Origin: a virus
Taxonomy: Duplodnaviria; Caudoviricetes
Length of the DNA stretch: 36,743 bases
IMG/VR virus record: IMGVR_UViG_3300032330_002275
Coordinates: 1 to 36,743 of that record
Direction: 5' to 3' (one strand)
Shown here: positions 1 to 36,743 of the stretch, piece after piece
Layout: every line of letters starts with the position of its first letter
Numbering within the stretch: the first letter of the stretch is position 1
Notes under the pieces: model-generated
Told to the model about the DNA's origin: nothing
What the model saw: only the letters and a program-made list of their open reading frames with translations
The model's database searches: none
Translations under genes and position numbers: made by a program

Positions 1-18
1 GTAACCGTATGCCTCGTA
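1..18. repeat. Terminal direct repeat, left copy
   Basis: GTAACCGTATGCCTCGTA at 1-18 is identical to 36726-36743. Confidence 0.9.
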
Positions 19-170
19 TGCCTAGTGTGCTGCCATAAGTTTGACGCTAGTACTGGGGTCAGGATTTTGGCAGATCCCTCCCACCATTTGCGCATGATAA
101 ATTTTTGGTTGCCCAATCAGTAAAAATCACGTAAACGTGGGGACTCAAAGAAATTGAGTGCCCTAATCAT

Positions 171-1400
171 TTGGAGTTTAGGCACTCAACTTTAACCATC
201 GTGTCTGAACTACTCAGGTTATGCCCCTTCACAGAGACTGTCCCTTTACAGGAGACTCCACCAGTGTATAGCAACAACTCAAACGTGTCAACAAAATCCA
301 TCTATCCAGACATCTCCCGCCTCTTCCCCATCCTCCTCGTTCACAAAGACTCCAAGAGACCCGCAGAGTTACACGGCATCCACTCAGCATCCCATGTGCG
401 TGGCAAAGGACGGCCCGTGGACTTCACACGGTTTAATGCCGGCGTCCGATGCGGTGCTTGGCTCGGTGCCGGCCTGCTGATCGTTGACGTGGACCCCCGC
501 AACAGTGGGCTCTTGAGCTTTGACCACCTGCGTGCCGCTTACGGCGACCCACGTCAAGACCCTGGTGCATGGGTTGTAAACACGCCAAGCGGTGGATTCC
601 ACTTGTATTTTCTCTATGACCCCAACGCCTGGACAGTCAAAAAGTCAAGCACCGCTCTGGGACGTGGAATCGACGTCTTGGGTGATGGGAGCTATGCACT
701 CATCCCTCCTTCCACTTACGGAGGTGTGAGCTACACATTCGAGGAAGAACCCACTGGATGGCCCTTAGAGGCCCCTCTGTGGCTTTTGGGGTTGGTTGGG
801 GTAGGGATGGATATCAGTTCCAATGTTGATGAGGGAAGGAGCGCAAACGGCGCAGTCAGTGCCAATGAACCAGGGGCAGGTGGTACTGAAGGCGAGGAAG
901 GCACAGTGTCCGTTGATGAGGCCGAAATCGTACTGACACGCATACACCCCGATTGCGGGCGCGATGATTGGCTCCGCATCGGCATGGGACTCAAACACCC
1001 AACAGGTCTTGGCGATACTCCCGCCGCTATAGCACTCTGGATCCAATGGTCCAAAGGAAACTTACAACAAGTGTATGCTCAAAAGTTCAATCAAAAGAAT
1101 TGTTTGGCTGTATGGAATTCAATCAAAGGAGGAAAAGGAGGAGCCGTCACTTGGGCGTCCGTCGTGCAGATATCGCTGTCTCAAAACTCTATTAAGGATT
1201 TGAACATGAATACAAATTTAGCTAAGGAAATAAAAGAATCTTCTGTGCCCGTCTTTCCCACCAACACAGAAGAATCACTAACAACACCACTCAAAGAGGA
1301 ACCAAAGAGGGCATCAATAACACAACCAATACCACCCAAAGAGGAAGCAAAGATGGCGTCAATAACAACACTAAATCCACTCCAAGAAGGAGAGAATTAA
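171..1400 (+). CDS. Bifunctional DNA primase/polymerase (Prim-Pol, AEP superfamily) with PriCT-2 domain
   Basis: LLIVDVDPRN (DxD), VNTPSGGFHLYF, GIDVLGDGSYALIPPS; PriCT-2-like RDDWLRIGMGLK...LWIQWSK. TTG start uncertain. Confidence 0.9.
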   Translation: MEFRHSTLTIVSELLRLCPFTETVPLQETPPVYSNNSNVSTKSIYPDISRLFPILLVHKDSKRPAELHGIHSASHVRGKGRPVDFTRFNAGVRCGAWLGAGLLIVDVDPRNSGLLSFDHLRAAYGDPRQDPGAWVVNTPSGGFHLYFLYDPNAWTVKKSSTALGRGIDVLGDGSYALIPPSTYGGVSYTFEEEPTGWPLEAPLWLLGLVGVGMDISSNVDEGRSANGAVSANEPGAGGTEGEEGTVSVDEAEIVLTRIHPDCGRDDWLRIGMGLKHPTGLGDTPAAIALWIQWSKGNLQQVYAQKFNQKNCLAVWNSIKGGKGGAVTWASVVQISLSQNSIKDLNMNTNLAKEIKESSVPVFPTNTEESLTTPLKEEPKRASITQPIPPKEEAKMASITTLNPLQEGEN

Positions 1401-1497
1401 TTGATATCTATACCAAATCCACTCCAAGAAAGAGAGAATCGAGTGATATCTATACCAAATCAACCCCAAGAAGGAGGGAATCGAGTGATATCTATAA
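1287..1497. repeat. Degenerate 42-45 bp tandem repeat array across the primase/helicase junction
   Basis: Three 42-bp units like AATCCACTCCAAGAAGGAGAGAATnnnnTGATATCTATACCA (1374-1499), preceded by two related ~45-bp units. Confidence 0.85.
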
Positions 1498-2933
1498 ACA
1501 GAGTAGCACACTCAGTAGACGTGTCAACACAAAAATCTACTAGACATGTTTCACAAACGACACACCCTTATTACTCCCGCACAGCTGATGGGAAGGTTAG
1601 GACACCAATGTTACCGAAATTCATAGAGAAACTCAAGACCAAGCGTCTGCTCATAGACGTTATGGCTCATATCCCAAACCCCATAGACGATGGGACGATG
1701 TTCCTCTACCCATTCCCCGACAACATCGTCGTCGGTCAACTCGCCGGCAAACCTAAAGCCATACTCTCTGTCGATGAAAACCTGCAAGTTATCGAAGAAC
1801 TTACAGAAAAAGATATCGTCAATAAATTGGCGGTCTATATGCAAGAGTCCTGCGAGCGTCGAGATCTCGTTGACGACACCAACGACATCCGCGTCAGACG
1901 CCAGTTGGTTGAGCACTTCGTGTCAGCGTTGATCCCCATACCTGAGCCCGCAGTGCCTTACGTCGCTCCCGGTGGCAAAGTCCAACTGTGCATCCACCGC
2001 TCAACCCTCAACCCATGCAATGGGCCAACCCCAGCTTGGGACGAACTCCTCAAAGGCATCAAGACCAAACAGATGAGAGACCAGCTTATGGCCTTCATCG
2101 CCGTCCTCCTCCTACACCCCGACATCAAGTTGCTGCAATACGTCCTCATGACAGGTACAGGGGGGTTGGGCAAATCTTCTGTGCTGATTGCTGTGCGTGA
2201 ATGGCTCGGCAAAGCCGCTGGAACTTTCAGGATCACGGAAACTCGCTTTGGGATGTCTGCCATTTTAAACAGACGTCTCGTGTACTTGGATGAAATCTCG
2301 GACTTCCGGTTTTTGGAGTCCGACATCTTTAAGAGCTGTACAGGGTCAGTCAATGCCAAAGTATCCCTGGAAGAAAAGTTCGGCAAAGCCTTTGACTTCA
2401 ATCCAAAATACACCATGTGGATGCTCGCCACTAACAAGGTACCCACACTCAAACAAGACAGCGCAAACATGCGGCGAGTCATACCAATCGTGTTCGCTAG
2501 ACCTCGTGGAATTGCTATAAAACGCATTGACAATATGGAACAAAGGCTCATTGACGAGATGCCTCACTTTGCCTGGAAGTGTGATCAAGTCCTCAAAAAC
2601 ATCCCAATCAAAGACGGCATGATCCAGTCCGTGCAAGACACAAACAACTCCATGAATACCATGCACCTAGATATGGTTACCTCTAAGCTTGGACTCAGAA
2701 AGAATCCTGAGTCCACCATACTAAAGTCTGAGATAACAAACATGTGTAGAGCTTTGGGTTTGCACGACAAAAGCATCGGTGCCGTTTCTAAACAGCTGGC
2801 AGCCGCTGATGGGTGCCGTGTGTTTACAGTACACGGCGTCAAATACCTCAAAGGGTATGAGATGGATCCTCAAATTGGATCGGACGACTTCGACGAAACG
2901 GACGAAGACGTCATCGATGTTTTTGAGGAGTAA
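1401..2933 (+). CDS. SF3/D5-like helicase (P4-type primase-helicase C-terminal half)
   Basis: Walker A GTGGLGKS, Walker B LVYLDE, EEKFGKAF, motif C WMLATN, ANMRRV arginine finger; follows Prim-Pol in the same frame. Confidence 0.9.
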   Translation: MISIPNPLQERENRVISIPNQPQEGGNRVISINRVAHSVDVSTQKSTRHVSQTTHPYYSRTADGKVRTPMLPKFIEKLKTKRLLIDVMAHIPNPIDDGTMFLYPFPDNIVVGQLAGKPKAILSVDENLQVIEELTEKDIVNKLAVYMQESCERRDLVDDTNDIRVRRQLVEHFVSALIPIPEPAVPYVAPGGKVQLCIHRSTLNPCNGPTPAWDELLKGIKTKQMRDQLMAFIAVLLLHPDIKLLQYVLMTGTGGLGKSSVLIAVREWLGKAAGTFRITETRFGMSAILNRRLVYLDEISDFRFLESDIFKSCTGSVNAKVSLEEKFGKAFDFNPKYTMWMLATNKVPTLKQDSANMRRVIPIVFARPRGIAIKRIDNMEQRLIDEMPHFAWKCDQVLKNIPIKDGMIQSVQDTNNSMNTMHLDMVTSKLGLRKNPESTILKSEITNMCRALGLHDKSIGAVSKQLAAADGCRVFTVHGVKYLKGYEMDPQIGSDDFDETDEDVIDVFEE

Positions 2934-2939
2934 AGGCGG

Positions 2940-3440
2940 CTAGGGTGTACCCTGGGTGCACCCACCTGCAAATTTTGGGTGGACCCTAGACAAAATTAAT
3001 ATTCCAATATCGTTAAAGTAAAATTTTGGTGAACCCAACGACCCCGACCCCTCACCCTCGTCTAAGTGTTTAAATTTATAACGACTAATAGAGGTAGGGT
3101 GAGACCAACGCCTTCCCTACCCTTTTTAGAGCATATTCTATTCCCGCTCGGTATTATTCACTACCCCCTTTACAAGATGTGCATATTGTGTTATGATATT
3201 AATAGTATACCCATAACCTATTGTTATTGTTATACCCCAATATTTCCATCGGGTATCGTCTTGGTCTCACCCTACTCTACTACTACTACTTATATATATA
3301 TATATATATTAGAGAAAATAAGAAAAGGCATTAGGGTGAGACCAGAAAATAGGAGAAGATCGATTAAGCTATATCAATAGCTTAGTAGGTCGCACCTTTT
3401 GACATTAGGATGCACCCAAAACGCTACCCCTCACCCCAGC
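2940..3440. promoter_or_regulatory. Putative replication origin: palindromic iterons plus AT-rich tract
   Basis: Repeated GGGTG(N)ACCC / GGGTGAGACC motifs in both orientations, (TA)9 at 3291-3308, directly after the helicase gene. Confidence 0.55.
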
Positions 3441-3626
3441 TAAATAGCGCCCCATAACCACGCAGGGAGTAGAGAGGGGCCGTCAATACCAAAGTTCATG
3501 AGGGAAGCATGGAGGAGGATGGTAGAGGGAGGTGAGGTATGCCCATCAGTGCCAAGGTGTGTGGCGTGAGCGGTGGTACGATGGGACTGAACGTCCTTAT
3601 TGCAGGATTGCAGGGGAGCAGCACAT

Positions 3627-4148
3627 ATGACGACAAAGGGCCCTACCGCACGCAAGGCACGTTCCAAGGCCCCCCAGGGGATGTCGGACTACGCCCGTAT
3701 GGCCGACCTCCTCAGAGGAGCCTCTATCCCCTATTCCATCCCAACCCAAGAGCACACTGGTGGTGGGCTAAGCAGCCCATGCCTGTTGGTTGAGTTGGCC
3801 CCTAACTTTGGGTCCAAGCACCCGGGGGTTAGGAGCACATTGCCTGGAGAGAAATACACGTATATACACAGGGTGATGTATCACAAGCTGTATGGCGGCA
3901 CTGTTCAGGCATCTGTTTACATTGCTCAATTGTGCGGGCAACCCAGATGCTGTGCACCCGACCATTTGCAGCCCGTGATGCATGAGTCTCTTACCCCATT
4001 TTTAAGGAAGCTGAGAGCCAAGCTTGCTGAGCTTCCTCCAATCATCTTGACTCCTCCACCAAAAAAGCCGAGAATAAAAAAAGCTGATAAACTTAAAAAA
4101 GAAGTGTGCAAAGATGAAAGTAACTGTGACAGTGTCATTCTCAATTGA
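3627..4148 (+). CDS. HNH/His-Cys-box endonuclease-like protein, degenerate active site
   Basis: YIHRVMY...AQLCGQPRCCAPDHL resembles HR...HLCxxxxCxNPxHL; ATG 3627 follows GGGGAG. Confidence 0.7.
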   Translation: MTTKGPTARKARSKAPQGMSDYARMADLLRGASIPYSIPTQEHTGGGLSSPCLLVELAPNFGSKHPGVRSTLPGEKYTYIHRVMYHKLYGGTVQASVYIAQLCGQPRCCAPDHLQPVMHESLTPFLRKLRAKLAELPPIILTPPPKKPRIKKADKLKKEVCKDESNCDSVILN

Positions 4149-4237
4149 CGAGCAATCGCAATCGCAATCTTGCCATCCTTGCTATCCTTGCCAGCCGGCC
4201 CCGTCCACCCATCCCACGGCTCCCCTGGAGGTTTTCA

Positions 4238-4420
4238 TTGGAACTGAATCCCCAGAATATCAGACATCTAAAGAAGTCCAGGCACGCAATCAAATCCCTC
4301 AACAGCAAGAAGACGACACTGACGACACTCTTTTTAGATCTACTTAACATCAGCATCTCCCTCTTCTGTGCCGCTATGACATGCGTTTTTATAATCTATG
4401 TGCTGTGTAAAATTCTGTAG
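4238..4420 (+). CDS. Small membrane protein (basic N-terminus, hydrophobic C-terminus)
   Basis: GGAGG SD + TTG at 4238, same context as the scaffold start; C-terminal ISISLFCAAMTCVFIIYVLCKIL. Confidence 0.55.
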   Translation: MELNPQNIRHLKKSRHAIKSLNSKKTTLTTLFLDLLNISISLFCAAMTCVFIIYVLCKIL

Positions 4421-4429
4421 GAGTTTGCT

Positions 4430-6328
4430 TTGAATTTACAAGGAAACTACAACCAAAATACCCACTCAATCTGGTGGGAGCTCGAAGCACTGGCACTCGC
4501 TCAATGCCTCTTCGGAATCGTTGACCAAATCCAATCACGCTCCTCTTTTATCTCTGACGGCTTTCTCAGACACCTCCGCCTCTACTCAGGCTCCACCGCC
4601 ATGGGCCTCAATATCCCCTCAACCAACGCTAACTCTTTTAACAACGGTGCAAATCAGTTTAGACCTCCCATCGGTTACAACGTCACTCAAGCTTGCGTCG
4701 ATACCGCCGTCAACTCTCTCTGCGAAACCAAGATCAAACCCATGGTCCTCACCGATGGTGGCTCTTGGAAGCTTCAACAGAAGTCTAAAGATATGAACAC
4801 CTTCATAGAAGGTCTGTTCCTCAAGCTCAACGTCCACAAAACCACCACCATGGCCATAAAAAATGGCTCTATCTTCGGCACCGGTGTTGTGAAAGTGTGT
4901 GCCGATGATGGTCAAGTCGTCATCGAGAACATCCTTCCAAACGAGATTGTCGTTTGCCCCGCAGATTCCGTTTACGGCAAGCCTCGCTCCCTTTACCAAA
5001 CACGCTTTGTGTCGAAATATGATCTCGGAAAAGCCTTTCCGGATAACGAAATCTTTATCAAAAATATGCAGTCAAACACTGTCGTCAATGGGTTCGGAAA
5101 CGTCGTCACAGATTGCGTAAAGGTCATTGAAGCCTGGCACTTGCCATCCTCAGACCCCGATGCTACAGATGGCAAACACGCCATTGTCGTGGATGGCAAG
5201 ACTCTACTCGAAGAGCCCTGGACAAAAGACCACTTTCCCTTCGCATTCTATAGGCATACAGAGCTACCTGTTGGCTTTTACGGTCGAGGCATGCCCGAAG
5301 AACTCATGCCTATCCAATACGAAATGAACATGCTCAGTCAACGTGCTTCCCAGATGCTCAAACTTATGGCCGTCCCACGCATCTTTATCGATGAGTCCTC
5401 CCAAATCGATGAAGGACAACTCAACAATCAAATCGGGTCGATCATCAAATACCGTGGAACAGCACCTATCCTGTCAACGCCTCAAGCCGTGCCTCCAGAA
5501 GTGTTCCAGCAGATCGACCGGCTCTACAACAAAGCCTTTGAGCTGCAAGGCATCCCACAACTCCAAGCCGCTGGCAAAAAGCCAGCAGGCGTGGACTCAG
5601 GCAAGGCACTCCGTGAATATGCCGACCAGTCCACAACCCGCTTTATCACGCTGTCTCAGCAACGTGAACAGCTGCACGTGGACATCGCCTTGCTTTGTTT
5701 TGAAGCCTGCGCAGACCTCTCCAAGCAGTATGGCGTCAACTACAAGGTCAACACCTTTGACAAGAAAGAGGGAATGAAATCACTCACATACAAAGATGTG
5801 TCCATGAAGCCCGACTTCTTCACGGTGCAAGTGTGGCCAACCAACTTTTTATCCGATACCCCCTCCGCTAAGCTCCAAGATATCCAGGAGCTCGTGCAGG
5901 CCGGCCTTATCCCTCCACAGTCCGCTTCAGCCTTGCTCGACTTCCCGGATATTGAGCAATACACACAGCTTACAAACTCGGGGTATGAGCTTGCACGCAA
6001 GACCATAGAGTCCATGCTGGAGGGAGGACCTTACGTACCACCTGAAGAGACAGACAACCTGCAAACCACCATGCAGCTTGCCATCCAGTACCTCGCTCAA
6101 GCCAAACTTCTGGAAGACAGTGAGGAGGCCGTAAACACCCTAAGACGCTACATTGACGACATCAACACATTGCAAGAGCAGCTTAAGCCTCCCGCTCCCA
6201 TGGCACCTCCAGGGCAACCAGGGCTTCCAGGCATGCCACCCGATGGTGCTGCTCCCATGGGCGTCCCACCCCCTCCACCCGTGAGTGACCTCATGCCAAT
6301 AGCAGGTGGAGCACCACCCGTTGGTTGA
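4430..6328 (+). CDS. Portal protein
   Basis: 632 aa; SIFGTGVVKV, KVIEAWHLPS, GFYGRGMPEEL, SGKALREY; Pro-rich tail; precedes scaffold and capsid; AGGAG SD. Confidence 0.85.
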   Translation: MNLQGNYNQNTHSIWWELEALALAQCLFGIVDQIQSRSSFISDGFLRHLRLYSGSTAMGLNIPSTNANSFNNGANQFRPPIGYNVTQACVDTAVNSLCETKIKPMVLTDGGSWKLQQKSKDMNTFIEGLFLKLNVHKTTTMAIKNGSIFGTGVVKVCADDGQVVIENILPNEIVVCPADSVYGKPRSLYQTRFVSKYDLGKAFPDNEIFIKNMQSNTVVNGFGNVVTDCVKVIEAWHLPSSDPDATDGKHAIVVDGKTLLEEPWTKDHFPFAFYRHTELPVGFYGRGMPEELMPIQYEMNMLSQRASQMLKLMAVPRIFIDESSQIDEGQLNNQIGSIIKYRGTAPILSTPQAVPPEVFQQIDRLYNKAFELQGIPQLQAAGKKPAGVDSGKALREYADQSTTRFITLSQQREQLHVDIALLCFEACADLSKQYGVNYKVNTFDKKEGMKSLTYKDVSMKPDFFTVQVWPTNFLSDTPSAKLQDIQELVQAGLIPPQSASALLDFPDIEQYTQLTNSGYELARKTIESMLEGGPYVPPEETDNLQTTMQLAIQYLAQAKLLEDSEEAVNTLRRYIDDINTLQEQLKPPAPMAPPGQPGLPGMPPDGAAPMGVPPPPPVSDLMPIAGGAPPVG

Positions 6329-6333
6329 GCGTG

Positions 6334-6362
6334 TTGACAACAAAAACACACAATGTGATACC
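6334..6362 (+). promoter_or_regulatory. Putative sigma70-type promoter before scaffold gene
   Basis: TTGACA-N17-GATACC with TG extended -10 element. Confidence 0.5.
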
Positions 6363-6392
6363 CTCCCTACATAAGCCGTATGGAGGTTTTCA

Positions 6393-7205
6393 TTGGAACT
6401 GAATGCACCTGCACCCCTAGACACGCCACCAACACCGCCCGAAACTGAAGTCGCTCCAAAAGATGAGAGCTACTCCAAAAAGTTTTTACAGTTTGCAAAG
6501 CGTGAACAGAAGTTGCGTGCAGAGCGTGAACTCCTCTCCAAAGACAAAGCTGAAGTCGCCGAACTCAAAGAGAAAATCAAAGCATTTGAGGAAGCCAAAG
6601 CAAGAGCCAAACTCAACCCCAAAGCTTACCTCGAACATGCCGACCTCTCTCTTGACGACATCCAGGAGTTCTTCCTGAATGGCGGTCAAGCCACAGCCTC
6701 CACACTAGAGTCAGAACTCCGCAAAGAGATCGCTGAACTCAGACAGGCTATGGAAGAGCGTGAAATCAAACAGCAAGAGACCTCTCTTCAGCAACGTGAA
6801 GCCGAATACAAGGACAGCTTAAAATCTGTCATCTCACAAGGAAATGCCGACTTTCTCAAAGCACACGACAACCCTCACGAGCTCGTTTACTCCATGATGC
6901 GCGAATATTACAACGAGACATCACGCATCCTTCAGCCTCAAGAGGCCATTGACCTCATTGAAGAGCAACTAGAAAAACAGTTCGAAGATAGGTACGGAAA
7001 GCTTGAAAAAGTCCGCAACAAATTCGCTCAACCAACTCAACAACAACAGCAGCAGCAGCAGCAGTTGAATCAAGAGCCGTATGCACAACGTCGCACTCTG
7101 TCCCAAACTATGGCGCAAGGGCAAACCCGCTCTACGCCTCCAACTACAATGAGTGAACAAGATCGCTTAGCTGCAGCTGCAACCCAACTCAAATGGGTGA
7201 GGTGA
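6393..7205 (+). CDS. Capsid scaffolding protein
   Basis: Charged coiled-coil (E/K/Q rich), between portal and capsid; GGAGG SD. Confidence 0.75.
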   Translation: MELNAPAPLDTPPTPPETEVAPKDESYSKKFLQFAKREQKLRAERELLSKDKAEVAELKEKIKAFEEAKARAKLNPKAYLEHADLSLDDIQEFFLNGGQATASTLESELRKEIAELRQAMEEREIKQQETSLQQREAEYKDSLKSVISQGNADFLKAHDNPHELVYSMMREYYNETSRILQPQEAIDLIEEQLEKQFEDRYGKLEKVRNKFAQPTQQQQQQQQQLNQEPYAQRRTLSQTMAQGQTRSTPPTTMSEQDRLAAAATQLKWVR

Positions 7206-7229
7206 GGCTAGGGATTCATGAGGTGATCA

Positions 7230-8447
7230 ATGGCTTATCTTGACGCAACCACGTTTGCTGGTGCACTGAAGACCCTGTATCCTGATTGGGCTCTAGAGAA
7301 CATGGTGTTCCAAAACAACCCCTTTTTGGCGTTGGTTGGAAAAGAAGAGAACTTCGGCGGGGATTACAAGAAAATTCCTGTTATCATTGGCGCTCCACAG
7401 AACACAAGTGCCGACTTTTCCGTTGCTGCCAATGCCGGATCCGCTTTGACCACGTCCTCTACCATCAAAGCGTTCCTCTTATCACGTGCTCGCAAGTATG
7501 CCCTGGCCGAAGTCTCTAACGAGACCATGCTGGCGTCTCAAGGCAATGAGAACGCCTTTATGGAGGCTGTTAAGGTAGAAATGGACGGAGCTATACGCTC
7601 TATTTCCAACCAGCTTGGTCTCGATATTTTTCGTGATGGTGCAGGTGTTGTGGGCCAATTGTCGGCCACGTCAGGCGTCACAACAAGCATTACGTTTGCA
7701 GATCCAACACAAACCCTAACACTGGAAGTGGGCTCGCTGCTCCGCTTCAGCACGGCTTCTGATGGCACTGGCTTGAAAACAGGGACACTGCAAATCACTG
7801 CAATCAACAGAAACTCTGGCGTTGCTACCCTGTCAGCATCGGGTGCCACACTCACACCCGTGTTGGCCGTCAACGACTACATCTACATCAGCGGTAACCA
7901 GGCTGCCAACATGAAGGGCCTAGATGCGTGGATACCAACCGTAGCACCCACAAGTGGCGATAACTTTTTTAGCGTGGACAGGAGCGTGGATAGCCGCCTT
8001 TATGGTGCATATCTGGACAAGTCCTCCAGCCCCATAGAAGAAGCGTTGCTGGACGTTGACCAAGCGATCTATGCCTCTGGTGGCAAAGCGTCTCACATCA
8101 TCACTAGCCCAACGCAATACAACAACTTGGCCAAATCTCTTGGATCCAGGATCATCTACCAACAGCTGACAGTAGGTGGTGTAGGCTTCCAAAGCTTTGA
8201 GATTCAAGGGCAATCAGGTCCAATCAAAGTTCTTGCGGACCGTTCTTGTGCCAAGAACCTGGCTTACGTGCTGCAACTCGACACGTGGAAGCTGTCCTCT
8301 TTAGGAAAGATGGCTCAAATCTATACAGGCGATGGTCTGTCCATGCTGCGCTCTACGACTGCTGACAGTGTGCGTGCACAAATCGCATTCTACGGGCAAA
8401 TTGCGTGCAACGCCCCTGGATGGAACGCTAAGGTATTGTTGGGATAA
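7230..8447 (+). CDS. Major capsid protein
   Basis: 405 aa, position after scaffold, GAGGTG SD, ALKTLY...ENMVFQNNPFLA start and MKGLDAW motif as I recall from environmental podovirus capsids. Confidence 0.85.
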   Translation: MAYLDATTFAGALKTLYPDWALENMVFQNNPFLALVGKEENFGGDYKKIPVIIGAPQNTSADFSVAANAGSALTTSSTIKAFLLSRARKYALAEVSNETMLASQGNENAFMEAVKVEMDGAIRSISNQLGLDIFRDGAGVVGQLSATSGVTTSITFADPTQTLTLEVGSLLRFSTASDGTGLKTGTLQITAINRNSGVATLSASGATLTPVLAVNDYIYISGNQAANMKGLDAWIPTVAPTSGDNFFSVDRSVDSRLYGAYLDKSSSPIEEALLDVDQAIYASGGKASHIITSPTQYNNLAKSLGSRIIYQQLTVGGVGFQSFEIQGQSGPIKVLADRSCAKNLAYVLQLDTWKLSSLGKMAQIYTGDGLSMLRSTTADSVRAQIAFYGQIACNAPGWNAKVLLG

Positions 8448-8453
8448 CGCCAC

Positions 8454-9308
8454 ATGAAGAGGAGCGTGTTCGCAAAGGATGAGACTGGCTATGCGATAAG
8501 TGACAGCCGTCATCCTAAGTTTGACGCACGCTCTGAAAAATGTGCGCACGCTCTGTTGTGCTCGTTTAACATATTTATCTCTAGACATCCATATTTTGTA
8601 AAGCATCAGATACGTGAAGATATTGTGCAAGAGATGTATTTACAGATGTTGAGGTTAGGGTATTTGTCAACGCGACTTCTTTTTTTAAATGCCATTCATC
8701 AGCTCTACGGAAGGCGAGACTTGCTTAAAAACAAAGGCGAGCTTGTTACGCTGACAGGCGTTGAAAGTGGTTCTTTTCAAGAAGAGGTAGAAGACACAAG
8801 GCTTTCTATATGCTATTTATCCGAACTCAAAGAAGAGAAAGACATCCTTATAGAATGCATTGGCGATGTGATTAGCGGCAAGATTTGCCACCTACAACCA
8901 AACAAACACACCAATAAAGAAAAGATGTCAATTTTTACAAAGTGGGTTTCAGCAAACCGTCCATTCATCATGAACCGCAAAGCCTTTGCCCACCTCCTTG
9001 AGCAGTCAAAGTCTGTGGGCAAAGAGAAGATGAGCTTACGGCATTACAAAATCTTCTTTGGTCGCACATACATCCAGTACATTTGCCCAACACACGAGCT
9101 TGTTGAGGACCGCACACACGCTATCAAATCCTTTTTGTGCAGATGCCGCTCCACGGGTCGCTATGTGCTCGAAACGGATTTCGGTGAAGCTATAGACACC
9201 CTCCAATCCGCCTTTGACGACAACACCTACCTGCACGACACCCTCACTCGACTCAAAGCCGAAAAGAAGGAGGAGCAACAGAAGGAAGAGAGGGGGTCAA
9301 AACGTTGA
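8454..9308 (+). CDS. Uncharacterised protein, paralog A, sigma region-2-like motif
   Basis: 284 aa; REDIVQEMYLQML; colinear similarity to 9362-10261. Confidence 0.7.
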   Translation: MKRSVFAKDETGYAISDSRHPKFDARSEKCAHALLCSFNIFISRHPYFVKHQIREDIVQEMYLQMLRLGYLSTRLLFLNAIHQLYGRRDLLKNKGELVTLTGVESGSFQEEVEDTRLSICYLSELKEEKDILIECIGDVISGKICHLQPNKHTNKEKMSIFTKWVSANRPFIMNRKAFAHLLEQSKSVGKEKMSLRHYKIFFGRTYIQYICPTHELVEDRTHAIKSFLCRCRSTGRYVLETDFGEAIDTLQSAFDDNTYLHDTLTRLKAEKKEEQQKEERGSKR

Positions 9309-9361
9309 CGGTCAGAGCAAAGCAGTCAAAATATTGACGCAACATAATAGAAAGGTGTCCT

Positions 9362-10261
9362 GTGGCAAATTTTGAGCTGTTGAAAAAAGATGCCACAGGG
9401 TATCGTCCTATCGACAACAGGCACCCAAATTTTAATCTTTTGGATCCAGATATCGCAGAGGTGTTGCGGTATCTGTTTTATAGAAAAGCAATGAGGCACC
9501 TTTCTTTTACAAACAAGTTTAAAACAAGATCTGTTTTTAACAAAGATTTTGTTGACGATGTTGTGAACGAAATGTATCTTCTCTGTCTCAAAGGCTATAA
9601 ACCATCAAACCTAGACTTTTTATTCACTGATGCCATGAGAAGTCTTTTCGGAGACACTCGGATTAAAAAGCGACAACGTAAGGAAATTCCCTTTTCAGGA
9701 TTTTATGAAGACACAATTTCTGAGGATTTTTATGAGAAAAAAAACACAAATACTGCTCTTAATTTTATTTCAGAATTGAATGAAGAGAACTTCATAACAA
9801 AAGAAATTGCTATTCCTTATTTGAATAAGAAAAGGAAGGAGGTAAGAATAAGAACCTGCAAAAAAAAGTTAACACCAGAAAAGGAAGCTATGATCCTGGA
9901 ATGGGTTTTAAGAAATAGACCTTTTGTTGTAAATAGGCGCATATTTCATTACATAAATAAGGAAGCAAAGCACATAACTAAAGTCATTCCTCGCATCCCT
10001 TCTCCATACATGTATCAAAAATTTTATAGCTATGCCTTAATTGATTTTCCAAGATCCACTCTTGAGCTTGTCACAGACCGCACGGAGGAGATCCAGAGAT
10101 TTGTGTCCGCATGCAGAGCTGACACGCTCTATTGCTTAGACAGGGATTATGCCAATCTGATTTGCAGGCTAGAGGTGGCCGTTTTTGAGAATGAGAGGGT
10201 GCATGCACATTTGCACAAGGTGAAACACGCTCGAAAGGCCAAGCCATCTCACGCAACATAA
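9362..10261 (+). CDS. Uncharacterised protein, paralog B, sigma region-2-like motif
   Basis: 299 aa; VDDVVNEMYLLCL; shares KDxTGY, RHPxF, WVxxNRPF, ELVxDRT with paralog A; AAAGGTG SD; AT-richer. Confidence 0.7.
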   Translation: MANFELLKKDATGYRPIDNRHPNFNLLDPDIAEVLRYLFYRKAMRHLSFTNKFKTRSVFNKDFVDDVVNEMYLLCLKGYKPSNLDFLFTDAMRSLFGDTRIKKRQRKEIPFSGFYEDTISEDFYEKKNTNTALNFISELNEENFITKEIAIPYLNKKRKEVRIRTCKKKLTPEKEAMILEWVLRNRPFVVNRRIFHYINKEAKHITKVIPRIPSPYMYQKFYSYALIDFPRSTLELVTDRTEEIQRFVSACRADTLYCLDRDYANLICRLEVAVFENERVHAHLHKVKHARKAKPSHAT

Positions 10262-10288
10262 TGTACGTTATCAAAAGTTAAGGAGTTT

Positions 10289-10546
10289 TTGTCAATGACG
10301 TCGCCACCCTCCATCCCACCCTCCATCCCGCCTACACAAGAATTTCTCTTCATGGGCCGTCCCTTCACGCTCACAGACCAAGAGCACACGTGGGCACTCA
10401 TCGAGTGGATGGTTTGCCCGAGAAAATACACAGACGATTTTGAAGACCAAGAAGACCCCGTTGACCTGTGGGAACCAGCTCCTGAGAAAGTGAAAGAAGA
10501 CAACCTCTCTATAAAACAGACATTAAAGAAGACACGAATATGCTAA
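10289..10546 (+). CDS. Hypothetical protein
   Basis: AAGGAG SD; overlaps start of next gene. Confidence 0.55.
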   Translation: MSMTSPPSIPPSIPPTQEFLFMGRPFTLTDQEHTWALIEWMVCPRKYTDDFEDQEDPVDLWEPAPEKVKEDNLSIKQTLKKTRIC

Positions 10547-11082
10547 AATTGCTTTATGCTGAACCAAAACACCTGTGTCCATACAAGAACAACTCCCGTG
10601 TCCACTCCGAAGAGCAGATTCAACAGATAGCCGCCTCAATCAAAGAGTTTGGATTTCTCAATCCCATCCTCATCGACTCCAAAACCATGGAGATCATCGC
10701 AGGGCACGGTCGGCTGGATGCTGCTTTTAAGTTGCGCTTACAATCCGTGCCCATCATCGAAGTCTCACACCTCACAGATGCTCAAAAGCGTGCTTACACT
10801 ATCGCCGACAATTCCTTGGCACTGAATGCCACGTGGGACGCTGAACTGCTGAAAGCAGAGCTGTCTGATCTAGCCTTGGATGACTTCGACTTGTCCTTGC
10901 TATGTATGACAAACTTCCCCATCAAAGTCGAAGAGGACAGCAGTGAAGAGGGTGAAGAGGGTGAAGAGGAAGATGAGGAGGACAGTAAAGATGGCAAACC
11001 GACAAAAGGAAAAGTGGGGTCAAAAGACTTTGCTAACAAGTGCTCTAAGTGCCCTAAATGCGGATTTGAGTTTAATCCTTAA
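10540..11082 (+). CDS. ParB/Srx N-terminal domain protein with acidic linker and C-terminal Cys motif
   Basis: NNSRVHSEEQIQQIAASIKEFGFLNPILID, IIAGHGRLDAA, YTIADN; ends KCSKCPKCGFEF. Confidence 0.9.
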   Translation: MLKLLYAEPKHLCPYKNNSRVHSEEQIQQIAASIKEFGFLNPILIDSKTMEIIAGHGRLDAAFKLRLQSVPIIEVSHLTDAQKRAYTIADNSLALNATWDAELLKAELSDLALDDFDLSLLCMTNFPIKVEEDSSEEGEEGEEEDEEDSKDGKPTKGKVGSKDFANKCSKCPKCGFEFNP

Positions 11083-11145
11083 GCACTGCCAAATCCTTAG
11101 ACACCTCTCCTGCCTGTAAGTGCCCAATTCTATGGCTCAACCAAC

Positions 11146-11161
11146 TGGCACGCCTCTTGCT
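11146..11161 (+). promoter_or_regulatory. Sigma54 (RpoN) -24/-12 promoter
   Basis: TGGCACG-CCTC-TTGCT, consensus match, intergenic, 35 nt before ATG 11197. Confidence 0.75.
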
Positions 11162-11196
11162 ACACTCCATAGAGCGATTGAGCTCAAGGGGGATCT

Positions 11197-11538
11197 ATGA
11201 CACACATGCTAGACAGATGCCAATGCAAGAAATGCCAGTTTGATCAATCCGTTGAGACTGACGATGAGGACATTAAGTATGCCCTAGAAGAAGGCGTGGA
11301 TTACAGCATGTTGGCTCGTTATGCATGGCTGCGTGCAAAGTCCCCTGCCAACATTTCTGTGGGTCAAAATCTTGAAATGCATAGACTTTGGCGTGTTGTG
11401 ATCCCAGGCATCAACTTCCCGGATGAGACTGTGGAGCAGTATGAGGAGGCCGCATACAAAGCCTTTAGGTCCGGATACACCTGGGAAGACTGGCGGGCCG
11501 AGCTTGAAAATCAAGACTTTTTGTTGTTGAAGCTTTAA
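11197..11538 (+). CDS. Hypothetical protein with N-terminal CxCxxC
   Basis: 113 aa, AAGGGGG SD, downstream of sigma54 motif. Confidence 0.7.
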   Translation: MTHMLDRCQCKKCQFDQSVETDDEDIKYALEEGVDYSMLARYAWLRAKSPANISVGQNLEMHRLWRVVIPGINFPDETVEQYEEAAYKAFRSGYTWEDWRAELENQDFLLLKL

Positions 11539-11566
11539 AAATGCAAGAGTAAAAAACGTGAAAACG

Positions 11567-11607
11567 TGCTATCTTTGAGGTAGGCCAATCAACGGGGGTT
11601 GGTTGGC
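11567..11607 (+). promoter_or_regulatory. Extended -10 candidate and leader hairpin before resumed structural genes
   Basis: TGCTATCTT, then GCCAATCAAC-GGGG-GTTGGTTGGC stem with one G-U pair and no U-tract. Confidence 0.4.
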
Positions 11608-11636
11608 GTCTAACCCAATACCTCAAGGGTGCATCC

Positions 11637-12017
11637 ATGTCAAACCGCTCGTTTTTCCCACTCCGTGGTTCCTTAAATCGTGAAATCGTTAAGCTTTACG
11701 GCACAATCACCACCACAACATCCGGTGCCATTGGCTCCCAAACCTCCAAAGGCTTTACCGCTGCTCGCACAGCAGCAGGCCGCTATGTGGTTACGCTGCA
11801 AGACGCTTACATGAGCCTAGTGTCAGCATCTGTGAGCGTGCAAGGCGGTGCCACAGCCGCCTATACCGCTGGCAAAGGGCAAGTCCTGCTCCTCCGCTCC
11901 GTTTCGCCTACCACAAAAGCTTTGACCCTCCAGCTCACACGTCCAGACACACAAGCGGATGCCGATCCCGAGGATGGAGCGTTGCTTTATGTCGAAATCA
12001 CGTTGTCGAGGGTATAA
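11637..12017 (+). CDS. Probable virion (head decoration/accessory) protein
   Basis: T/A/G-rich beta-type protein, AGRYVVTL motif, first gene of resumed structural run. Confidence 0.65.
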   Translation: MSNRSFFPLRGSLNREIVKLYGTITTTTSGAIGSQTSKGFTAARTAAGRYVVTLQDAYMSLVSASVSVQGGATAAYTAGKGQVLLLRSVSPTTKALTLQLTRPDTQADADPEDGALLYVEITLSRV

Positions 12018-12020
12018 AAC

Positions 12021-12380
12021 ATGTTGATTATGAACAACAAAAAGGGCGATACCCCCATTGTGTCCAAAAAGCCTAGCTTTGCAGAGAAGCTTACAGCCGG
12101 CACTCCAGAAAACTTGACCAGCATGGCCGAAGGCGACGGCGAAGGCGAAGAGGATAGCGATGCCATGCAGGCGGCCTCTGATTTTTTTACAGCCATTGAA
12201 CAAAAGGACAGGCAGGCGTTGATCGATGCCTTTCGTGCGTTAGATATGGCCACCAGTTCCATGGAAGAGGAGGGCGAAGAGGGCGACGACGAAGAAGCCG
12301 AAGGTGAAGCTCCACCAAAGTCTTCCGGCAAAGATCCCAAAGCGCTTATGGCCATTTTGATGGCAAAGAGGAAGCCCTAA
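12021..12380 (+). CDS. Acidic hypothetical protein in structural operon
   Basis: Tightly packed ORF, E/D rich. Confidence 0.65.
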   Translation: MLIMNNKKGDTPIVSKKPSFAEKLTAGTPENLTSMAEGDGEGEEDSDAMQAASDFFTAIEQKDRQALIDAFRALDMATSSMEEEGEEGDDEEAEGEAPPKSSGKDPKALMAILMAKRKP

Positions 12381-13058
12381 ATGACAACCGCTCAATCCAT
12401 AGTGGATCAAGCTAGGCAAAGAGCGGACATGGTGGGGTCGCTTTTTGTGACAGATGAAGAGGCTTTTGGATATGTCAAACTTGCGTGGGCCACGCTCTAT
12501 GACCTTATTACGCAAGCCTCTCAAAACTACTTTTTAAACACCGTCGATATCACTTTGGTCAACAACCAACAGGACTACACTTTGCCAGCCGACTTTTACA
12601 AGATGGCTGGCGTGGACTTGACCTCTGGCGTTGGCAACCCTGTCACGTTGCGGCCGTTTAACTGGGTTGAGAGAAACCGCTACAAATACAGCGGCTTGAT
12701 GACAATAGCAGGACCACTTTACCGTTACAACCTTCTTGGCTCTAAGATCCGTTTTACTCCAGTGCCAGGATCTGGGACAGTCAAAGTGTACTACACGCCC
12801 GAAGTCGTGCAGCCAACATTGATTTCTTCCGAGATTGATATGGTGGGCTTTGGCTTTCAGGAGTATTTGATTTTGTATTGTGCGATGAAGATGCTAGCCA
12901 AAGAGGAGTCGGACACGACCCTCATTGTGCAAGAGCTGGCCGCACAACAGAAGAGAGTGGAGTCTATGACAGCGGATCAGGACCGCACATTTCCAAAAAC
13001 CGTTGTGGACGTGGACACCATCAACGACAACCTTTATATACAGACGTATGTGCGGTAG
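12381..13058 (+). CDS. Head-tail adaptor protein
   Basis: ARQRADM...FVTDEE, DYTLPADFYK, IRFTPVP, VYYTP; synteny. Confidence 0.75.
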   Translation: MTTAQSIVDQARQRADMVGSLFVTDEEAFGYVKLAWATLYDLITQASQNYFLNTVDITLVNNQQDYTLPADFYKMAGVDLTSGVGNPVTLRPFNWVERNRYKYSGLMTIAGPLYRYNLLGSKIRFTPVPGSGTVKVYYTPEVVQPTLISSEIDMVGFGFQEYLILYCAMKMLAKEESDTTLIVQELAAQQKRVESMTADQDRTFPKTVVDVDTINDNLYIQTYVR

Positions 13059-13067
13059 GGGGGCACT

Positions 13068-13367
13068 TTGGAACTTAAGAAGCTCCGCACCCCCGATGCC
13101 ACTCTAAATCGCATACAGGACAATATAGGAGATGTGCTCAAAGCGTTACAAAATCCCATTTTGGATGGTGTGCGTGTGACAGCAAATCTTGTGACTGGAG
13201 ACAACTCCATACCGCACAAGTTGGGTAGGAAATACCAAGGATACCTTGTAACAGGGCAAACAGCCGCAGCCCTCATATACGCTCAAGCAGGTGCAAGTGC
13301 AAATTCGGACAAGTTTTTAACTCTGAATGCCAGTGCACCCTGTTCTGTGGTGCTCTGGGTTTTTTAA
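13068..13367 (+). CDS. Small tail-associated protein
   Basis: NPILDG...IPHKLGRKYQGY...VLWVF; between adaptor and fibre. Confidence 0.65.
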   Translation: MELKKLRTPDATLNRIQDNIGDVLKALQNPILDGVRVTANLVTGDNSIPHKLGRKYQGYLVTGQTAAALIYAQAGASANSDKFLTLNASAPCSVVLWVF

Positions 13368-13380
13368 GGAAACCGGACAC

Positions 13381-14940
13381 ATGGCAACATCGAACATGGG
13401 CCTCACCCAACCAACACCCACCACAGCTACGGGTCCAGGATGGGCAACGTCTCTCAACACAAACTCTTCACTCATTGATGCGCACGACCACAGCGTTGGC
13501 AAAGGCGTGCCAATTGGTACGGCAGGCATCAACATCCAGGCGGATTTTAATGTCAATGGCAACCGCCTATCGACGCCCAAGAGTGTTGTTTTTCAAGACC
13601 AGTCGGTGTCTCTTGCGTCCACAGACGCTCGGGCCGTGTATTGCTTGAATGGCAACCTGTTTTTTGTGAATGGGTCAACGGACGTCCAAATCACCAACGG
13701 CACGGCTTTGGCAGGCACGCCTGGCAGCATCACGGGTTTGGTGTCTCCAGCATCGGTGGTGTTCACGGGTCAAAACTTCAGTTTCTTCTATGCCTCTAGC
13801 ACCTTTGCCGATGTGTCTTGTCGAAATGTAAACCTGTATCAGGGTGCCAATGCCATGAAGCTCACCTATGGTGGGACGTCTTCGTATACCTGCACGTTTC
13901 CAGGTGCTGTGCCTGCGCAATCAGCGTTGGTTGTGATGTCCACAAGTGGGGCATTGAGCAATGGCACATCTCCCACTATCGGAAGTGATGCCACAGGGCT
14001 TGTGACCTACAACTCTCGGATTGGGATCGGCAGCACAAGTGGTGTTGAGCCGACAGTTGCTGACAGTGGATACCTTGGAACATCTGCAAAGCCGCTTGGT
14101 TACACGTATATTGGCAGTGTGGAGTCTGTGCCTAAAGTCATTGACGGCACCCCATATGCGCTCACGGATGTGCCGACTTTCAAGACGAGTCGTGTGACAG
14201 GCCCCAAGCTGTCGGTGTCCATGCACACGCCAGATGCTCTCGGAACCGAATTCAATTTCACCTCGACAACAGACACGGCAGGCACGGACCCTGTGGTGTT
14301 CTTTTTAGCCAGGATCCGCACAGCAAACTGGTCTAGCAACCCCGTGGTGAATCGGAAGACGTTTGCTTGGTACAACAAGACCACAGAGCAGATGTCTTTA
14401 TCCGCAGATGGCACGCTGAACACAAGGAATGTTTCAGCTCAAGCTGTGACAGTGGACTCTTTGAGCACGGTGGGCACGGTGTCTTGTGGTGCTGTTGTGT
14501 GCAGCGGGTATGTGGGTGCAGGAGGTGTTACGGCCACAGGGCCCATCTCCACGACAAGTTATGCCACTGTTACAGGTAGCCTTTCAAGTGCATCCCTGTC
14601 TACGGGGGGCATTGTGGCATCGTCTTTGTCCACAAGTGGAGCCATAACAGCGAGTGGTCAAATCCAAGCTCCAAATGTGTATGCGCTTGGAGGTGTGTAC
14701 ACGGACAATGCGTATTTTAAGCAAAAATCATTGACTGCAAATACGGGTGGATTTAATTGGTTCACAACGCCTCATGGATTGGATTGGACGAAAATCGTGA
14801 GCGTAACGGCTTTTTATTATATATCTGCATCGTCCGAGTGGAATGAATGCACACAGTTGACTTTTAACAGCTCCAACGTTGGTGGCACTGCTGGATTGAC
14901 TGGTGTGAATGTGCGGATTCTTGTCACATACACAGCTTAA
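13381..14940 (+). CDS. Tail fibre/spike protein 1
   Basis: S/T/G rich, IDAHDHS N-terminal motif, C-terminal PHGL...ILVTYTA; ATG 13381 with AAGGA. Confidence 0.75.
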   Translation: MATSNMGLTQPTPTTATGPGWATSLNTNSSLIDAHDHSVGKGVPIGTAGINIQADFNVNGNRLSTPKSVVFQDQSVSLASTDARAVYCLNGNLFFVNGSTDVQITNGTALAGTPGSITGLVSPASVVFTGQNFSFFYASSTFADVSCRNVNLYQGANAMKLTYGGTSSYTCTFPGAVPAQSALVVMSTSGALSNGTSPTIGSDATGLVTYNSRIGIGSTSGVEPTVADSGYLGTSAKPLGYTYIGSVESVPKVIDGTPYALTDVPTFKTSRVTGPKLSVSMHTPDALGTEFNFTSTTDTAGTDPVVFFLARIRTANWSSNPVVNRKTFAWYNKTTEQMSLSADGTLNTRNVSAQAVTVDSLSTVGTVSCGAVVCSGYVGAGGVTATGPISTTSYATVTGSLSSASLSTGGIVASSLSTSGAITASGQIQAPNVYALGGVYTDNAYFKQKSLTANTGGFNWFTTPHGLDWTKIVSVTAFYYISASSEWNECTQLTFNSSNVGGTAGLTGVNVRILVTYTA

Positions 14941-14945
14941 GGGGC

Positions 14946-17900
14946 ATGATTATGGTCTTACAAAAGCAACTTATGCCTGTTGTGTGTCCTCAGGGCATAA
15001 ACACCAAGATAGGCAAACAACATTTACCCATACAAAGTGCAGTTGAGTTAGACAATGTGCGCTTGACTAAGCAAGGCGTTATTCAAAAGCGTTTTGGTTA
15101 CGATTCAATTTCTTCTTCGATTAGTGCAGATGAAACGCCCATAACTTTGATGTCATTTCAAGGCAAACAGCTCTTATGCCATACAATAAAGCCAGACCAT
15201 GAGGCAAGTTTGTATGGATTTGCCGAGAAAACTTCAGCATGGGAAAAGATAGGCGAGATTTCGCCAGCGACATTTGATTTCACTCCACTCATACAGGACT
15301 CTCAGTCCCAAAGTGAAGCCACCTGGGCTGTGGACAGTGGCTATTTGGTTGTGGGCTATATCCGCTCGGTGAATGGAAGTGTTTATGGGGCTGAATTTCG
15401 AGTCTTTGACTCTTCGACCCTGATCCCTATCCAAAATATGGTGCTGGATTACGGTGGGTATCCAACTGTTAACATTGCAGACACGTTCAAGTCTGTGGGG
15501 GCTAACCGTGCCCACGTTGTGGCGGGCGGTGGGTGCTTTTATTGCTTTTCGGTGTCTGGGAGCACGCTGTCTTGCAGTGTTTTTGTGGCATCCAACAAAA
15601 GGCTTTTGGCAACGGTGTCTGTGGCCACAAACCTCAATGCCACTTACCCCACATTTGACGCCTATTGGAACCCTGTAGCGCAACGTGTGCTGGTGGCCTG
15701 GAACACATCCACGCCGAGCATCCAGTTGTGCTACCTGCTCCCAACAGGTGCTGTGAACACGGTGTATGGCATCAAGACCATTGCCTCAACGAATGCCAAT
15801 GGGTGCATCACGGTGGGCCTGGTGCCAGAGTTGGAGCGGGATCCCACAATGGCATACCGCAACTCCAACCTCGTGTTGTGGAGTGAGCTTGGTGGCACAA
15901 CCTACATCAAGTATTCCGTTTTTGACTCACAATGGCTTGGTCTTCAGATAGGGACATCGTCCTTTCCCACAGGATCCCCCGTCCGTGCTTTGGCCATTGT
16001 GCCAACGGAAAAGAGTTATAGCGGCGTGTCGGGCCTGACCTCATTTTGGATTGCCGCCGAAAAGGCTTACACATTCGTCAACTATCAACCAACCCAAAAC
16101 TACATTGATGTGTATGACACCTCTTTTAACACGGGCATGCCTAGACTGATTTCGTGTGGCCTTGCCAGCCGTGCTTACAAAAAGTGGCTCCTTGTGGCCC
16201 ATGAGAGCCAACTGCAACCCACGTACTTTTTGCTGAACGTGGACACTGGCAGGGTTGTGGGGAAGACCTTGGCACTGAAAGCAGGAGGCATAGCAGGCTC
16301 CCTAAATCCTGTTGGGACTGCCGCATACACCCAAATCCCTTGCCCACTACCCGAGTGGGATGGGACGAGCACCATTTTGGGCATGTTGAGTGGAGTGAGC
16401 ACGGACAATGGCCAAATCGTGTCGCAAAGGGGTCTCTGTAAGCTTTCGACGGTTTGGGATGCTCAAGTATCCTCCGCTGAAGCAGGGAGCCTTGTTGTGG
16501 CCGGAAGCTTGTGTCACGTTTTTGACGGTGTTCATGTGTCAGAGGCGGGGTTCAATCTTTTTCCGGAAAACTGTTCAGCGGTCGTTTCCAATGCCGGAGT
16601 GGGCTCTCCCCACGGCCTGTATGGGCTCGCTGTCACGTATCAGTATCAGGATGCTCAAGGGGTGATCTGGGAGAGCTTGCCCTGGTTGGGAAGTGCAACG
16701 CTTGGGGCTTCTAATCACACCATCACCATCACTGTGACTCAACTCAACATCAGTTCCAAATCCAGTCTGACACCTATCTCAATCGTGGTGTATCGGACTG
16801 TGGCCAATGGGACGATTTACTACCGTGAAACGTCCATGGTGTCGCCGACGTTGGTTGATAAGACACAGTTCACGACATCGGTCGCAATCAACCCCCCTGT
16901 TACAGATACAGCAATCCTTTCAAATCCGTTGTTGTACACGACTGGCGGTGTTCTTGAAAATGACCAATACCCTTCTTGCAAGCATGCAAATCTGTATCGT
17001 GGTCGCATCATCTTTTCAGGTTTGGAAGACCAAAACCGCATAGCTTTTACCAAGACCTTTTTTGCAGGGACGGCCCCAGAATTCAATGCCACACTTACTC
17101 AAGACTTGATATCCGATGGAGAAAGCGTTGCCTACACGGCAACACTTGATGAGAAATTGATCCTTTTTAAACCAACAGGCATTTACGCTATGAGTGGCGA
17201 AGGGCCTTTAAACACAGGATTAAACAATGACTTTCAAACTCCTATTAGTGTCGCTACTGACGTTGGTAGCCTCAACGCTCATTCTTGCGTACTGTATGCA
17301 CAGGGCTTATTGTTCAAGTCAAACAAGGGCTTGTACCAGATTGACCGAGGAATGGCGGTCTCGTATGTCGGAGCTCCTTTAGAGGCATACAACGGATTGA
17401 CGATCACGGGCGGGTGTTTGATTGACGATGCCAACGAGGTGAGGTGGACGACGACGGGTGCAACGCTTGTGTTCAACTCATTTTTTAACCAGTGGTACAC
17501 GCATACAAACTTAGAAAGTGTGAGCAGTGTTGTGGTGTTAGGGAAGCACACGTTGGTTCGGACAGATGGGCGTGTTGTGAGAGAGACAAAGGCATTTAGC
17601 GACGATGCGTCTTGGGTCACATCGTCCATAACCACGGGTTGGATGCAGCCACAGCAGCAGGGTTTTGAGAGGGTGTATCGCATCCTTTTGTTGGGCGAGT
17701 TGTTGAGTGCGCACAAGTTGTCCGTGGATTTGGGCTACAACTTTGACACATATTTCAGTGAGACGTTTCAAGCCTCATCATCTTTGGTGTATCCGCTTTC
17801 TACTTTTGGGTCTTCCAATTATGGTGTTGGGCTTTATGGAGGGGCATATACGGGGCGTTATCAGCTCATGGTGTTCCCCTCCCTTCAAAAGTGCCAGGCG

Positions 17901-18047
17901 TTGAGGTTACGGGTTTACGATGGGACTGATGGTGGAGTGATGGGAGAGGGGTTTAGTTTGACAGGGATTTTGTTACAGGTAGGCGTCAAAGAGGGCACGG
18001 CAAAGGTGCCAGCATCGCAACGCATGGCAGGCTCAGGGAGGGCGTAG
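14946..18047 (+). CDS. Tail nozzle/tubular-B-like (DNA stabilisation) protein
   Basis: 1033 aa beta-rich, LDNVRLTKQGVIQKRFGY N-terminus, position before ejection genes. Confidence 0.75.
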   Translation: MIMVLQKQLMPVVCPQGINTKIGKQHLPIQSAVELDNVRLTKQGVIQKRFGYDSISSSISADETPITLMSFQGKQLLCHTIKPDHEASLYGFAEKTSAWEKIGEISPATFDFTPLIQDSQSQSEATWAVDSGYLVVGYIRSVNGSVYGAEFRVFDSSTLIPIQNMVLDYGGYPTVNIADTFKSVGANRAHVVAGGGCFYCFSVSGSTLSCSVFVASNKRLLATVSVATNLNATYPTFDAYWNPVAQRVLVAWNTSTPSIQLCYLLPTGAVNTVYGIKTIASTNANGCITVGLVPELERDPTMAYRNSNLVLWSELGGTTYIKYSVFDSQWLGLQIGTSSFPTGSPVRALAIVPTEKSYSGVSGLTSFWIAAEKAYTFVNYQPTQNYIDVYDTSFNTGMPRLISCGLASRAYKKWLLVAHESQLQPTYFLLNVDTGRVVGKTLALKAGGIAGSLNPVGTAAYTQIPCPLPEWDGTSTILGMLSGVSTDNGQIVSQRGLCKLSTVWDAQVSSAEAGSLVVAGSLCHVFDGVHVSEAGFNLFPENCSAVVSNAGVGSPHGLYGLAVTYQYQDAQGVIWESLPWLGSATLGASNHTITITVTQLNISSKSSLTPISIVVYRTVANGTIYYRETSMVSPTLVDKTQFTTSVAINPPVTDTAILSNPLLYTTGGVLENDQYPSCKHANLYRGRIIFSGLEDQNRIAFTKTFFAGTAPEFNATLTQDLISDGESVAYTATLDEKLILFKPTGIYAMSGEGPLNTGLNNDFQTPISVATDVGSLNAHSCVLYAQGLLFKSNKGLYQIDRGMAVSYVGAPLEAYNGLTITGGCLIDDANEVRWTTTGATLVFNSFFNQWYTHTNLESVSSVVVLGKHTLVRTDGRVVRETKAFSDDASWVTSSITTGWMQPQQQGFERVYRILLLGELLSAHKLSVDLGYNFDTYFSETFQASSSLVYPLSTFGSSNYGVGLYGGAYTGRYQLMVFPSLQKCQALRLRVYDGTDGGVMGEGFSLTGILLQVGVKEGTAKVPASQRMAGSGRA

Positions 18048-18050
18048 AGT

Positions 18051-19397
18051 ATGGGATTTATGGACTTTTTAAGCAGCATCGATCCAACCAACATCAAGAG
18101 AACTGAGATTGCGAAAGCGGATTCAACAAACACACGCAACTTCTTGAATCAGGCTCAGAATTTGGGCGTCAATGCTAGGGCGGCACAATTGGGTGCTGCA
18201 CCGACGGCTGTGGCCTCTCAAGTGGGTCCTGCACCTTTTGCTCAAGTGGAGCGATTGGGTGCAGCTCCGACAGCGCAAGCGGCCACCATAGACCAGTCTC
18301 AGTTGAATCCGTATAGGCAACAGCAACAAAACTTTTTAGGGGCTTTGAATCAACAGGCGCAAGGCACTGGAGTGAGTGAGCAGGCAAAGGCTGCACAAGC
18401 GGCTGCTACGGACGCAGCAATACGTGCAACGCAAGCGCAAGCGGCCTCGGCACGGGGTCAGAGTGCAGCACTGTCCAATAGAAATGCCTCCATGCAGGGA
18501 GCAGCTCTGTTGCAACAGGGAGCTCAACAAGCGCAACAGATGGGTCTGGCTGAAAGGGCCCAAGCTCAACAGCTGTATGGGCAAGCGTTGCAGGCAGGGA
18601 TGTCGCAAGAGGCGGCTATGGCTCAAGCGCAAGCGGGCATGCAACAGCAGGCAGGATTGGCCAATCAAGCCTTGCAAGGACAGTTTGGGTTGCAGCAGGG
18701 GCAATTTGGTCAGCAGGTGAATCTTGCTAACCAATCGGCATTGCAGCAGCAACAGCAAACCAATGCTCAACTGCAACAGCAGGCGGCATTGGCCAATCAG
18801 AGCATGCAGGGGCAATACGGCTTGCAACAAGGGCAACTTTCTCAGCAGGCGGCGCTTGCTAACCAGTCGGCTGGATTGCAGAAATTGGGCTTACAGGGCA
18901 CGGCTCAAATGGGCATGGATCAAGCTTTGAATGCCAATAGTGCTGCACAAGGGCAACTGGATGCCAAAAGAGTTTCCGACATTCAATCTGCTAAGGGAGG
19001 CCTAATAAGCGGATTGAGCGGAGTAGCAGGCATGTTTTCAGACGCTCGAATCAAGAAGAATGTGAAGGAGTTGAAAGGCGAAACAGGCCAAATGATCCAA
19101 GAGGTTGCTGGGGATCCTGGGAGTGCTCAAAAGTTTTTAGATGCGTTGAAGCCTTACGAATTTAATTACAAAGATGAGCCTGCTGGCACGGAACCCACGG
19201 CTGGAATTATGGCTCAAGACTTAGAGAAGACACGGCTAGGGCGTCAAATGGTGATACAGGATGCTGCGACAGGCGTGAAACAAGTGGACTTTGGGAGGGG
19301 CTTTGGAGCGTTGTTAGCAGGGCAAGCTGAGTTGAACAAAAGGCTAGCGGCTATGGAAGGCAAAAAGGCATCGGCTAGCAAGGGAGGAGGCAACTGA
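18051..19397 (+). CDS. Q/A-rich ejection protein with C-terminal autocleaving chaperone (Peptidase_S74-like) domain
   Basis: FSDARIKKNV, LKPYEFNYK, GIMAQDLE, VDF...ELNKRL; 22-aa LANQ repeats. Confidence 0.8.
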   Translation: MGFMDFLSSIDPTNIKRTEIAKADSTNTRNFLNQAQNLGVNARAAQLGAAPTAVASQVGPAPFAQVERLGAAPTAQAATIDQSQLNPYRQQQQNFLGALNQQAQGTGVSEQAKAAQAAATDAAIRATQAQAASARGQSAALSNRNASMQGAALLQQGAQQAQQMGLAERAQAQQLYGQALQAGMSQEAAMAQAQAGMQQQAGLANQALQGQFGLQQGQFGQQVNLANQSALQQQQQTNAQLQQQAALANQSMQGQYGLQQGQLSQQAALANQSAGLQKLGLQGTAQMGMDQALNANSAAQGQLDAKRVSDIQSAKGGLISGLSGVAGMFSDARIKKNVKELKGETGQMIQEVAGDPGSAQKFLDALKPYEFNYKDEPAGTEPTAGIMAQDLEKTRLGRQMVIQDAATGVKQVDFGRGFGALLAGQAELNKRLAAMEGKKASASKGGGN

Positions 19398-20893
19398 TGG
19401 CGTTTACGGATGCAGAGATAGCGGAGCAACAGAGGCTGAAAAGTATTCGAGATGCTTTTAATCCAGACCCTACGGGCTTTTTGACACCAGCGCCAGTGCC
19501 GGCATCGGCTCCTGTGGCTCCTGTGGCTCCTGTGGCTCCTGTGGCTCCTGTGGCTCCAGTTGATGCGGCACCGTTGCCTTTGGGAGCTCCTGGAGCTGTT
19601 CCTTCGCCACAGGCACCACTTGTAAATTCCGGTGCTCCATTGAAGCCGACACCGACACCTGCTGCTCCTCAATATGCGGGTATGGGCATGGCAATGCAGC
19701 CTTCCATGCTGACAAGCACGGACAGCACAACTCAAACGCAAACGTCCACAACAAGTGGCAAAGACACACGTGGATTGCAAGCTGCCAACAAACAATTGGG
19801 AGATTTGACAAAGGCTGGAGGAGAGCTTGAGGGAAGGCAACAACTTGCTAAAGGTGAGGCCGGCTTAGAGATAGCAGCTCAAAAGGCTCAGGATTTGGAA
19901 GAGTTGCAAGCTCAAGATGCTTTACGTAAGGCCACTTTGGAAGCTGAAAAACAGAAGGTGGATCAGGCCGTCAATGAGCAGGCCAATTTTCAGTTTGATG
20001 CCAATCGGTTTTACAAAAGGATGGGCACTGGCCAAGCTGTGGCCGCAGGTGTTGGTATAGCGTTAGGGGCTTTGGCTCAAGGTTTTGGTCAAAAATCCAA
20101 TGCCGCAATTGATATTTTGGATAAGCAGGTCGATAAAGACTTGCAACAACAGCAGATGGAATATAGCAAACTCAAGGACAAAACAGCAGCAGCCAATAGC
20201 GGTTATGGCATGATGCGACAGATGGGACTGGACGACAAAGAAGCGAGTTTAAAATTCAAAGAGATGGCTGTTAACAACCTCCAGTCCAAATTAGAGGCTG
20301 GTCTTACGAAACAGTTTGGACCTGAGGTTGCTGCTCAAAAGGCGAGTGAGGCTGTGGCAAATCAACGTGCCAAACTTGAGGAGCAAAAGGTTGCGGCTCA
20401 AGGACAGACCACAAAATCTGTGAGCAACATCACAAAGACAGAGACAAAAGAGGATCCTAGAGTAAGGGCTGCGGCTGACAAAGCTGCAATAGAAAAAGCG
20501 GGTGGTTTAGTAGGCCATGATGGCAAGCCTCTTGTTGGTGAGACGGCCATAAAAGCTGGACATTACAAGAGTGCCATGGACGAAATTCAGACCATGCGAA
20601 GGATTTTGGAGAAAGGTGGAGATAAGGTTAGCTTTTATGGTGACAATCCGTTTACACGTGCAAGAGCCAGAGCTGTGGAAAGCTTTGGACGAGGGAACTC
20701 TGGTGGAGCCATTGGGGATCAAGAGGTCAAAAACTTTAAAGGCATGTTGAGTGCCATCACGGACACAAATAAAGAAGGCTTAGATCGCTTAGGCGAAGCT
20801 GGCGACATGTTGGGAGGCAAGTTCAAAATCCTATCGGCCTCACCTTATGTCCCTCCTGCTGAGTCCGCTCCAGTCATAGGGAAGAAATACTGA
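19397..20893 (+). CDS. Internal virion/ejection protein
   Basis: Helical A/Q/K rich, hydrophobic VAAGVGIALGALA segment, translationally coupled. Confidence 0.7.
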   Translation: MAFTDAEIAEQQRLKSIRDAFNPDPTGFLTPAPVPASAPVAPVAPVAPVAPVAPVDAAPLPLGAPGAVPSPQAPLVNSGAPLKPTPTPAAPQYAGMGMAMQPSMLTSTDSTTQTQTSTTSGKDTRGLQAANKQLGDLTKAGGELEGRQQLAKGEAGLEIAAQKAQDLEELQAQDALRKATLEAEKQKVDQAVNEQANFQFDANRFYKRMGTGQAVAAGVGIALGALAQGFGQKSNAAIDILDKQVDKDLQQQQMEYSKLKDKTAAANSGYGMMRQMGLDDKEASLKFKEMAVNNLQSKLEAGLTKQFGPEVAAQKASEAVANQRAKLEEQKVAAQGQTTKSVSNITKTETKEDPRVRAAADKAAIEKAGGLVGHDGKPLVGETAIKAGHYKSAMDEIQTMRRILEKGGDKVSFYGDNPFTRARARAVESFGRGNSGGAIGDQEVKNFKGMLSAITDTNKEGLDRLGEAGDMLGGKFKILSASPYVPPAESAPVIGKKY

Positions 20894-23742
20894 TGGCAAC
20901 ACGACAACCTGGTCCTGCTGTTCCGGTGATGCCAGTGCCAAAGATACCTCTGTGGAATGCCACAACGGGCAAGGAGGAGTACGTCCCAAAGGATCAGGCG
21001 GGAGCTTTGCTAGCAGATGCAGCTTCCCCTTATGGGTTTGTTCCCGGGTCTAAGCAGTACTTTAAGCATGCTGATGGGGAAGTCAGGCTTATAGACAACC
21101 CTGACGACCTCATGGCCTCTTTGCGTGCAGGATCACAACCTGTCACAGAGGCTGAAGCCTTCCGTGACAAGAGGGCCAAGAGTGGGCTTGGGCAAGCCAT
21201 AGCGGGAGTTGCAGGAGCTGCGAGTGGGGCAACCTTCGGGCTGTCCGATCTTGCAGCCAGGGGCGTGCAAGAGGCCACAGGTTTAAACGTGGCTGAAGAG
21301 ATCAGGGCGGCCAAAGAGGCCAACCCGACCACAGCGGCTGTGGGAAATGTGTTGGGCACCATAGGCTCGTCTTTGGCATTGCCAGGAGGCGGGTTGGTTG
21401 GGGCGGCATCGAAGCTAGGAGCGGGTGTTGCCGAGCGAGCGGGTGCTGCCATTGGAGCAGATGTGGCCAAAGGGGTGTTGGCATCCGCTGTAAAAAAGGG
21501 AACCGCTGCGGCCGCTGGGAGTGCTGTTGAGGGTGCGCTTTTTGGAGCGGGTCAGACGCTAAGTGAGCAGAGCTTGGGGGATCCCAGGTCATTGGGTGAA
21601 AGCCTTGTTGCCAACGTGGGGTTGGGCTCCATGCTAGGAGGCATGGTAGGCGGGGGTTTGACGGCAGGGGGCCAGCTCTTGCAACCTGCCATCGGAGCAG
21701 TGGGCAAGGGGTTTGTGCAGGCATCGGGCAAGCTAAGAAAGTTTGAAGATGCTGACATTGCTGTTCAAAAGTCAATCTTCGACAAGACAAACCCTGTTCG
21801 GGAGTATTTGACGGACAACAAAAAGTTTCAGTCGGCCGTCGAAGACAATGTGCATGCAATCCTCACAGATGCGGCCGAGCATGGGCAAGGTGCAAGCCGT
21901 GCTTTGAATGAAGCCATTGCCTCAACGAAAGTGGATGCAAGGGTTGGCCGTCAGGCCATCAATGCCACACGGGATCAGATTGACACGCTGTTGACGTTAG
22001 CCCCTCACGACACACACAGTTTCCCGCCTCAAGTTGTGCGCGAATTGGATGGTTTGAAGCAGATGTTGACACCTCTTTCAAAAGAAGAGGCAAGTGCTGT
22101 GAGTGAGCAGATAGCACTGAGGCAGCAAAGGTTGGCATCGGCCAAATTGACGGATGCTCAAAAGGAAGGTGTCGAAAACCAAATCAGAGACTACCAAACG
22201 GTCTTGAACCGTGGGAGCCCTGAGAATGCGCTAGAGGTGTTGAGGGAGGTCAAGCGCAAGACGTTTGAGTTAGGCAATTTGAGTCAGAGTGCTTCTTTGA
22301 TGGATCCGACGCAAGCCAGGGCTGCAAAGGTTTTTAAGGGACTCAATGACACGCTGAAGACATCGGTATGGGACAGTGAGGCGTTTGGCCCTATAGCGCA
22401 ACACTTGTCGGCTTTTGATGAGGCTGCGGCAACACGTTTTAATGCGATGAATCAGCTCAAAGAGCTTGGAGTTTTGAAGAAGCAGGGGCAGTCATATGTG
22501 CTTCAAAAGAATGGGATAAACTCCATTGTGAGGCAAGGCGGCGAGGGGGCTGATGCGTTAGAGGCGTTGATGCAAGCGGATGCGAAGGTGCAGGCGGCAC
22601 ATGCAGGGCTGTTGGCAGGTGCAGGAAAGGAAGGTGTCGAAGGGGCTGTGGCTGGTACTGGGGCTATCAGTTCCAGTGTTAACGACTTGCCCAATATCCT
22701 CCGACAAAAGATGGCCGTTCAGGGCTTGTTCCGAAATGAGTCCATGACAGGCCGCTCTCTTATTGGCTCTGTTGGCGGATATGCCCTGGGTGGACCCGCA
22801 GGTGCAGCTCTAGCTCTAGGGCTAGAAAATCCAGGATACATCACTCAACGGCTAGCAGGGATGTTTGAATCTGCTGGACAACTCTCTGGGAAAAGCATCA
22901 CTGGCAGCTTGCTCAGCACGGCCAATGCCGCCACTACTACACAGATTATTGACAAACTTAATCAGGCTACACAAGCTGAAGTTGATAAGTATGCTCAAAT
23001 GCGTCAACTGGAAGAAGCTCAAAACAATGTTCAGAAGACCATTCAGACGTCTTTTAGCAACGGTTTGTCCAGTGCTGCTAACGCTAAGTCTGTTGATATC
23101 CCAAAGAGCAGTTTCACCATTTCACCAAAAGACTTCACTGCTATCAGGACAAGTCTAGAAAGTGGTGAGAGTCCCTTTGCAGCACAGGTGAAACAGAGCT
23201 ATGCGCAAACCCCTCAAGCCGCAGCTGCTGCTCAAGAGACACTCAAGGTTGCCCAAAACTTCCTAAAGCAAAAGCTCCCAAATGCCGTGCTGGACGATCT
23301 TGGCCAGCCCGTGCCTCCAGGGCCAGTGGCGTTGGCTAAGTTTGCCAAGTATGCCGAGGCGGTGTCTAACCCCATGGTGGTGCTAGAGAACCTCAACAAG
23401 GGCTACGTTTCGCCCGAGGGGCTGGACACACTTAGGACGGTTTACCCACAGATGTGGGCCGCCGTGCAAGAACAGGCTAAGAATAGCGTTACGGACAAGG
23501 CCATGAGTGCACGCCAGAAGCAGTTCTTGGCTCAAGTCATCAGCGGGGGTAGCAAGTCCCAGCAGGCGATTGGCCAATCCGCCCAAGCCGCATGGGTGGG
23601 CATCAATGCCAAGAATGCAGCTAACCCCATGTCCGAGGCATCGGCATCCGCTCAAGCCGCTCTAGGGTCCCAAGGGATCCACGTGAAGCCTTTTGACGTA
23701 ACCGCCTCCAAGGCCCCTGAGAGGCGTGGTAGCTCAGTCTAG
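20893..23742 (+). CDS. Large internal virion/ejection protein
   Basis: 949 aa, G/A-rich hydrophobic stretches, last structural gene. Confidence 0.7.
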   Translation: MATRQPGPAVPVMPVPKIPLWNATTGKEEYVPKDQAGALLADAASPYGFVPGSKQYFKHADGEVRLIDNPDDLMASLRAGSQPVTEAEAFRDKRAKSGLGQAIAGVAGAASGATFGLSDLAARGVQEATGLNVAEEIRAAKEANPTTAAVGNVLGTIGSSLALPGGGLVGAASKLGAGVAERAGAAIGADVAKGVLASAVKKGTAAAAGSAVEGALFGAGQTLSEQSLGDPRSLGESLVANVGLGSMLGGMVGGGLTAGGQLLQPAIGAVGKGFVQASGKLRKFEDADIAVQKSIFDKTNPVREYLTDNKKFQSAVEDNVHAILTDAAEHGQGASRALNEAIASTKVDARVGRQAINATRDQIDTLLTLAPHDTHSFPPQVVRELDGLKQMLTPLSKEEASAVSEQIALRQQRLASAKLTDAQKEGVENQIRDYQTVLNRGSPENALEVLREVKRKTFELGNLSQSASLMDPTQARAAKVFKGLNDTLKTSVWDSEAFGPIAQHLSAFDEAAATRFNAMNQLKELGVLKKQGQSYVLQKNGINSIVRQGGEGADALEALMQADAKVQAAHAGLLAGAGKEGVEGAVAGTGAISSSVNDLPNILRQKMAVQGLFRNESMTGRSLIGSVGGYALGGPAGAALALGLENPGYITQRLAGMFESAGQLSGKSITGSLLSTANAATTTQIIDKLNQATQAEVDKYAQMRQLEEAQNNVQKTIQTSFSNGLSSAANAKSVDIPKSSFTISPKDFTAIRTSLESGESPFAAQVKQSYAQTPQAAAAAQETLKVAQNFLKQKLPNAVLDDLGQPVPPGPVALAKFAKYAEAVSNPMVVLENLNKGYVSPEGLDTLRTVYPQMWAAVQEQAKNSVTDKAMSARQKQFLAQVISGGSKSQQAIGQSAQAAWVGINAKNAANPMSEASASAQAALGSQGIHVKPFDVTASKAPERRGSSV

Positions 23743-23879
23743 GTAGGCTAGGCTCCCCTTGGGCATACATTGGAATTGAATGCCAATATTGGCCCGTCTA
23801 GGCGGTTTAGTGGGGTAACCTGGGGTAACCTGGGGGCGAGCTGTGTATGGGTGGATTGAGAAGACGTTGCCCGCTGGAG

Positions 23880-24217
23880 CGGAGTCGAAAACCACTACGG
23901 TCTTTTGAATAATTTTTTCTTCGAAAAAATTTACCTGTTGAATTTTCTGCGAAAATTACAACAGTACGTGTGATCGTATTGGATAAGTGTTTTGATTTGT
24001 TTGAGACCAGGGCCGTCCTTGGAATTCAATACCAACCAACCCTTCCTCTAGACCCTGCCTTGCACCGCACTGAGATCAGGTTGCCACTCCCCACTAAACA
24101 GATCTGACCTAAACAAATCACGATCACACGCACTGCTGTAATTTGCGTAGCAAATTCAGCAGGTAAATTTTTTCGAAGAAAAAATTATTCAAAAGACCGA
24201 CAAGGTTGTCGGCTCCG
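23880..24217. repeat. Long imperfect inverted repeat with internal cGNAg hairpins
   Basis: Arms ~23880-24010 and ~24106-24217; 40-bp perfect core 23898-23937 / 24160-24199. Confidence 0.95.
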
Positions 24218-24530
24218 GCGGCCGAGATCCCAAAAGTCCAAAGACCAAACAGGCTCAGTTCACCAGCATTTTGCGATAACAGCTGACACGCCCTTATTAA
24301 TACATAAAGAAGAGTTTATAGTTTTTTTCAATAATAACAGTATAGATGTTTCTGGATCAGCACTTCCGTGTATCCTATGGCTTACTATGGGTACTGTTAT
24401 CATTAGCAAACGTTTTTCACTCTTTTGTTGAAATCATTAGGAAATTTGTAGTTTGATTTTTATAGCTGCCATGTGCAAACTTTGAACACTAAACCAAAGG
24501 CTCTCCAGTTTTCAGGTGCAAATTTTTGCG

Positions 24531-24560
24531 TTGACAGGTTTAAGTTTGTTATGTTACAAG
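24531..24560 (+). promoter_or_regulatory. Putative sigma70 promoter for RepL-like gene 1
   Basis: TTGACA-N18-TACAAG with TG extension. Confidence 0.45.
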
Positions 24561-24592
24561 GTGGTTTGTGGAAAAAGGGGGTAACTTAAACA

Positions 24593-25213
24593 ATGGAGAT
24601 TAAACCAGAAAGCAACATTCCGGTGATGGTCAAAACTGGCGTTAAAACTTTACCTAGGTATTTTAAAAACCCATTTTTGACAGCGGATACCATTTTAAAC
24701 ACTAAGCAAAAAATACACTATTCTACTGTTAAGAAAGGAAGATTTGGAGACATAGATACTGGAGAAATTCACGGAGATACTTTAAATATTGCTGTTCAGT
24801 CAGAATACGATTCTGAAAGTTTTATTAAAGTTTACGCCGGTATGAGCCGCATTTGGTATGACATGTCTAACGTTGGAATGAAAGCTTTCGCTTTGGTATT
24901 TGCCGCTATACAAGAGTCTATTCCTGGGGCCACATTTGTGTATATACACAATCTTGACCCAAGAAGTCGGCACTTTCTTGCTTCAAATGGTCAGTTTTAC
25001 AAAGGAATACATGAACTTGTGAATCTGAACATTATTGCACGACATCGCTCTGAGCACTGGTATTGGGTAAATCCATTTGTCATGTGCAGGACAAACCGGA
25101 TTCGGATTTTACAAGATGTAAAGCTAGAGAAGAAATTAGAATCTAACGGATTGACGAACTTACAATTAACGACAAAGAAGCATAGAAAAAAGAAGGATAA
25201 CAATAATGAATGA
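24593..25213 (+). CDS. RepL-like plasmid replication/maintenance protein 1 (wHTH)
   Basis: NPFL, DIDTGEI, DSESFIKVY, FYKGIHELVNLNIIAR, WYWVNP motifs. Confidence 0.75.
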   Translation: MEIKPESNIPVMVKTGVKTLPRYFKNPFLTADTILNTKQKIHYSTVKKGRFGDIDTGEIHGDTLNIAVQSEYDSESFIKVYAGMSRIWYDMSNVGMKAFALVFAAIQESIPGATFVYIHNLDPRSRHFLASNGQFYKGIHELVNLNIIARHRSEHWYWVNPFVMCRTNRIRILQDVKLEKKLESNGLTNLQLTTKKHRKKKDNNNE

Positions 25214-25433
25214 TGTATTTGAAATGAAGCAAAGTCAGTTGATATCGGATAAAAAGTGGCTACAAAAGCAGTTAAAGAATTTTAACGAATCACTCCTTAA
25301 AGAGGATTTTGGTGCAATGCTAGAGTATAAGCGGCTAAACAAGGAGATAGAAAACATGGGACTTAATGCAGCACGGGACTTTTACATTGAAGCAGCTAAA
25401 AATATTTTGGAAGGACGCGGTGCACTGGAATGA
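25206..25433 (+). CDS. Small helical protein after RepL-like 1
   Basis: Overlapping start; FYIEAAKNILE. Confidence 0.65.
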   Translation: MNDVFEMKQSQLISDKKWLQKQLKNFNESLLKEDFGAMLEYKRLNKEIENMGLNAARDFYIEAAKNILEGRGALE

Positions 25434-25474
25434 CAAGGCAAGAGCCTACATTTGTTAAGGTTTATCTAAAATAA
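25430..25474 (+). pseudogene. Possible truncated RepL-like remnant (MTRQEPTFVKVYLK)
   Basis: ATGA-coupled 14-aa ORF with EPxFVKVYL, similar to SESFIKVY of RepL-like 1. Confidence 0.45.
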
Positions 25475-25562
25475 CAGCTAGTTTAGGGTATACGGGAGTG
25501 TACTGTATTAACTAAGGGACACAAAAACCCTGCTGTTATTAAAAGAGAATTAAGGGGGTATG

Positions 25563-25592
25563 TTGACTTTAAAGCCTATAGGTGTTTACATT
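25563..25592 (+). promoter_or_regulatory. Putative sigma70 promoter for RepL-like gene 2
   Basis: TTGACT-N18-TACATT. Confidence 0.4.
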
Positions 25593-25642
25593 TACGACAA
25601 TTCAATTTATTGTCTTGTATCACTCTATATAAGGCGGTATAT

Positions 25643-26149
25643 ATGCGTAATCCCCCGATAAGTCCAAGAGATGAGCTTAACAATGGAATTGCTTCTACAT
25701 ACTTCCAAGCCATTGTTGAAGGCCGTGTCAAATGCGTGTCCGCTTCCAAACTTAAACGGGGTAAACCTAAGTTTGAATTTGTGGGAAATTTTATGATGAT
25801 CGCTCTTAAGTTATTTTCAGATCTGTCAGTTAACAAAGATTTAGGAGTTAACGACTTTAAAGTTTTGTTTTGGATTTTGGGGAGTGTTGGATTTGATAAC
25901 AAGATTATTTTAAACCAATCGAAGATTTCAAAAGATATTGGTATCAATGCAAGATATGTGGGATCCGCTGTAAATAAAATGATCGGGATGGATATGATCA
26001 TTGTGCTTAAAAAGCATGGAGTTTTAAGGGAAATTATCCTTAACCCAAGAGTGTGCTTTGCAGGTTCCGCTACTGCCCATCAAAAAGCCGTCAGGAAATA
26101 CACACAACCTCCCAAGCTTAAACAAGTTAAGTTAAAAGTCGTCAAATGA
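25643..26149 (+). CDS. RepL-like plasmid replication/maintenance protein 2 (wHTH)
   Basis: FMMIA, DFKVLFWILGSVGFDNKIILNQSKISKDIGI HTH, LNPRVCFAG; start could be 25610. Confidence 0.75.
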   Translation: MRNPPISPRDELNNGIASTYFQAIVEGRVKCVSASKLKRGKPKFEFVGNFMMIALKLFSDLSVNKDLGVNDFKVLFWILGSVGFDNKIILNQSKISKDIGINARYVGSAVNKMIGMDMIIVLKKHGVLREIILNPRVCFAGSATAHQKAVRKYTQPPKLKQVKLKVVK

Positions 26150-26322
26150 TGAGTAACAACTTTGACCCAAAAACAGCGATCCTTTACCTCGAAGCCGCTA
26201 AAGAGGTGCTAGAAAAATCAAGTCAAGAAAAGGATATCATCTGCTTACGTGTAGACATCGACGGTGCTCTCTACATGATCAACAAAGCATTGGATGCCCT
26301 GGAGCTTAATCAAAGTCCGTGA
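26149..26322 (+). CDS. Small protein (57 aa) after RepL-like 2, absent from the ORF track
   Basis: MSNNFDPKTAILYLEAAKEVLEK...; start overlaps upstream stop; motif shared with 25206-25433. Confidence 0.6.
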   Translation: MSNNFDPKTAILYLEAAKEVLEKSSQEKDIICLRVDIDGALYMINKALDALELNQSP

Positions 26323-27736
26323 AAACATCCGCATGCCTCCTGTTGAACTGGCTGGTTGCATGCTTCAGGAAGGCATCCTCCATAACTTTCATGGGGTCGG
26401 GCTTCTCTTTCTCAGGGGCAAAGAGGTAGGCTCTAGCTTCTCTATATGAATAAATACAAGCATCTGCGCAATGATTGTCACACGCCGGGTTTTCCACCTT
26501 CCTGTCCTCATCGAGCCAAACGAGCTCCCGCATTTCATCAACCAACGCCGATGCCTCTTCGCTGATCTTCAGCTTGCCCAAAATGAGGGCCCCGTTGACC
26601 TCCTCGATAAAAAGCCGCTTGTCCCTTTTTTGAGCAGGGTGCACGTTGAGGAGGTACCGCCGCCTCCACTCTTCGGCAATGCTCTTGCCTAACCCGCCCT
26701 CGTCAACGACAGTGCGTATGATGTTATACCTCTTTTGTAACGCATCGATGCGCTTTGCAATCTCACTCGGGATAAGGCCCGTCTGACTTGTGGCGTGCAC
26801 CACATAAGCCGTATCGCTCACACGGCGGTTCCAGCCCACCACCACAAACGCAGCAGCGTCCTTGAACCCAATGTCTACCCCGAGCACAAACGTGTCACAG
26901 CACGCCTGCTCGACGGCCTCTGACGGCACAACCGTGTGCTGCTGAAGCTTGTACACAAGGTCGTCCGTGTCGGCGATCCACTCCCCCTGATAGTTCCTTC
27001 GAAAGCTCGGGGTCTGAGAAATGGCAGGATTGGCAGCCACCATACCATCCACCTGTTGCTGTATGGCCGACGCTATGTGCAGGTTGTCTTGCCACCCCCA
27101 CGTGTGCATCTCCCATGGGATGGTCTTCTCTCTGCCAGTGACGATGTCAAAAAAGAAGCCTTTAGGGATAAGCCCTGGAGTGCCAATAAACCGAATCTTT
27201 CCTTTACGTTCTGCCATGGTGATGAGGAGCACGTCATAGAGCAGGTACCTCACATGCTCAGGAAAGCTTTGCCCCTCGTCCACCACCACAAGGTCCAGCG
27301 GAATGCCCAATAGCTTTTCAACATCACCAATGCTGTCGCCTGCACCCGTAAGCCAAATCTGTGAGCCGTTCTCAAAAGTGAACGACAGGTCGGCGATGCT
27401 CTCGATGGTCTTGACCTTGTATTTCTTCAACAGTCTACGGATGATGGGGCGGATGATGTTTTTGGCATGCCCACGGGTCAAGGCGATGTAGAGCAGATTT
27501 CCCTCATTCAATTCCAATGCCCGAGAGACTAGAGAGGCCGCACAAGCATAACTCTTGCCAGCTCGCCGTGTGCAACACGCCGCCGCATATGGACTGTCAC
27601 TATCAACAAACTCACGCTGCTGAAGGAAAAGTCCACTGCGTATGCTCTCAACCAACGACCGCCGACTCACCGAAGATCCACTCAAGATCATCCGGCGTCG
27701 ATACTCCGCTAAAAGCCTCCGCTCACTCTCTAGCAC
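26306..27736 (-). CDS. terL: Terminase large subunit
   Basis: Walker A CTRRAGKS, Walker B VVVDE, IGTP, nuclease LGVDIG and NHCADA. Confidence 0.95.
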   Translation of the reverse strand: MLESERRLLAEYRRRMILSGSSVSRRSLVESIRSGLFLQQREFVDSDSPYAAACCTRRAGKSYACAASLVSRALELNEGNLLYIALTRGHAKNIIRPIIRRLLKKYKVKTIESIADLSFTFENGSQIWLTGAGDSIGDVEKLLGIPLDLVVVDEGQSFPEHVRYLLYDVLLITMAERKGKIRFIGTPGLIPKGFFFDIVTGREKTIPWEMHTWGWQDNLHIASAIQQQVDGMVAANPAISQTPSFRRNYQGEWIADTDDLVYKLQQHTVVPSEAVEQACCDTFVLGVDIGFKDAAAFVVVGWNRRVSDTAYVVHATSQTGLIPSEIAKRIDALQKRYNIIRTVVDEGGLGKSIAEEWRRRYLLNVHPAQKRDKRLFIEEVNGALILGKLKISEEASALVDEMRELVWLDEDRKVENPACDNHCADACIYSYREARAYLFAPEKEKPDPMKVMEDAFLKHATSQFNRRHADVFTDFD

Positions 27737-28001
27737 GGATTGATATCACCTTTTTCTCTGCCTTTTTTTCTTCGCAATCTTCCCCTTTTTCCGTCTCTTC
27801 CCACAATGCACAACTCAAGTTTGTGAACGAGATCTCCACAATCCTATTGGGCGTCTTTGTCTTATGACGCGCTTCCACATTTCCACGCTCATTGATCTCA
27901 AGCTGAAAGCCTTCATCGATTGTCATGAAATTGTTGAGTTTACCAGCCAGTTGAACTGCTTGATGAATGTAGATGGCTTTCAAAGTCTTCTTGCTTTGCA
28001 T
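27723..28001 (-). CDS. Hypothetical protein upstream of terminase
   Basis: Packed between GNAT-like gene and terL; start uncertain (28001 or 28046). Confidence 0.55.
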   Translation of the reverse strand: MQSKKTLKAIYIHQAVQLAGKLNNFMTIDEGFQLEINERGNVEARHKTKTPNRIVEISFTNLSCALWEETEKGEDCEEKKAEKKVISIRARE

Positions 28002-28503
28002 AATATTTCTTTCTGTCTTGCAAAAGTTTGGGAACAAACAGTCCACTCCTCTTCAGCGTGGGAACGGATAGAAATCCACTTTCTGTCAAAAACGCATAAT
28101 ACTTTAACCCATCATAACCAAGTTTCTTGCTGACATTGTCCGCCTCTTCAGACAGCATCTTCGCAAGCCCAAACCCCCTAAAGGCATGCTTGATATACAA
28201 CCAATACAAACACTCAGGGTGGTACACCACAAAAGCACAAATGCTCGAAGCATCCTCTTTCAGCCTGATAACAAGAGCTTGCGTTTGATGATGGCTCAAC
28301 AGAGTGGTGACGACATCACGTGCATCACGATAATAGATGGGCCCATTGATGTACCTGTGTTCCGGAGATCTCCTCATCCCACAGATCCAGCTCCTCAACA
28401 CAAACGGCAAGTCGTTGACGCAAAGGTTGTCTAACCTCACAAGGTCGGAGATGTCTTTGTCTTCCCTTTCAGTCATATCAGTCATCTCAGTCATCTCAGT
28501 CAT
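27940..28503 (-). CDS. GNAT-family acetyltransferase-like protein
   Basis: LYWLYIKHAFRGFGLAKML matches acetyl-CoA-binding motif A. Confidence 0.7.
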   Translation of the reverse strand: MTEMTEMTDMTEREDKDISDLVRLDNLCVNDLPFVLRSWICGMRRSPEHRYINGPIYYRDARDVVTTLLSHHQTQALVIRLKEDASSICAFVVYHPECLYWLYIKHAFRGFGLAKMLSEEADNVSKKLGYDGLKYYAFLTESGFLSVPTLKRSGLFVPKLLQDRKKYYAKQEDFESHLHSSSSSTGW

Positions 28504-28816
28504 TTAGCACCACCCTACCTACCCTACCTACCGTGTTGTCTTTGTTGTCTTTGAAATGCCTCTCTTTCAACAGATCCACAGCCTCCTCCAGATCCTCATC
28601 GCTCATGGCACTCAAGCTTTTGTCGGGCAACACATCCTTTGCCGCCTTTGCATATTGAGAGATTTGATTGCCAACAAGAGACAACTTGCTCAAAGACCTT
28701 TGGCTCAAAGTCCCACTCCTGCTCTCCACTTGCAGTTGGTTGAGCTCCCGTGCCAAGACGATGCCCAACCCCCTCAGGAGTTGTTCAGCGGTGTGAATGT
28801 TCGTTAACCTGCTCAT
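28496..28816 (-). CDS. Probable terminase small subunit-like protein
   Basis: Small helical, LSAMSDEDL C-terminal motif, first gene of the terL operon; GGAG SD. Confidence 0.5.
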   Translation of the reverse strand: MSRLTNIHTAEQLLRGLGIVLARELNQLQVESRSGTLSQRSLSKLSLVGNQISQYAKAAKDVLPDKSLSAMSDEDLEEAVDLLKERHFKDNKDNTVGRVGRVVLND

Positions 28817-28827
28817 AGGGGGTCTCC

Positions 28828-29382
28828 ATGGAACTGATTGCCAATGATAACGTGGATGCCGAAGATGCAGATCTGGGTGTGCAAGCTGTGCAAGCTTACC
28901 AGATCCCTCCGTCACCATATGCCCTAAGCCTAAACGATTTCTCCTCTTGTTTGATCAAACACCTCAACCTCGATGAGCCTGGTCTTGCGCAAAAGTGTGA
29001 AGAGGCATACATGAAATCACCATTTCATCTCGCTGAGTTGTGGGGAAGACTTCAGGGTTTGCACCACCTCAAAGTTGACCAGTATTATGGCTTCTGTCAC
29101 AAGCTCCACCATCAAGACTCAATTCGTGAAATGTATCTTTTTTTTGTCGCACAAGTTGGTGCTTACATGAAATGCAAGATTTCAAAAGCATTGGCCATCG
29201 ATGGGTTTAAACTTTACGAGAAGTGGGCATACCTGAATTATATCAAAGTCAACGGTGCTCAACCAGAAAGGCGTTCCACACATCCATACTACGGCTCTGA
29301 CGCATACCTAAAACAGCAAGCAGAAAAAAGAGAGCAGATCATGGCTAAGAGGGAAGCTGCAAAGACAAACGCCTATCCGTGA
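28828..29382 (+). CDS. Hypothetical protein with DxIxEMYL motif
   Basis: 184 aa, AGGGGG SD; QDSIREMYL. Confidence 0.65.
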   Translation: MELIANDNVDAEDADLGVQAVQAYQIPPSPYALSLNDFSSCLIKHLNLDEPGLAQKCEEAYMKSPFHLAELWGRLQGLHHLKVDQYYGFCHKLHHQDSIREMYLFFVAQVGAYMKCKISKALAIDGFKLYEKWAYLNYIKVNGAQPERRSTHPYYGSDAYLKQQAEKREQIMAKREAAKTNAYP

Positions 29383-29409
29383 TACGATAAGCGAAAAAGA
29401 GGGCTCACC

Positions 29410-29742
29410 ATGACAGCTGCACTCACAAAACCGTATTCTGTTTTTACAAACATATCTATGACTTCTCTTGTGTCTTCTGTGGCCATAGATGTCAGTCGCC
29501 TTATTTACGGCTCCGTTTCCGTTTGGTGGACAGGCACACCGACAGGAACCGTGATTGCCGAAGCACAAAATGGCGACGCTCCCTGGATCGCAATCACAGG
29601 CTTGACGGCAACAACAGGCGGGGCATCGGGAAATGCACTTTTTACCTTTACAATACTTCCGTTTGAAAAAATAAGACTCACATACACACCCTCGTCCGGA
29701 ACTGGAACGCTGAACGCAATCCTTGTAGCGAAAGGATATTGA
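29410..29742 (+). CDS. Small beta-rich fibre base/adaptor protein, copy 1
   Basis: Paralog of 30629-30973 (WTG, QNG..W.A, FEKIR, SGTGTL.A). Confidence 0.7.
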   Translation: MTAALTKPYSVFTNISMTSLVSSVAIDVSRLIYGSVSVWWTGTPTGTVIAEAQNGDAPWIAITGLTATTGGASGNALFTFTILPFEKIRLTYTPSSGTGTLNAILVAKGY

Positions 29743-29747
29743 TTCAT

Positions 29748-30632
29748 ATGAGCTCATCAAATCCAATATTCCCACCTGTCGCAAGCGGTGGTGGCGGGGG
29801 TGGAAACGGCTCTTTCATTGTGCTTGATGCAGATGTTGGAGCATCAGCGGCTATACAGGGCTCTAAAATCACACCCTCTTTTGGCAACCAGATTGTTTCA
29901 ACTTCTAGCACAGTACCCTCCACTTCGACGACAACAGGGGCTTTGATTGTCAGCGGTGGAGCAGGAATCAGTGGGGCAATGCACGTCGGCGGAGATGTGA
30001 CGGTCGGCGGCGGTAGTAGCTTTGCGGGACTGACAAACACTGGCACCACAACTCTTGCAACCAACGCTGGCGTGCTTCACTCCTCTTCCGGCGGCGTTGT
30101 GAGTAGCTCAACCATTGTCAATGCTGACGTGGATTCTGCTGCCTCTATTGATGGGACAAAAGTTGTTGCTGCGTCGGCACTGGTTGGTGGTGTGTTGACC
30201 ACAGGTGCTCAAACCATAGCCGGAAACAAAACATTTTTGAATGACGTGATTGTTTCAACAGGAGGTGTCGGAGCCAACATGGCGTTAACCAGTCGTGGCG
30301 GTTATTTTGGAGGTGGGTCGCCGCTTTTAGGTGAATCCCAAGTGAGCATTTCTTTTAGGCAATCTTCCAGTACGGGTTACATATGTGCGTGGGGAAGCGC
30401 TGGGCAAGGCTTTCCGAAATTCGAATTTCATCTGTATGACAGCAGTGAAACCAAGTTTATTCCACTCATACTAACTACTAATTCCGCGTCCATAGCTGGC
30501 AACTTTGCCTGCAATGGTGTGACGCCAGTTGGAAACCCCACCGTTAACGCCGCTTGCACGGACTTGGCCAGTGTCATCGCTCTTGTCAATCAATTGAGAA
30601 CCGCTCTCATCAATACGGGGATCGTGAAATGA
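29748..30632 (+). CDS. Fibre/spike protein 2
   Basis: G/S/T rich, GALIVSGGAGI, QTIAGNKTF, C-terminal VNQLRTALINTGIV. Confidence 0.7.
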   Translation: MSSSNPIFPPVASGGGGGGNGSFIVLDADVGASAAIQGSKITPSFGNQIVSTSSTVPSTSTTTGALIVSGGAGISGAMHVGGDVTVGGGSSFAGLTNTGTTTLATNAGVLHSSSGGVVSSSTIVNADVDSAASIDGTKVVAASALVGGVLTTGAQTIAGNKTFLNDVIVSTGGVGANMALTSRGGYFGGGSPLLGESQVSISFRQSSSTGYICAWGSAGQGFPKFEFHLYDSSETKFIPLILTTNSASIAGNFACNGVTPVGNPTVNAACTDLASVIALVNQLRTALINTGIVK

Positions 30633-30973
30633 GTCAAACACGCAGGTATATCAACCCATTTAACGTCATCGTCAATGGAGACATGAGCGCAAGCATCACG
30701 GGAGCAGAAGTCTCTTTGAGAGACGTGGACGACGTGGCTCTCGTGTACTCCTGGACCGGTACCGCTCCTTTGGGCGAGGTCAAAGCGTATGTTCAAAACG
30801 GCACAAGCGCATGGACCGCTTTGGCCATTGCTCCTGCGGCTGCGGTCAGTGGTGCAAGCGGTGCTAACAACATTATGATAACAAACGTCTCTTTTGAGAA
30901 GATACGCTTTGACTATGTGCGCACATCAGGCACTGGCACCCTATCCGCAACGCTCACAGGAAAGGGGCGATAA
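30629..30973 (+). CDS. Small beta-rich fibre base/adaptor protein, copy 2
   Basis: ATGA-coupled; paralog of 29410-29742. Confidence 0.7.
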   Translation: MSQTRRYINPFNVIVNGDMSASITGAEVSLRDVDDVALVYSWTGTAPLGEVKAYVQNGTSAWTALAIAPAAAVSGASGANNIMITNVSFEKIRFDYVRTSGTGTLSATLTGKGR

Positions 30974-33147
30974 TGACGTCTTTCTTTCCTCCTCAAGTGT
31001 CGTCAAATGCAGCCTCTGTCCCGACATACGCAAACTTTGCTTCCCTTCCAATCACTGGCACTCAAGGCGATTTGGCCATAACGCTGGATACCAACACACT
31101 CTATGAATACACGGGCACTGCGTGGGGGGCTGTGGGCACCGCTGGCAGTACCATCGTTGCCGTGGCAGATACGGCTAAGATTGACCTAACCAACACAGCA
31201 GGGACACTCAGTGCCACTGTCGTTGCCGGTAGCTTGAACAACACCGATGTGGCAACAGGTGCAGGCATCGCCGTCAACAAACTTGCCGCTGTGACCGCCT
31301 CCAGAGCCCTCACGTCTGACGCCTCCGGATATGTGAGCGCCAGCAGTGTGACAAGCACAGAACTGGGCTATGTGAGTGGTGTGAGTTCGGCCATTCAGAC
31401 ACAAATCAACAGCAAGGCCTCTTCCGCAAGCCCCACGTTCACGGGCACCATCACGGTACCGGTTGGACCTGGAGTGATGAAGGCGTCCGTCATTGGCTCT
31501 GTATCGGCGTCGAGCATTGTGGACAGTGATGTGTCGGCCAGTGCCGCTATAGCCGTCACAAAGATTGCCAATGGCACTGCCAACCAACTTGTCGGTGCCA
31601 ATGCCGCAGGGAGCGCAAACGAGTTTAAGAGCCTGTCTGTGGGCACCACGGGCTCTGACTTTGCCATCGTCAATTCAGTAGGAGGCATTGCGTTCAACCT
31701 CCCCGATGCGGGAGCATCGACACGTGGGGTTGTGAGCACTGGCACTCAAACACTTGCCGGTGCTAAGACATTTTCTCAAATCACAACAGTCAGTAACACC
31801 ACAGTGTCCAACTCTCCCACAACCGGTGCACTGCTTGTGAGTGGAGGCGTGGGCATCGCAGGACAAGTGACCAGTGGAAGCCTACAAGTAGGAACCGTGG
31901 GCTCAGCCGCTGGAGCCATAACCGTCAACGATTCAGCAGGAGGTGCTGCTACCGTTGACAATTATGGCCCAACACCCACTGGCAACTACGGGTCCACCGC
32001 CTTCACATTTCGGTACTCGGATGGGGGTGGTGCCGCCACTGCTCTGACCATCACGCCCACCACCACCACGGTATCCTCCGCCCTCAAACTCAGCACGGGC
32101 ACTGGCATCCTCCACTCCTCTTCCGTGGGTGCAATCACGTCTTCCAACATCGTCAATGCTGACGTGGATTCTGCTGCCGCCATTGCCGTTACAAAGCTCG
32201 CTAATGGCACTGCCAACCAACTCTTGGGAACAAACTCTGGCGCCACTGGAAACGAGTTCAAGACGCTGTCCGTCGGAACGACTGGCACTGACTTCGCCAT
32301 TGCTCACTCAGCAGGCGGTGTTGCCTTTAACCTCCCTGATGCCAGCGCATCGGCTAGAGGAGTTGTCACGACAGGCACACAGACGCTTGCAGGCGCAAAG
32401 ACTTTAAGCGGGATCACAACAGTTAGTAACGCCACTGCGTCCACAACCGCTGGAACTGGGGCGTTGGTTGTTACGGGTGGAACAGGGATCGGCGGGGCTC
32501 TCAATGTCACAAGTTATGGGAAGTTTTCAGACTCCGTGATTATTGCGGGGGCTGCCACTAACCCAGCAGCTGGACAAGGTTCTATTGGTGTTGCGGGAGC
32601 GTCGCTTTATATATCTCAACTTGGGACAACTTCCGGAGCATCCCACAACGGTGTCATAAATTTGACAGCATATGATTCAGCCATTGCTAACGGCAAATCT
32701 CTGGTGATCACATCGGGAGGTGTGACTGTTACTGCTACCACAGCCGCCACCACAAAATCTTCCGGCGCTCTTGTTGTGTCAGGTGGGGTAGGGATTGGTG
32801 GTGCTGCGGTAGTCAACTCTATAGCCGCTATTGGAGCAGGAACAGCTGGCAATACAACAGGGAATCATCCATACCTAGCGTGTAAGATCATAACCGGCAC
32901 CACCAATGCATCGCAAGGTGCAGGTGTGACTGTGGCCCACGGTTTAACAGGATCAACTATTGTCGCATACAGTGGAATTGTGGATTACTCCGGCAATGGA
33001 GATTCTGTTCCTCTAGGGTTTACGGGAGCGGGTTATCAGTCTACTTGTAATGTGAACATCACTAACGTTGCCGTTGACAATGTGTCTGGCTCAAGCGCAT
33101 CAATATTAAGTAAAACATTTAAGATTCTAATTTGGTATACAGCTTAA
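30973..33147 (+). CDS. Fibre/spike protein 3 with internal duplication
   Basis: VTSTELGYVSGVSSAIQTQIN, repeated QTLAGAKT and GALxVxGGxGI, C-terminal AHGL...ILIWYTA. Confidence 0.75.
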   Translation: MTSFFPPQVSSNAASVPTYANFASLPITGTQGDLAITLDTNTLYEYTGTAWGAVGTAGSTIVAVADTAKIDLTNTAGTLSATVVAGSLNNTDVATGAGIAVNKLAAVTASRALTSDASGYVSASSVTSTELGYVSGVSSAIQTQINSKASSASPTFTGTITVPVGPGVMKASVIGSVSASSIVDSDVSASAAIAVTKIANGTANQLVGANAAGSANEFKSLSVGTTGSDFAIVNSVGGIAFNLPDAGASTRGVVSTGTQTLAGAKTFSQITTVSNTTVSNSPTTGALLVSGGVGIAGQVTSGSLQVGTVGSAAGAITVNDSAGGAATVDNYGPTPTGNYGSTAFTFRYSDGGGAATALTITPTTTTVSSALKLSTGTGILHSSSVGAITSSNIVNADVDSAAAIAVTKLANGTANQLLGTNSGATGNEFKTLSVGTTGTDFAIAHSAGGVAFNLPDASASARGVVTTGTQTLAGAKTLSGITTVSNATASTTAGTGALVVTGGTGIGGALNVTSYGKFSDSVIIAGAATNPAAGQGSIGVAGASLYISQLGTTSGASHNGVINLTAYDSAIANGKSLVITSGGVTVTATTAATTKSSGALVVSGGVGIGGAAVVNSIAAIGAGTAGNTTGNHPYLACKIITGTTNASQGAGVTVAHGLTGSTIVAYSGIVDYSGNGDSVPLGFTGAGYQSTCNVNITNVAVDNVSGSSASILSKTFKILIWYTA

Positions 33148-33203
33148 AGCTTAAAGTGCGCTAAAATCTTTTGTGCTAAAATCTGTGTAGGGGGTGATTT
33201 TAT

Positions 33204-33653
33204 ATGCTCATACCGGCCACTGTCATCAGTTTCCTGGCTCCTAAAATACTGTCGTTTTTTATGCAAGGCATCGCAAGTTCCAAGCACCTCATCTTTCACG
33301 AAGTGGGCGATTCTCTTATCAAAGCTGGCACAGATGAGTATGCCAAAAACAAAATCTTCATTGAGAGATGGATCAAAGACGTTGTCCCTGGAGATATGTT
33401 CGACCAGATCGTTGTCGTGATCGTAGAAAAGATTGTTGAGTTTGCCATCATCGAGATCAAAAAGTTTGTGGAAGAAGAGGTGGACAAGCACGACAACCCG
33501 AACAAGGCCGAGGCTGCCAAAGAGGTCATTGCCAAACTTGCCGATATGTCAGAAACTTCTGAAGTTGTAGACAAACTTGCACACTCTGTTGTCAAAGACA
33601 CCATGCAAGAGTTGACCAAACAAGGGGCTAACAAAGAGGTGATCACTTTATGA
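33204..33653 (+). CDS. Putative holin-like/lysis-associated protein
   Basis: Hydrophobic N-terminus and central segment, overlapping the lysin candidate. Confidence 0.45.
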   Translation: MLIPATVISFLAPKILSFFMQGIASSKHLIFHEVGDSLIKAGTDEYAKNKIFIERWIKDVVPGDMFDQIVVVIVEKIVEFAIIEIKKFVEEEVDKHDNPNKAEAAKEVIAKLADMSETSEVVDKLAHSVVKDTMQELTKQGANKEVITL

Positions 33654-34156
33654 ACCAAAATGGAGTGTCTGGAGTGTCGTTCACACTAAAAAGGCTAAAT
33701 CCTGTTATGCACCTGTCCAGCGGATGCGTTAAGCTTCACCTTCAGATGCGCAGTGGACCTGAGTATGGGAAAAAAATGCTAGATATCGTTGTCTGTAGTG
33801 GACAACCTGACTATCAATTCTTTCGCAAAGCAGGAGATCCTAGAAACGTTCCTGGCAACATGGAGCCACTCCCTCAAGGCGTATACACAGTAGGCGATAT
33901 TGAGTGGGCCAATGGCAAGAACAGTTATACCGGTTCTTGGGGTCTAGGATTGGGGCCTGTATGGGTGCCCATCACATGTGCCGAAGAAAAGAATCGAGGA
34001 GGCTTTGGCATCCACTTAGATGCCAATAGAGACACCTGTCCAGGCACAGCAGGTTGCGTTGGGATACTGGATTTGTCCACGGATCTTTACCATTTAGTAG
34101 CAGCACTGCGTGCAGGGGATCCCAAGACACTGGTTGTGGACTGGGGTTTGGATTGA
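33650..34156 (+). CDS. L,D-transpeptidase-fold (YkuD/Tlde1-like) protein, candidate lysin
   Basis: PLPQGVYTVG and GIHLDAN...GTAGCV His...Cys motif. Confidence 0.7.
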   Translation: MNQNGVSGVSFTLKRLNPVMHLSSGCVKLHLQMRSGPEYGKKMLDIVVCSGQPDYQFFRKAGDPRNVPGNMEPLPQGVYTVGDIEWANGKNSYTGSWGLGLGPVWVPITCAEEKNRGGFGIHLDANRDTCPGTAGCVGILDLSTDLYHLVAALRAGDPKTLVVDWGLD

Positions 34157-34217
34157 GTGGATTGAGTGGATTGAGTGGATTGAGTGGATTGAGTGGATTG
34201 AGTGGATTGAGTGGATT
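34150..34217. repeat. (GGATTGAGT)7.5 perfect tandem repeat
   Basis: Seven full 9-bp units plus GGATT between convergent genes. Confidence 0.95.
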
Positions 34218-34222
34218 TGAGG

Positions 34223-34717
34223 CTAGCCCGTTTTTACCCACCCTTCAGCCTCCAGCCTTTGCTCCGCCGACATGGGGAGTTTTGGTATTGGCCATGGCGT
34301 TGTGTGTAATCGGAAAGCCTTTTGCAAATCTTCCAATGAACGCACCATCACGGCCAATCCTCCGCGATTGCTCACCTTTCTCAAGAAGTCTTCCTGTTCT
34401 TGTGTGAGCTTTCCGGTCTTGCTTTTTACCTCTACGGCCAATATCTTCCCATCGGGCAACACACCTAAAATGTCTGACACACCATTGATGCGGCCTATGC
34501 CTTGCACCTTGATGTAGGCTTGACGGCCATGGCTCCAAAAGGCACCACTGTTGTTTCGCCATACAAAGTAGCCGCTAAAGATAAGGGCTTCTAAGATTTC
34601 TCTTTGGATATCAGTTTCAGATCTTTTGGGCTTGGGCTTTGGCTTGGGCTTGGTAGAAGAGGTAGGCTTGGTAGAAGAGGTAGGCTTGGGGTTGGGCTTT
34701 TGGTTGGGAGGTGGCAT
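34223..34717 (-). CDS. VRR-NUC domain nuclease (resolvase-like)
   Basis: ETDIQREI, WRNNSG, GVSDIL, AVEVK, LTQEQEDF; ATG 34717 preferred. Confidence 0.9.
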   Translation of the reverse strand: MPPPNQKPNPKPTSSTKPTSSTKPKPKPKPKRSETDIQREILEALIFSGYFVWRNNSGAFWSHGRQAYIKVQGIGRINGVSDILGVLPDGKILAVEVKSKTGKLTQEQEDFLRKVSNRGGLAVMVRSLEDLQKAFRLHTTPWPIPKLPMSAEQRLEAEGWVKTG

Positions 34718-34832
34718 AAAGTGCCTCACAGAATTAAAACACAAGACCAATGAGACAATTGCCCGTAAACAACTGATACGCCTGTGGGAGAGGACTGAGC
34801 TTGTGAAAAAGGAGACTGTGAGGCACTCAAAT

Positions 34833-34841
34833 ATTATAGCA
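34833..34841 (-). promoter_or_regulatory. Extended -10 promoter upstream of VRR-NUC gene
   Basis: TGCTATAAT on the minus strand. Confidence 0.55.
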
Positions 34842-35000
34842 CACACAGAACACACATTTGTGTGAGAAGTCAAATAGGCAAGCAGTCAAGTGTGTGAGCA
34901 TAAAAACATAGGACTGCACGCCATTGATGCGAATGGTTTTCCAACCGTGACCAAACTGGAAAGTGATCTTCCGATGTTGACGTGCAGAGATGAGATCATC

Positions 35001-35615
35001 TCAGAAAGGAACATCGTCTGTAAAGTGCCCTCTCCCAGTAGAAGGGCTATCAGTACCAGTACCACCAGTACCACCGAAACCGCCAGAGCTGCTAAGACCA
35101 CCAAGCGTAGGGATGCTAGGGGCACCAGGGAGCGCAGTGACGTACTTGTCCCTAGGAAGCGGGCTCACAGAGCCACTACGGTGCTTCCCGTCAGTGTTGT
35201 AGTATGTACCTACCTTCGCCTCCATATCACCACCAAGGCCCTTCTTATGGTATAAGCGCAACACAAGCTGCTTGCCCACAATCAAAGACGGCAACTCCTC
35301 TAAGTCAAACCCATCCTGCAATCCTGCCGCAAAGCAAATATCTGCTAACATCATACGGCCAATACGCTCACTGTCAGGCTTGCCCTGAAGCGTGTAAGTC
35401 TGGTTGTCCCACACATACCGATCCTTGTACTTCGAGTCGCTATACATGCAGTCCAACACATACTGAAATGCCCAATAAGTCCCAGTGCTCGCCCGGTTGT
35501 GCTTCAACTCACAGTTTACAACACTGCACTCGTATACACCCACTGGGAGTATAGTGAACTGTGTACCACCCTTCGGGGCCTCTGCTGTGTACTCGCTAAA
35601 GGAAAATATAGCCAT
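35001..35615 (-). CDS. DUF669-like ssDNA-binding protein
   Basis: LPVGVYECSV, YKDRYVWD, LVLRL, Gly-rich linker, DDVPF tail; AAGGAG SD; next to AAA_24. Confidence 0.8.
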   Translation of the reverse strand: MAIFSFSEYTAEAPKGGTQFTILPVGVYECSVVNCELKHNRASTGTYWAFQYVLDCMYSDSKYKDRYVWDNQTYTLQGKPDSERIGRMMLADICFAAGLQDGFDLEELPSLIVGKQLVLRLYHKKGLGGDMEAKVGTYYNTDGKHRSGSVSPLPRDKYVTALPGAPSIPTLGGLSSSGGFGGTGGTGTDSPSTGRGHFTDDVPF

Positions 35616-35701
35616 GAGTGATCTCCTTTTTACATTCTGCTATTATGCGTTTTTTTGGCTTATACTCGCTTGCCTTGTTTGGCTCATCATCTGCTAAAGG
35701 C

Positions 35702-36568
35702 TTAAGGCACGTCTTCCTCATCCGCCGCTAAAGGGATGGGAACAATGTGTGGGTGTGGGTGTGGGTGTGGGTGTGGGTGTGGGTGTGAGTGTGGAGTTGA
35801 ACGTTGGGACTGATTGCCAGCGTTTCCCTGTATGCCCAACTTCTCAAACAACTCCGCCGTCGGATCCCTCACAACCTCGGGAAACCCAAAACGACACTTC
35901 GCCACTGCTGACGCTTTTTCCTGCGTGTGCAATTCACGCCGTTGAGCATGTGCCGTCTTATCCGGTTTTTGTTGGTTGGAATTGGAATTGGCTTTGACCA
36001 AGACTTGCCAGTGATAAAAGAGCACCGCATCAAAGGCACTCATAAAATACGGCAACATCTTCTTGTTGATGTCCGGCTCATACCTGTCATAATTTTCCGT
36101 CATCGGACTCGCAAATGACGCTATGCGACTGTGCGCTAAAAAGAGCACGTTCTTCCTGTGCGTCGTCAAGAAGTCTAGACAACGCATGCAACGCTTCCAC
36201 TCCGCAACCAACGCTACAGTCCCCGCTCCATAAGCAGGCGATGCCAGCGTTTCCCAACCATTCTTGCCAGTCACGTGTTCCACGATCATGAGCTCAAGTG
36301 CGGTGCAAGTGTCTATGACGATTGTCTTATAGACATCGTTAGCCGAGTCTTCGCCGATCCACTTTATGACCTGCAAAAACTGACTGTATGCCTTGACGTG
36401 GATCCTTGACGCTTGCGTCAATCCACTCCCATCTTCCAAGTCCACTATAAGTGCGTCTGGAAGCGTGCTCGCTAAATACGTCTTGCCTACACCCGGCGTG
36501 CCATAAATGCACATCTTCCACGGCTGCGGCTCTATCCCTTTTGTGATCTGAAACATTTTTGCACTCAT
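35702..36568 (-). CDS. Sak4-like AAA_24 ATPase (ssDNA annealing)
   Basis: IYGTPGVGKT, DLEDG, TIVIDT, FLAH, AKCRFG; C-terminal HP repeat. Confidence 0.9.
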   Translation of the reverse strand: MSAKMFQITKGIEPQPWKMCIYGTPGVGKTYLASTLPDALIVDLEDGSGLTQASRIHVKAYSQFLQVIKWIGEDSANDVYKTIVIDTCTALELMIVEHVTGKNGWETLASPAYGAGTVALVAEWKRCMRCLDFLTTHRKNVLFLAHSRIASFASPMTENYDRYEPDINKKMLPYFMSAFDAVLFYHWQVLVKANSNSNQQKPDKTAHAQRRELHTQEKASAVAKCRFGFPEVVRDPTAELFEKLGIQGNAGNQSQRSTPHSHPHPHPHPHPHPHIVPIPLAADEEDVP

Positions 36569-36597
36569 CTCGTCTGCTCCTGTTTGCCTATCCTGCT

Positions 36598-36725
36598 GTA
36601 TGCCGGTTTAGTGCCTAGTCTGGTTAGTGCCTAGTCTGGTTGTGCGCATTGCACGTCTCACGCTTCTGTTGCGTGGAATATGGTCTCGTATGCCCTGGTC
36701 TGGTTTGTGCGTATTGCACCCGTAA
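36598..36725. repeat. Short direct-repeat cluster in the divergent intergenic region
   Basis: GTGCCTAGTCTGGTT x2, GTCTGGTT(T)GTGCGyATTGCAC x2, several GTATGCC. Confidence 0.75.
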
Positions 36726-36743
36726 GTAACCGTATGCCTCGTA
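36726..36743. repeat. Terminal direct repeat, right copy
   Basis: Identical to 1-18. Confidence 0.9.

What the first reader, a model, noticed from the sequence alone, without database searches (positions are those of the whole stretch)
23880..24217. Large inverted repeat made of covarying cGNAg-triloop DNA hairpins, one set per strand
Seen: ~110-130-bp arms, 40-bp perfect core, ~16-nt bulge, ~95-nt loop. The right arm (+) has AATTTGC-GTA-GCAAATT and AATTTTTTC-GAA-GAAAAAATT; the left arm (-) has AATTTTC-GCA-GAAAATT and the same second hairpin. The differences in the first hairpin are a compensatory pair swap (G-C to T-A) and the free loop base, so local hairpins appear selected. Known: cGNAg triloops are very stable ssDNA hairpins used at origins and N4 virion-RNAP promoters; RSF1010 primes from inverted ssiA/ssiB sites with an AEP primase. 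Inference: paired single-strand initiation sites for Prim-Pol or RepL, or a resolution/end/packaging site.
Basis: partly seen in the sequence, partly recalled or inferred. Interest (0 to 1): 0.85.

Follow-up and report, generated by a model that had tools for sequence, protein, structure and literature searches.

The report
Back-to-back DNA hairpin priming signals
An uncultured phage carries two inverted copies of a pair of DNA hairpins in front of plasmid-type replication genes, and natural strains change the hairpin stems only in ways that keep them paired, so they likely act as start signals for DNA synthesis on single strands, one set per strand.

Summary
The repeat is real: 98-bp arms, 86 of 98 complementary, holding the only four cGNAg hairpins with stems of 5 bp or more in this 36.7-kb podovirus (shuffles: 0.06 at 7 bp). 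Hairpin 1 is longer than reported (6 bp + bulge + 7 bp) and has a second compensatory pair. Two public runs add a compensatory swap and a paired deletion in hairpin 2. All 8 changes seen in stems keep the pairing, while 9 changes outside stems are not mirrored in the other arm. So the local hairpins are conserved and the long cruciform is not. Related phages show the unit is one arm (motif, cGNAg hairpin, RepL/RepY-type gene about 310-450 nt on), found singly or back to back. One relative has a TrfA/Rep3-like gene with 22-bp repeats in this slot and no such hairpin. Best reading: single-strand priming signals of a swappable plasmid-type origin cassette (0.5); the enzyme is unidentified. It is not an RSF1010 ssi by the GTG test, not an N4 promoter (no RNA polymerase found) and not a MITE. 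No function was tested. New variant of a known kind; interest 0.5.

The parts
23880..23977 (-). Left arm (inverted copy of the hairpin-bearing arm); inner extension 23994-24007 after a 16-nt bulge
23911..23931 (-). Left hairpin 2: 9-bp stem, cGAAg loop; run X3 shortens both homopolymer sides by one base
23935..23964 (-). Left hairpin 1: 6-bp lower stem, 1-nt bulge, 7-bp upper stem, cGCAg loop
24040..24061 (+). Central motif (core AGACCCTG) shared with G001, G003 and L068, 83-90 nt 5' of the hairpin loop where both occur; function unknown
24120..24217 (+). Right arm, in the orientation and spacing of the single arm of relatives
24133..24162 (+). Right hairpin 1: 6 bp + bulge (24139) + 7 bp, cGTAg loop
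24166..24186 (+). Right hairpin 2: 9-bp stem, cGAAg loop; run X7 swaps the pair 24168/24184 from T-A to C-G
24297..24339 (+). AT-rich stretch 77% like the DNA upstream of the RepL1 ortholog of G004 (E 8e-5, small local search); candidate initiator-binding or melting segment
24593..25213 (+). RepL1: RepL/RepY-type protein (P0001), predicted winged-helix; replaced by other DNA in run X4
25206..25433 (+). 75-aa ORF of the cassette, no family
25610..26149 (+). RepL2: Pfam RepL PF05732 (E 6e-7), no pairwise match to RepL1
23761..23839 (.). Left flank: imperfect palindrome 23770-23786 (second copy 24019-24035), a 10-bp repeat that expands in runs X2 and X4, and a 10-bp repeat at 23811-23839; role unknown

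Best explanation
The repeat is two inverted copies of a hairpin-bearing arm that heads a swappable plasmid-type replication cassette, and its cGNAg hairpins likely serve as single-strand initiation signals, one set on each strand. Shown: the hairpins, their compensatory variation, their place in front of RepL/RepY-type genes in this phage and relatives, and the exchange of the gene behind them. Inferred: RepL would bind and open the AT-rich DNA between the arm and its gene; the exposed strand would fold its GNA hairpins, which resist single-strand-binding protein; a priming enzyme, more likely the host's than the phage Prim-Pol, would load there. One arm would prime one strand; the extra inverted arm here would let both strands be primed.
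For: Structure over sequence: 2 compensatory pairs between arms (chance about 2e-4 on a simple count), one swap in X7 and one paired deletion in X3; all 8 stem changes keep pairing; the X4 change at 24139 hits the bulge; 9 changes outside stems are not mirrored (5 break, 2 restore, 2 leave the arm-to-arm match). Relatives: G003 has two 220-bp arms, each with a cGTAg hairpin about 350 nt ahead of a RepL gene; L068 has one arm with a different stem and the same loop; G004, with an SPP1-type portal, has the RepL1 ortholog and the same bulged hairpin with another stem. Slot: G001 has a TrfA/Rep3-like gene (lead only, score 0.94) and 22-bp direct repeats here. The RepL1 family includes RepY of pDSM110277_f, which replicates autonomously. 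GNA mini-hairpins lie in the RSF1010 ssiA, and a related one binds SSB poorly. Outside the discovery set such hairpins are enriched upstream of RepL genes: 10 in 11.4 kb against 16 in 58.4 kb, p = 0.006.
Against: No experiment. Only 3 of 16 independent RepL loci outside the discovery set have a stem of 5 bp or more upstream (7 of 16 at 4 bp), and the tested RepY replicon has none within 800 nt. Run X4 keeps the repeat but has other DNA in place of RepL1 and RepL2, of unknown content. The genome has its own Prim-Pol and helicase with 42-45-bp repeats at 1276-1496, a second origin candidate. Skew extremes do not fall on the repeat (GC minimum 10923, maximum 26030). The window's AT-rich stems share only shape, loop and spacing with the GC-rich hairpins of G003, L068 and G004. 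Template switching can make paired changes without selection. The X3 and X7 variants are single contigs at depth 4.5 and 2.7. No primase triplet is conserved beside the hairpins.
Confidence: 0.5

Rival explanations
1. The hairpins are extruded from duplex DNA and bound or cut as the leading-strand (double-strand) origin of a RepL replicon, not used for priming.
For: Position 310-450 nt upstream of RepL on the coding strand in window, G003, L068, G004 and the L125 lineage; RepL plasmids of the pSN2 family are described as rolling-circle; AT-rich stems would extrude easily (inference).
Against: The RepL1 model gives only weak winged-helix matches, none at E 0.001, and no nuclease-like match among those listed; the middle loop base varies (T, C, A), unlike a nick sequence; the GNA loop lies on one defined strand of each arm.
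Confidence: 0.15
2. The region is the packaging or genome-end site: terminase recognises the central motif and perhaps the hairpins.
For: The central motif is kept in G001, which has another initiator and no hairpin there, and is absent from G004, which has other packaging genes; its 19-base pattern hits only G001 in 2.9 million viral contigs; G001's contig ends lie on it; the motif sits at the centre of the repeat.
Against: The hairpin follows RepL1 into G004 and is missing at this place in G001; contig ends may be arbitrary; only contigs, no raw reads, were available to show ends. This reading may hold for the motif while the hairpins serve replication.
Confidence: 0.13
3. RSF1010-like origin for the phage's own Prim-Pol and helicase: strand-displacement replication primed from the two arms.
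For: Inverted copies on complementary strands with GNA loops, as in ssiA/ssiB; the genome encodes Prim-Pol + PriCT_2 and a helicase; pRN1 and phage BIP-1 link such proteins to stem-loops; GTGTG lies near hairpin 1 on the opposite strand of both arms (sequence).
Against: No GTG within 11 nt 3' of the hairpins on the GNA strand in 5 of 5 arms; no match to the window's Prim-Pol or helicase in G001-G004 at E 1e-4, though G002-G004 are incomplete; the primase gene is about 13 kb away round the circle.
Confidence: 0.12
4. A functionless scar of an inverted duplication, its stems kept perfect by template switching.
For: The slot is rearranged in relatives: G003's right arm is preceded by a remnant of the ejection-gene end and encloses the adaptor gene. 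Template switching yields paired changes (own knowledge).
Against: All four loops keep cGNAg on one strand while stems and the middle base vary; the same loop is kept in G003, L068 and G004; the left copy has no broken pair.
Confidence: 0.05
5. Transcription signals: N4-type hairpin promoters or RNA terminators closing the late operon.
For: The arm follows the last late gene; N4 promoters use GNA loops with 5-bp stems.
Against: No RNA polymerase among 41 ORFs nor a PDB match for the 949-aa protein; the terminator scan does not call these hairpins; the hairpins of G003, L068 and G004 have no U-run on either side; GNA stability is described for DNA.
Confidence: 0.04

Closest known systems
RSF1010 (IncQ) oriV with ssiA/ssiB and primase RepB' (PMC8567376, passages; PMC13037366, section 4.2 and passages)
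   Same: Inverted copies on complementary strands, each a hairpin capped by a GNA triloop, in a replication region.
   Different: Two hairpins per arm; no GTG just 3' of the hairpin; no RepB', RepA or RepC match found; single-arm versions exist.
RepL/RepY plasmid replicons: pSN2 family (PMC5703833, passages), pDSM110277_f RepY (PMC9025767, passages), pW5NP1 (PMC6015842, passages)
   Same: RepL1 belongs to this protein family by profile and feature searches; pW5NP1 has two template-strand and two coding-strand cGNAg hairpins upstream of repL in the same order as here.
   Different: Here the cassette sits in a tailed phage; most RepL plasmids checked lack such hairpins; in pW5NP1 they are not a long inverted repeat.
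crAssphage (Carjivirus communis) with two repL genes and predicted origins (bioRxiv 10.1101/2024.03.20.585998, passages)
   Same: A podovirus with two distantly related RepL genes and a predicted origin upstream of one.
   Different: Origins there are predicted by software, skew and coverage; the words hairpin and inverted repeat do not occur in that text; unrelated phage.
pRN1 and phage BIP-1 stem-loop origins of Prim-Pol/helicase replicons (PMC4234260, passages)
   Same: A stem-loop whose integrity matters more than its sequence, in a genome with Prim-Pol and helicase.
   Different: There one 100-nt stem-loop lies just downstream of the primase gene; here the long stem is not what is conserved and the site lies by RepL.
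N4 virion RNA polymerase promoters (PMC13037366, section 4.2)
   Same: 3-base GNA loop on a short stem, read on a single strand.
   Different: No virion RNA polymerase found; longer, bulged stems.

Membership tests
RSF1010-type ssiA/ssiB | Two inverted copies on complementary strands, each with a GNA-capped hairpin | tested here: met
RSF1010-type ssiA/ssiB | GTG primer-start triplet 4-6 nt 3' of the hairpin on the same strand | tested here: not met
   0 of 5 arms have GTG within 11 nt (feature)
RSF1010-type ssiA/ssiB | Cognate RepB' primase, RepA helicase and RepC | tested here: not met
   Prim-Pol PF09250 + PriCT_2 instead; no RepB/RepC family among 41 ORFs; no PDB or plasmid match for the primase
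RSF1010-type ssiA/ssiB | Primer synthesis at the site | not testable with these tools
   needs a priming assay
RepL/RepY plasmid replicon | RepL-family initiator gene next to the site | tested here: met
   P0001 by Atlas features 0.97 and structure, 456 homologs at E 0.001, family hits on 200 plasmids through P0004; P0002 PF05732
RepL/RepY plasmid replicon | Autonomous replication from gene plus upstream DNA | not testable with these tools
   shown for pDSM110277_f only
RepL/RepY plasmid replicon | ssoA-type single-strand origin as in pSN2 | not tested
   no ssoA model was compared; Rfam gave only two weak matches far below threshold
N4 virion-RNAP promoter | Virion RNA polymerase encoded by the phage | tested here: not met
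   (sequence searches only; no fold of the large ORFs)
MITE / non-autonomous transposon | Several copies, terminal repeats with target-site duplication | tested here: not met
   single pair in the genome, no flanking duplication outside the arms; no significant DNA match in plasmids or phages; host genome unknown, so copies there are untested
Telomere-resolution site of N15-like phages | Near-perfect palindrome without spacer and a protelomerase gene | tested here: not met
   98-nt unique spacer; no protelomerase family among 41 ORFs
pac/cos packaging site | Virion DNA ends at the site | tested here: inconclusive
   only contigs available; G001 contig ends on the motif

The most novel reading that the evidence does not exclude
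RepL/RepY initiators, small winged-helix proteins with no evident nickase or helicase, start replication by opening DNA so that GNA-capped hairpins recruit a primase; this phage has doubled the arm into an RSF1010-like origin that primes both strands, giving a tailed phage a plasmid-style strand-displacement mode and a ready-made covarying test set for how RepL works.
Probability: 0.25. Interest if true: 0.72.

Novelty: new variant of a known kind. Interest (0 to 1): 0.5.

Why it matters
RepL/RepY replicons occur on small plasmids of many bacteria and in phages such as crAssphage, and a 2017 review calls the pSN2 family less studied, with no known copy-number control. This locus offers a short cis element with natural compensatory variants, single-arm and double-arm versions, and a relative that swapped in another initiator and lacks the hairpin. 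That makes direct tests of how a RepL cassette primes DNA, and of a phage-plasmid lifestyle in this phage group, easy to design.

Tried and rejected
Exact search for hairpin 2 in viral contigs: one hit, a 2.2-kb CRESS-like contig (L001), taken as unrelated. blastn of the region against plasmids and phages: only E 0.2-0.9 hits. Rfam: nothing near threshold. Word-based protein searches found only the window's own RepL1 and RepL2. The gapped hairpin pattern gave 8 loci; 5 (L041-L045) have no hairpin and no RepL and were dropped as chance. Terminase searches gave few close relatives; none of 12 further terminase loci screened, L068 apart, had a RepL hit. GTDB scan with the RepL1 alignment: one 13-residue hit, no host learned. 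No RNA holder listed. No strand-switch joint showing a flipped spacer in 6 runs laid, but contigs cannot exclude it. The shuffle control is uninformative with two sequences (137 of 500). RSF1010 itself was not in the collections, so the comparison rests on paper passages. Fold search of RepL1: no match at E 0.001. Literature searches (listings, with passages of 7 papers) showed no description of GNA hairpins at RepL genes; the library lacks most subscription papers and the bioRxiv supplements were not seen.

Full report
Setting. The window is a whole 36,743-bp virus record with an 18-base end overlap: Prim-Pol and helicase, SU10/P22-like portal, capsid and adaptor, large ORFs taken as tail and ejection genes (label inferred from position), terminase, SSB and Sak4 (41 ORFs scanned). 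The repeat lies in the 850-bp gap between the 949-aa ORF ending at 23742 and an AT-rich cassette (37% GC against 50%) with two RepL-type genes. RepL2 hits PF05732. RepL1 has no Pfam hit, but is RepL-like by Atlas features and structure, has 456 homologs, and its family, searched through P0004, is on 200 plasmids such as Col(MG828) and pDSM110277_f. The latter's gene, named RepY, was shown to support replication (PMC9025767, passages). The host is unknown.

The observation. Confirmed as described, with one extension: hairpin 1 is 6 bp + a 1-nt bulge + 7 bp. Of the six arm differences inward of the perfect core, four form two compensatory pairs, one is the free loop base and one is outside the stems.

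What is conserved. Fifteen public runs hold part of the region; six were laid. X3 has one contig across both arms' hairpins, so the repeat is no artefact of one assembly, and it lacks one T and one A on the two sides of left hairpin 2. X7, from another study, changes the pair 24168/24184 of right hairpin 2 from T-A to C-G. X4 has nine changes in the arms, none in a stem, one on the bulge; five break the arm-to-arm match, two restore it, two are neutral. So all 8 stem changes keep local pairing, and each compensated strain change breaks the long pairing. The conserved thing is four short hairpins, not a 340-bp cruciform. Caveats: X3 and X7 are single low-depth contigs, and template switching can give paired changes by itself (own knowledge).

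Relatives. Three viral contigs share the terminase at about 50%. G003 has, after its ejection gene, two 220-bp arms (94-96% alike) pointing outward, each followed by a RepL gene, with the adaptor gene between them. Their sequence differs from the window's except for a cGTAg hairpin and the motif AGACCCTG. L068, a close variant of G003, has one arm straight after the ejection gene, then RepL; its stem differs and its loop is kept. G003's right arm is preceded by a remnant of the ejection-gene end, so that genome is rearranged. G004 has an SPP1-type portal but the RepL1 ortholog, and carries the same bulged hairpin with a third stem. Motif-to-loop spacing is 83-90 nt in the window's right arm, both G003 arms and L068, and the RepL start lies about 310-450 nt on. 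G001 keeps the motif but has a TrfA/Rep3-like gene (Atlas lead) with 22-bp repeats and no cGNAg hairpin in this slot. G002's 20-kb fragment has neither motif nor RepL1. X4 keeps the repeat but has 862 other bases in place of RepL1. The unit is therefore an arm heading an exchangeable replication gene. The hairpin goes with RepL-type cassettes, the motif with the podovirus backbone, and the window has an extra inverted, gene-less copy of the hairpin part.

How general. I scored 800 nt (or what was held) upstream of RepL genes outside this set: 12 plasmids that I picked from the 40 listed of 200 hits, and 5 of 11 viral loci (four near-copies of L125 and two with truncated upstream DNA left out; L125 and L128 counted once). 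Stems of 5 bp or more were found in 3 of 16, of 4 bp or more in 7 of 16; 10 hairpins in 11.4 kb against 16 in the other 58.4 kb (p = 0.006; at 5 bp 5 against 6, p = 0.02, three of the five from one plasmid). pW5NP1 has two on each strand in the window's order; the tested RepY replicon has none. The hairpins are enriched near RepL but are not required by the family. No control with other initiator families was run.

Mechanism. Shown: structure, covariation, position, cassette exchange. From papers: GNA-type mini-hairpins are unusually stable in DNA, occur in RSF1010 ssiA and N4 promoters, and a tandem G4-type mini-hairpin binds SSB poorly (PMC13037366, passages and section 4.2); RepB' primes at a GTG 3' of the ssi hairpin (PMC8567376, passages). 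Inferred: RepL, modelled as a small winged-helix protein with only weak matches, opens the adjacent AT-rich DNA; the hairpins fold on the exposed strand and load a priming enzyme. I favour a host enzyme because the hairpin goes with RepL1 into genomes where the window's Prim-Pol was not found (three of the four are incomplete) and the GTG is missing. With a set on each strand, both strands could be primed. Confidence 0.5; rivals are a RepL double-strand origin (0.15), packaging (0.13), a Prim-Pol origin (0.12), a scar (0.05) and transcription signals (0.04). Against the reading: skew does not point here, a second origin candidate lies in the primase-helicase genes, and the content of the X4 replacement is unknown.

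Novelty. Phages with RepL genes are known (crAssphage preprint, passages), and so are paired ssi hairpins (RSF1010). Nine searches of the held library showed no account of covarying GNA hairpins heading RepL cassettes. Earlier unreviewed notes of this scan describe what seems to be G003 in similar terms; that is not independent support. Verdict: real, structurally constrained element; new variant of a known kind; function untested; interest 0.5.

Noticed in passing
window 1276-1496: Two 45-bp and three 42-bp direct repeats across the Prim-Pol/helicase junction, where one ORF ends at 1400 and the next starts at 1401; a second origin candidate, or a split gene.
   Followed up: no
window 34149-34217 and about 23851-23860: Perfect 9-bp tandem repeat between converging genes; one unit also stands just left of the inverted repeat.
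   Followed up: no
window 26306-28918; G001-G003: The terminase block faces the tail-fibre genes one way in the window and G001 and the other way in G002 and G003.
   Followed up: partly
window 24285-25430 and 25470-26307: Run X4 has other DNA in place of both RepL genes (862 bases for the first), with the repeat and flanking genes kept.
   Followed up: partly
window 23761-23839 and 24010-24035: Two copies of an imperfect 17-bp palindrome, and a 10-bp unit that expands by 2-3 copies in runs X2 and X4.
   Followed up: partly
G001:C1:1-127 and 37181-37307: The contig's end overlap contains the shared central motif; a weak hint of a genome end or a variable junction.
   Followed up: partly
L001 1694-1714: A CRESS-like 2.2-kb contig has the identical 21-base cGAAg hairpin between its converging genes.
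   Followed up: partly
L119 96-310 (pW5NP1): Four cGNAg hairpins upstream of repL, two per strand, in the same order as in the window.
   Followed up: partly
L117 1110-1168 and 2134-2192: A 59-bp inverted repeat flanks repL in a 2.7-kb Bacteroides plasmid.
   Followed up: no
L081 3134-3293: A 160-bp imperfect palindrome in a distant terminase relative.
   Followed up: no
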